50,468 nt of DNA from Candidatus Planktophila sp. (GTDB lineage: Bacteria > Actinomycetota > Actinomycetes > Nanopelagicales > Nanopelagicaceae). The stretch spans positions 1 through 50,468 of the forward strand of contig JBILXJ010000001.1 of NCBI GenBank assembly GCA_044378655.1. Direction: 5' to 3'. The position numbers were made by a program, and so were the translations under genes. The notes below the pieces were generated by a model that saw only the letters and a program-made list of their open reading frames with translations, had not been told where the DNA came from and ran no database searches. The number at the start of each line of letters is the position of its first letter. The first letter of the stretch is position 1. Positions 1 through 50,468 of this stretch are shown one piece after another.

Positions 1-975
1 GTAAGAGTTAACAGTTGGGTTAGTGAAAGCAAGTAGTGAAGGTGCGTGCTTTAGCAAGCCACCGATATACCAACGTGCCATATCTGAAAGATCGCCATAG
101 CCATCGCCGAAGAACAGTGGCTTGCCATCTTTCCAAAGTGATTGGTGAACGTGCATACCTGAACCATTGTCACCAAAAAGTGGCTTTGGCATGAAGGTCG
201 CAGTCTTGCCACCTTCCCAGGCAACGTTACGAATGATGTACTTGAACTTCATTACATCATCGCCAGCTTGAAGAATGTCGCTGAAGCGATAATTGATTTC
301 CATTTGTCCAGCGGTACCAACTTCGTGGTGTGAACGCTCAACTAGAAGTCCGGCACGACCTAATTCCATAACCATTTCATCGCGAAGATCTGCGAATTGA
401 TCGGTTGGCGAAACTGGGAAATAGCCACCCTTAATGCGAGTACGGTAGCCGCGGTTTGGTGTGCCATCTGCATCGTACTCAACGCCGGTATTCCAAGCGC
501 CTTCGTAAGACTGAATCTCGTGATAAGCCTCGTTGATACCTGTCTTGAAACGAACGCTATCGAAAACATAAAACTCAGCTTCTGGTGCGAAGAACGCAGT
601 ATCTGCAAAACCAAGTGAGCGCATGTAGTCAACTGCCTTAGCAACGACGCCACGTGGGTCACGAGAATAAGCTGAATTATCAACTGGATTGTGAACTGAG
701 AAAATAATTACCAAAGTTTTGTGATCACGGAATGGATCGATGAATGCAGAACTTGGAACTGGCAGCAACTTCATATCTGATTCGTGAATTGATTGGAAAC
801 CACGGATCGAAGAACCATCGAACATCAGACCATCAGTGAAAACAGCTTCGTCAAATGACTCAACTGGAACGTTGAAGTGGTGTTGGATACCTGGCAAATC
901 AGTAAAGCGGACGTCAATGAACTTAACATCTTCTTTCTTGATGTATGCAAAGATTTCTTCTGAATTCTTAAACAT
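1..975 (-). CDS. glnA: Glutamine synthetase type I (GSI-beta), 3' part outside window
   Basis: Not in the ORF track because it runs off the edge. Manual translation from ATG at 975: [37 protein letters not shown]...[21 protein letters not shown]...[12 protein letters not shown]...[31 protein letters not shown] upstream. Confidence 0.97.
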
Positions 976-1056
976 ATTTCTCCTGTTTTTAAGATGATGG
1001 CTGTTGGAATCAACCGATCGGTTTCCTCGCCTTTGAGGCCGTGCTTTGTGGGTGGA

Positions 1057-1110
1057 AATCTATGCCCCAGCGGTCAAAAGTTCATAACTGTTGTGTTACA
1101 TCGATGTTAA
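1057..1110 (-). promoter_or_regulatory. glnA promoter: -10 TAGATT plus GlnR-like boxes
   Basis: Minus strand TTAAC-n6-GTAAC-n6-GTTAT (1110-1084, 11-bp period, AC-n9-AC pattern) upstream of TAGATT (1062-1057). Resembles the actinobacterial GlnR box gTnAc-n6-GaAAc. Confidence 0.6.
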
Positions 1111-1190
1111 AAATTGCTGGTAACCACTTCTTGTTCCGTTAATGAGCCTATAAATGGGCCGTTGTGCTCTAAATCATCTAGGCTCTCGCC

Positions 1191-1568
1191 ATGACTCACC
1201 CCGAGGGCGTAACGCTTGGTCGCCGACTTGCAGCGATCACAATCGATTGGCTGGCCTCGTATGCGATCGCTTTCGCCTTTTTCGCCGGCGGCGGAAGCTA
1301 TTCCGACCGAATAGTAGGAACGCGCCTTACAACGCCACTAATTTTTGTGGCCGAATACGCCATTTTGGTCTCACTCACTGGAGCTTCCTTCGGACATAGG
1401 TTGCTTAGATTAAAGGTGGTCGATTTCAATCATGGGGGAGCGCCAGGTTTTCGTCAGGTTCTGATCCGAACCGGATTGATGGCGTTAGTGATTACGGCAA
1501 TTACCTATGACGAAGATGGCCGCGGAATTCATGAACGCCTTAGTCGTACAAAACTTGAGCGCGCTTAG
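1191..1568 (+). CDS. RDD family membrane protein
   Basis: LGRRLAAITIDW N-terminus and DGRGIHERL C-terminus; conserved position divergent from glnA in Actinobacteria; TAGGCT 6 nt before the ATG (leaderless). Confidence 0.85.
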   Translation: MTHPEGVTLGRRLAAITIDWLASYAIAFAFFAGGGSYSDRIVGTRLTTPLIFVAEYAILVSLTGASFGHRLLRLKVVDFNHGGAPGFRQVLIRTGLMALVITAITYDEDGRGIHERLSRTKLERA

Positions 1569-1573
1569 AAAAT

Positions 1574-2251
1574 TTAGCGAATCTTCATCCCGCGAGTAGG
1601 CATTGGACCCTTCGGAATTGGCATAGCCATTCCGCCGACTGCCTTGAGGCGAGCTCTAACTTCGCGCATCTGATTAGCAGTTAACTTCTTAGGAAACTTC
1701 TTCATCCGTTTTTGCAATTTACGAAGCGAGACTTGACCTTCTTGATCGCCCACGATTAATTCATATATTGGCACACCTGGTGCATAGCGTTCAGTCTTGC
1801 GTTTTTCATCTTGCAATAGTTGACGTACTGAGTTGCTACCTTCGCCAGTCAGAACAATGCCTGCACGCCCAACTGAGCGATGGACCATATCTTGATTACG
1901 TGAAACTGCAACGGCTGGAGTTGTTGACCAACCTTTACGGATCGACATTAAAACACTTGCCCCTGCTCCGATCTGACCTTCAATCGATGCATAAGCCGCG
2001 GAACCTGCTTGGCGTGTAAAAATAAAGAAAGCTAAAAGTGCTGCAAACGGAGCAGTCACGAAACCAAGGTAAACCGGATGTCCGATTGCGAAACCTATTG
2101 CGATACCAACTGCCCAGGCGGCGAAGAAAATGCCGACCATAGCCGTGCCAATCCAAGGCTTAGCCGCTTTGGTTACTTTGTAGGCATCACGAATCTCTTT
2201 AAATCGAGGTGCCTTGGGTTCGCTGGACTTATTCTTCTTTCGTTTAAACAT
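1574..2251 (-). CDS. DUF4191 family membrane protein
   Basis: Two TM helices, QIGAGASVL, DMVHRSVGRAGIVLTGEG, PIPKGPMP C-terminus; usual lipA-glnA neighbourhood. Confidence 0.85.
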   Translation of the reverse strand: MFKRKKNKSSEPKAPRFKEIRDAYKVTKAAKPWIGTAMVGIFFAAWAVGIAIGFAIGHPVYLGFVTAPFAALLAFFIFTRQAGSAAYASIEGQIGAGASVLMSIRKGWSTTPAVAVSRNQDMVHRSVGRAGIVLTGEGSNSVRQLLQDEKRKTERYAPGVPIYELIVGDQEGQVSLRKLQKRMKKFPKKLTANQMREVRARLKAVGGMAMPIPKGPMPTRGMKIR

Positions 2252-2252
2252 G

Positions 2253-2954
2253 TCAGGAGTTTAGTGGAGCAGGCGCGGTACCACCAAGACGCGCAGGTGC
2301 CCACCGTTGGCCAGCATGGTTATCGGGGTATCGCCCTTGAACTTCATGCAACATTTCGATCAAGGTTGAACGCAATTGCGCCTCGCCAGCTTCAACATCG
2401 GAATCTTTGGCAAAGTGCATTGGTTCGCCGAAAGTCACAAAAATTGGAAACTTATTGCGCTTGAGATTTCGCTTAACGCCCTTAGTCCAAATTCGCTGGC
2501 TACCCCAAACGATGGTGGGGATTACTGGAACCCCAGCGCCCATGGCTAATCGAATAACTCCGCTTTTCAATTCTTTAATTTCAAAGCTGGTCGAAATTGT
2601 GGCCTCTGGAAAGATGCCGATTATCTCGCCGCCCCGAAGAGCGCGAAGGGCTGCAACAAAAGAGGCCGAACCATTAGCTCGATCAACCGAAATATGGTGC
2701 ATTCCGCGCATTAGTGGCCCAGCAAGTTTGTTATCGAAAATTTCTTTCTTCGCCATGAAACGTACGTAACGTTTAACTGGCAGCGCACCTGTGCCGGCTA
2801 AAGCGAAGTCCAAATAACCAACGTGATTTATCGCCAAGATGGCGCCGCCATTGCGAGGAATGTTTACATCACCAGTAAAGGTGAATTTCAGGCCAAGATA
2901 TTTCCAGGCAGTCTTGAGAACTGCAATTACTGGGGGATAAACACGATCAGCCAT
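2253..2954 (-). CDS. Lysophospholipid acyltransferase (PlsC-like)
   Basis: NHVGYLD (HxxxxD), FMAKKE and IFPEAT motifs. Start reassigned to MADRVYPP at 2954, overlapping the lipA stop by 8 bp. Confidence 0.88.
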
Positions 2955-3897
2955 TATTTGTAGCACCATTAAGGGCGGCTTTGGCTTCTTGTGCTTGCTT
3001 ATATAAACGACCAGCGCGATAACTTGATCTAACAAGTGGCCCACTCATTACTCCTGAGAAGCCAATCTCCTTGGCTTCAGTTGCTAACTCAACAAATTCT
3101 TCTGGCTTCACCCAACGAATAACTGGGTGGTGCTTATTTGTAGGGCGCAAGTACTGGGTAATTGTGATTAAGTCACATCCTGCTGCATGTAGATCAACAA
3201 GTGCTTGTGAAACTTCTTCGCGAGTTTCGCCCAAACCAAGAATCAGATTGGACTTAGTAATCAGACCGTAATCTCGCGCCATTGTGATAACTGAAAGCGA
3301 CTTATCGTAAGTAAAAGCTGGGCGAATCTCTTTGAAAATACGAGGCACAGTTTCGAGGTTATGCGCAAATACTTCTGGGCGAGTTTCAAAGATTTGATTT
3401 AGCAACTCTGGGTTTGCATTGAAATCAGGTGCCAACATTTCCACACCAGTGCCTGGATTTAACTCATGCACTTTGCGAATTGTTTCGGCATATAACCAAG
3501 CACCTTCATCGGGTAGATCATCGCGAGTAACGCCAGTGATCGTTGCGTAATTCAATTGCATTTTCTTAATTGATTCAGCGACCTTAGTCGGCTCGTTGCG
3601 ATCAATAGGCAATGGCTTACCAGTATCAATATTGCAGAAATCGCAACGACGAGTACAGCGATCACCGCCAATTAAGAATGTGGCTTCGCGATCTTCCCAG
3701 CACTCAAAAATATTTGGACAAGCCGCTTCTTGGCAGACGGTGTGTAAGCCTTCGCTTTTTACTAGCGAACGCAACTGGGTGTACTCAGGCCCCATGTTGG
3801 CGCGAGTCTTAATCCATTCTGGTTTGCGTTCAATCGGGGTCTCGGCATTGCGCGCCTCAATCCGAAGCATTTTGCGGCCATCGGGTGCAATTGTCAT
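2947..3897 (-). CDS. lipA: Lipoyl synthase
   Basis: [12 protein letters not shown] (CX4CX5C), CTRRCDFC radical-SAM motif, RSSY C-terminal motif. Confidence 0.97.
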
Positions 3898-4550
3898 GCG
3901 CTCACCTTTGTTAGCACTTCAAAAAGTTCTCGCTCCAGAATCGGTGAAACTTCAGCAATTGTAATCTCGCGGTTTAACTCTCTAGCCATTGACGTAACAT
4001 CGGCATCGGCGATTCCACATGGCACGATCTGATTAAACCCAGCTAAGTCAGGGTTAACGTTAAGTGCAAAGCCATGCATGGTCACACCCTTGGCGACTCT
4101 GATGCCTATGGCTGCAATTTTGCGATCGCCTTTTTCATCGCGTAGCCAAACACCAGAGCGATCTGGATAACGAAGGGCAGCTAAACCAAACTGCTCGCAG
4201 GTATTTATTAGGGCCGTTTCTAATTGGCGCACAAAACCGACTACATCTAAGCGATTAGCTAATTTCACGATCGGATAACCAACCAATTGGCCAGGTCCAT
4301 GCCAAGTGATTTTTCCACCGCGGTCGACCTCAATCACTGGCGTTGAATCAGTGGGACGATCTGTGATTTCAGTACGGCGACCAGCGGTATAAACCGAAGG
4401 ATGCTCAAGCAGTATCAAGGTGTTTGGTCGCTCATCAGCCACAATTTCGGCATGAAATTTACGTTGAATTTTCAGCGCACTCTCATAATCGACTAATCCG
4501 CTTCGAGCTACGGCAATTTGGCCAGTAGTTAGAGCGGCTTGAATGGTCAT
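3894..4550 (-). CDS. lipB: Lipoyl(octanoyl) transferase
   Basis: [50 protein letters not shown]. Start set at ATG 4550, 7 nt after a TAGGCT -10. Confidence 0.95.
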
Positions 4551-4633
4551 AGCCAATAGCCTAAAGGTAGAATCACGCTCATTACCAATCGAGGCGACAG
4601 ATAGATAGATCTGGCGCAAAAGGGGCCAGCTAA

Positions 4634-6784
4634 ATGTCAGTTTCACCTGTGGGTACTAGCACCATGCGTTCTAAGCGCAAGCCGATCGCCATCGCGATTT
4701 TGGTTGTAATTGCGTGGTTTGGCGTTACTGGTTTTTTCGGCCCGCTCTTTGGCAAATTATCAACTGTTCAAGAAAATGATAATTCTGCGTTCCTGCCAGA
4801 TAGTGCTGAGTCAACTAAGGCAGTTAAGTTGCTGGAAAGTTTTGCCGCTGGCGAATCTACTGCTTTCCCAACTTTAGTTTTGCTTGAGGGAACTGTTGGG
4901 CCAGAAGTGCTGCAGCAAATTAATGCTCACCTCGAAACTGTGCCAGATCTAAAATTAGGCGAGACTGATATTCCACTTTCGAAATATTTAGTTGCTGGTA
5001 GCAAAATTACGGCTTTCCCAGCTCCAGATGGCACAGCAGTTCTGGCTTCGATTCTCCTAGATGGCGCAGTATTCGCTTCGTTGCTTCCGGATGAAGAACC
5101 AGTCCTTCCCGCAATTGTTAAAGCTTTGCGCGAAGACTTTGAACCTTTCGCAAAGGATCTCGGCTTTGATTCATACGTTACTGGAGCTGGCGGAATATTC
5201 GCTGACCTGTTCGATGCTTTCGGAGATATCGATTCAACTCTGCTATTGACGACGTTAGGTGTTGTTGCATTTATTTTGATTATTGTTTATCGCTCACCAA
5301 TTTTGTGGTTCCTGCCTTTGCTTTCTGCGGTTTTCGCTCTCTCCACTGCGGGCGGAATCATTTATTTGTTAGCCAAAAACAATGTAATTGATGTGAACGG
5401 CCAATCGCAGGGCATTCTCTCGGTTTTGGTTTTAGGCGCTGGAACCGACTATGCACTGCTATTAATTTCGAGATATCGCGAAGAGTTACATCATCATTCA
5501 ACGCCAGTTGCGGCCATGCGAGCTGCCTATAAAGGAACCTTCGAGCCGATTGTCGCTTCGGGTGCAACTGTTGCGCTAGGTCTCTTAGTTCTATTGCTTA
5601 GTGATTTATCTGGTAACCGTGGGCTAGGTCCAATCGGAGCTATTGGTGTTGTAGTCGCGGTAATTACTATGGTGACTTTGCTTCCTGCTTTCTTGGTTCT
5701 ATTTGGTCGTTGGATTTTCTGGCCTCGGATTCCTAGATTCGATGATGCAGACGCGCAACTAACTGGCACTTGGGCCAAGGTCGGAAGTTTAGTCGAACGC
5801 AAACCTCGCAGAGCTTGGGTGATTACTGGTTTATTGCTCGTTGTTTTAGCGGGATTCTCAACTACCTTAAAGACCGATGGGCTTTCAACAACTGAGAGTT
5901 TCGTTGGAAACCCTGAGTCAGTTGTTGGTCAAAAGCTGTTGCTAAACCATTTCCCTGGTGGTGAAGGTGATCCAACTAAAGTTGTTTTAAAGAATGAATT
6001 AATTCCAGCCGTTTCCGAAAAACTTCGAGGGGTTGACGGTGTTGCAACTGTTGCACCAGAAGCAAATGCTGGTGGCGTCATTGTCAAAGACGGCCTTTCT
6101 ATTCTCAATGTCACGTTAGCGGCAGCGCCAGATTCGCGCGAAGCTCGTGACCTAATTCCATCAATTCGTGAAGCTGTGAAGAGTGTTGATGAGTCGATTT
6201 TGGTTGGTGGCACGACGGCGGTCTTCTTCGACACCGATGTGGCTGCTCGTCATGACAATCGAACTGTTATTCCCGTAGTTCTACTCTTAATCACCCTGAT
6301 TTTGGGTCTACTGCTTCGAAGTATTGTGAGTGCTGTATTGCTACTTGGAACAGTTGTGCTCTCGTACTTTGCAACACTTGGAGTATGTGCGCTCGTCTTT
6401 AATCACATCTTCGGCTTTGCAGGGGGAGATGCGTCATTCCCACTCTTCGCCTTTATCTTCTTGGTCGCATTGGGTATTGATTACAACATCTTCTTGATGA
6501 CTCGCGTGCGTGAAGAATCAGGCAAGATAGGTACCAGAAAAGGTGTTATCAAGGGCTTAACAGTTACCGGGTCGGTAATTACATCAGCCGGTATTGTCCT
6601 TGCGGCGACTTTCGGAGTGCTAGGAATCTTGCCTCTGGTATTCCTTGCTCAACTTGGTTTCGCGGTTGCCTTTGGCGTACTGCTAGACACAATTATCGTT
6701 CGCTCGATTTTGGTTCCAGCACTGGTGCACGAAATTGGGCCTAAGGTATGGTGGCCATCTAAGTTATCTAAATCAGCTGACTAG
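4634..6784 (+). CDS. MMPL/RND family membrane transporter
   Basis: Two repeats of TM bundle plus extracytoplasmic domain; [17 protein letters not shown] and [15 protein letters not shown] motifs. Start may be the ATG at 4664. Confidence 0.92.
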
Positions 6785-6802
6785 TAAAAAGCTCGGAGTT
6801 TT

Positions 6803-7819
6803 ATGTCTCTACGAGTAGGTCTAGTTGGTTATGGTTTAGCTGGTCGCACCTTTCACGCCCCGCTATTTAGAGGTTGCGGCCTTGAACTCGTGGCAGTTCT
6901 AACCACAAATCCAGAACGAGTGGGGCATGTTCAAGCTGATTTTCCTGACGCGATCGTCGTTTCGGATATGTCAGAACTTCTTACACATAACTTAGATCTA
7001 GTTGTCATCGCATCGGTTAATTCAGTTCATGTTGAGCAAGCGATTGCCGCACTACATGCTGGTGTTCCAACGGTCGTTGATAAACCGATGGGCCGTAATT
7101 TAACTGAAACACTAGAAATTCTAAAAGCATCTGATGACACAGGTGTGCCGGTAACAGCTTTCTATAACCGCCTCTTTGATTCAGATTCGCTGACCATTAA
7201 ACGAGTCATACAAGAAAATGAAATCGGAAAAGTGTTTCGCATCGATTCTCGCTTTGAACGCTATCGCCCTGATCTAGCTGCGCAATCTTGGCGCGAACAA
7301 AGCAGCGCCGAAGAAGGCGGGGGGCTACTGCTTGATCTGCAATCTCATTTAGTTTCAACTGCCCTTGATTGGTTTGGTCCGGCTGAACTGGTTTCGGCGA
7401 GTGTGCGCAGTATCCGCGGGGCATCTGATGATGATGTGGTCTTAGTCCTAAAACATGAGAGCGGTGTTGATTCTTATCTTTCGACTAGTTCCATAGTCGG
7501 AGCACCTGGACCGCGTATCCGCATGATGGGAACTAATGGTGCACTTGTAATTGGCGAGCTTGATCCGCAGGAAGCTCTTTTACGCGCCGGCAAAGTTCCA
7601 CTTGAGGGCAAATGGGATGTATCGACAAAATCAGCGGCGAAGATAATTCGTGGGGAGGCCGTTAGTGATTTACAAGTTGAAGATGGGAACTATGCGCGGT
7701 TCTACGAACTGGTAGCTGGTGCCATTGCCGGTACAAATGAATGGCCAGTTAGCAAAGCCGAGATAATCGCAGTGGCAGCGATTATTGATCGCGCACGAGA
7801 ACTAAATTTTCGTGAGTAG
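6803..7819 (+). CDS. Gfo/Idh/MocA family oxidoreductase
   Basis: VGLVGYGLAG Rossmann motif, VDKP, GGGLLLDLQSH. Confidence 0.9.
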   Translation: MSLRVGLVGYGLAGRTFHAPLFRGCGLELVAVLTTNPERVGHVQADFPDAIVVSDMSELLTHNLDLVVIASVNSVHVEQAIAALHAGVPTVVDKPMGRNLTETLEILKASDDTGVPVTAFYNRLFDSDSLTIKRVIQENEIGKVFRIDSRFERYRPDLAAQSWREQSSAEEGGGLLLDLQSHLVSTALDWFGPAELVSASVRSIRGASDDDVVLVLKHESGVDSYLSTSSIVGAPGPRIRMMGTNGALVIGELDPQEALLRAGKVPLEGKWDVSTKSAAKIIRGEAVSDLQVEDGNYARFYELVAGAIAGTNEWPVSKAEIIAVAAIIDRARELNFRE

Positions 7820-8978
7820 TCCAGTTGTCGTAATTGGTGCTGGCTTAGCTGGACTTAGCGCCGCACTGCAAATTCAAAAGGCCGACCGCGAAGTAATTGT
7901 TCTGGAAGCTGCAGAGCGAGCTGGCGGACGAGTGCAATCAGATTCTATCGATGGCTTTACTTGCGATCGTGGTTTCCAGCTAATCAATGCGAAGTATCCA
8001 GAGCTAGTTGCGCTGAATGTGTTGGGCGAGCTTGATTTTAGATTTGCCGATCGAGCGATAAATGTGGCTATCGACAATAAGTTACATCGGTTGGGGGATC
8101 CGCGCAGGTATCCCTTTACGGCCTTTGATCAAGCCACTGGATCTATCCTGGAAAAGTTATCTCTGGTTAAAGCTCTCATTGGTAAACCCGAAGCAAATCA
8201 ATCAATCGATAAATATCTAATCAGAGCAGGATTGGGTAAGACCCTTGATCGAGTATTGAAACCGTTTCTGAGAGGTGTTTATCTAACGGATCTCTCAAGT
8301 GTTTTAGCTCCTGCTGGTTTGGAAATAATCAAGACTTTTATTGGCGGTAAACCTGGACTACCACGAGATGGCGTTGGTGCGCTATCGGTTACACTTGCAA
8401 ATCGGGTTAGCGACCTTAGGCTGGGGGTCGCGGTAAATTCGATTAAGGCTGGCAAAGTTTTAACTACCGCCGGCGAAATAGCGGCAAATAAAATAATTGT
8501 CGCAACCGATAGCACGACAGCGGCGCAGTTACTTGATCTCACTTCAGTCACAAAGTTAGCCGCATGTACAACTTGGTATCACAGCGCGCCAACTACGCCG
8601 GTTTCGCATGGGCAACTAATTGTTGATGGTCAAAACAGAGGCGCAGTGATTAACACACTAGTGATCTCGAACTTCATTCCTGAATACGCACCTGTCGGGC
8701 GGAACTTGATTTCCTCAACCACCGATCTAGGAGTCACTGAGTCTGAAGTTCGCCGACATCTCGCGACGATGTACAACTGTGATAATCGCGATTGGGAGCT
8801 AGTTGCTAAATATGAGATTCCGGCGGCGCTTCCGATTGGGGCTATGGCTATTAATCAACCGATTCAAACCCTGGTTCGTGAAGGAATCTATTTAGCAGGT
8901 GACGGCCAAGTAAGCCCGTCGCAAAACGGAGCGCTTAAATCGGGGCGTCTGGCAGCGCTAGCTGTATTAGCTAATTAA
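7812..8978 (+). CDS. FAD-dependent oxidoreductase (amine oxidase / phytoene desaturase superfamily)
   Basis: VIGAGLAGL, LEAAERAGGR, DRGFQL, YLAGD...GALKSG. GTG start overlaps the upstream stop. Confidence 0.88.
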   Translation: MSSPVVVIGAGLAGLSAALQIQKADREVIVLEAAERAGGRVQSDSIDGFTCDRGFQLINAKYPELVALNVLGELDFRFADRAINVAIDNKLHRLGDPRRYPFTAFDQATGSILEKLSLVKALIGKPEANQSIDKYLIRAGLGKTLDRVLKPFLRGVYLTDLSSVLAPAGLEIIKTFIGGKPGLPRDGVGALSVTLANRVSDLRLGVAVNSIKAGKVLTTAGEIAANKIIVATDSTTAAQLLDLTSVTKLAACTTWYHSAPTTPVSHGQLIVDGQNRGAVINTLVISNFIPEYAPVGRNLISSTTDLGVTESEVRRHLATMYNCDNRDWELVAKYEIPAALPIGAMAINQPIQTLVREGIYLAGDGQVSPSQNGALKSGRLAALAVLAN

Positions 8979-9862
8979 TCAACTAACTTTTCGAGTGCCG
9001 ATGAAATATGTGGGTAGTCAAAAGTAAAGCCAGCCTCAGTCAGCGCCTGTGGCATAACCTTCTTTGAGCCAAGCACCTCAGAAGAAAAACCACCGAGAAC
9101 AATCTTGAGCGCAAGTGCTGGAACCGGGAAAAGTGCTGGGCGATGCATTGCGCGAGCGAGACCGGCAGTGAACTCTGAATTAGTAACCGGGTTAGGCGAA
9201 GTCAAATTAACTGGGCCCGAGATCTTGCTCTCCAAAAGAAAAGCGATTGCACGAATTTGGTCATGCAATGTTATCCAAGACCACCATTGCTTGCCGTTAC
9301 TTAACTTCCCACCTAAACCAAAACGAAAGATCGGCAGCATCTTGCCTAACGCTCCGCCGGTTGGATCAAGAACTAAACCTGTGCGAAGTTTTACGGTGCG
9401 CACATCGCCAGCTAAATCGGCAGCAGATTCCCACTCGCGACAAACAGCAGCAAGAAAGTCATCACCTACGCGATCACTTTCAACAACTGCGCGGTTTCCG
9501 CTCTCGCCATACCAGCCAATTGCACTAGCTGAGATGAATACTTGTGGCTTAACTATCGCAACTGCTTTTGCAATGGTGGTAGTTCCGAGCAGACGTGAAT
9601 TTAGAATTTCGCTCTTGTATTTTTTGGTCCAACGTTTATCGCTAACACCAGCACCAGCTAAGTGAATTACCGCATCGACGCCAGCGAGAGCTTCCATATC
9701 AACTGTGCCAGCAGTTGGATCCCAAGTAATTTCTTCAGCTGAAACTGCCGGCCTGCGCACCAGTCGCTGAACGGTGTGACCTTGTGACTTTAGATAACCA
9801 ACTAAAGCGCTACCAATTAGCCCAGAGGCACCAGTAACAGCAATACGTTGTGGGGGCAGCAA
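8975..9862 (-). CDS. TIGR01777 family NAD-dependent epimerase/oxidoreductase
   Basis: IAVTGASGLIG, IHLAGAGV, SASAIGWYG, GLGGKLSNGKQWWSWI; downstream of dlaT as usual. Confidence 0.9.
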   Translation of the reverse strand: MLPPQRIAVTGASGLIGSALVGYLKSQGHTVQRLVRRPAVSAEEITWDPTAGTVDMEALAGVDAVIHLAGAGVSDKRWTKKYKSEILNSRLLGTTTIAKAVAIVKPQVFISASAIGWYGESGNRAVVESDRVGDDFLAAVCREWESAADLAGDVRTVKLRTGLVLDPTGGALGKMLPIFRFGLGGKLSNGKQWWSWITLHDQIRAIAFLLESKISGPVNLTSPNPVTNSEFTAGLARAMHRPALFPVPALALKIVLGGFSSEVLGSKKVMPQALTEAGFTFDYPHISSALEKLVD

Positions 9863-9863
9863 A

Positions 9864-11540
9864 TTAGAGACCTAAATCTGATTCGAAAGCGCCGCCCTCT
9901 AGACGTTCTTTCAAGGTAACTAGGAAGCGAGCCGCATCTGCGCCATCGACAACTCGGTGATCGTAAGAAAGACCCAGGTAGACCATTGAACGAATTGCGA
10001 TCGTTTCGCCGCCATCTTCACCGCGAACCACCATTGGTCGCTTAACGATTGCGCCTAGACCCAAAATGGCAACCTGTGGCTGATTGATAATCGGAGTATC
10101 AAAGAGAGCGCCACGGCTACCGGTGTTAGTTAGCGTGAAAGTTCCGCCACCTAATTCGTCAGGAGTTACTTTGTTATCGCGAGTGCGTGCAGCAAGATCT
10201 GAAATCTTGCGAGCAATGCCGCCCATGTTTAAGTCACCAGCATTGGAAATAACTGGCACTAATAATCCGCGCTCAGTATCTACAGCAATGCCTAAATGTT
10301 CTGCACCGTGATAAGTGATTTGATCGCCTTCAACGGAAGAGTTAAGAACTGGATGTTGCTTGAGTGCTTCGCAAGTTGCAACGGCGAAGAATGGTAGGAA
10401 TGAAAGTTTGACACCTTCGCGCGCTTCGAAACTGGCCTTTGACTTATCGCGCAAGCGAGCAATCTTGGTAACGTCAACTTCAATAACTGTGGTTAGTTGC
10501 GCACTGACTTGCAGCGACTCAACCATACGAGCAGCAATAACTTTGCGCAGACGTGACATGGTCACGGTAGTTCCGCGAAGTGGTGAAACTGCAATTGTTG
10601 GCGCAGAAGTGCGAGCAACCGCTGCAACTGGGGCAGCCGAAACTGGTGCTGTCTTAGCAGGTGCAGCTTGCTCAACATCTTCGCGACGAATTCGGCCACC
10701 GATACCGGTGCCCTTAACAGATGCAAGGTTCACGCCTAGTTCAGAAGCCAATTTGCGAACCAGTGGAGTTACATAAGCATCTGCTGGTTGTGAAATTGGT
10801 GCTGCAACTACTGGAGCTGCAGGTGGTGGAGTTACAACTGGCGCTACAGGTGGGGGAGTCACAACTGGTGCTGCAACTACTGGAGCTGCAGGTGGTGGAG
10901 TTACAACTGGTGCAGCAACGGGAGCAGAACCAGATGCACCAATTAAACCTAAACGTGCACCTACTGCGACAGTGGTATCGATGGGAACATCGATTGCTAA
11001 CAAAATTCCAGCAACAGGTGAAGGAATCTCGGTATCAACTTTGTCAGTAGAAACTTCTAAGAGTGCTTCATCTACAGCTACTGAGTCGCCAACGTTCTTA
11101 AGCCAACGTGTAACTGTGCCTTCGGAAACTGATTCACCAAGAGCTGGCATTGATATGACAGTTCCGGTTCCGCTGGCAGCGGCTGGCGCTGCTGCAACAG
11201 GTGCTGCGGGAACAACTGGCGCAGGTGTTTCAACAACTGGTGCTGCGACAACTGGAGCCGCGACTACGGGGGCTGCCGCAGCTGGTGACGCAGCAGATGC
11301 AGCGCCATCAGCGATGATTGCTAACTCAGCTCCGACTGCAACTGTCTGATCAATTCCAACAACAATCTTTTGCAGAACGCCTGCTACAGGTGAAGGAATC
11401 TCGGTATCAACTTTGTCGGTTGACACTTCAAGGAGTGGCTCGTCGATTGCGACTTGGTCGCCTTCATTCTTGAGCCAACGTGTGACCGTACCTTCGGTAA
11501 CGCTCTCGCCAAGTGCTGGCATTGTTAGTGAGAAGGTCAT
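9864..11540 (-). CDS. dlaT: Dihydrolipoamide acyltransferase E2 (DlaT/SucB) with two lipoyl domains
   Basis: Two MPALGESV...[14 protein letters not shown] lipoyl domains, Ala/Pro linkers, E3-binding TPLVRKLA...GTGIGGRI, catalytic YDHRVVDG. Confidence 0.95.
10797..10910. repeat. Perfect 45-bp direct repeat (69-bp period) in the DlaT Ala/Pro linker
   Basis: tggtgctgcaactactggagctgcaggtggtggagttacaactgg at 10797-10841 and 10866-10910. Confidence 0.9.
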
Positions 11541-11577
11541 CTCTTTATCTCCTTGGTTTCCTGATTGAAATTCTTAA

Positions 11578-12945
11578 TTATCCGTGGGCGTGTAATGGTT
11601 TACCGGCAAGTGCCATGTGAGCTTCACCCATTGCTTCGGAAAGTGTTGGGTGTGCATGGATTAGAGGTGCAACATCATCGGCAGTTGCTTCCCAGTTAAA
11701 AATCAATTGCGCCTCGGCTAAGAGTTCGCCTACACGTGCACCGACCATATGGATTCCAAGTACTGGGCCATTCTTTTGGGAAACCAATTTAATTGAGCCC
11801 GCAGTGCGCAAGATCTGGGCCTTACCATTTCCGGCTAAGTCGTAATTTAATTCAACTACATCGTGACCACGCTCTTTAGCTTGCGCAGTTGTTAAACCAA
11901 CTGAGGCAACTTCTGGTTCAGAGTAAGTAACGCGGGGAACGCCGTCGTAATTAATTGGACGTGGATTCAATCCGCAAATTTCTTCGGCAACCAAAATACC
12001 TTCACCAAAACCGACGTGCGCTAATTGCAAGGTAGGAATCAAGTCGCCAACTGCCCAGATCCCTGGAACATTTGTGCGGCACTTGTCATCTACCAACACA
12101 TAGCCTCGGTCCATGTTTAGGCCCTGTTCTTCATAGCCAAGGTTGGCTGAAACCGGCCCACGACCAACAGCTACGAGCAGAACATCTGCTGTGAATGTTT
12201 TGCCATCTTCAAGTTCAACAGTTACGCCATCGGCAGTAACGGTGTGAGACTTAAAGCGAACTCCGAGTTCAAAGTTGATTCCGCGTTTGCGATAAGCACG
12301 TTCTAATAACTTGCTGCTTGATTCATCTTCAAGTGCAACCAGGTGTGACAAGCCTTCGATAATTGTTACTTCGGCACCGAATGATTTCCAGACTGATGCG
12401 AACTCACAACCAATTACGCCGCCGCCAAGAACAATGACTGATTTAGGAACGTAATCCAAACTTGTTGCATGATCTGAAGTCATAACTCGAACGCCGTCGA
12501 TTTCAAGTCCGGGCAAAGATTTGGCATAAGAGCCAGTTGCTAAAACAACATTGGTGCCGGTGTAGCGTTCACCATTTACTTCAACAGTGTCTTTCGCGAC
12601 CAAACGACCGTGACCTTCAACAAAAGTAATGTTGCGTGATTTAACGAGACCTTGTAATCCTTTGTGAAGTTTGCTGATCACGCCATCTTTATAAGCATTA
12701 ACTGCGACCATATCCATTGATAGGAATTGAGCGTTTACGCCGAAGGTACTGGCTTCGCGTGCACTGTCGGCTATCTCGCCAGAGTGCAGAAGCGCCTTGG
12801 TAGGGATACATCCGCGGTGTAGACAAGTTCCGCCTAGTTTTCCGGATTCAATCAGCGCGACGGTTTTGCCAAGTTGAGCTGCGCGAAGGGCACAGGCGTA
12901 ACCGCCACTGCCACCACCAAGAATTACCAAGTCGAATTGAGCCAC
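11578..12945 (-). CDS. lpdA: Dihydrolipoamide dehydrogenase E3
   Basis: GGGSGG, GGTCLHRGCIPTK redox disulfide, GGGVIG, HAHPTLSE. GTG start at 12945 follows a GAAAGG RBS. Confidence 0.96.
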   Translation of the reverse strand: MAQFDLVILGGGSGGYACALRAAQLGKTVALIESGKLGGTCLHRGCIPTKALLHSGEIADSAREASTFGVNAQFLSMDMVAVNAYKDGVISKLHKGLQGLVKSRNITFVEGHGRLVAKDTVEVNGERYTGTNVVLATGSYAKSLPGLEIDGVRVMTSDHATSLDYVPKSVIVLGGGVIGCEFASVWKSFGAEVTIIEGLSHLVALEDESSSKLLERAYRKRGINFELGVRFKSHTVTADGVTVELEDGKTFTADVLLVAVGRGPVSANLGYEEQGLNMDRGYVLVDDKCRTNVPGIWAVGDLIPTLQLAHVGFGEGILVAEEICGLNPRPINYDGVPRVTYSEPEVASVGLTTAQAKERGHDVVELNYDLAGNGKAQILRTAGSIKLVSQKNGPVLGIHMVGARVGELLAEAQLIFNWEATADDVAPLIHAHPTLSEAMGEAHMALAGKPLHAHG

Positions 12946-13017
12946 GATCAACCTTTCACCCGTAAGCGTTCTATAGCCCTATCTTGCCAGCCTTCGGGCG
13001 ATCTAACTAACTGGTGG

Positions 13018-14514
13018 CTATTTTTCGCTAGTGATCTCGGCCAAACGGATTAGCGAGCGGAAAGCGATTCCGGTGCCACCGACTGGGGTGTAGCCGTGCG
13101 GTTTAGCCTCGTTATAGGCCGGGCCGGCAATATCTAAGTGGAGCCAAGGCAGCTCGGCTGGGATGAATTCTTTGAGGAAGATGCCAGCGACCAACATGCC
13201 GCCCATGCGATCTCCGATATTTGCCATATCGGCCACCGTTGAATCAAGTGATGCGCGAAGTTCTTCAGGAAGCGGCATTGGCCAGAAATCTTCGCCGGCT
13301 TGGTCGGCTGCAACTAAGAACTGCGAGCGGAACTCTTCGTTATTTGTCATGACCGCACTTGTGCGAGTTCCGAGGGCAACTACTTGTGCGCCAGTCAGAG
13401 TGGCCACGTCAATGATGCCATCGAGTTTCATCTTTGACTCTTGGGCTTTAACTAACGCATCGGCCATTACCAAACGACCTTCAGCATCAGGATTTAAAAC
13501 TTCAATTGTCTTGCCACCATACATAGTGTGAATATCACTTGGCCGAGTTGCGTTGTCAGAGATCATGTTCTCAGCCATCGCTGCCCAAACATCAATTGCA
13601 ATCGGCAACTTAAGTTCGGCAATCGCCAAGACTGCTGCGCTAACTGCAGCAGCTCCACTCATATCTGATTTCATGGCTTCCATGCCGGCAGCTGGCTTTA
13701 GTGCATAACCACCGGTATCGAAAGTAATTCCCTTGCCGATGAAAGCTAACTTCTTCTTCGCCTTTGGCGGGTTATATGAAATATGCAAAAGTCGCGGTGG
13801 ATTAGCTGAACCTTGGCCAACACCTGAGATGCCACCGTAACCACCATCACGCAATTGCTTCTCATTTAAAATTGAAACTTTTAAGTGCGCAGCCGAACCG
13901 CCTACAGATTTAACTGCAGCAGCAAATCGCTTGGAGAATGAATCTGGCGTCAAATGACTTGGGGGAGTATTGATTAAGTCGCGAACTAATTTGGTGTATT
14001 CGCCAATGATTACAGCTCGCTTAACTGCAGCCTTTGCTTCAGGTGAGTTCGCCATTTTGGTCTGAACAGTCGCGCCCGCCAATGGCGCCTTGCGGTCTGC
14101 TTTAGAAGAGCCACGGAATTCGTCGAAAGCATATGCGCCAAGGGTCATGCCTTCGGCCACGGCTGCAACCTGCTCAATCGAATTTGTCGGTAGCGATATA
14201 GCAGCACTTTTCTCTCCGGCCAGGGCGCGAGCAGCAGCACCGGCGGCGCGGCGCAGAACTTCGTGAGCATAATCTTTCTTCGCTTCACCGAGGCCGGTAA
14301 ATATCAGTAATCGCGTTGTTGAACCAGGCAACTTCGTAATTTCATTTGCGGCACCTGTAGCGCCTAGATCTTTAAGGGCTGCAAGTAATGACTTTTCATC
14401 GAGTGATACCGAGCCAGATTCAATCTTTAAAGTATCGGCCTTAGCGCCTTTAGCTAAACCAACGATCAAAATATCATCGGAAACTAGCGCATCGGATAAC
14501 CGGATCGATTTCAT
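13018..14514 (-). CDS. pepA: Leucyl aminopeptidase (M17)
   Basis: GKGITFDTGG, MKSDMSGAA, NPDAEGRL, ATLTGA, HLDIAG. Start set at MKSIRLS (14514) after an AGGAG RBS. Confidence 0.93.
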   Translation of the reverse strand: MKSIRLSDALVSDDILIVGLAKGAKADTLKIESGSVSLDEKSLLAALKDLGATGAANEITKLPGSTTRLLIFTGLGEAKKDYAHEVLRRAAGAAARALAGEKSAAISLPTNSIEQVAAVAEGMTLGAYAFDEFRGSSKADRKAPLAGATVQTKMANSPEAKAAVKRAVIIGEYTKLVRDLINTPPSHLTPDSFSKRFAAAVKSVGGSAAHLKVSILNEKQLRDGGYGGISGVGQGSANPPRLLHISYNPPKAKKKLAFIGKGITFDTGGYALKPAAGMEAMKSDMSGAAAVSAAVLAIAELKLPIAIDVWAAMAENMISDNATRPSDIHTMYGGKTIEVLNPDAEGRLVMADALVKAQESKMKLDGIIDVATLTGAQVVALGTRTSAVMTNNEEFRSQFLVAADQAGEDFWPMPLPEELRASLDSTVADMANIGDRMGGMLVAGIFLKEFIPAELPWLHLDIAGPAYNEAKPHGYTPVGGTGIAFRSLIRLAEITSEK

Positions 14515-14598
14515 CAAAACTCCTAATTTTTGCCTTCGCTTGAACTTGGCTGAGTCTAAAGCAGGAATAGCAGAATATGTAGCGATAGATTGTGCGCC

Positions 14599-15684
14599 AT
14601 GAAGCAATCTCCACTACATGAGCGCCACTTAGCCCGTAACGCCAAGATGGCCGATTTCGGTGGCTGGTTGATGCCGATCGAATATCCGAGCGCTGGAGTT
14701 TTGGCTGAGCACGCGGCCGTGCGCGAGCGAGTTGGTTTATTCGATGTCTCACATCTAGGTAAAGCATCGGTCGTAGGTCAGGGAGCGCTAGAGTTTTTAA
14801 ATTCGAAGCTAACTAATGATTTAACCAAAATTTCCGACGGCGCTGCCCAATACTCAATGTTGTGCAACGACAGCGGTGGCGTAATTGATGACCTGATTGT
14901 TTATCGCAATTCCGACGCAGATTTCTTTTTGGTGCCGAACGCTTCTAATACCAGTGCGGTAGTTGCAGATCTACAAGCGAACGTACCCAACGGAATCACA
15001 GTGACTAATCTGCATAATGACTATGGCGTAATTGCTCTGCAGGGACCATATGCAACTAAAGTTTTAGCGCACTTCGGATTACAAATTGAAATCGACTACA
15101 TGGCATTTACCTATGTTTCAGTCGCTGGTTGCGATGTGATTGTTTGTCGTACTGGATACACCGGCGAATATGGATTTGAGGTTCTACCTAAATGGGACCA
15201 GGCACTAATTGTTTGGGATGCGCTAGTTGAACAAGTAGAAGCTAACGCAGGCCTAGTGTGTGGCCTGGGCGCACGAGATACTTTGCGAACCGAAATGGGA
15301 TACCCCCTTCATGGGCACGAACTCTCGCTAGAGATTTCACCAGTAATGGCAAGTGCCAGCTGGGCAGTGGGCTGGAACAAAGCAGATTACCAAGGCAGTG
15401 AGGTCTTGAAAGAGCAGAAACAAAGCGGGGTCACTCGACGACTAGTTGCCCTTAAGTCACTTGATCGAGGAATTCCGCGCCCCGATATGCAAGTTTTACA
15501 TGACGGAGTTGAAGTCGGAATCGTGACGAGCGGGACATTTTCACCAAGTTTAAAGGTCGGAATTGCCCTTGCTTTAGTCGATTCGAAATTTAGAATTGGC
15601 GAACAACTTCAGATTGATGTGCGTGGTCGCACTTCAAACGTTGAGATAGTTAAGTTACCTTTCATGCCATCGCACGTTCGCTAA
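14599..15684 (+). CDS. gcvT: Glycine cleavage aminomethyltransferase T
   Basis: FGGWLMPIEY, LFDVSHLG, RTGYTGEYGFE, GLGARDTLRTEMG. ATG 14599 lies 7 nt after TAGATT. Confidence 0.94.
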   Translation: MKQSPLHERHLARNAKMADFGGWLMPIEYPSAGVLAEHAAVRERVGLFDVSHLGKASVVGQGALEFLNSKLTNDLTKISDGAAQYSMLCNDSGGVIDDLIVYRNSDADFFLVPNASNTSAVVADLQANVPNGITVTNLHNDYGVIALQGPYATKVLAHFGLQIEIDYMAFTYVSVAGCDVIVCRTGYTGEYGFEVLPKWDQALIVWDALVEQVEANAGLVCGLGARDTLRTEMGYPLHGHELSLEISPVMASASWAVGWNKADYQGSEVLKEQKQSGVTRRLVALKSLDRGIPRPDMQVLHDGVEVGIVTSGTFSPSLKVGIALALVDSKFRIGEQLQIDVRGRTSNVEIVKLPFMPSHVR

Positions 15685-15704
15685 GAAGCTAGGGGAGAGA
15701 GAAA

Positions 15705-16706
15705 ATGGAATATCGCCGCTTGGGTAACACTGGAATGTACGTTTCTGAGATTGCCTATGGAAACTGGATCACCCACGGCAACCAAGTTGAAGCTACAGCG
15801 GCAAATGCTTGCGTGAAGGCAGCCTTTGATGCTGGTATTACGACCTTCGATACTGCTGATGTATATGCGGGCACCAAAGCTGAAACTATTTTGGGTAAGG
15901 CGCTCAAAGGCGTAAAGCGAGAGTCATATGAGTTATTCACCAAAGTTTATTTTCCAACTGGCACTGGCAAAAATGATCGCGGGCTCTCTCGCAAACACAT
16001 TATTGAATCTTGCAACGCTTCGCTAAAGCGTTTACAAACGGATCACATTGATCTCTATCAAGCTCATCGCTTTGATTATGAAACTCCACTCGAGGAAACC
16101 TTAAGCGCTTTCGATGACTTGATTCGCCAAGGTAAGGTGCATTACATCGGCGTCTCGAATTGGAAACACACTGAAATTCAAGATGCCTTAAAAATTCAAG
16201 ACGATAAGGGTTACAACCGAATCGTTTCGAACCAACCTTCATACTCGGCAATTTATCGAGTTATCGAAGCCAAGATCGTGCCTCTTTGCCAGCGCGAAGG
16301 CATTAGTCAGATTGTTTATTCACCGTTAGCGCAAGGCGTGCTAACCGGTAAATATCTGCCGGGCAAGAAAGTCCCAGCAGATTCACGTGGCGCGAATAAA
16401 AACAATACGGGTCAATTCATGCAAGGCATGATGAATGATGAATTCTTGGGCCATGTAGCTAAGTTGCAGCCAATTGCAGATGCTCACGGAATCACTATGT
16501 CCCAGTTGGCGCTAGCTTGGATTCTAAGTAATCCAAATGTGGCCAGCGCGATTATGGGTGCTACTAAACCTAAGCAAGTTACCGAAAATGCTAAGGGCAG
16601 CGGAATTAAACTCGAAGCAGCAGTGATCAAAGAGATTAATGCGGTGCTGAAGCCAATTGTTAAAACTGATCCAGAGTTGGTCAGTAGCCCAAAACCCCGC
16701 GCTTAA
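15705..16706 (+). CDS. Aldo/keto reductase (Kv-beta/Tas-like)
   Basis: FDTADVY, FTKVY, SLKRLQTDHIDLYQAHRFD, YSPLAQGVLTGKY. Confidence 0.92.
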   Translation: MEYRRLGNTGMYVSEIAYGNWITHGNQVEATAANACVKAAFDAGITTFDTADVYAGTKAETILGKALKGVKRESYELFTKVYFPTGTGKNDRGLSRKHIIESCNASLKRLQTDHIDLYQAHRFDYETPLEETLSAFDDLIRQGKVHYIGVSNWKHTEIQDALKIQDDKGYNRIVSNQPSYSAIYRVIEAKIVPLCQREGISQIVYSPLAQGVLTGKYLPGKKVPADSRGANKNNTGQFMQGMMNDEFLGHVAKLQPIADAHGITMSQLALAWILSNPNVASAIMGATKPKQVTENAKGSGIKLEAAVIKEINAVLKPIVKTDPELVSSPKPRA

Positions 16707-17240
16707 TTACTTTTTCTTTTGGTAGGCCGCTGATGGCTTAGGTGCGCGTAAACGGCGCATCTGAGTTGAGCGTAACCAGCCGTACATGCCAAGACCCTTG
16801 GTATTTGCATCTGGGAACTTTTCGCTGATCTGCTTCTTGAGTTTGCGGCTCAAGAAGAAACCATCAACAACTGCAAATAGCAGAACTGTATACATAAGCA
16901 CGATCGCAATGACATTAACTGTCATGTTTGGTACCACTGAGAAAAGTAAAACTACAAAAATAATTGGCAAGAAGAATTCACCAATAGAGCGACGATTATC
17001 AACTTCGTCGCGCACAAATCGACGCACTGGGCCTCGATCGCGAAGTGGCAGCGCGTTCTCATCGCCACGCAGGTATGCCTCACGGGCAGCGACGCGTCGT
17101 TCCCGAGCTAAGGCTTTATCGCGCTTCTTGGCTTCTTTGCCAATCACTGGCGCAAGCGTTGAAACCTTGCGCTTAGATTCGGCATCTTTTCGAGAAGGTG
17201 TAGGACGACCTTTTTTTGCGGCTTCTTCAGTCATGGCCAA
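16707..17240 (-). CDS. DUF3043 family membrane protein
   Basis: KKGRPTPSRK, RDRGPVRRFVRDEVD, two TM helices, RSTQMRRLRAPKP. Confidence 0.87.
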   Translation of the reverse strand: MAMTEEAAKKGRPTPSRKDAESKRKVSTLAPVIGKEAKKRDKALARERRVAAREAYLRGDENALPLRDRGPVRRFVRDEVDNRRSIGEFFLPIIFVVLLFSVVPNMTVNVIAIVLMYTVLLFAVVDGFFLSRKLKKQISEKFPDANTKGLGMYGWLRSTQMRRLRAPKPSAAYQKKK

Positions 17241-17241
17241 A

Positions 17242-18381
17242 CTATAGAGCCAGCATGCGCTCTAGGGCGAGTTTGGAGTACTTGCGAACGTCTTCAGAGA
17301 CGATGATTTGGTTCACTACCTGCCCTTGAACCAGGGACTCCATGGCCCAAACTAAATGCGGTAGGTCGATGCGGTTCATGGTTGAGCAATAACAAACTGT
17401 TTTGTCGAGGAAGAGAATTTCCTTGTCTGGCATGGTGCGAGAAAGGCGTTGCACCAGGTTTAACTCAGTGCCAATAGCCCACTTAGAGCCGGCTGGGGAA
17501 TTTGTGACAGTCTGAATAATCTTTTCAGTTGAACCAACTACATCGGCAATTGAAACTACTTCGTGTTGGCATTCAGGGTGAACCAATACTTTGACGCCCG
17601 GAACCCGCTCGCGTACATCGGCGACGTTCTGTGCGCTAAAGCGACCATGAACCGAACAATGTCCGCGCCAAAGAATCACTTTGGCGGCTTGTAATTCTGC
17701 TTCGGTTAATCCGCCCATTGGTTTCCACGGATTCCAGACCACGCAATCAGTTAGCGATAGGCCCATCGAGAGAACTGCGGTATTTCTACCTAGGTGTTGA
17801 TCGGGCAAAAAGAGTATTTTTTCACCTTGCGTAAATGCCCATTCCATCGCACTCTTAGCATTAGATGAAGTGCAAATAGTTCCGCCATTTTTTCCAGTGA
17901 AACTTTTAATTGCAGCCGAGGAATTCATATAAGTAACTGGAATTGTTTTTTGCGCGATGCCTAGGTCGGCTAATTGATTCCAGCAATCATCTACTTGGTT
18001 AGCAGTTGCCATATCGGCCATTGAACATCCGGCTGCTAGGTCCGGAAGAATTACTTTCTGATTGTCATTTGTTAACACATCGGCGCTTTCGGCCATGAAG
18101 TGAACTCCGCAGAAAATAATGTATTCGGCCTGTGGATTTTCAGCCGCTGCTTGAGCTAACTTGAATGAATCTCCAGTGATGTCAGCGAATTCAATTACTT
18201 CGTCGCGCTGATAGTGATGGCCAAGAATCATTACCTTCGAACCTAGAGCTGCTCGCGCGGCACGTGCCCGTTCAACTAAATCTGGGTCACTTGCAGCTGG
18301 TAGTTCGCCGGCACAAGAGACCCCGCGTTCGCTGGTTAGATCGCGCTCGCGTCCCATCAGCAGGAGATCGGTTAGGGCCAT
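17242..18381 (-). CDS. nadA: Quinolinate synthase
   Basis: LGHHYQR, FCGVHFMAESA, AGCSMADMA, GHCSVH, HPEC, CYCSTMNRI. Start set at MALTDLLL (18381). Confidence 0.95.
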   Translation of the reverse strand: MALTDLLLMGRERDLTSERGVSCAGELPAASDPDLVERARAARAALGSKVMILGHHYQRDEVIEFADITGDSFKLAQAAAENPQAEYIIFCGVHFMAESADVLTNDNQKVILPDLAAGCSMADMATANQVDDCWNQLADLGIAQKTIPVTYMNSSAAIKSFTGKNGGTICTSSNAKSAMEWAFTQGEKILFLPDQHLGRNTAVLSMGLSLTDCVVWNPWKPMGGLTEAELQAAKVILWRGHCSVHGRFSAQNVADVRERVPGVKVLVHPECQHEVVSIADVVGSTEKIIQTVTNSPAGSKWAIGTELNLVQRLSRTMPDKEILFLDKTVCYCSTMNRIDLPHLVWAMESLVQGQVVNQIIVSEDVRKYSKLALERMLAL

Positions 18382-18487
18382 GGCTACATTCTCTCGAATT
18401 TTTGCCCTCCTGTCGCATTTGAAGTGCAGGATTGGCGCTCGCATGGCTACTATTAAGCCCTGCAAGCAGAATTTTTAGGGGAGAGCA

Positions 18488-18841
18488 ATGACTACCGAAG
18501 CCGTAGATATCAAAACCACCAGTATCACTTTGTCCGATGTTGCAGCTAGCAAAGTTGCCGCACTTTTGGCGCAAGAGGGTCGCGATGATCTCTGTCTACG
18601 AGTTGCCGTTCAACCTGGCGGATGCTCTGGCCTTAAGTACCAGCTCTATTTCGACGACCGCAACCAAGATGGCGACATCGTGCGCGAGTTCGGCACAGTT
18701 AAAGTTGTCATCGACAAGATGAGTGATCCTTACCTAATGGGTGCAACCATTGATTTCGTGGACACTATCGAAAAGCAAGGTTTCACAATTGATAATCCCA
18801 ATGCGCAAGGTTCATGCGCTTGCGGCGATTCGTTTAATTAA
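18488..18841 (+). CDS. erpA: A-type Fe-S carrier (HesB/IscA/ErpA)
   Basis: PGGCSG and CACGDSF motifs. Confidence 0.92.
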   Translation: MTTEAVDIKTTSITLSDVAASKVAALLAQEGRDDLCLRVAVQPGGCSGLKYQLYFDDRNQDGDIVREFGTVKVVIDKMSDPYLMGATIDFVDTIEKQGFTIDNPNAQGSCACGDSFN

Positions 18842-18863
18842 TTTTTAGAACGAATTTAACTTA

Positions 18864-19838
18864 ATGAAAATTGGCGTCGCAGGTTCTGTTGGCCTGGACC
18901 ATTTAATGACTTTCCCGGGGAAGTTCACCGATTCGTTAGTTGCCGGCTCACTCGAAAAAGTCTCACTCTCTTTCTTAGTTGATGGCCTCGAGGTTCGCAG
19001 AGGCGGATGTGCGGCCAACATTGTTTATGGCATGGGTGTGCTCGGATTAAATCCAGTTCTAATCGCAGCCGTAGGCAAAGATTGGGCCGATTACGACGCC
19101 TGGTTACTTCGTCATGGCGTCGATACCTCACACGTTTTGATTTCAACGACGCAATTCACTGCGCACTTCATGGTCACTACCGATACCGAACTAAATCAGA
19201 TTGCGTCCTTCTTCCCGGGTGCGATGTCGGAAGCTCGAAATATCGAACTTGGGCCAATCATGGATAAAACTGGTCGCTTCGACATTGTGGTTATTTCACC
19301 CGATGATCCTGAAGCGATGCTTCGACACTCTGATGTGTGCCGTGAGCAGGGAATCGCTTTTGCAGCAGACCCTTCACAACAGATGGCCCGCATGAGCGGT
19401 GAAGAAATTCGTCAATTGATTACAGGTGCTAAGTACCTATTTTTAAATGAATACGAATTAGCACTAGCAATGCAGAAAACTGGCTGGAGTGATGCAGAAA
19501 TTCTTGATCTAGTTGAATACCGCGTTGTAACACTGGGTTCAAAAGGCGCAAAAGTTGAATCGAAAAATGGTGAGTTTGTTCAAGTAACTGTTCCTAAAGA
19601 GAGAGCAAAGATAGATCCGACCGGAGTGGGCGATTCTTTCAGATCAGGTTTTATTGCTGGTTTAGCGTGGGGCTTAAGTCATGAACGTTGCGCACAACTT
19701 GGTTCAATGATTGCAACTTATGTTATTGAAACTACCGGAACTCAGGAATATCGCTTCACGGCAGCTGAGTTTGTTGCTCGCTTTGCCGAAGCTTACGGAG
19801 ACGCTGCAGCTAGCGAGATCGCTGCACAACTGAAGTAA
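18864..19838 (+). CDS. adoK: PfkB carbohydrate kinase, probable adenosine kinase
   Basis: DHLMTFPGKF...SLSFLVD, RGGCAANI, DPSQQ, DPTGVGDSFRSG; syntenic with HesB and ctaC like mycobacterial AdoK. Confidence 0.85.
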   Translation: MKIGVAGSVGLDHLMTFPGKFTDSLVAGSLEKVSLSFLVDGLEVRRGGCAANIVYGMGVLGLNPVLIAAVGKDWADYDAWLLRHGVDTSHVLISTTQFTAHFMVTTDTELNQIASFFPGAMSEARNIELGPIMDKTGRFDIVVISPDDPEAMLRHSDVCREQGIAFAADPSQQMARMSGEEIRQLITGAKYLFLNEYELALAMQKTGWSDAEILDLVEYRVVTLGSKGAKVESKNGEFVQVTVPKERAKIDPTGVGDSFRSGFIAGLAWGLSHERCAQLGSMIATYVIETTGTQEYRFTAAEFVARFAEAYGDAAASEIAAQLK

Positions 19839-20889
19839 TAGCGCCAATAAGTTCGCGGACTTCGGTTTCAGAAACTCCGTGATGCAAAGTTATTCGTAGG
19901 TTACCTTCACTCTTCATGCCCAAAGCTGCAAGTACATGACTTGGCTGCATTTGCGCTGCAGTACAAGCAGAGCCAGAATCCAAAACCAAGTTAACTTCAT
20001 TTAGTTGTCTAACTAAATCTTCACCGACGCAACCATCTGCAACCAGGGCAATCGTTTGACCTACAGTGTCGTGTATAACGCCGGCAAAGGAAACCCCGAT
20101 ATCCGCAGCGGTTAGTGAGTCTCTAACTAATTTGTTTAGTTCCTTAATGCGCAAACTTTCGGTTTCCGCTTCTTTCAACCAGGCATCAAGAGCTACTGCG
20201 CTAGCCAGTAGAAGGGGTAGCGAAGATGACTCTGGCGTTCTACGAATTCCTAGATTCGGTAGCGGGTTTTTCCATGCCGCAGAGTTACGAATTGCCAATA
20301 TGCCGATACCGGCCGGTCCTTGCCAGCTTGTGGCATCAAAGATGGCGCTATCCCATCGAGTCGGTAGGGGCAGATTTGGTGCCGCCGAATAATCAAGTGC
20401 CACAAAAGTTGGGTTGATCGCAGTAATTACGTGATCGACATCTTGCGTGATGCCGGTTTCAATATTGGCGCCTTGTAAGGCTAGAACACTCTGCTGATTG
20501 TTTAGATGCAGATCACAAATTCGCCCATTTGGTCCAACCGCTAATACTTGAGTTTTACCGCCAGAATTTTCATGGGCTACCCCGACCGCAAAGACACTTC
20601 GGCGATCTATTGATGAGTGAAGCAAGGTGTGTTCAGGTTTTAATAATCCGGAAATAGCTAAATGCTGCCCAAGTCTCGGTTCACCAATGACTTCAATCTC
20701 AGTGGTACTCAGGTTTAAGTTTGTTGCAATGGATTCGATAGCTTCATTTCGCAGAATTGCGGTCCGAGCAGAGTGATCGCCAATTTTCGCAGGATCTGCC
20801 CAGCCTTGCCCAAAAGCATCATTTAAAACGGCTATTGCGGCAGGGTGGAGTGGCGACTGACTAGTGAAATTTCCTGTGACCCGAACCAC
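19810..20889 (-). CDS. IscS/NifS-like class V aminotransferase-fold protein, degenerate (no PLP Lys)
   Basis: ANIETGITQ, SGSAC...PSHVLAALG and NLRITL are retained; DATSWQGP replaces SAHKxxGP. GTG start 7 nt after TAGCCT. Confidence 0.8.
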   Translation of the reverse strand: MVRVTGNFTSQSPLHPAAIAVLNDAFGQGWADPAKIGDHSARTAILRNEAIESIATNLNLSTTEIEVIGEPRLGQHLAISGLLKPEHTLLHSSIDRRSVFAVGVAHENSGGKTQVLAVGPNGRICDLHLNNQQSVLALQGANIETGITQDVDHVITAINPTFVALDYSAAPNLPLPTRWDSAIFDATSWQGPAGIGILAIRNSAAWKNPLPNLGIRRTPESSSLPLLLASAVALDAWLKEAETESLRIKELNKLVRDSLTAADIGVSFAGVIHDTVGQTIALVADGCVGEDLVRQLNEVNLVLDSGSACTAAQMQPSHVLAALGMKSEGNLRITLHHGVSETEVRELIGAITSVVQRSR

Positions 20890-20947
20890 GCGTCGAAGGC
20901 TACTCCTGACTGAAGCCGACGTCTAAGTGGGGGACTATCCTTACGCT

Positions 20948-21709
20948 ATGAAATTGAATACCACGCGTCGCGGCCTTTTAATACTGGGGCCCGCCATGTT
21001 TGCCCTAACTGGATGCGCTGTAGACGCTGATTCCGGATTTAGTGGTGATGCTTCGAGCGTCAACGAGATTACTCATTCACTATGGACGTACTCATGGTTA
21101 GCAGCTGCAGTGGTTGGTGTTTTTACCGCGATCTTGATCGTGTGGCCAGCTATTTTTCATCGTGCGCCTAAGAATGGTCCAGAGTTTCCAAAGCAAACGC
21201 AGTACAACATTCCGGTAGAAATTGCTTACACGTTGATTCCATTCATTATTGTGGCGGGTCTTTTTTACTTCACTGCTGTTAAACAGGATCAGATTACTAA
21301 ACCACAAGAAAATGTTAAGCACGAGATTGTTGTAACTGGTTTTCAGTGGTCATGGCAATTTACTTATCTAGATGCAGGTAAAGACGTGACGTTTACTGGA
21401 ACTCCAGCGAAGCCACCTGTTCTAGTAGTTCCTCAAGGGGAACGAGTTCGTTACACAATTGTCTCAAACGACGTCGTGCATGGATTCTGGATTCCAGAAT
21501 TTATGATTCAGATGCAGAACTTGCCTGGAGTTACCAACCATCTTGAATTCACGGCAAACAAATTGGGTGATTTCCCTGGCCGATGCAACATTCTTTGTGG
21601 TCGCAACCATGCTCAAATGCTCTTCACTGTGCGAGTTGTTACTCCAGCTGAGTACGAAACGTATATTGCAAATCTGAAACTTGAAACCGAGAAGGCGAGC
21701 CAAGCATGA
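20948..21709 (+). CDS. ctaC: Cytochrome c oxidase subunit II (lipoprotein)
   Basis: ALTGC lipobox, two TM helices, [25 protein letters not shown] CuA motif. ATG 20948 lies 6 nt after TATCCT. Confidence 0.94.
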
Positions 21710-23367
21710 CCACATACGCTCAACGTGAAGCAACACATGGTGTTGAGTCACCTACAGTTGCACCTACTTCTAAAGGTCGCCATTTCGTACGCTTTATAAC
21801 TTCAACCGATCACAAGACGATCGGCTATCTCTACTTGATGACCTCTTTTGCCTGGTTCTTAATTGGCGGGGTATTGGCACTGATACTTCGAGCCGAACTA
21901 ACTCGTCCGGGTATGCAATTCATCAGCAATGAGCAGTACAACCAAGTCTTTACAATGCACGGAACCATTATGTTGTTGATGTTTGCGACGCCACTGTTCG
22001 TCGGCTTTGCAAATGTAATTATGCCGTTGCAAATTGGCGCAGCAGATGTGGCTTTCCCGCGCTTGAATATGTTGTCTTACTGGATTTATCTTTTCGGTGG
22101 CATTATGGCATTTGCCGGCTTCTTAGCTCCAGGTGGCGCAGCTTCATTTGGCTGGACTGCCTATGCGCCACTTTCTAATTCACAATATTCACCTGGCATT
22201 GGTGGCGATCTTTGGATTGTCGGTTTAGCCATTGGTGGTATCGGCACAATTCTGGGTGGCGTTAACTTCATTACAACAATCTTCACCATGCGTGCACCAG
22301 GTATGACTATGTTCCGCATGTCTATCTTTAGCTGGAACGTTTTGCTTACTTCGATTTTAGTTTTGCTTGCCTTCCCACCACTTGCAGCAGCACTGCTGGC
22401 GCTTGAATCAGATCGATTATTTGGCTCGCATATCTTCGATCCGGCCAATGGTGGTGCGATGCTCTGGCAGCATCTCTTCTGGTTCTTTGGGCACCCAGAA
22501 GTTTATATTTTGGCGCTACCGTTCTTCGGTATCGCAACTGAAATCCTGCCGGTCTTTAGCCGTAAACCAATCTTCGGTTATAAAGGTTTGATTGCGGCAA
22601 CGATTGCAATCGCGGCGCTTTCAGTTTCAGTCTGGGCTCACCACATGTTTGCTAGTGGGCAAGTGCTCTTACCGTTCTTCTCGTTCATGACTTTCTTAAT
22701 TGGTATTCCAACAGGCGTTAAGTTCTTTAACTGGATTGGCACTATGTGGCGTGGCCACGTTACTTTTGAAACTCCAATGCTCTGGGTAATGGGATTCTTA
22801 ATTACCTTCTTATTCGGTGGAATCACCGGAATCATTTTGGCTTCTCCGCCGCTAGATTTCGCAGTATCGGCGTCCTATTTCGTAGTTGCTCACTTCCACT
22901 ATGTGCTCTTTGGCACCGTGGTATTTGCGATGTTCGCCGGTTTCTATTTCTGGTGGCCAAAGATGACTGGGCGCATGCTAAATGAGCGCCTAGGCAAGAT
23001 CCACTTCTGGACTCTCTTCTTCGGATTCCATTTAACATTTTTGATTCAGCACTGGCTAGGTATCAAGGGCTTCCCTCGTCGCTATGCGGATTACTTAGCT
23101 ACTGATGGATTTACAACGATGAATATGATTTCAACTGTGGGATCAATCTTGTTAGCGCTCTCGATGATTCCATTTGCTATCAACATTTGGATAACTCGTA
23201 AGTCACCTATGGTTAACTGCGATGATCCTTGGGGCTATGGCTCATCACTGGAATGGGCCACATCTTGCCCACCACCTCGCCATAACTTCTTAACGATGCC
23301 ACGCATTCGCTCAGAGCGTCCAGCATTTGATCTGCATCACCCACACATTAAGACTGAGGGGCACTAA
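21706..23367 (+). CDS. ctaD: Cytochrome c oxidase subunit I (A1-type aa3)
   Basis: [42 protein letters not shown]. Confidence 0.97.
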
Positions 23368-23371
23368 TTAA

Positions 23372-23779
23372 ATGAAAGCTAATTATCGCCTCTTTGTTGG
23401 TCTGGCAATTTTTTATGCGATCACAACTTTCATTTATTACTATGTAGGTGGCGAACCGCTAGGAATTTCGTGCCTGCTACTTAGTTCATTGCTTGCAGCG
23501 ATGATTGGTTATTACGTTTGGTTCACCGACCGTCGCATTGGTGTCACGCTGCCAGAAGATAATATGCAGGGTGAAATAGCAGATTCAGCAGGCGAACTAG
23601 GTTTCTACAGTCCGCACTCATGGTGGCCATTGCCACTTGCTGCCAGCATGTTTGTGGTTGGTTTGGGATTAATCATTGGTTGGTGGCTCACCCTGCTAGG
23701 TGTAGGCGCACTTGTGATCAGCATTATCGGTTTTGTGACCGAGTATGAGAAGCCAAGCAACGACCTAGCTCATCATTAA
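23372..23779 (+). CDS. ctaF: Cytochrome c oxidase subunit IV
   Basis: PEDN..GEIADSAGELGFYSPHSWWP actinobacterial subunit 4 motif. Confidence 0.92.
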   Translation: MKANYRLFVGLAIFYAITTFIYYYVGGEPLGISCLLLSSLLAAMIGYYVWFTDRRIGVTLPEDNMQGEIADSAGELGFYSPHSWWPLPLAASMFVVGLGLIIGWWLTLLGVGALVISIIGFVTEYEKPSNDLAHH

Positions 23780-23786
23780 TTAGCAC

Positions 23787-24674
23787 ATGCTTAAAAAGCT
23801 GGCACCGGCGCTTTTCGTATTCCTCTGGAGTACCGGGTTTATCGGCGTCAAATACGGCATTCCGTATGCTCCGCCGTTCTATTTCATAGCTATCCGCATG
23901 GCCATCGCAGCCTGTCTGCTCTTCATCGCGATTTCATTTCTGCGAAAGAGCCAGCCAATCACGCGAGCCATCATCTGGCCATCAACTTTGATTGGTTTAA
24001 CTTTGCATGGCGCCTATCTAGGTGGTTGTTTCTTTGCAGTAAGTCGGGGAATGCCAGCGGGAGTCGCGGCGCTTATAGTCAGTTTGCAGCCAGTATTGGT
24101 AAGCCTCTTTGCCGCTAAGTATCTAAATGAGCCCTTGAAAGCTCGAGGAGTTCTTGGATTGACCCTAGGTTTAGTCGGGCTATTTGTAGTTGTGATTCCA
24201 CGCATCAATATGACTGGCGCTAATGCGATTTCTTTAGTCGCAGTTGTCGCTTCCGTAATCGGCTTATTAGGCGGAACAAGTGGAACTATCTTGCAGAAAA
24301 AATACGGGGGAGTGATTCCAACTCTGGCTGGAACTTCGATTCAGTATGCAGCCACTGCACTAGTTCTGCTAGTTCTGGCCCTACTCTTTGAAGAACCAAA
24401 TATCACCTGGTCACCAGAATTTATTGGAGCCCTAACTTGGTTGGTTCTGGCACTTTCATTTGGCGCAATTCTGCTGCTCTTTTTTCTCTTATCTCAGGGT
24501 AGCGCTGCGAGCGTTTCTTCGCTTTACTATTTAGTTCCAGCGGTAACTGCGATAATCGCTTACTTCTTATTCGATGAGCACATCTCACCACTCTCGCTGA
24601 TTGGAACAGCCATAACCGTTGTTGGTGTTTGGTTAGTTGTCAGCAAGCAGAAAGAAACCGCCTCTACGAATTAA
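23787..24674 (+). CDS. DMT/EamA family transporter
   Basis: About 10 TM helices in two EamA repeats: WSTGF, GVAALIVSLQP, SSLYYLVP. Confidence 0.9.
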   Translation: MLKKLAPALFVFLWSTGFIGVKYGIPYAPPFYFIAIRMAIAACLLFIAISFLRKSQPITRAIIWPSTLIGLTLHGAYLGGCFFAVSRGMPAGVAALIVSLQPVLVSLFAAKYLNEPLKARGVLGLTLGLVGLFVVVIPRINMTGANAISLVAVVASVIGLLGGTSGTILQKKYGGVIPTLAGTSIQYAATALVLLVLALLFEEPNITWSPEFIGALTWLVLALSFGAILLLFFLLSQGSAASVSSLYYLVPAVTAIIAYFLFDEHISPLSLIGTAITVVGVWLVVSKQKETASTN

Positions 24675-24699
24675 TTACAGGGCTAATTAGTAGAGGCGG
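24658..24699. terminator. Hairpin between convergent DMT and qcrB genes (probable bidirectional terminator)
   Basis: ccgcctctacgaatta / taattagtagaggcgg form a 16-bp stem with 1 mismatch, flanked by A-rich and T-rich tracts. Confidence 0.75.
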
Positions 24700-24715
24700 C
24701 TACTTTCTTAACAAT

Positions 24716-26302
24716 CTAGTGGTGTTCGATCTCTTTTAAGTCATTAGCTGTTGGCTTAGCGATACTTTCAGCATTCGCTTCACTCATACGTTTGCGTAGC
24801 TTGTTCTTCAAACCACCAGCACGGCGAACTCCACGAGTATCGACATCTTCCAAGGCAAGCGGCGGAGCTTGCTCGTGAGCCGTTAATTTCCACGCTAGTT
24901 CAGGTGAGATTGGTTCATGAACTTCAACGAACTCACCATGTGGCAGCATCAGTAAACGGCCGGTTTCGCGACCGTGTAATACCAATTCGCGATCGGCACG
25001 TTGTAGTGACAAGCAAATTCGCTTAGTTATCACGAAAGCAATTGGCGGCAATACAAAAATCGCAATACGACTAAACCACATCACTTGATTGATACTCAGG
25101 TCGAAGGTGGTCGCGATAATGTCGTTTCCGCCATTGACTAGCGCAACCAACATGAAGGTTAAGGACATGGCACCAAGAGCGGTGCGATTAGGCACGTTTC
25201 GTGGGCGATCAAGCAGGTGATGTTCACGCTTGTCGCCAGTAATCCAACTTTCAATAAATGGATAGAGCGCCATTCCAGTGAAGAGTATGCCAGGAACAAT
25301 TAAGCCCGGAATTAAAATGTTCCAGGAAATTGTGTAACCAAACCAGTAAGTTTCTATTGGTGGCGACATTCGAACTAAGCCATCGAGCCAGCCCATGTAC
25401 CAGTCTGGTTGCGAACCGGCCGATACTTGCCCGGGGTTATATGGTCCGTAAAGCCAGACCGGGTTAATGGAGGCAACTGCACCTAAGAACGCAGTCACAC
25501 CAAATACGATAAAGAAGAAGCCACCAGCTTTAGCCATGTAAGCAGGCATTAGCGGATAACCAACTACATTCTTTTCAGTACGGCCCGGACCAGGCCACTG
25601 AGTGTGCTTCTGGTACCAAACCAACATTAAGTGCACCGTTATAAGCGCTAAGAAGATTCCTGGCAGCAACAACACGTGAACGGTATAGATACGTGGAATA
25701 AATGCCTCGCCAGGGAAGGCTCCGCCAAAAGCGAAGTACGACAAGTAAGAACCCACCACAGGGATCGCTTGAATAATCGCCTCGGCAATTCGGATACCCG
25801 TTCCTGAAAGTAGATCATCAGGCAATGAGTAACCTAGAAAACCTTCGACAATACCAAGTGTTAATAGACCAACACCGATGATCCAGTTGAACTCACGTGG
25901 CTTACGGAAAGCGCCAGTGAAGTAGACGCGCATCAAGTGCACGACAATGGCAGCCATGAAAATAAGTGCTGACCAGTGGTGAATCTGGCGCATCAATAAA
26001 CCACCACGAACTTCGAAGGAAATATGTAGGGTCGATTCATAAGCTGCCGACATATGTAAGCCTTGAAGTGGTGCATAACTGCCGTCGTAAATAACTTCAC
26101 GTGCCGATGGATCAAACCAGAAAGTCAAGAAAGTGCCCGAAAGCAACAAAATGATGAACGAATACAAAGCGATTTCGCCGAGGAGGAAAGACCAATGATC
26201 GGGAAAGACTTTGGTTAAGTTCTTCTTAACCCATTTAGCCGCACCAGTGCGCTCGTCAACATAGTTAGCTACTGTGCCAGTAACTCTTTCGCGTGCCGTC
26301 AT
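24716..26302 (-). CDS. qcrB: Cytochrome bc1 (bcc) cytochrome b subunit
   Basis: VFPDHWSFLLGEIALY, RQIHHW, VHLMRV, QPDWY Qo motif, long actinobacterial C-terminus. Confidence 0.96.
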   Translation of the reverse strand: MTARERVTGTVANYVDERTGAAKWVKKNLTKVFPDHWSFLLGEIALYSFIILLLSGTFLTFWFDPSAREVIYDGSYAPLQGLHMSAAYESTLHISFEVRGGLLMRQIHHWSALIFMAAIVVHLMRVYFTGAFRKPREFNWIIGVGLLTLGIVEGFLGYSLPDDLLSGTGIRIAEAIIQAIPVVGSYLSYFAFGGAFPGEAFIPRIYTVHVLLLPGIFLALITVHLMLVWYQKHTQWPGPGRTEKNVVGYPLMPAYMAKAGGFFFIVFGVTAFLGAVASINPVWLYGPYNPGQVSAGSQPDWYMGWLDGLVRMSPPIETYWFGYTISWNILIPGLIVPGILFTGMALYPFIESWITGDKREHHLLDRPRNVPNRTALGAMSLTFMLVALVNGGNDIIATTFDLSINQVMWFSRIAIFVLPPIAFVITKRICLSLQRADRELVLHGRETGRLLMLPHGEFVEVHEPISPELAWKLTAHEQAPPLALEDVDTRGVRRAGGLKNKLRKRMSEANAESIAKPTANDLKEIEHH

Positions 26303-27291
26303 GATAAACGCCCCCAGAAACTAGGTCCGACCGGTTCGTCAAATGGTTTTTGCGCAATTAGGTAACCTTCTGAATCCACAGTAATCGCTAACTGGGGAAG
26401 TGCGCGAGCAGCGGGCCCGAAAATCACTTTTGCGGCTCGTGGTACATCGAAAGTGGATTGATGACACGGACAAAGTAAGTGCTTCGTAGTTTGCTCGTAC
26501 AGAGCAACTGCGCAACCCATATGTGAACAAATCTTGCTGAAAGCGATGATGCCGTCATATGTCCAAGACAAACGCTCAGGACTCAACTCGAATTCTTCTG
26601 GGCGGATACGAATAAGTAGAACCGCATCCTTTGCAATATCGTCTAAGTGACGCTTCTCTTTGCCTCGTAGTTCAGGAAGAACTTGAGCAACTGCGCCTAC
26701 TTCTAAATCTTCTGGACGAATCGGACGATCACCTGGGTCGGTAACTAAACGTGAGCCAGCTTCCCAACTTGTTTTTGATAAATCATCACCAGGCAGTGGG
26801 CCTAAATCACGCAATAAAACTAGGGGAGATAAGCCGATAAGGCCCAGTGAAAGTCCCATCGAACGCTTGATTAATGAACGTCGACCAAGACCCGCAGCCC
26901 CTGCACGATCTTTGACAGTTGCCACAAGTGCATCACGATCTTCATCATCAGAACGCATTGTGTGGCGCATTGCGATTACTTCTTCATCTGGCATCAGTGT
27001 CTTAGCCCAATGAATTGCGGCAGCACCAATAAAGAAAAGTGCCATCGCTAGCCCAAGACCCAGGAAGAGTTGGTGTGCGTTGGTGTTGCCTAAAACTGGA
27101 AAGAAGAAAAATACATCTTCCGGGATAAAGTAATAAGCGAAAATGAATAGCAAAGTACCGAGTGCAGAAATTAGGAAGAGAATTGCTACTTGTCGCTCAG
27201 CGCGTTTTTCAGCAACTGGATCAGTATCGGCCTTGCGATGAACGTGTGCCGGCAAACCGGGATCTTTGATTGCTTCGATTTCGTTGGACAT
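26299..27291 (-). CDS. qcrA: Rieske Fe-S subunit
   Basis: CSHMGC and CPCHQS boxes; three TM helices with internal GRRSLI Tat motif. Confidence 0.95.
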   Translation of the reverse strand: MSNEIEAIKDPGLPAHVHRKADTDPVAEKRAERQVAILFLISALGTLLFIFAYYFIPEDVFFFFPVLGNTNAHQLFLGLGLAMALFFIGAAAIHWAKTLMPDEEVIAMRHTMRSDDEDRDALVATVKDRAGAAGLGRRSLIKRSMGLSLGLIGLSPLVLLRDLGPLPGDDLSKTSWEAGSRLVTDPGDRPIRPEDLEVGAVAQVLPELRGKEKRHLDDIAKDAVLLIRIRPEEFELSPERLSWTYDGIIAFSKICSHMGCAVALYEQTTKHLLCPCHQSTFDVPRAAKVIFGPAARALPQLAITVDSEGYLIAQKPFDEPVGPSFWGRLS

Positions 27292-27295
27292 ATAT

Positions 27296-28087
27296 TTATC
27301 TCGCCTTCGTCGCTAACCAAACCGCCACACCGATCAGCAGTCCGAGTCCTAGTGTCCATACCAATAAACCTTCAGTTACTGGGCCAACTCTGCCGAGGGC
27401 AGCTCCGCCTAACTGCGGCTCATTTTCTGCAGCTTTAATCCATTTGATAATTGAAAGTTTTTCAGCGGGGGTAATTGTTTTGTCTGCAAAGACTGGCATT
27501 GCTTGCGGACCAGTAATCATTGCTTCATAAATATGTTTAGGTTCAACACCCATTACTGATGGTGCGTACTTACCTTGAGTTAGCGCGCCACCTTGGCCCG
27601 CAAAGTTATGGCACATTGCACAGTTAGTGCGAAATAAAGTGCCACCTTCTGCAGTGTTGCCATCGCGCTCGTAGTTAAGCATTGAGTCAGTTGGAATTTC
27701 AGGGCCAGGCGCAGTTGATGCAACGTAGGCAGCAAGGGCGGCAGTCTCTTCTTCGCTATATAGAGGTGCTTTACGCATCGCTTGAGTGCTCATGTCGGCC
27801 ATAGGCATACGACCGGTACCAACTTGGAAATCTACTGACGCGGCACCAACACCAATTAGTGAGGGAGCAACTGCACCACCTTCGAGATTTAAGCCATGGC
27901 AGGACGAACAACCTTTAAGGAATATTTGTTTTCCTTCAGCAATTTGAGCAGAGCGCTGATCTACGGTCAGCGCCGGTGTATCGGTTGCACTTGCTACCGA
28001 GAAAGTTGTACCGATTGCAAACAACGCTACTACTAGCAGAAGTGGCGAAGCGAATGCGCTGCGACGGAACTTAGATATTTTTCTCAT
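27296..28087 (-). CDS. qcrC: Di-heme cytochrome c subunit
   Basis: CSSCH and CAMCH heme motifs, GRMP, GPVTEGL C-terminal anchor. Confidence 0.95.
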   Translation of the reverse strand: MRKISKFRRSAFASPLLLVVALFAIGTTFSVASATDTPALTVDQRSAQIAEGKQIFLKGCSSCHGLNLEGGAVAPSLIGVGAASVDFQVGTGRMPMADMSTQAMRKAPLYSEEETAALAAYVASTAPGPEIPTDSMLNYERDGNTAEGGTLFRTNCAMCHNFAGQGGALTQGKYAPSVMGVEPKHIYEAMITGPQAMPVFADKTITPAEKLSIIKWIKAAENEPQLGGAALGRVGPVTEGLLVWTLGLGLLIGVAVWLATKAR

Positions 28088-28096
28088 GATTCTTTT

Positions 28097-28723
28097 CTAC
28101 TTAATTAAGTAGATCGCAGCGAAGAGTGCGATCCAGACGACATCGACGAAGTGCCAATAGTAAGAAACCACAATCGCAGTTGTAGCTTGGTTGTGATTGA
28201 AACGGCGAGCCTTTGCCACGCGGATCATCACGATTAGGAATGCAATCAATCCACCTGTTACGTGCAAACCGTGGAAACCAGTGGCAAGGTAGAAAACTGA
28301 ACCGTAAGCAACTGAAGAAATCGTTAAACCTTCTTCAACCAACATCGCGTACTCGTAAACTTGTCCGCCGATAAAGAAAGCACCCATCAAGAAGGTCAGG
28401 GAGAACCATTCGCGCATTCCCCATTTATTAATCTGCCAGATTGAGCCAGTCTTACGTTCCTGGAATCGCTCAGCTGCGAAAACACCAAACTGACAAGTTA
28501 CTGAAGAGAGAACTAGAACGGTGGTGTTAAGCGCGGCAAATGGAATGTTAAGAAGTTCAGTTGAGCTGAGCCAAACGCTTGGGCCTTGAACCGCGCGAGT
28601 TGTGAAATACATTGCGAAGAGAGCAGCAAAAAACATCAGCTCACTTGAAAGCCAGACAATCGTCCCTACAGCTACTAAGTTCGGACGGGTGGGCTTATGC
28701 ATTCCAACAGTTGCGCTCGACAT
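28097..28723 (-). CDS. ctaE: Cytochrome c oxidase subunit III
   Basis: [27 protein letters not shown]. Confidence 0.95.
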
Positions 28724-28851
28724 AGTCGGTATTATTCCCGAAATCCCCGCTGATAGCGCCCAGAAAAGCCTGTTTGAGGCAGTGATATTGGTCAGAAAGC
28801 ATGAGTCAGGTCACAGCAGATTCGGCCATGAATTTGATTAGAATTCGAACC

Positions 28852-29289
28852 ATGAGCAGCGCAGAAACCTCAAAGATCCGTGTAGTTATTTACTCAGATG
28901 ACTCAGCGGTTCGAGCTGCCGTCATCTCGGCTCTAGGTCGCAAGATCGCTGCCGATCTACCTGCGCACGAAGTGATTGAATTTGCCACAGCCCCGGCTTT
29001 ACGAGCATTTGTGGATCGCCGAGATTTAGCTGGAAATTTCAAAGCCGACCTCTTCATATTAGATGGCGAAGCAGTACCTGAAGGTGGAATGGGCGTTGCT
29101 CGTCAGTTAAAGGATGAAGTATTTAATTGTCCGCCAGTGCTTCTCATTACCGGTCGCAAGGAAGATGCTTGGTTAGCTGCTTGGTCTCGCGCAGAGTCAG
29201 TAGTGACGCACCCAATTGACCCGTTTACCTTGGCTCAATCTGCTGCCGACTTGTTGCGCAAACAAAATCTCGCAACGACGAATGTCTAA
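28852..29289 (+). CDS. Stand-alone atypical receiver-domain protein
   Basis: VIYSDD, ILDGEAVPEGGMG, LLITGR, THPIDP; conserved gene before trpD in Actinobacteria. ATG 28852 lies 7 nt after TAGAAT. Confidence 0.75.
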   Translation: MSSAETSKIRVVIYSDDSAVRAAVISALGRKIAADLPAHEVIEFATAPALRAFVDRRDLAGNFKADLFILDGEAVPEGGMGVARQLKDEVFNCPPVLLITGRKEDAWLAAWSRAESVVTHPIDPFTLAQSAADLLRKQNLATTNV

Positions 29290-30328
29290 TTCCTATACCT
29301 GGCCACAACTAATAGAGACGCTAACCAACGGGTTAGATCTCAGTGCAACTTCGGCCCAATGGGCAATGAATGAAATCTTGCAAGGTGAAACCGAGATCTC
29401 GCAAATAAAGGAATTTCTCTTAGCTCTTAAAAGTAAGGGCGAAACGGCCGAAGAAGTAAATGCCTTTGTTGGCGCGATGTATCAACACAGCGCTCCTATC
29501 GATATCCCCGAGCGAGCAGTAGACACAGTCGGCACTGGTGGCGATGGATTCAATACGATCAATATCTCAACTACCGCGGCCATAGTAGCGGCAGCGGCGG
29601 GTGCGAAAGTTGTTAAGCATGGCAATCGAGCTGCCACATCCAAATCTGGTTCGGCCGACTTACTCGAAGCGCTTGGCGTAAACATTGAGCTAGTTGGCGA
29701 TGGCGTGGAAACTGTATTTCGCGAAGTTGGAATTGGCTTTTGCTTCGCACCGAAATTTCATCCTGCTATGCGGTTTGCAGCCCCGGCTCGGAAACAGTTA
29801 GGTGTACCCACGATCTTTAACATCCTTGGCCCGCTGGCAAATCCGGCAAAGCCAAAAGCAGCCGCCATTGGGGTGGCCAATGATCGGATGCATTTGTTGA
29901 TGGCTCAAGTGCTATCTGCCAAAGGCGTAGATGGCTTTGTCTTTCGCGGTGATGATGGCCTTGATGAAATCTCACTTGCCACCACGACTTCAGTGCTAAC
30001 GATTGGGCAAGGTGAGATCTCATCGTCTCTGATTGACCCAACTGATCTGGGAGTTTCTAAAGCTCCGATAAGTGATTTAGTTGGGGGAGATGCCAAATAC
30101 AATGCAACTGTTTCTAGAGCTATTTTCAGTGGCGAACGTGGGGCACCTCGGGATGCAGTTGCGCTAAACGCTGCTGCTGCAATTGCGGCATATAAAGGCG
30201 AGTTTGCTAAGTCGTTAGCAGAGCGAATGCGAGATGGTTATGCAGATGCGATCAAAGCCATTGACTCAGGAGCCGCCACAGCGCTCTTAGCAAACTGGGT
30301 AACAGTCAGCCAACGTTTAGCAAAGTAG
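29282..30328 (+). CDS. trpD: Anthranilate phosphoribosyltransferase
   Basis: DTVGTGGD, NISTT, KHGNRAATSKSGSAD, FNILGPLANP, GDDGLDE. ATG 29282 overlaps the upstream stop (ATGTCTAA). Confidence 0.96.
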   Translation: MSNSYTWPQLIETLTNGLDLSATSAQWAMNEILQGETEISQIKEFLLALKSKGETAEEVNAFVGAMYQHSAPIDIPERAVDTVGTGGDGFNTINISTTAAIVAAAAGAKVVKHGNRAATSKSGSADLLEALGVNIELVGDGVETVFREVGIGFCFAPKFHPAMRFAAPARKQLGVPTIFNILGPLANPAKPKAAAIGVANDRMHLLMAQVLSAKGVDGFVFRGDDGLDEISLATTTSVLTIGQGEISSSLIDPTDLGVSKAPISDLVGGDAKYNATVSRAIFSGERGAPRDAVALNAAAAIAAYKGEFAKSLAERMRDGYADAIKAIDSGAATALLANWVTVSQRLAK

Positions 30329-30330
30329 TT

Positions 30331-30990
30331 TTAAATACTGTCTAATTCTTTTTTGGAGCGAACAGTTGATTTCCGAGTACTGAAATCTTTCAACTCTTCT
30401 AGCGTTGTTATTCCGAGAGAGCCAACTCGGCCAATCAGGGCATGCAGGACATCTACCGTTGCGAGAGCATCATCTAGAGCTCGATGAGTAGGGCTCACAC
30501 TCGTATTAAAAAACTCGGCAAGGGTGCCAAGTTTGCAATTAATCACTTCATCTCGGCTCAATACCTTGCGAGCTAATTTTGCAGTGTCAATGACTGTGAA
30601 TTTTGGCCAGCGATATTCACTGGCTTTTGCCGCGGCCTTTAGGAAACTTAAATCAAAGGGGGCATTGTGAGCGACAAAAACGGTCTCTCTCTCAGATCCT
30701 AGAAATTCAAGAAGAATTGGGAAAACTTCGGCAATGCGAGGCGATGATGAAACCATCTCATCAGTTATCCCAGTAAGTGCGGTTATGAATGAAGGGATTG
30801 GTGCTTGCGGGTTAATGAAAGTTTGAAACTTGCCCAGAACTTCGCCGCCACGAACTTTGACTGCGCCGATCTCGGTGATGTGTGCGCCTAAATGCGGTGC
30901 GCCACCTGATGTTTCGAGGTCGAGAACCACGAAGGTAGTTCGCACCAGTGGGCGACCTAAATCTTCAATTGTCGCTTGCCAAGAATTCAT
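30331..30990 (-). CDS. DEDDh 3'-5' exonuclease (DnaQ/epsilon-like)
   Basis: DLETSG, AHNAPFD, DTAKLAR, HRALDDA motifs. Confidence 0.9.
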   Translation of the reverse strand: MNSWQATIEDLGRPLVRTTFVVLDLETSGGAPHLGAHITEIGAVKVRGGEVLGKFQTFINPQAPIPSFITALTGITDEMVSSSPRIAEVFPILLEFLGSERETVFVAHNAPFDLSFLKAAAKASEYRWPKFTVIDTAKLARKVLSRDEVINCKLGTLAEFFNTSVSPTHRALDDALATVDVLHALIGRVGSLGITTLEELKDFSTRKSTVRSKKELDSI

Positions 30991-31047
30991 AGTGACTTGA
31001 TCCTAAATCCTCCATCTGACAGAGGGAAGCCGAGGTAGATTTCGAGC

Positions 31048-31824
31048 ATGAGTGTTAACGGAGCCCCTGCTGGCCTACTGCAAGATTTTCAAGCGCTAGG
31101 CGATAAGAAGAACGGTCATATCGGCGTTGTGCTTGTACATGGATTTCATGGGACTCCAGCAGCGATGCGGCCTTGGGCTGAGTTTCTAAATGCGCGTGGC
31201 TACAGCGTTCGGGTGCCGTTGTTACCTGGTCATGGAACTAAACCATCAGATTTAAATGAAGTTCAATGGCCAGAGTGGCCAGCAAAAGTAAAAGCCGAAA
31301 TAGCTGAACTAGAGAAGCATTGCTCACAAGTATTTGTGGCCGGGCTATCGATGGGTGGTGGCACAACCCTGTATGTGGCTGCTGAACTAGGCGATAAGTT
31401 AAGTGGAATTATTTTGGTCAACCCAATGATTCATGTTCGCGGCATTTCGCCAACGCTTGCGTTTGCAATTTCGCGAGTGGTTAAGTTCGGAAAAAGTGTT
31501 GGCAATGATATTAAACGCAAAGGTGTGACTGAATACAGCTACGACAAGATGCCTTATCGGGGGATTCATCAACTACTAACGATGTTGCAATTAACCCGCG
31601 CTGCCTTGCCTTCAATAAAGGTGCCGATGCAGTTATTTCATAGCGTCGATGACCACACCCTGCCGGTTTCCAACACTGAAATCATTATGCGTGAGGTTGG
31701 CTCGTCAAATAAGTCTCGTATTGAATTGGTTAACAGTTTCCACGTTGCAACACTGGATTTCGACAGCGAGATTATTTTCGCAAATTCGGTAACTTTCATT
31801 GAGAGTTTGAGCCGTGCTAACTGA
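31048..31824 (+). CDS. Alpha/beta hydrolase, carboxylesterase / monoacylglycerol lipase-like
   Basis: HGFHG, LPGHGT, GLSMGG nucleophile, DDH, SFHVATLD. Confidence 0.9.
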   Translation: MSVNGAPAGLLQDFQALGDKKNGHIGVVLVHGFHGTPAAMRPWAEFLNARGYSVRVPLLPGHGTKPSDLNEVQWPEWPAKVKAEIAELEKHCSQVFVAGLSMGGGTTLYVAAELGDKLSGIILVNPMIHVRGISPTLAFAISRVVKFGKSVGNDIKRKGVTEYSYDKMPYRGIHQLLTMLQLTRAALPSIKVPMQLFHSVDDHTLPVSNTEIIMREVGSSNKSRIELVNSFHVATLDFDSEIIFANSVTFIESLSRAN

Positions 31825-32977
31825 GGTACAAAAACGTGCGCGACTGGCAGTTACGGCGACGTTTATTACTAATGGGTTAGTCGTAGGTGCTTTTGTTGCC
31901 AGAATTCCAGATATCAAGAACGCCTTAGATATTTCGAACTCAACTTTGAGTCTGTGCTTATTGGCCAGCTCGTTGGGTGTTTTTGCAGCTTTGCCAGTGG
32001 CAGGCAAACTGTGCGCAAAGTTCGGCAGCTCACCGATAGCTTTCTATGGCACCCTGGCTATGGTTTTTGCGTGGACGCTACAGAGTTTTGCGTTCTTCTC
32101 TGTTTGGGCATTCGCAATCACCGCTTTTTTGGCTGGCTACACGTTAGCTACGCAAGATGTAGCAATGAATTCACATGCAGTCACGCTTGAACATCAAAGC
32201 TCACTTCGCTTGATGAGCGTTTTTCACGGGATGTTTTCACTTGGTGGTTTATTTGGTGGAATCATCGGGGGAGTTTGCTCGCAAATTGGAGTTAGCTATC
32301 GTTGGCAAACACTAATTCTTTGCGTTGGTATAACTTTTACTGCTTTTATTGTGCGGAATCTTTGGTTACCTGGTTCGGTAGACATTCACGAGCTAACACC
32401 TGGAACAAAGAAACGGCGGCCGGCGCTTATTTGGTTGTTCGGAATATTTGGATTGTGTTCAACAATTGGTGAGGGCGCGGTAGGCGATTGGGGTGGAGTA
32501 CTGACCCGCGAAACCTATGACGCAACTCCGTTTGTAAGCGCTATTCCATATATCGTCTTTTCTGCAACGATGATTATTGGTCGTTTCTCGGGCGATTTTC
32601 TGGCAACGAAATTCGGAGCAGCAAGAGTATTAGCTAGCGGGGGATTGATCGCCTCAATTGGAATGACCAGCGGATTGCTGCTTAATTCAACTGGCGGTGT
32701 AATCCTGGGCTGGTTCTGGATGGGAACTGGCCTTTCTGTTGCAATCCCACTTCTATTTAGCGCTGTTGGCACGATGGCAAACACTCGTTTTGCGGGGCAA
32801 ATACCGCCAGCGCAAGCGGTGGCCATGGTTTCTGGAATCTCTTACTTCGGTTTTATTGTGGGCCCACCATTTATTGGTTTCATCTCAGATGCAACATCGC
32901 TGCGCGCAGCGCTCTTTATTCCAGCGTTATTGGCACTGGCAATTGTTGCAAGTGCAAGATTTGCTAAGAGCGCTTAG
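31814..32977 (+). CDS. MFS transporter
   Basis: About 12 TM helices, DVAMNS, MSVFHGMFSLG, EGAVGDW, GRFSGD, GPPFIG. Confidence 0.9.
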   Translation: MLTEVQKRARLAVTATFITNGLVVGAFVARIPDIKNALDISNSTLSLCLLASSLGVFAALPVAGKLCAKFGSSPIAFYGTLAMVFAWTLQSFAFFSVWAFAITAFLAGYTLATQDVAMNSHAVTLEHQSSLRLMSVFHGMFSLGGLFGGIIGGVCSQIGVSYRWQTLILCVGITFTAFIVRNLWLPGSVDIHELTPGTKKRRPALIWLFGIFGLCSTIGEGAVGDWGGVLTRETYDATPFVSAIPYIVFSATMIIGRFSGDFLATKFGAARVLASGGLIASIGMTSGLLLNSTGGVILGWFWMGTGLSVAIPLLFSAVGTMANTRFAGQIPPAQAVAMVSGISYFGFIVGPPFIGFISDATSLRAALFIPALLALAIVASARFAKSA

Positions 32978-32983
32978 TCGAAC

Positions 32984-34630
32984 TTACTTACTAGCCAGAC
33001 GGGCTTCGCGACGAATGCGTTGTTCAGCAGGATCTGGAACTGGAACTGCTGAGATTAAACGGCGTGTGTACTCACTCTTTGGATGTTGCAAGATCTGATC
33101 GCGATCACCAACTTCAACGAGTACGCCGTTCTGCATTACAGCAATGCGGTGAGCCAAGATGTCAACCACGGCTAAGTCGTGCGAGATGAAGAGACAAGCA
33201 AAGTTTAGTTTGCCTTGAAGTTCTTGCAGTAGATCTAAGAAGCGCGCTTGAACTGATACATCGAGCGCCGAAGTTGGTTCGTCAGCGATTAACAGGTCAG
33301 GCGTTAGCGCAAGCGCGCGAGCGATACCCACGCGTTGGCGTTGACCACCAGATAGTTCGTGTGGGTAGCGGTTACGGTAGCTACGAGGAAGTTCTACTTG
33401 ATCAAGCAGATCTTCAATGCGATGCGCAAGTGCTTCACCCTTTGCTTCACCTGCAAGGAAGAGCGGCTCGCCAATAGATTCACCAATCGGAAGACGCGGG
33501 TTGAGTGATGAAGCTGGATCTTGAAAAACAATTCCAGTATGGCGGCGAATTTTCGAAAGTTCTTTTGCACTTGCGTGGCTTATATCTTTGCCCACGATCT
33601 CAAGGCTTCCGTCTTTAATTGGAATCAAACCAATTGCAGCACGACCAATTGTGGTTTTTCCAGAACCTGATTCACCAACCAGACCAAGGATTTCTCCTGG
33701 ATAGATTTCAAGGCTTACATTTTTCGCTGCAACAAATTCAGGAATGCGGCCACGCTTTGGGTAGGCGACGGTGACATTGTCTAGTTTTAGAACTGGCTGC
33801 GGCTTTGACTTCTCGTTGTACGCAAGTGTGCGTCGCGCTGTCGTGCCAAGTTTTGGAACTGCAGCAAGAAGCTGTTGAGTGTACGGATGAGCTGGTCGAT
33901 TAAAGATTTGATCGGCTGTTCCGTGCTCAACTGTGTGACCATCTTTCATAACCAGAATCTCATCGGCCATATCGGCAACAACGCCCATATCGTGAGTGAT
34001 TAGAAGAATCGCCGAGTTAAGTCGGTCTTTTAAGCTACGCATTAAATCGAGAACTTCAGCCTGAACTGTTACATCGAGAGCAGTAGTTGGTTCGTCTGCG
34101 ACTAGTAGCCCAGGATCACAAGCTAGTGCTTGTGCGATCATCGCACGTTGGCGTTGTCCACCTGATAATTGGTGAGGGTACTTGTCAATTGATGTTTCTG
34201 GATCTGGGATTTCAACCATGGTAATAAGTTCGAGAGCGCGAATGCGAGCTTCTTTAGGACCCATATCGAAGTGGGTGCGCAGAGTTTCGATGATTTGAAA
34301 ACCAATTGTGTAGACCGGGTTTAAAGCCGTCATTGGTTCTTGGAAAATGTAGGCAACTTCTTTACCGCGGTACTTGCGCAGAGTAGATCCCTTTGCGCCT
34401 AGCATTTCTTGGCCTTTAACTTTCACGCTTCCGTACATGCGTGCGTTACTTGCGAGCAGACTCATCAGACCCATGGCTGTTGTTGATTTACCAGAACCAG
34501 ATTCACCAACAATGGCCAGTACTTGTCCTGGGTTTAACTCAAAATTCATGTCAACAGCAGCTGGATACCAAGTGCCATCTACCCAAAACTCAACTGTGAA
34601 ATCTTTAACCTTCAATACTGGTTCGCTCAT
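32984..34630 (-). CDS. Peptide ABC transporter ATP-binding protein, fused OppD/OppF
   Basis: Two NBDs: GESGSGKS / [20 protein letters not shown] / [16 protein letters not shown] twice, HPYT; GAAAGG RBS. Confidence 0.95.
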
Positions 34631-35277
34631 CGAACTACCTTTCGTGAGACACTATTGGTATGACTAATCCGGAGATTTATCGCGCAAGAAGTAGTTACTT
34701 CTTCGCCATTTCCATTTACTTTCTTACTGCTGGTCTGACTGCGCAGAGTTTTTACTTGGAAACCGTCAATAGCTTCATCACAACCCTTAGTTGGTCGCTG
34801 CTGATCAGCTATCTCTTCCACCTGGCCTTTATCCGCCCTAAGGTGACCATCTTTGATGAAGGAATCACAATCACTAATCCATTTCGCGAGATCACTATCG
34901 GTTGGGATCTGGTTCAAGAAATCAGCGCTAAATTCTCTATGTATGTGACGGTCGGCGGCGAGAAAGTTTACGCTTGGGCGGCACAGGCCCCCGGCAGGTA
35001 TCACAGTAGAAATGTTCATGCCACCGAGGTCAGGGGATTGCAAATACCCGACACTAACAACATGCGCGCTGGTGAATCTCCGCGAAGTCACTCTGGAGTA
35101 GCGGTAGCTCTTGCGCGGATTCGCCTCGATGCTTTCGCGAGTACCCAAACTATTGGCGCTACTTATCGTTCTGATTTTAATAGAAACGGTTTCTTTGTTC
35201 TGGCAGCGCTGTTTGCCACCGCGATTCTGGTAACCATTTTCTGAAAGCAGTTCGTTTTCAAAAAGTAAGTTAGACAT
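34627..35277 (-). other. Uninterrupted antisense ORF (216 aa from ATG 35277) linking the oppC stop to the oppD/F start
   Basis: Open frame is in the ORF track (34627..35310). ATG 35277 overlaps the oppC stop (ATGTCTAA); TGA overlaps the oppD/F ATG (ATGA). Product has no recognisable family. Confidence 0.4.
34660..35244 (+). CDS. Membrane protein with bacterial PH-like domain, antisense within the opp operon
   Basis: Two N-terminal TM helices, RPKVTIFDEGITITNPFREITIGWDLV (bPH-like), AWAA, C-terminal TM. Confidence 0.75.
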   Translation: MTNPEIYRARSSYFFAISIYFLTAGLTAQSFYLETVNSFITTLSWSLLISYLFHLAFIRPKVTIFDEGITITNPFREITIGWDLVQEISAKFSMYVTVGGEKVYAWAAQAPGRYHSRNVHATEVRGLQIPDTNNMRAGESPRSHSGVAVALARIRLDAFASTQTIGATYRSDFNRNGFFVLAALFATAILVTIF

Positions 35278-36352
35278 TAGCCGCCGCATTTCGCGCCTGA
35301 ACTTTTGCATTTTCTTTATCTTTTTTAGTCAGGCGTCGACGTTGACGTGGGTCGAATGCATCACGAAGGCCATCACCGATAAAGTTGATCGAAAGAGCGA
35401 TAGTAATAATTAACAGACCTGGCCACCAGAACAGCCATGGGCGAGTGGTGAGCGAGTCTTGGAACTGGCTAATTAGTGAACCAAGTGAAACATCTGGTGC
35501 AACAACACCAAAGCCTAGGAATGAAAGCGCAGTTTCAAGCAAGATCGCACCAGACATCAAAAGAGTGATTGAAACGATGATTACCCCAACAGCATTGGGC
35601 AGAATGTGCTTAAAAATAATTCGGCGATTGCTTGCACCAGCTACTCGCGCAGCATCAACGAATTCCAGCTCTCGCAACTTTAAGAATTCGCCTCGCACCA
35701 AACGTGAAAGTCCCGTCCATGCAAAGAGTCCCAAATAGAAGGCCAGAAAGCCCACACCTAGGTTTCCGAAGTGATAACCAACTACCGAACCGATAATGAT
35801 TGAAGGAATAGTGATGATGAAGTCAGTAAAACGCATCAAGACTGAGTCAACCCAACCACGGAAGTAACCAGAAATTGCGCCAACTGTAATTCCGATAACA
35901 CCGGCAAGTGCGCCAATCACAAATGCCACATAAAGTGAACGTTGCGCCCCACGCATTACCATCGCAAAATAGTCATGACCGATATCGTCTTGGCCAAATG
36001 GGTGCATACCAAGACCCATTCCGGTTCCATCAATAACAGATGGAACTAGATCGATTGTTGGGCAGCCGACAATTCCAGGTGGGCAACCCTCGGTGCGAAG
36101 ATCAAGTAGCTCATCAAAGCCATGCTTCCACCAACCAGGAATTGTCCAAGGACCAATCTTTGTTTCAAGCGCGGTAAAAACCATGGTGATCAGCGAAGCT
36201 AGAACGAAGACGGAAGTCATCGCCGCCTTATGTCGCACAAAGCGACGCAAAACAATCTGTCCCTGGCTTAAACCTTCAGTCTCTTTATTGAAGATGGCTT
36301 GTTCACCGGAGGTCTCTATCTCGACAGCTTTCTTACCTTTGCGAAGAACCAT
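35270..36352 (-). CDS. oppC: Peptide ABC transporter permease OppC/DppC
   Basis: RRFVRHK, HPFGQDDIG, EFVDAARVAGAS, HILPN, ETALSFLGFG, GDGLRDAFDPR. Confidence 0.93.
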   Translation of the reverse strand: MVLRKGKKAVEIETSGEQAIFNKETEGLSQGQIVLRRFVRHKAAMTSVFVLASLITMVFTALETKIGPWTIPGWWKHGFDELLDLRTEGCPPGIVGCPTIDLVPSVIDGTGMGLGMHPFGQDDIGHDYFAMVMRGAQRSLYVAFVIGALAGVIGITVGAISGYFRGWVDSVLMRFTDFIITIPSIIIGSVVGYHFGNLGVGFLAFYLGLFAWTGLSRLVRGEFLKLRELEFVDAARVAGASNRRIIFKHILPNAVGVIIVSITLLMSGAILLETALSFLGFGVVAPDVSLGSLISQFQDSLTTRPWLFWWPGLLIITIALSINFIGDGLRDAFDPRQRRRLTKKDKENAKVQARNAAANV

Positions 36353-37911
36353 TAGTTACCTCCTGAGCCAGCGCGAATTCGCGGATCTAATGCCGAATAA
36401 AGTAGGTCTGCGACTAGATTCGCAGCCACTGCCAAGAAACCAGTCAAGAGGAATACACCCATAAGTAAATTAAGGTCATATGTGTTGATCGCTTGATTAA
36501 AGAGCGTACCCATTCCGATCCAGCCAAAGATGCGTTCGGTAATGATCGCACCACCGATAATCGAAACGAAGTCGACGACCATAATTGTGGTCAGCGGAAT
36601 CATGGTGTTGCGGAAAGCATGTCGCATGATCACAGTACGTTCGGTAAGACCTTTTGCTCGCGCGGTACGCATGTAATCCTGATTAAGAACATCAAGTAGC
36701 GTTCCGCGGGAGAAGCGAACATAACCAGCAAATGAAATCAGCAGAAGCGCCAGCGTAGGCAAGAACATATGCACTAGAGCGTCAAGCAAACTCATCCAGA
36801 AGTTTCCTGGCTCAAGCAAAGCATTCACTTGACCGACAGTTGGAATCGGGCGGAAGTAGACCGCATCAGTTGACATGTACGGCTGCCAGGTTTGCATCAA
36901 CTCATTGATCACAAGCAGGAGACCCATAACAAAGGCTGAAATCATGGAAGTGCGGATAATTGGGCCACGATCAATTTTCGTAAACTTAAGTGGCACTACG
37001 CCGGCGACCACAAAAAGAGTAATTATCATCAACGGATAGATGATTATTTTTCCATCTTGGTCAAACAACCACTGCACTGGGTAGTAAAGAACGACGGCAA
37101 TGGCCGCCATCGCAAGTGAGGATCTGAGTGCAGCCTTATTGCTGATTCCAGTAGAAAGCTGCGTTACTCCGAAGGCGACGCCAACGGATAAGAAAGCGAT
37201 TCCGAACACGCCTAACGAAGGATTAGCGAACCACTTGGTAGTGCTAAGGAAAGACAGAAAAGCAAAGTTAACTACGAAAACGCCAGCAAAGATCTGTAGG
37301 ACTCGAGTGCGTGTTCCGCTAATGATGGCAGACCAGAAAATTCCACTTGCGACACTCAGACCGATAAGCCAAGTGAGCGGAATTGTTGGATTGCCAAGGA
37401 AGTTATTGAACTGAATGGCTAGAAACTCTTTTAGAAGAACCGCAACCCAGAAAATAGGAAGTGAGAACATTAAGAACGAAACGAAAGTCATGGCATAGTC
37501 AAAACGCGAATATTGACGAAGTGCTGTGACGATACCGATTGTGATTCCGAGCAGGATTGCAATGATGGTAGCTGCTGTTACTAGTCGAATCGTTGCTGGT
37601 AGCGCGAGCAGAATTTCATTGATTACGGGTTGTTGTGTGCGGGTTAGCCCGAAGTCTGGCTGTCCAATGAAAATTCCGAGAATTCCACGTAGCCAAAGGA
37701 AATAGCGAAGAGGTGGTGGAACATCCAAATTCAGATCACGGGTAAGGGCAATAATCTGTTGCTGCGCGTTAGGCTCACGGCTCAAGCGCAAGTCTTCAAG
37801 TACATCGCCGGAGATAGCAGCAAGATTGTAGAGAATGAAGCTCGAACCAAAAAGGATAACGAAGAGAACACCTAGGCGCCTGGAAATATAAGCGAACACT
37901 TTTTCAGTCAC
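36352..37911 (-). CDS. oppB: Peptide ABC transporter permease OppB/DppB, with large hydrophobic insertion
   Basis: YISRRL, LDVPPPLRY, DYMRTARAKGL, RHAFRN, ITERIFGW.GMG, DLLYSALDPRIR. Start GTG 37911 or 37899. Confidence 0.92.
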   Translation of the reverse strand: MTEKVFAYISRRLGVLFVILFGSSFILYNLAAISGDVLEDLRLSREPNAQQQIIALTRDLNLDVPPPLRYFLWLRGILGIFIGQPDFGLTRTQQPVINEILLALPATIRLVTAATIIAILLGITIGIVTALRQYSRFDYAMTFVSFLMFSLPIFWVAVLLKEFLAIQFNNFLGNPTIPLTWLIGLSVASGIFWSAIISGTRTRVLQIFAGVFVVNFAFLSFLSTTKWFANPSLGVFGIAFLSVGVAFGVTQLSTGISNKAALRSSLAMAAIAVVLYYPVQWLFDQDGKIIIYPLMIITLFVVAGVVPLKFTKIDRGPIIRTSMISAFVMGLLLVINELMQTWQPYMSTDAVYFRPIPTVGQVNALLEPGNFWMSLLDALVHMFLPTLALLLISFAGYVRFSRGTLLDVLNQDYMRTARAKGLTERTVIMRHAFRNTMIPLTTIMVVDFVSIIGGAIITERIFGWIGMGTLFNQAINTYDLNLLMGVFLLTGFLAVAANLVADLLYSALDPRIRAGSGGN

Positions 37912-37984
37912 GCCTTTCTTGATTACGCAGGGGAGTTGTTAGCCCTGCCGTTCTTGACTTCGGAACCTTATCTTAAAATGTAAT

Positions 37985-38024
37985 GAAAGAGTGGTATCCA
38001 GATTGCTCCAGATACCACTCTTTC
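37985..38024 (-). terminator. Hairpin downstream of oppA (terminator or mRNA stabiliser)
   Basis: gaaagagtggtatc (37985-37998) and gataccactctttc (38011-38024) form a perfect 14-bp stem. Confidence 0.8.
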
Positions 38025-38060
38025 CCTACTAATCTACAAAAACAAACTCACAGAGTGAGA

Positions 38061-39914
38061 TTAGTTCTTGAAGTACCAATCCCATAAGTTCCAAATCAAG
38101 TTTGGAGAGAATGGTGATGGAGCGACGCCCATCAATTTCGCAGAAACACCGTTAGCTGATGGGTGTTGGAATACAGGAAGCGTTACCGCATCCTTAATTA
38201 GTTCCGCATCAACCTGGATGAATTTAGCTTCAATCTGAGCAGGTGTTAGTGGTGACGCACCTAGCTCTTTGTAGATCTTGTCGATTGTTGCATTTGAGTA
38301 ACCCTGAGCATTTGCTTGAGTCTCATATGTTCCAACGTTTCCTGACTGGAATGCTGCGCTCTTTACCCAGGCAAAGAATGCTGCGTCGTACTTTGGATCC
38401 TCAAGGAATGAAGACCAACCAGATGTAGGAGTTACATCGACATCAAAACCAGCCTTTGCCCATTCAGCCTTAGCAAGTTGTGATTGTGATACACGACGTG
38501 AGTTGCTTGGCGCACCGAAAAGAAGTTTGATCTTTACTGATCCGCTTCCGGCTGCTGCATCTGGGTAGTGCTTCTTGACTAGTGCAAGAGCAGTTGCAGT
38601 ACGTGATGCTTGTGTACCTTCGGTGAACTTCGAGACGCCTGACTTAGCGATGATGTTCTTGTAAGAAGGCTCTGAGTTAAAGACCATCAATGAGTTCATC
38701 AACTGTGATGTTGGGTTGATTGGCTTAATGATCTTTTCGATGATCTCTGCACGTGGGTATGCAAGAAGGAAGGCGGTGCGTAGATCCTTAGCTTTCTGTG
38801 ACATTCCAGCGAAAGGACCGTTGTACGGAGCTTGTGTTCCGTATGCAGGACCAACACGTAGATCTAGGTGCTCGTAAACAGCCTGATCTCCACCGATTAC
38901 CTTGACTGCTGGTGCCATCGCCTTAAGTTGTGCGACCGCATCTGCAGTAGGTTGACCAGCGTAAACATCGATTTCGCCATTCTTAAGTGCTTGTGCAGCG
39001 GCGGTTCCATCACCAATAACCTTGAAGACTACGGTGTTGATTGCCTTGACCTTTGGTCCTGAGTTGTACTTAGGGTTACGAACCATTGTTACTGCGCCAT
39101 TAGGAACAGCTGACTTGATCATGTAAGGACCATTACCAACGAGAAGAAGTGGATTTGTTGAAGAATCAATCTTGTTGATGTTGTAATCCTTTGACCAAAC
39201 TGCACCAATCTTCTTCAGTGCTGCTGTGTCATATGACTGGAAGATCTTGTAGAAGCGCTCTTTAGCTGCCATGTTCTCTGCAGCAGTTCCAAGCTTTGTT
39301 TTGCCTTCTAGTGCCATCATTACAAGTGTGTGTACTGGTGATACACCAGGTGAAAGTAGACGCCAATCTGGCACCTTTGCGCTGTATTCAACAGTTACTG
39401 ACATCTTGTCCTTTGACAAGATTGGTAGACCAACTGCGAATTGCTCGTAAAGTCCACCGTAACCAAGTGAGTTAAATGCTGGAGTTACATCTGAATCTGC
39501 AGGATCGCCAAGACCGGCAATCGCTGAGTATGCGTCAGATGAAACAACGTGTGTTAGAAGTAGATCGATACCGTTGATAGGTGTTCCATCTGACCAAACA
39601 CGACCTTTGTTTACTGTGTACTGAACCTTGTAAGGTTTTTGGCTTACAACCTTGTAGGTACCAAAGGCTTTGTTATCAACCAATGTTGCCTTGTCGTTGT
39701 AATAGGTGAAGCCGATACTTGAAAGGTAATTAACATCTGTGTTGAATGTGAGGTTCATGTTTGTAACGCTTGGGTTGATACCTGTTAGCGCGTTACTTTG
39801 AACGATTGAAACTGTGGTCTTAGGGGCTGCATTAGCTGGGCTAAGCAATCCGACAGCAAGACCTGCCGTTGCGGCAGCAGCGATAGCTGCAGTCGCGAGA
39901 CGGTTTAACTTCAT
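38061..39914 (-). CDS. oppA: Family 5 peptide ABC substrate-binding protein
   Basis: WSDGTPI, GNGPY, LVRNP-like MVRNPKY, ALKNGEID, YEHLDL, LPVFQHP. ATG 39914 follows GGAGGA; Sec signal ends in ANA, no Cys. Confidence 0.92.
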   Translation of the reverse strand: MKLNRLATAAIAAAATAGLAVGLLSPANAAPKTTVSIVQSNALTGINPSVTNMNLTFNTDVNYLSSIGFTYYNDKATLVDNKAFGTYKVVSQKPYKVQYTVNKGRVWSDGTPINGIDLLLTHVVSSDAYSAIAGLGDPADSDVTPAFNSLGYGGLYEQFAVGLPILSKDKMSVTVEYSAKVPDWRLLSPGVSPVHTLVMMALEGKTKLGTAAENMAAKERFYKIFQSYDTAALKKIGAVWSKDYNINKIDSSTNPLLLVGNGPYMIKSAVPNGAVTMVRNPKYNSGPKVKAINTVVFKVIGDGTAAAQALKNGEIDVYAGQPTADAVAQLKAMAPAVKVIGGDQAVYEHLDLRVGPAYGTQAPYNGPFAGMSQKAKDLRTAFLLAYPRAEIIEKIIKPINPTSQLMNSLMVFNSEPSYKNIIAKSGVSKFTEGTQASRTATALALVKKHYPDAAAGSGSVKIKLLFGAPSNSRRVSQSQLAKAEWAKAGFDVDVTPTSGWSSFLEDPKYDAAFFAWVKSAAFQSGNVGTYETQANAQGYSNATIDKIYKELGASPLTPAQIEAKFIQVDAELIKDAVTLPVFQHPSANGVSAKLMGVAPSPFSPNLIWNLWDWYFKN

Positions 39915-39986
39915 GTTTCCTCCTAGAGCATAAGAAAAGTGGATGTGAAGAGTCGACATACGTCACAGCCACCTTTGGGTGGGCAA

Positions 39987-40040
39987 AGTCTGCCTTAGAC
40001 GAGGAAATATGGCAATGATCATTAGTAACAATTTGGACAC
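39987..40040 (-). promoter_or_regulatory. Putative oppA promoter with GlnR-like box
   Basis: GTAAC-n6-GACAC at 40025-40040 (plus strand, AC-n9-AC); candidate -10 CAGACT at 39992-39987. Confidence 0.4.
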
Positions 40041-40073
40041 GAATGAGCCTATTTACTGCAAGGTCAGGGTGAT

Positions 40074-41402
40074 TTAGGAGTGAGAGACCGAAGACCTCGC
40101 CCGTTCGATCTTGGCCTCGGTTAGGACCCGAATGGCGTAAAGAAAGAGGGCAAATCCGAGCGCTGCGGCGATGAAATAGACCGACCTGAAGGCCATTTCG
40201 CGACCTAGACCATCTTCAAGGATGCTCACCAAAGTGCCACCGAGCAGGGTTCCGATGGGAATGGTTCCCCAAGCGAAGAATCGATAAACGCTGTTTACCC
40301 GACCAAGCAAGTTTGACGGGATCAAGCTTTGGCGCAGTGAAACGGTGACGACGTTCCATAGAACGGCGGTAAATGTTTCAAGCGCAACAAATAACCAAAC
40401 CAGGTACCAACGGGAAGATAAGCCAATAAGAAGAGCCATCAATGGCATAGTGAATAAAGCCAAGGCCAATGAGCGACCCCGACCGATCTTTTCAGAAACC
40501 TTAGGGCCGAGCAATCCACCGATGATTCCACCAATTGCAGCTGCAGTACCGAGAATGGCAAAGATGAAAACCGTTGTTTCCAGGACTTCTTGCGCAAAGA
40601 GAATAAACATTGCACCGGATATCGCAGCGATTCCGTTTACTAGTCCCAAGATTATTGCCATCGGTCTAAGCAACTCGTGTTGCCATAACCAAGCAAATCC
40701 TTCCTTAATCTCGGCTCGGAAATTTATTGGTCCGCTTTTTTTCTCCGGCTTGAAACTCTTTACTGCGGGCTTCAATGTGGCGATTAAGGCTGCCGCGATA
40801 AAGAAAGTGGCGGCGTCAAAGAAGAACGGAAGAAAGATCGCTATAGAAATTATGAAACTACCAAGCGGGGGACCGATAAATGAGTTGGTTAAAGACTCGG
40901 CCGACCACATGCGTCCATTGGCTTTCTCTAAATGCTTATCTTCAACAACAGCGGGCATCATTGTCTGAGCTGTGTTATCTCGTAAGACTTCAGCTAAACC
41001 AAACAAAAATGCGGTCACAAGAATTACGAAATATAGGGTGTAGTTAGTTTGCAAATCCTTGATTGATGCCAACTCATCTAGCGATGGAAGTGATTCACGT
41101 TCAAGGTAGACGAAAGCGCCTACTACAAGTGTTAGTAGTCCGTTGAAGACATTCATACTCACGATGATTCGCTTGCGATCAAAGCGATCTGTCAGAACTC
41201 CGGCGAAGAGGGTAAAAACCAACCATGGCAGGCGTGACACGACGACCGATAATGCAATCAAAAAAGGTGAGCGAGTTACTGCCGAAGCCAGCCAAGGGTA
41301 GGCAACTGCGGCCACTCCGTCGCCAAGATTGGAAATGGCAGTTGCACTCCAGAGTTTCCAATAGGACGCTCCTAATTTATCTCGGGTCTTAGCAGACTTC
41401 AT
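40074..41402 (-). CDS. MFS transporter (MFS_3 / H+ antiporter-like)
   Basis: ISNLGDG, GVLTDRFDRKR motif A, ANGRM, FIGPPLG, LLGRVNSVYR. Start set at ATG 41402 after AAGGA. Confidence 0.9.
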   Translation of the reverse strand: MKSAKTRDKLGASYWKLWSATAISNLGDGVAAVAYPWLASAVTRSPFLIALSVVVSRLPWLVFTLFAGVLTDRFDRKRIIVSMNVFNGLLTLVVGAFVYLERESLPSLDELASIKDLQTNYTLYFVILVTAFLFGLAEVLRDNTAQTMMPAVVEDKHLEKANGRMWSAESLTNSFIGPPLGSFIISIAIFLPFFFDAATFFIAAALIATLKPAVKSFKPEKKSGPINFRAEIKEGFAWLWQHELLRPMAIILGLVNGIAAISGAMFILFAQEVLETTVFIFAILGTAAAIGGIIGGLLGPKVSEKIGRGRSLALALFTMPLMALLIGLSSRWYLVWLFVALETFTAVLWNVVTVSLRQSLIPSNLLGRVNSVYRFFAWGTIPIGTLLGGTLVSILEDGLGREMAFRSVYFIAAALGFALFLYAIRVLTEAKIERARSSVSHS

Positions 41403-41527
41403 CGCAAGTTCCTTTGCCCATTTACTTAAACGCACCTACTTGGTGAATATACTTCACTGCTTACGTATTACGAGGGTTTGTCAGATAACTATCTATAGAT
41501 TGCAGATCTCGCTAGGGGAGTAAATTC

Positions 41528-43555
41528 ATGAGCGCTAATCCATTCTTTACTAAATCAACTCTGGCCTACGAGCTGCCACCTTTCGAACAGATCCAAGAGT
41601 CTCATTACCTAGAAGCGGTTTACGCAGGCATGAGTGAGCAACTAGCTGAGATCGACTTTATCTTGTCTCACCCTGAGGTCTCTTTTGAAAATACCATCGA
41701 AGCTATGGAACACAGTGGCGCAATCCTTGATCGGGTTCTGCATGTTTTTTACAACAAATCTTCAAGTGATACTAACGACCAGATCGATGCGATTGAGGCA
41801 GAGATCGCTCCCAAGCTTGCAGCACATTCAGACGCGATCCAACTCAATCCACAGTTATTCGCGCGAATAAAGCGTCTTCGCGAAAATGTCGCAGATCTAA
41901 ATGACGAGCAGGCTTGGTTAGTCGAACGCTACTTCAGAGATTTTTCTCAAGCTGGCGCAGAGTTGAGTGAAGCGAATCGCGAGCGAGTCATGCAGATCAA
42001 TGAAGAACTTTCTTCGCTTCAAACTCAGTTCGGAAAGAAATTGCTTGCCGATACCAACGATCTTGCAGTTGTAGTCGATAGCGAAATTGAACTAGATGGG
42101 TTGACTCCGAATCAGATCGCTGCCTGCAAGGCGGCAGCTGAATCGCGCGGATTGCCAGATAAATGGTTAATCACGATGATGAATTTCACCGGTCATCCAC
42201 TACTCAGCGCTCTAAAGAATCGTGAACTAAGAGAAAGAGTTATGCAGAACTCGCTACTTAAAGGCGATCGCAATAACGAGAATGATACAAAAGATGTTCT
42301 TCTAAAAACGGTTGCATTAAGAACCGAGAGAGCTAAGTTATTCGGCGTAAAAACACATGCAGAATTTGTCCTTCAAGAGCAGACAGCTGCGAATCCAGCG
42401 AATGTCCATTCCATGTTAAAGAAGCTAGCGCCAGCGGCAGTAAAGAATGCTCAACGTGAAGGTCAGGACATTCAGCAGATTATTTCGCGTGAAGAAACTC
42501 ATGAACTAGCCAGTTGGGATTGGGATTTCTATACCGAGAAAGTTCGAATTGAAAAGTATTCACTCGATACCTCTGCGATGAAGCCTTACTTTGAACTAGA
42601 GAGCGTCTTAAGAAACGGTGTCTTCTTTGCGGCACAAAAACTTTACGGCCTAACATTTACAGAGCGCCCAGATTTGGTTGCCTACCATCCAGAAGCGAGA
42701 GTCTTTGAAGTATTCAATGAGGACGGCTCAGCTGTAGGTCTGTACATCGGCGATTTCTACACTCGAGATTCCAAGCGTGGCGGAGCTTGGATGAACTCAT
42801 TAGTTAGACAGAGCAGATTGCTCGATCAAAAGCCTGTTGTTGTGAACAACATGAACATCTCAAAGCCACCTCAGGGCGAAGTGACCCTGCTTTCTTATGA
42901 CGAGACCACAACTCTCTTTCATGAGTTTGGACATGCAATTCATGGCCTGCTTTCTGATGTTACATATCCACGAGTATCGGGAACAGCAGTACAAAGAGAT
43001 TTCGTGGAGTTCCCATCACAAGTGAATGAAATGTGGATCCTCTGGCCTGAAGTTCTTGATAACTACGCAATTCATTACCAGACAGGCGAGCGCCTCCCAC
43101 AAGTGTGGGTAGATAAGTTGCATGAATCTTCAACCTTTAATGAAGGGCATGCAACCACTAGCTATTTGGCTGCCGCAATCCTGGACTTAGCATGGCATTC
43201 ACTTGAAGACACTTCGAAAGTTACTAGCGTTGCGGAATTTGAGGCGAACGCCATTTCCGAATATGGATTGCATTACGCACCCGTGCCAACGAGATATCGC
43301 TCGACCTATTTCTCACATATTTTTGCAGGCGGTTATTCAGCGGGTTACTACGGCTATATCTGGAGCGAAGTTCTCGATGCAGACACCGTCGAATGGTTTA
43401 AGAACAATGGTGGCTTAACTCGGAAGAACGGTGACCATTTCCGAAACACGTTGATGAGTCGTGGCGGATCCATCGATTCTATGCAGATGTTTCGAAATTT
43501 CCGTGGCCGTGATGCTCAAATCGAACCATTGCTGCGACGAAGAGGATTGGTGTAA
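41528..43555 (+). CDS. dcp: M3 metallopeptidase, peptidyl-dipeptidase Dcp
   Basis: NPFF...LPPF, KRGGAWM, FHEFGHAIH, RDFVEFPSQ, FSHIFAGGYSAGYY. Confidence 0.93.
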   Translation: MSANPFFTKSTLAYELPPFEQIQESHYLEAVYAGMSEQLAEIDFILSHPEVSFENTIEAMEHSGAILDRVLHVFYNKSSSDTNDQIDAIEAEIAPKLAAHSDAIQLNPQLFARIKRLRENVADLNDEQAWLVERYFRDFSQAGAELSEANRERVMQINEELSSLQTQFGKKLLADTNDLAVVVDSEIELDGLTPNQIAACKAAAESRGLPDKWLITMMNFTGHPLLSALKNRELRERVMQNSLLKGDRNNENDTKDVLLKTVALRTERAKLFGVKTHAEFVLQEQTAANPANVHSMLKKLAPAAVKNAQREGQDIQQIISREETHELASWDWDFYTEKVRIEKYSLDTSAMKPYFELESVLRNGVFFAAQKLYGLTFTERPDLVAYHPEARVFEVFNEDGSAVGLYIGDFYTRDSKRGGAWMNSLVRQSRLLDQKPVVVNNMNISKPPQGEVTLLSYDETTTLFHEFGHAIHGLLSDVTYPRVSGTAVQRDFVEFPSQVNEMWILWPEVLDNYAIHYQTGERLPQVWVDKLHESSTFNEGHATTSYLAAAILDLAWHSLEDTSKVTSVAEFEANAISEYGLHYAPVPTRYRSTYFSHIFAGGYSAGYYGYIWSEVLDADTVEWFKNNGGLTRKNGDHFRNTLMSRGGSIDSMQMFRNFRGRDAQIEPLLRRRGLV

Positions 43556-43557
43556 GC

Positions 43558-44502
43558 ATGAGTTTTACTGAATCAAATTTACTTGAGATTGCCAACGACG
43601 TACTCAAGTTATACCCCGTTGAGATCAACGAAATTTCCTTGGTTAATTACGAGAACAACGCAACATTTAAGTTGACTGCGAAAGATGGAGATCACTACGC
43701 CTTTCGAATTAATGTGAATTCACCTCGTAGTAAGTCAAATGTTGAAGGTGAAGTCGCTTGGGTTAAATTTTTGAATAACTCAGATTTAGTTCAAACCGCC
43801 AGGCCAATTTCAAACAGACAGGGAAGCTATGTAACAACATTTTTCCATCAGGAAAGTGGCCGCGATCTATACACGGTTATGTATTCGTGGCTAGAAGGGG
43901 AAGATGTGGGAGATGAACCTACGCCGACTCAGTTACACGCGCTCGGTGCTGCGATGGCGCACATGCATAACTTGTCCGTCGATTTCGATTTGCCAGGTGA
44001 TTGCCAAGTACCGATCTTGAACGACCCTTTTTGGGGTTCTCCGGATTTACTTCGTGGCGACGAGAGCCAACTAAGCGATGAATACAAAACGTTAGTAATC
44101 GAAGCATTTGCGGAAATCTCTAGGCGGACCAATGATTTGTACCAAGAAAATAAGTCGCATTTAATTCATGCCGATCTTCATGGCTGGAACGTAAAATGGC
44201 ATCTCGACCAGATTTCTATTTTTGATTTTGATGATTGCGGAATTGGTCTTCCTATCCAAGATTTAGCTACCGCCTTGTACTACCTCGACACTCCAGAGCA
44301 AGATCAGGCTTTGCTCGAAGGTTACAAATCAGTCAAAGCTTTGCCGGTTTACGAAGAGTCGGATCTGCAGATGTTACTTATGCATCGACGATTACTGCTA
44401 TTGAACTATTTATATGAAACGCCAGATGCTGAGCACGCAAGTATCTTGCCAGAGTATCTTGAGGAGACAATTAGGAGAGTAAAAGTTTTTCTTGAGAAGT
44501 GA
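43558..44502 (+). CDS. APH / homoserine kinase type II-like phosphotransferase
   Basis: ENNATF, LIHADLHGWN catalytic loop, FDFDDCG. Confidence 0.87.
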   Translation: MSFTESNLLEIANDVLKLYPVEINEISLVNYENNATFKLTAKDGDHYAFRINVNSPRSKSNVEGEVAWVKFLNNSDLVQTARPISNRQGSYVTTFFHQESGRDLYTVMYSWLEGEDVGDEPTPTQLHALGAAMAHMHNLSVDFDLPGDCQVPILNDPFWGSPDLLRGDESQLSDEYKTLVIEAFAEISRRTNDLYQENKSHLIHADLHGWNVKWHLDQISIFDFDDCGIGLPIQDLATALYYLDTPEQDQALLEGYKSVKALPVYEESDLQMLLMHRRLLLLNYLYETPDAEHASILPEYLEETIRRVKVFLEK

Positions 44503-44510
44503 TTTCTAAG

Positions 44511-44582
44511 TGGACGATACTGGGATCGAACCAGTGACCCCTTCCATGTCAAGGAAGTGCGCTACCGCTGCGCCAATCGTCC
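44511..44582 (-). tRNA. tRNA-Val (anticodon GAC), CCA not encoded
   Basis: Reverse complement GGACGATTGGCGCAGCGGTAGCGCACTTCCTTGACATGGAAGGGGTCACTGGTTCGATCCCAGTATCGTCCA: 7-bp acceptor stem, CTTCC/GGAAG anticodon stem, GGTTCGA T-loop. Confidence 0.96.
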
Positions 44583-44628
44583 GTGGGTGCAGCGAATATT
44601 ACCCCACATATCTAGATCTCCGAAATAT

Positions 44629-45666
44629 CTAGAATTTCAGCGCTAGAGCCTTAGCTAATGACGGGGTAAGCCAATCGACGTAAGTAGCGGTGAAATGCCA
44701 CTGATCAAAATATACAAGTTTGTTGTCAATGATCGCAGGGCACATGTAAGGATCACAAGCCCAAGAAACAGTGTCGATAAAAGTGCCTTTGACGGCCAGC
44801 GTTGCAGCTTGCTCAATCTTATTGATTGCGTTGTTATCAGCTTTTGTTCGCACTGAAGCACAAATACTTATCGTAACTCCTGGTCGACTTACGCAATTTA
44901 TAGAGTCAGTCGTCATGCTCGGATTGTTTCCAATCACGATCAGTTTCTTAGCGTAGGAATTCAAAGTTGCGAGTGCTTTAGGAAACTCTTTAGCCCAAAC
45001 TGTTTCAGTATCAAAATCGGATTTTTCGCCATTAACTACCGCGGGTTTCCATTGATCAGTAACAATCAAAATATCTGGCTTGGCGATCTTTATTTTTGGA
45101 AGAACCAGCTGTTGCCATTGCTGGCATTCAGAAAATGGCCGGTTTAATTGATACGACCAAACCGGAACTTCGATCAGCGGGCAAGCCAACTTTGCATAAA
45201 GTTCAACGCGGTATCCGTTCTTCTTCGCGATTGTATCGATTGCGGGCATCCACATCGATGCGTGCGAATCGCCATAGAGAACGATCAGTTTGTTGGCGTT
45301 GGGATCACCGCCAGGACAAACCGGAACCCTAACGTCGGCAAAATCAATGGAACAAGGATTTGTTTCCTTAAGCCACTCACTTTTGTCAGTTCTAGCATTG
45401 GTCAAGCTAGGAGTTAGATTCGCTGGAAGTTTAGTTATCTTCATGGCAGCTGAAATGGCCGAGATAATAGGATCAACTGTTGCTTTTGGCACTTTAACCC
45501 AGATCAACTTCCTTTTAACTAGCTGACAGTTGAATTTCTCTTTTGCGATGGTAGTTATATTGCCTGCCTTTGGGCATGAGCCACCTGCCTTATTGGTTGC
45601 ACCATGTAGCGGTGTGGGTAAAGTAAATAGAAGTGCTACCAACAGGATTCGTACAGTTACTTTCAC
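44629..45666 (-). CDS. Secreted SGNH hydrolase-domain protein (type normally fused to AT3)
   Basis: Signal peptide, LYGDSHA block I, DQWH (DxxH), several Cys pairs; GAGGAG RBS before GTG. Confidence 0.85.
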   Translation of the reverse strand: MKVTVRILLVALLFTLPTPLHGATNKAGGSCPKAGNITTIAKEKFNCQLVKRKLIWVKVPKATVDPIISAISAAMKITKLPANLTPSLTNARTDKSEWLKETNPCSIDFADVRVPVCPGGDPNANKLIVLYGDSHASMWMPAIDTIAKKNGYRVELYAKLACPLIEVPVWSYQLNRPFSECQQWQQLVLPKIKIAKPDILIVTDQWKPAVVNGEKSDFDTETVWAKEFPKALATLNSYAKKLIVIGNNPSMTTDSINCVSRPGVTISICASVRTKADNNAINKIEQAATLAVKGTFIDTVSWACDPYMCPAIIDNKLVYFDQWHFTATYVDWLTPSLAKALALKF

Positions 45667-45668
45667 GA

Positions 45669-46775
45669 TTAACTCCTCACAAACAGGTAGGTGCCGACGA
45701 CGCTAAGGGTTAAAGCGATGGTTCCCGTAATCACCGTAACTCCGGGATGCTGAACCAGATACTTATTGAATCGGATTGGGTTTTCAAAGAGGTGATGCGT
45801 TAATACGGCCAATACAAAAGTTATGACTGATAACGAAATCGATGAACTTGTCGTTAACGGAGTGAGTGAAAGCTGGCGATGTAGCTCAATAACTGGCCAG
45901 TGCCATAGGTAGAGCACGAAAGATAAATCTCCGAGGTAGTGCACTACTCGATTGCCTAGAACCAACTTAATCTTTGGATCTGAGAGGCTAAGAAGTAAAC
46001 CCGTAGCCAGTAGTACTGGAAGAATCACGAATCCAGGAATTTGATTGCTCGAATCAATTAAGAAAAGTGATGCTAAAACGATACCTAAGGCCATTTTTTG
46101 CACTATTTTAGATGAGTCTCGAGTTCTGACTAAGGCGAGTAAGGCACCTAAGCACAACTCCCAAACTCGTGTTTGGGTTGCAAAATAGGTCAAGGTTTTC
46201 TCGATCATGAATATTGCTGAGAACGAAGCAACTCCAATAACTGTGACAGCGGTGATAAGAACTTTCGTGGAACGAGCCTTGAAGATTAATAAAGTTAGCA
46301 ATAGAAGAATCGGCCAGACTATGTAGAACTGCTCTTCGACAGCCAAAGACCAATAGTGCTGCAGGAGTGGGGACGAGGTACCTTGGCCAAAGTAATCAAC
46401 TTTTAGAGAGTTGAAGTGCGAGTTAGCAAAAAAGAGAGTTGACCATCTGGCATCACGCAGAGTTTCGTTGCCTACTACCGGACCGAGGTAGCGATAAGCG
46501 AGAAAAACCGAAACCCAGATTACAAGTAGGGCCGACGGAAGGATTCTACGAATACGTCTGGCATAAAAGTGCAACAAAGTACTTACTGTGCCGCCACTAG
46601 TCGCAAGTTCGCTCAGCTGTTTGGTAATTAGATAACCAGATAGCAAGAAGAAGAGATCTACTCCGATGAAACCACCGGGTAGCAACGCAGGGAAAAGGTG
46701 GTTCGTGATTACCGCAAGTACCGCCAAGGCACGTAGGCCTTGGATCTCACGACTATGTGAGAGTTTGGCGGTCAT
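45669..46775 (-). CDS. Acyltransferase family 3 (OafA/OatA-like membrane domain only)
   Basis: IQGLRALAV, GFIGVDLFFLLSGYLIT, FYARRIRRILP, HYWSLAVEEQFY, YLWHWP, ENPIR. Confidence 0.93.
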   Translation of the reverse strand: MTAKLSHSREIQGLRALAVLAVITNHLFPALLPGGFIGVDLFFLLSGYLITKQLSELATSGGTVSTLLHFYARRIRRILPSALLVIWVSVFLAYRYLGPVVGNETLRDARWSTLFFANSHFNSLKVDYFGQGTSSPLLQHYWSLAVEEQFYIVWPILLLLTLLIFKARSTKVLITAVTVIGVASFSAIFMIEKTLTYFATQTRVWELCLGALLALVRTRDSSKIVQKMALGIVLASLFLIDSSNQIPGFVILPVLLATGLLLSLSDPKIKLVLGNRVVHYLGDLSFVLYLWHWPVIELHRQLSLTPLTTSSSISLSVITFVLAVLTHHLFENPIRFNKYLVQHPGVTVITGTIALTLSVVGTYLFVRS

Positions 46776-48139
46776 TAGCGTTCAGTTAACAATTCGATTA
46801 CTAAACCAGGGGAATTTTCACTACCAACGAGTTCGCCATACATCGATCTAGTTTGACTATCCCAAGTGACTCGGCAATTGCGAATCTCAACATCGGTTGA
46901 GTTCATAACGTCAAAGGCATTGTGTTTGCGTCGAATCACATCGGTGATCCCGTTTGGCCGCAAATCAATTCGGTGCGGCCATTTAGATTGATTAAGCATT
47001 TGTTGATGAATGTTCTCAAAAATTACGCCTTTGATTAGCTCAGGGTGAGCTGCCCAAACAAGCGTGCTTGCTTCAGTGGTCACATTTATGTTGCGGAAAG
47101 TTATGTCTCGTACTTTGCCTTCGCGAAGACGTTCAATATTGCCATCGGTACCGTGACCCGGGTCATCCCAGGAAAATGCAGTGACATGAAGTGCTTCGCC
47201 GTGACCCCACCACATGTCGCTGAATGCACGAGTTTGCACGATGCAATCAGTAATCAGGACATTCGAGATAGTTCCACCCTCGCGCGATCTCACTGCAAAC
47301 CCGCGATGTGAATCGCGCACAATACAGTCGCTGATAATGACATTCGTTATATCTCCGACAGATTCAGTACCCAAAGTGATTGCGCCCGAAGTTGATTTGA
47401 AGAAGCAACTGTTGATTATCACGTTATCAACTAGACCGTATTGCGAAGTACCAGCACACGACTTCAACGAGATGCAGTCGTCAGCAGTTTCAAAATGAGA
47501 GTTGGTAATACGAACATCTTGGCAACGATCAATGTCAATGCCATCACCATTTGGCACCATCAGATCACTCAAAATACGGATTCCATTGATATCTAAATTG
47601 TTACAACCGGTAAATCTAACGGCCCAGAAAGCTGGATCAGTGATTGTTACATCGACCATCTTCACGCCGTAGGACTCAATTAAGAAGATCGTAAATGGTC
47701 GCTCTAGGTATTGATCTCGACCACCTATTGGCCCACGCATCTGATGGATATATTCACCGCGGGTTGCAATGAAAGCATCAGCATTTCCGCTGATGGTTCC
47801 GAGGCCGGTAATACTTGCGCCGTGCGCTCTAAAACCTACAATAAAAGCGCGCCTTGGCAGAACTACTTCATTAACTTCGCCTTCAGTTAAAACTTCGATT
47901 GAATGCTCAGGGGAGTAGTCCGCGTAGTCACCACTTGCGAGCAAGATGGCACCAGATTCGAGGTGTAGTTCAACTTTTGGCAGCAGTTCAAAACTACCCG
48001 ACAAGAAAGAACCACCAGCTGGAATCAAAACGCGACCGCCACCGTTTTCAGCTACTTGATCAATTGCAGCCTGAATATGTTTCGCGTTATTGGTAACCCC
48101 GTCAGCTACCGCTCCGCACTGGGTGATTGAAATCTGCAT
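46775..48139 (-). CDS. Glycoside hydrolase family 28 (pectin lyase-like beta-helix)
   Basis: GAVADGVTNNAKHIQAAID, PNGDGIDID, ADDCISLKS, ITLGTES. ATG 48139 in TAATG overlap; no signal peptide seen. Confidence 0.85.
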   Translation of the reverse strand: MQISITQCGAVADGVTNNAKHIQAAIDQVAENGGGRVLIPAGGSFLSGSFELLPKVELHLESGAILLASGDYADYSPEHSIEVLTEGEVNEVVLPRRAFIVGFRAHGASITGLGTISGNADAFIATRGEYIHQMRGPIGGRDQYLERPFTIFLIESYGVKMVDVTITDPAFWAVRFTGCNNLDINGIRILSDLMVPNGDGIDIDRCQDVRITNSHFETADDCISLKSCAGTSQYGLVDNVIINSCFFKSTSGAITLGTESVGDITNVIISDCIVRDSHRGFAVRSREGGTISNVLITDCIVQTRAFSDMWWGHGEALHVTAFSWDDPGHGTDGNIERLREGKVRDITFRNINVTTEASTLVWAAHPELIKGVIFENIHQQMLNQSKWPHRIDLRPNGITDVIRRKHNAFDVMNSTDVEIRNCRVTWDSQTRSMYGELVGSENSPGLVIELLTER

Positions 48140-50468
48140 TAGCAATTGACGATTCGGTTATGCGACCAAAGTAGGTCATCGATCTTTAACGCTATTTCGG
48201 CTAGATCCTTTGCTTGGCCAGTTACTGAGAAGGTGTGACTTTCACCAGCCAGCAATGAAACTATTTGTGAATCAACTTGGGTGCCAAGTGCGAGTAGTTC
48301 GGGCATGAATGAAAGTTCGTGAATGTAAGTATTGGCTTTGACCGTAACGTGCAGAGTGCCTCCGCTAATTGCCGCAGTAGCACTTAGATCATGTTTTGGT
48401 GATTCTTTCGCTGGAGTCAAAGTAGTACGACGAGACGCACGAACTTCTGGGCAAGTCGCAAGAATGAATCCTTCATAATGTCCGTCGGCAATCTCTGGGA
48501 ATATCTCGACCGCCGGTGTACGAGAAACGCTGTAACGTTCAAGATTGACATCGATGCTGTGGTTCTTTACAACGACTCCAGTTTTATCTATCAAAGAAAG
48601 TTCTACTTTTATTCTCCACGGATCTGGCAGATCGTTTAACAAGGTAATTTGTGCTCCTTGGTCAACGCGGCCAACCACAATTGCTCTTGGTTGGTATGCA
48701 GATTTCATCGCATGCCAAGCCAATTTGCGGAAACCTGTGTAATCCAACACTGCCCAAGAAATTGCCGGCCACATATCGTTAAATTGCCAGAGAATCGCAC
48801 CACTGCAAGTTTCGTAGAGGCTGCGGAAGTGCTTTAGACCAATTTCAACAGCGCGTGCCTGACCAAGTGCGGCAGCGAAATACCATGCGTGTCCACGCGT
48901 TGGTGGGTTAGCAAACTCGCGCGAGAGACCTGCGGCAATCTTGCTCATGCCATCAAAAGCGCGCTGGTGATACGCAACTTCATCTGAGGTAGCTACTAGA
49001 TCATCACTACCAATTGCGCGAGTAAGCATCGACCATGAACCTGGCCCATTAAAACCAAATTCAGCGGCAAAACTAGGGGAGTATTGCTCGTAACGTTCAT
49101 ATCCAGTTTCGTTCCAGACATCCCAGATATGGATTGTTCCAGAGTCGAAAGATTTCACATTGTCTGAGTGAGTACTAAATGGTGAACCAGGAATGTATGG
49201 TCTAGTGGTATCGATTTTCTTAAGCGTATTTGGAATTGTCTGTAGGTAGAAAGTTTCACCCCAAGGTCGACCTTCCAGCCCTTCTTGCCAACCCCAATAT
49301 TGGAAACCCTCGATACATTCATTGCCACCATTCCAAATTACTAATGATGGGTGGCTCGCCAAGCGACGAACGTTCTCATCTACTTCAGCTTCAACTTCTT
49401 CAAACATTTCTGGGATCTCGGGATAAGCCGCACAAGCAAATAGGAAATCTTGCCAAACAACTATTCCTTCTTGGTCACAGAGATCGTAGAAGTCATCTGA
49501 CTCATATAACCCGCCGCCCCAAACGCGGATCCCGTTGATATTTACTTCCAACATATCCTTAATGCGTTGGTGGTAACGCTCGCGAGTTACGCGAGTAGGG
49601 AAAGGATCATCTGGAATCCAGTTGGCACCGCGAATCCAAAGACGTTCGCCATTAACCTTGATTGCAAAGTGATTCTTACCTGGTGCAGATTCCGATGTAT
49701 CTAGTTCGACCAGACGAAATCCAGTTTGTTTTGTAGCTAGTTCTAGTTCGCTGCCATTGGAGGCAATCAAAGAGAACTCGACATCATAAAGAGTTTGTGC
49801 ACCACGACCACGGGGATGCCAAATTTGAGCAGTTGGAACTGCAAAATCCAGTTCAGTTTGAGCGCCTGCTACTGCCTTTTCTTCCCTGATCAGCACTTCG
49901 CCGTTCTTACTCTTGACAGTGACGGCAACTTTCTTTCCAGCTAATTCTCCAGCACACGCAATCTGCGCCGAGAGATGCGGAACGCCATTTTTTAGCGTTG
50001 AAGTAAGAGCAGTATTTTCAAGGTAGGCATCTGTCCAAGTATGAAGCAGGATGGGTTTCCAGATTCCTGAGGAGATTGTGATGGGACCCCAATCCCAACC
50101 GTAACTGCAAGCCATTTTACGCTGGTAGTTATAGGGCATCTCGTATGGGCGTGGATAAGCAGTTCCGAGCTCTGCCAATTTGGTTTCTGCATCGGAAAGA
50201 GGTGCGGCAAAAGAGATCTTGAGACTTACGTCGCCGGCGGCAAGTAGTTTTGTAATGTCGAGCCGATAAGAACGATGCATATTCTTAGTCGTTAGTACAA
50301 CGTTGTCATTTAGCTCAATACTGGCAATTGTGTCTAAACCTTGAAACACCAGATGCTTTTCAGTGGGCGAGGAATCCTGCTTGATCAAGGTTGAATATTG
50401 GCTATCGGTCTTCCAGATCCAGAATTGATCTTGTTCTTTGCCATCGATGGAAATATCTTTAATTATCC
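48139..50468 (-). CDS. Glycoside hydrolase family 2, beta-mannosidase-like (5' end outside window)
   Basis: GLDT, RKMACSYGWDWGP, RGANWIP, RVWGGG, WQDFLFAC, WNGGNE, AEFG, WQFNDMWP. The frame stays open from 50388 to the window edge. Confidence 0.92.
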   Translation of the reverse strand, partial: IIKDISIDGKEQDQFWIWKTDSQYSTLIKQDSSPTEKHLVFQGLDTIASIELNDNVVLTTKNMHRSYRLDITKLLAAGDVSLKISFAAPLSDAETKLAELGTAYPRPYEMPYNYQRKMACSYGWDWGPITISSGIWKPILLHTWTDAYLENTALTSTLKNGVPHLSAQIACAGELAGKKVAVTVKSKNGEVLIREEKAVAGAQTELDFAVPTAQIWHPRGRGAQTLYDVEFSLIASNGSELELATKQTGFRLVELDTSESAPGKNHFAIKVNGERLWIRGANWIPDDPFPTRVTRERYHQRIKDMLEVNINGIRVWGGGLYESDDFYDLCDQEGIVVWQDFLFACAAYPEIPEMFEEVEAEVDENVRRLASHPSLVIWNGGNECIEGFQYWGWQEGLEGRPWGETFYLQTIPNTLKKIDTTRPYIPGSPFSTHSDNVKSFDSGTIHIWDVWNETGYERYEQYSPSFAAEFGFNGPGSWSMLTRAIGSDDLVATSDEVAYHQRAFDGMSKIAAGLSREFANPPTRGHAWYFAAALGQARAVEIGLKHFRSLYETCSGAILWQFNDMWPAISWAVLDYTGFRKLAWHAMKSAYQPRAIVVGRVDQGAQITLLNDLPDPWRIKVELSLIDKTGVVVKNHSIDVNLERYSVSRTPAVEIFPEIADGHYEGFILATCPEVRASRRTTLTPAKESPKHDLSATAAISGGTLHVTVKANTYIHELSFMPELLALGTQVDSQIVSLLAGESHTFSVTGQAKDLAEIALKIDDLLWSHNRIVNC

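Follow-up and report, generated by a model that had tools for sequence, protein, structure and literature searches.

A stop-free frame antisense to a PH-domain gene as a probable translational bridge within an opp operon of Candidatus Planktophila

In the window, a stretch of 50,468 nucleotides from Candidatus Planktophila sp., the minus-strand genes oppA, oppB, oppC and fused oppD/F are interrupted between oppC and oppD by a plus-strand PH-domain gene, and a frame without stops crosses the whole insert on the operon strand (Table 1). Comparison of homologous loci indicates that the openness of this frame and the placement of its two junctions are real and strongly selected, far beyond chance. 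The frame is interpreted as a translational bridge that is kept by selection and whose product is cheap and probably disposable, a reading to which a probability of about 0.7 is given. Ribosomes ending oppC would re-initiate on the bridge at an overlapping start, cross the backwards PH gene on the stop-free frame while making a probably disposable peptide, and on leaving it re-initiate on oppD by termination-reinitiation. Such a route presumes one mRNA from oppC to oppD; it would tie the output of the ATPase to that of the permeases and cover about 650 nt of otherwise naked RNA against Rho, nucleases and pairing with the PH mRNA.

The layout had been proposed in a sequence-only reading of the window. 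The ORFs and Pfam matches agree that a PH-like membrane gene interrupts the minus-strand operon between oppC and oppD/F, and the 217-codon frame claimed to span the gap is an ORF of 216 aa plus TGA lying codon for codon antisense to the PH gene. The sequence also confirms that its ATG overlaps the oppC stop (TAA) as ATGTCTAA and its TGA the oppD ATG as ATGA. The bridge frame has further ATGs at 35289 and 35310, which precede the oppC stop by 17 and 38 nt. Co-directional, functionally linked genes split by a gene on the opposite strand, the arrangement of a noncontiguous operon, were found in the window and in the homologous loci. The same reading had compared the 5' junction with that of trpD. 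ATGTCTAA is indeed present where the TrpD-family gene begins (29282-29289), but chance alone predicts 1.67 matches per window and the parallel was rejected as uninformative. At that site a 162-aa ORF (28801-29289, plus strand), for which no Pfam match was found at 1e-5, is joined to the TrpD-family gene by ATGTCTAA.

Table 1. Features of the opp locus and of the embedded PH gene, in positions of the window
Feature	Position	Strand	Remarks
oppA-like substrate-binding protein	38061..39959	-	SBP_bac_5, E 2.8e-29; ORF
18-pair hairpin between oppA and oppB	37985..38024	-	
oppB-like permease	36352..37911	-	BPD_transp_1
oppC permease	35270..36352	-	BPD_transp_1, OppC_N; TAA inside ATGTCTAA
5' junction ATGTCTAA	35270..35277	-	bridge start 5 nt before oppC stop
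Bridge ORF, 216 aa + TGA	34627..35277	-	codon-register antisense to PH gene
PH membrane protein, bPH_6, 194 aa	34660..35244	+	PF10756, E 2.1e-5
TG-n-nAnnnT motif, conserved	34644..34653	+	ends 6 nt before PH start
Shine-Dalgarno-like GAAAGG	34638..34643	-	in last bridge codons, 7 nt before oppD ATG
3' junction ATGA	34627..34630	-	bridge stop overlaps oppD start
Fused oppD/F ABC ATPase, 548 aa	32984..34630	-	ABC_tran x2, oligo_HPY

The PH gene is judged, from its sequence and predicted structure, to be the real protein-coding gene of the overlap. The protein scored 24.9 bits against PF10756 (bPH_6), above the family cut-off of 22, although the match covers only positions 1-32 of the 73 in the profile. 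Its predicted structure had a pLDDT of 92.4 and a pTM of 0.84 (97-row alignment), and the family shows conserved motifs and residues with a mean column identity of 39%. No solved relative was found by sequence or Foldseek, nothing being returned at E <= 0.001.

An antisense frame in this register stays open only if the PH gene avoids TTA, CTA and TCA. The 15 Leu codons of the gene are TTG (2), CTT (3), CTC (2) and CTG (8), and none of its 16 Ser codons is TCA, just as had been counted from the letters. The frequencies assumed then (30% of Leu, 20% of Ser) and the resulting chance of 1e-4 were replaced by computed ones: in 470 long ORFs of the genome TTA/CTA make up 42.7% of Leu and TCA 31.1% of Ser codons, and the probability of drawing none among 31 codons is about 6e-7, which makes the original argument stronger. 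A codon model called 928 genes, of which not one is without these codons or has a 150-codon run free of them, the set being biased to typical codon usage and omitting the PH gene itself, which scores poorly on that model. The genome holds 295 pairs of opposite-strand overlaps of at least 110 codons, and among the pairs listed no other in-register pair exceeds 141 codons.

In the family of the window (f1), 125 loci with 126 unique PH genes were sampled, and 117 of these genes lie between oppC and oppD. The orthologous PH genes compared were about 25-80% identical. L046 (a rho locus) was left out, as were L121 and L379 (oppC stop mis-assigned) from the junction and expectation counts; the codon tests omitted L112 and L387, which have no opp genes, and PH genes shorter than 150 codons. 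Three loci from genomes flagged unpublished were excluded from the analysis. Across the 117 loci only two antisense stops were observed among 1844 Leu and 1987 Ser codons, and both are marginal to the bridge: that of L107 precedes the bridge start, and that of L105 ends the bridge 10 nt early. With expectations taken from the oppC/oppD usage of each locus, 1023 stops were expected in the 116 loci that could be scored, and 730 in 106 further loci, in which none occurred. Orthologous PH genes thus do not carry TTA, CTA and TCA at background frequency, and the depletion of stop codons in the alternative frame that marks antisense overlapping genes is present.

The positions of both ends of the frame are also kept. 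Relative to the oppC stop, the bridge start of the 117 loci was found at -5 (33 loci), -1 (24), +2 (28), +4 (4), +5 (18), +6 (2) or +11 (7), with one locus mis-scored, and relative to the oppD start the bridge stop was found at +1 (54), +5 (26), -2 (18), -3 (17), -5 (1) or -10 (1). Of 116 loci, 109 offer a start within -5 to +6 of the oppC stop in the bridge frame, versus 10 and 12 in the two control frames. At the oppD start, 115 of the 116 loci (all but L105) have the first stop of the bridge frame within -5 to +5, versus 20 and 7 in the control frames. A stop-start overlap or a very short gap, as in termination-reinitiation, is therefore seen at both junctions. With seven 5' and six 3' geometries in use, it is position that is kept rather than sequence. 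The alignments of PH orthologues bear out the expectation of the sequence-only reading that both overlaps would stay intact while the amino acids of the bridge drift. Silent sites are saturated among distant pairs of the family (about 41-56% GC), so the open frame is not explained by shared ancestry of sequence. At four-fold sites, compared within the same genomes over 24 disjoint pairs, PH and its neighbours did not differ significantly (Wilcoxon p 0.28), a comparison confounded by recombination of oppD.

These counts bear on the simplest alternative, in which the frame is a shadow ORF, open by chance or as a by-product of codon bias or of horizontal acquisition of the PH gene. GC-rich genomes often have in-register antisense frames that are open by chance, several PH homologues without opp genes have an open antisense frame, and the PH gene fits the codon model of its genome poorly. 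The finding of two stops where 1023 were expected, in loci of about 41-56% GC whose silent sites are saturated, junctions specific to the bridge frame, and the return of stops wherever the same gene in the same orientation lacks oppD nevertheless make this alternative very improbable.

The return of stops was observed in natural losses. All nine unique PH genes of the f1 set without oppD behind them carry 5-16 antisense stops; eight are copies in duplicated opp clusters and the ninth (L112) has no opp genes. Three more broken copies, located beside oppC with no oppD behind, have 9-14 stops. In PH genes of the same orientation without oppD, the stops are thus back at the background rate. Where one locus holds two PH copies, the copy before oppD keeps the open frame: in L107 the bridged copy is the second, which precedes oppD, and the broken one is the first, which has a second oppA behind it; in L054 the order is reversed. 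Three changes of the label 'broken' are required on a quick tree of 97 proteins, and from the sequences the losses are taken to be few, amounting to three independent events. The third loss concerns three genomes of one genus of the family f4, in which the gene order is kept but the frame has 4-5 stops, the spacers are longer and oppC is followed by a hairpin. The hairpins after oppC in these three genomes and in L419 reach -30 to -46.5 kcal/mol (z -4.9 for L134), which gives a weak hint that the hairpin is tied to the loss of the bridge, equal folds being present in some bridged GC-rich loci. PH homologues in L420-L422 lie beside an oppA-like gene without oppC or oppD and carry 4-7 antisense stops each.

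The same layout was found in the families f55 and f4 of the class, with 103 unique PH genes, 99 of them with both neighbours. Ninety-eight of the 99 have no antisense stop, and the five stops observed against 118 expected all belong to one locus. Both junctions fall inside the strict window in 87 of 99 loci, versus 1 and 1 in the control frames. At more than 65% GC an open frame is expected by chance in 38 of 61 loci; in GC-rich members openness alone is weak evidence and the junctions are not. A GC-rich ancestor probably had the in-register frame open by chance, and selection would then have held it open as lineages became AT-richer. Scans of named genomes and metagenomes added 160 loci and 123 new unique PH genes, 107 with both neighbours; none of the 107 has an antisense stop and 95 are coupled within -14 to +14. 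According to record titles, which may be wrong, the coupled layout occurs in Ca. Planktophila (closest to the window, 62%), Nanopelagicaceae, Microbacterium, Leifsonia, Clavibacter, Humibacter, Ilumatobacter and an Acidimicrobiales bin.

The order oppC-PH-oppD is also kept in places without tight coupling. The 12 of 99 loci of f55 and f4 outside the strict window are of this kind, and coupling fails in 12 of the 107 named-genome and metagenome loci, six of which start 17-27 nt after the oppC stop, and in 7 of 16 loci of a sample drawn partly from the genus already seen to lose the bridge. About 10 f4 loci have no near start or a frame that ends early. The six loci with the late start are low in GC, and one of them is titled Rhodoluna. 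In the low-GC clade L292-L298, L302 and L398 the start lies up to 17-27 nt past the end of oppC, and the frame terminates 8 nt inside oppD; it nevertheless remains free of stops, and a non-standard start or SD-led initiation is possible there.

For the bridge peptide no Pfam, NCBIfam or PDB match was obtained, its predicted structure had a pLDDT of 48.8 and a pTM of 0.17 (92-row alignment of nearly the same loci as for PH), and its mean column identity was 24% versus the 39% of PH. The only near-invariant residues are those forced by the Trp and the start codon of PH. At 30 conserved PH columns Hobs/Hexp of the third base was 0.955, versus 0.945 and 0.928 in oppC and oppD (60 representatives). 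Neither site-specific conservation nor a fold, as expected of an antisense protein-coding gene, was found for the bridge protein.

These properties weigh against a true antisense overlapping gene with a protein job of its own, for instance as a disordered partner of the ABC ATPase, coupled as a member of the operon, and this alternative is considered unlikely. It would account for a full-length frame with a start, a stop and an SD-like signal, for the loss of the frame where oppD is not adjacent, and for the listing of the bridge as a protein by gene callers, in 85 clusters. It would also fit the substitution counts, made pairwise between extant sequences, in which bridge-altering, PH-silent changes were reduced to 0.58 (95% 0.46-0.71) of the doubly silent ones, with a trend falling with the BLOSUM score. 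Yet a similar ratio, 0.64-0.76 on small counts, was obtained for broken copies (oppC/oppD control 0.86), and the positional loss is equally explained by redundancy, as an ATPase partner could act in trans in duplicated clusters. In the first-position test, changes non-silent in both frames were not reduced in comparison with those silent in the bridge. The reduction of bridge-altering changes leaves room for a weak constraint on the protein, one that the sequence comparisons put as much weaker than that on PH.

The composition of the bridge peptide, by contrast with its individual residues, is selected, as judged from codon counts. The NCA codons of PH, which are read as Trp or Cys in the bridge, make up 0.14 of the Ala, Thr and Pro codons in bridged PH genes and 0.32 both in broken copies and genome-wide. 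The bridged share of GCA, ACA and CCA lies below the first percentile of the genes of the genome (0.154). The share in PH was lower than in the oppC of the same locus in 173 of 179 bridged loci versus 6 of 11 broken ones. Relative to expectation, Cys (0.45) and Trp (0.44) are depleted and Gly (1.39) and Ser (1.44) enriched. By a table of residue costs, 171 of 175 bridged loci, which are not independent of each other, have a peptide below the expected cost, versus 5 of 11 broken ones; a saving of nitrogen is not specific to bridged loci, being seen also in 10 of 11 broken copies. Avoidance of Trp and Cys together with low cost is an indirect sign that the bridge is translated, since selection on cost and avoidance of stop-like codons would both need translation. 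The earlier suggestion that the frame carries ribosomes whatever the peptide is favoured over that of a real overlapping gene, with the qualification that the peptide is not fully free, since Trp, Cys and costly residues are avoided.

Signals for initiation were found at both junctions. A peak of SD-like sites precedes the bridge start, with 31% of 198 loci at or below -5 kcal/mol versus 0-6% in most upstream windows, and before oppD an SD-like site with dG <= -5 kcal/mol is present in 66% of 198 loci, so that oppD might also initiate without the bridge. No structure hiding the oppD SD was found in the window (z -0.29), and a mechanism in which ribosomes unfold such a structure received no support. 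Upstream of the unique f1 PH genes the motif TG-n-nAnnnT is conserved (column frequencies T-15 0.86, G-14 0.88, A-11 0.90, T-7 0.88), and it is likely to be an extended -10 promoter of a leaderless mRNA. This promoter-like motif, the SD-like site of oppD and the last bridge codons share a 29-nt spacer. A scan with a sigma-70 model, unsuited to this phylum, gave no promoter near the insert, and no terminator-like site was seen at the junction.

The oppD site is relevant to a second unlikely alternative, that the bridge is translated only as a cover of the RNA against Rho, nucleases and a duplex with PH mRNA, and that oppD is initiated afresh at its own SD. Rho is present, the SD-like site before oppD is strong in 66% of loci, and some loci tolerate stops 8-30 nt before oppD. 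A mere cover would, however, have no need of an open spacer of 28-71 nt or of an end within 5 nt of the oppD start, seen in 115 of 116 loci versus 20 and 7 in the controls, and the operon strand of the bridge has no excess of C over G (C 0.240, G 0.247). The strict 3' junction points to re-initiation on oppD in addition to the shielding.

In unstranded RNA contigs from five of 24 listed runs each junction was crossed at a depth of 2-4, that of oppC-PH by X1 and X2 and that of PH-oppD by X2, X3 and X5, and none spanned the insert; such contigs give neither strand nor level, and gaps in their cover carry no weight, but they are compatible with a single oppC-oppD transcript, albeit weakly. Contigs over oppA were much deeper than those over oppB-D, contig depth being a poor measure of abundance, and the oppA-oppB hairpin lies between.

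The proposed bridge resembles several known systems in part. Noncontiguous operons of S. aureus share with it a gene of opposite direction inside an operon, with its own likely promoter; in the accessible text of that atlas (PMC11034616) the antisense stretch is untranslated, is called intriguing and is explained by runaway transcription in B. subtilis-like bacteria, whereas the present locus has an open frame coupled at both ends. Runaway transcription is tied to many low-GC Gram-positives in the accessible part of PMC13323073, where no mention of Actinobacteria was found in this context. Termination-reinitiation, as described in the portions available of PMC10666635, PMC6728339 and PMC12548453, offers the ATGA and TAATG/TGATG overlaps, an SD in the upstream frame and subunits of heteromeric complexes; re-initiation is reported to depend on overlaps or on gaps well below 20 nt and to be enriched where the genes encode subunits of complexes (PMC10666635, in part), and Rho polarity on untranslated RNA is established (PMC12548453, in part). 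The difference is that the middle cistron here looks like a dummy encoded opposite another gene, and in the accessible text of the review on coupling (PMC12548453) none of the words 'antisense', 'opposite', 'non-coding' and 'nonfunctional' occurs. Long antisense genes of P. aeruginosa (PMC8850804) and pop/ompA of E. coli (PMC7103648; review PMC7457138) are likewise long, stop-depleted antisense ORFs, presented in the excerpts available as evolutionarily novel and with protein-level selection or a phenotype; the bridge occurs in three families or more and is linked to the genes on either side, and its protein has no site-specific conservation.

In leader peptides and in the dummy upstream cistrons of bicistronic designs the act of translation, not its product, is the function. 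These are short and placed upstream, whereas the bridge has about 200 codons, is internal and is overlaid on a conserved gene. A description of such a bridge was not found in the literature searched, most subscription papers and supplements being outside that search.

It is probable, though somewhat less so than the bridge itself, that bacteria keep ancient 'dummy' genes selected for nothing but the passage of ribosomes over an embedded antisense gene and tuned by selection towards low cost and the absence of Trp and Cys, and that noncontiguous operons survive in this way in bacteria with Rho and coupled transcription-translation. If so, some long conserved antisense ORFs would be functional as tracks and not as proteins. 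The bridge would offer a concrete answer to the puzzle, raised in the part of PMC11034616 available, of how an operon transcript crosses a ribosome-free antisense stretch, and ribosome cover on it might weaken the mutual repression of overlapping transcripts. To the debate on whether long antisense ORFs act through their proteins it would add a clean case, with more than 1000 expected stops purged and no residue kept for itself. For annotation, the consequence is that a frame of this kind gets called as a gene: the bridge frame is present in protein databases in 85 clusters, most of 211-227 aa and some labelled 'hypothetical protein', and the PH gene may be missed in annotations that call it. 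An open in-register frame, two coupled junctions and cheap residues constitute a signature searchable genome-wide.

Several minor observations concern the history of the PH gene. Of the genomes searched, 50 of 151 and 110 of 301 gave a PH match, the latter being genomes of the order, in which the gene is patchy; the PH gene of the window obtains better scores with several other genera than with many genomes from its own. This patchiness and the cross-genus scores suggest, on sequence scores, transfer of the cassette. In the pairs L026/L067, L023/L058 and L061/L084 oppD is far more alike than oppC and PH, which points to recombination at the PH-oppD boundary. In one clade of PH genes (L052 7631-8260, L107 10024-10653, L105, L108, L109 and L110) the called start overlaps the oppD ATG head to head; the promoter would then be inside oppD, or the start would be mis-called. 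Tandem opp clusters (L107, L054, L052, L108, L109 and L124) each keep a PH gene after oppC, although in L107 oppD is present in the second cluster alone, and this co-duplication with the opp genes suggests that the PH protein works with the permeases.
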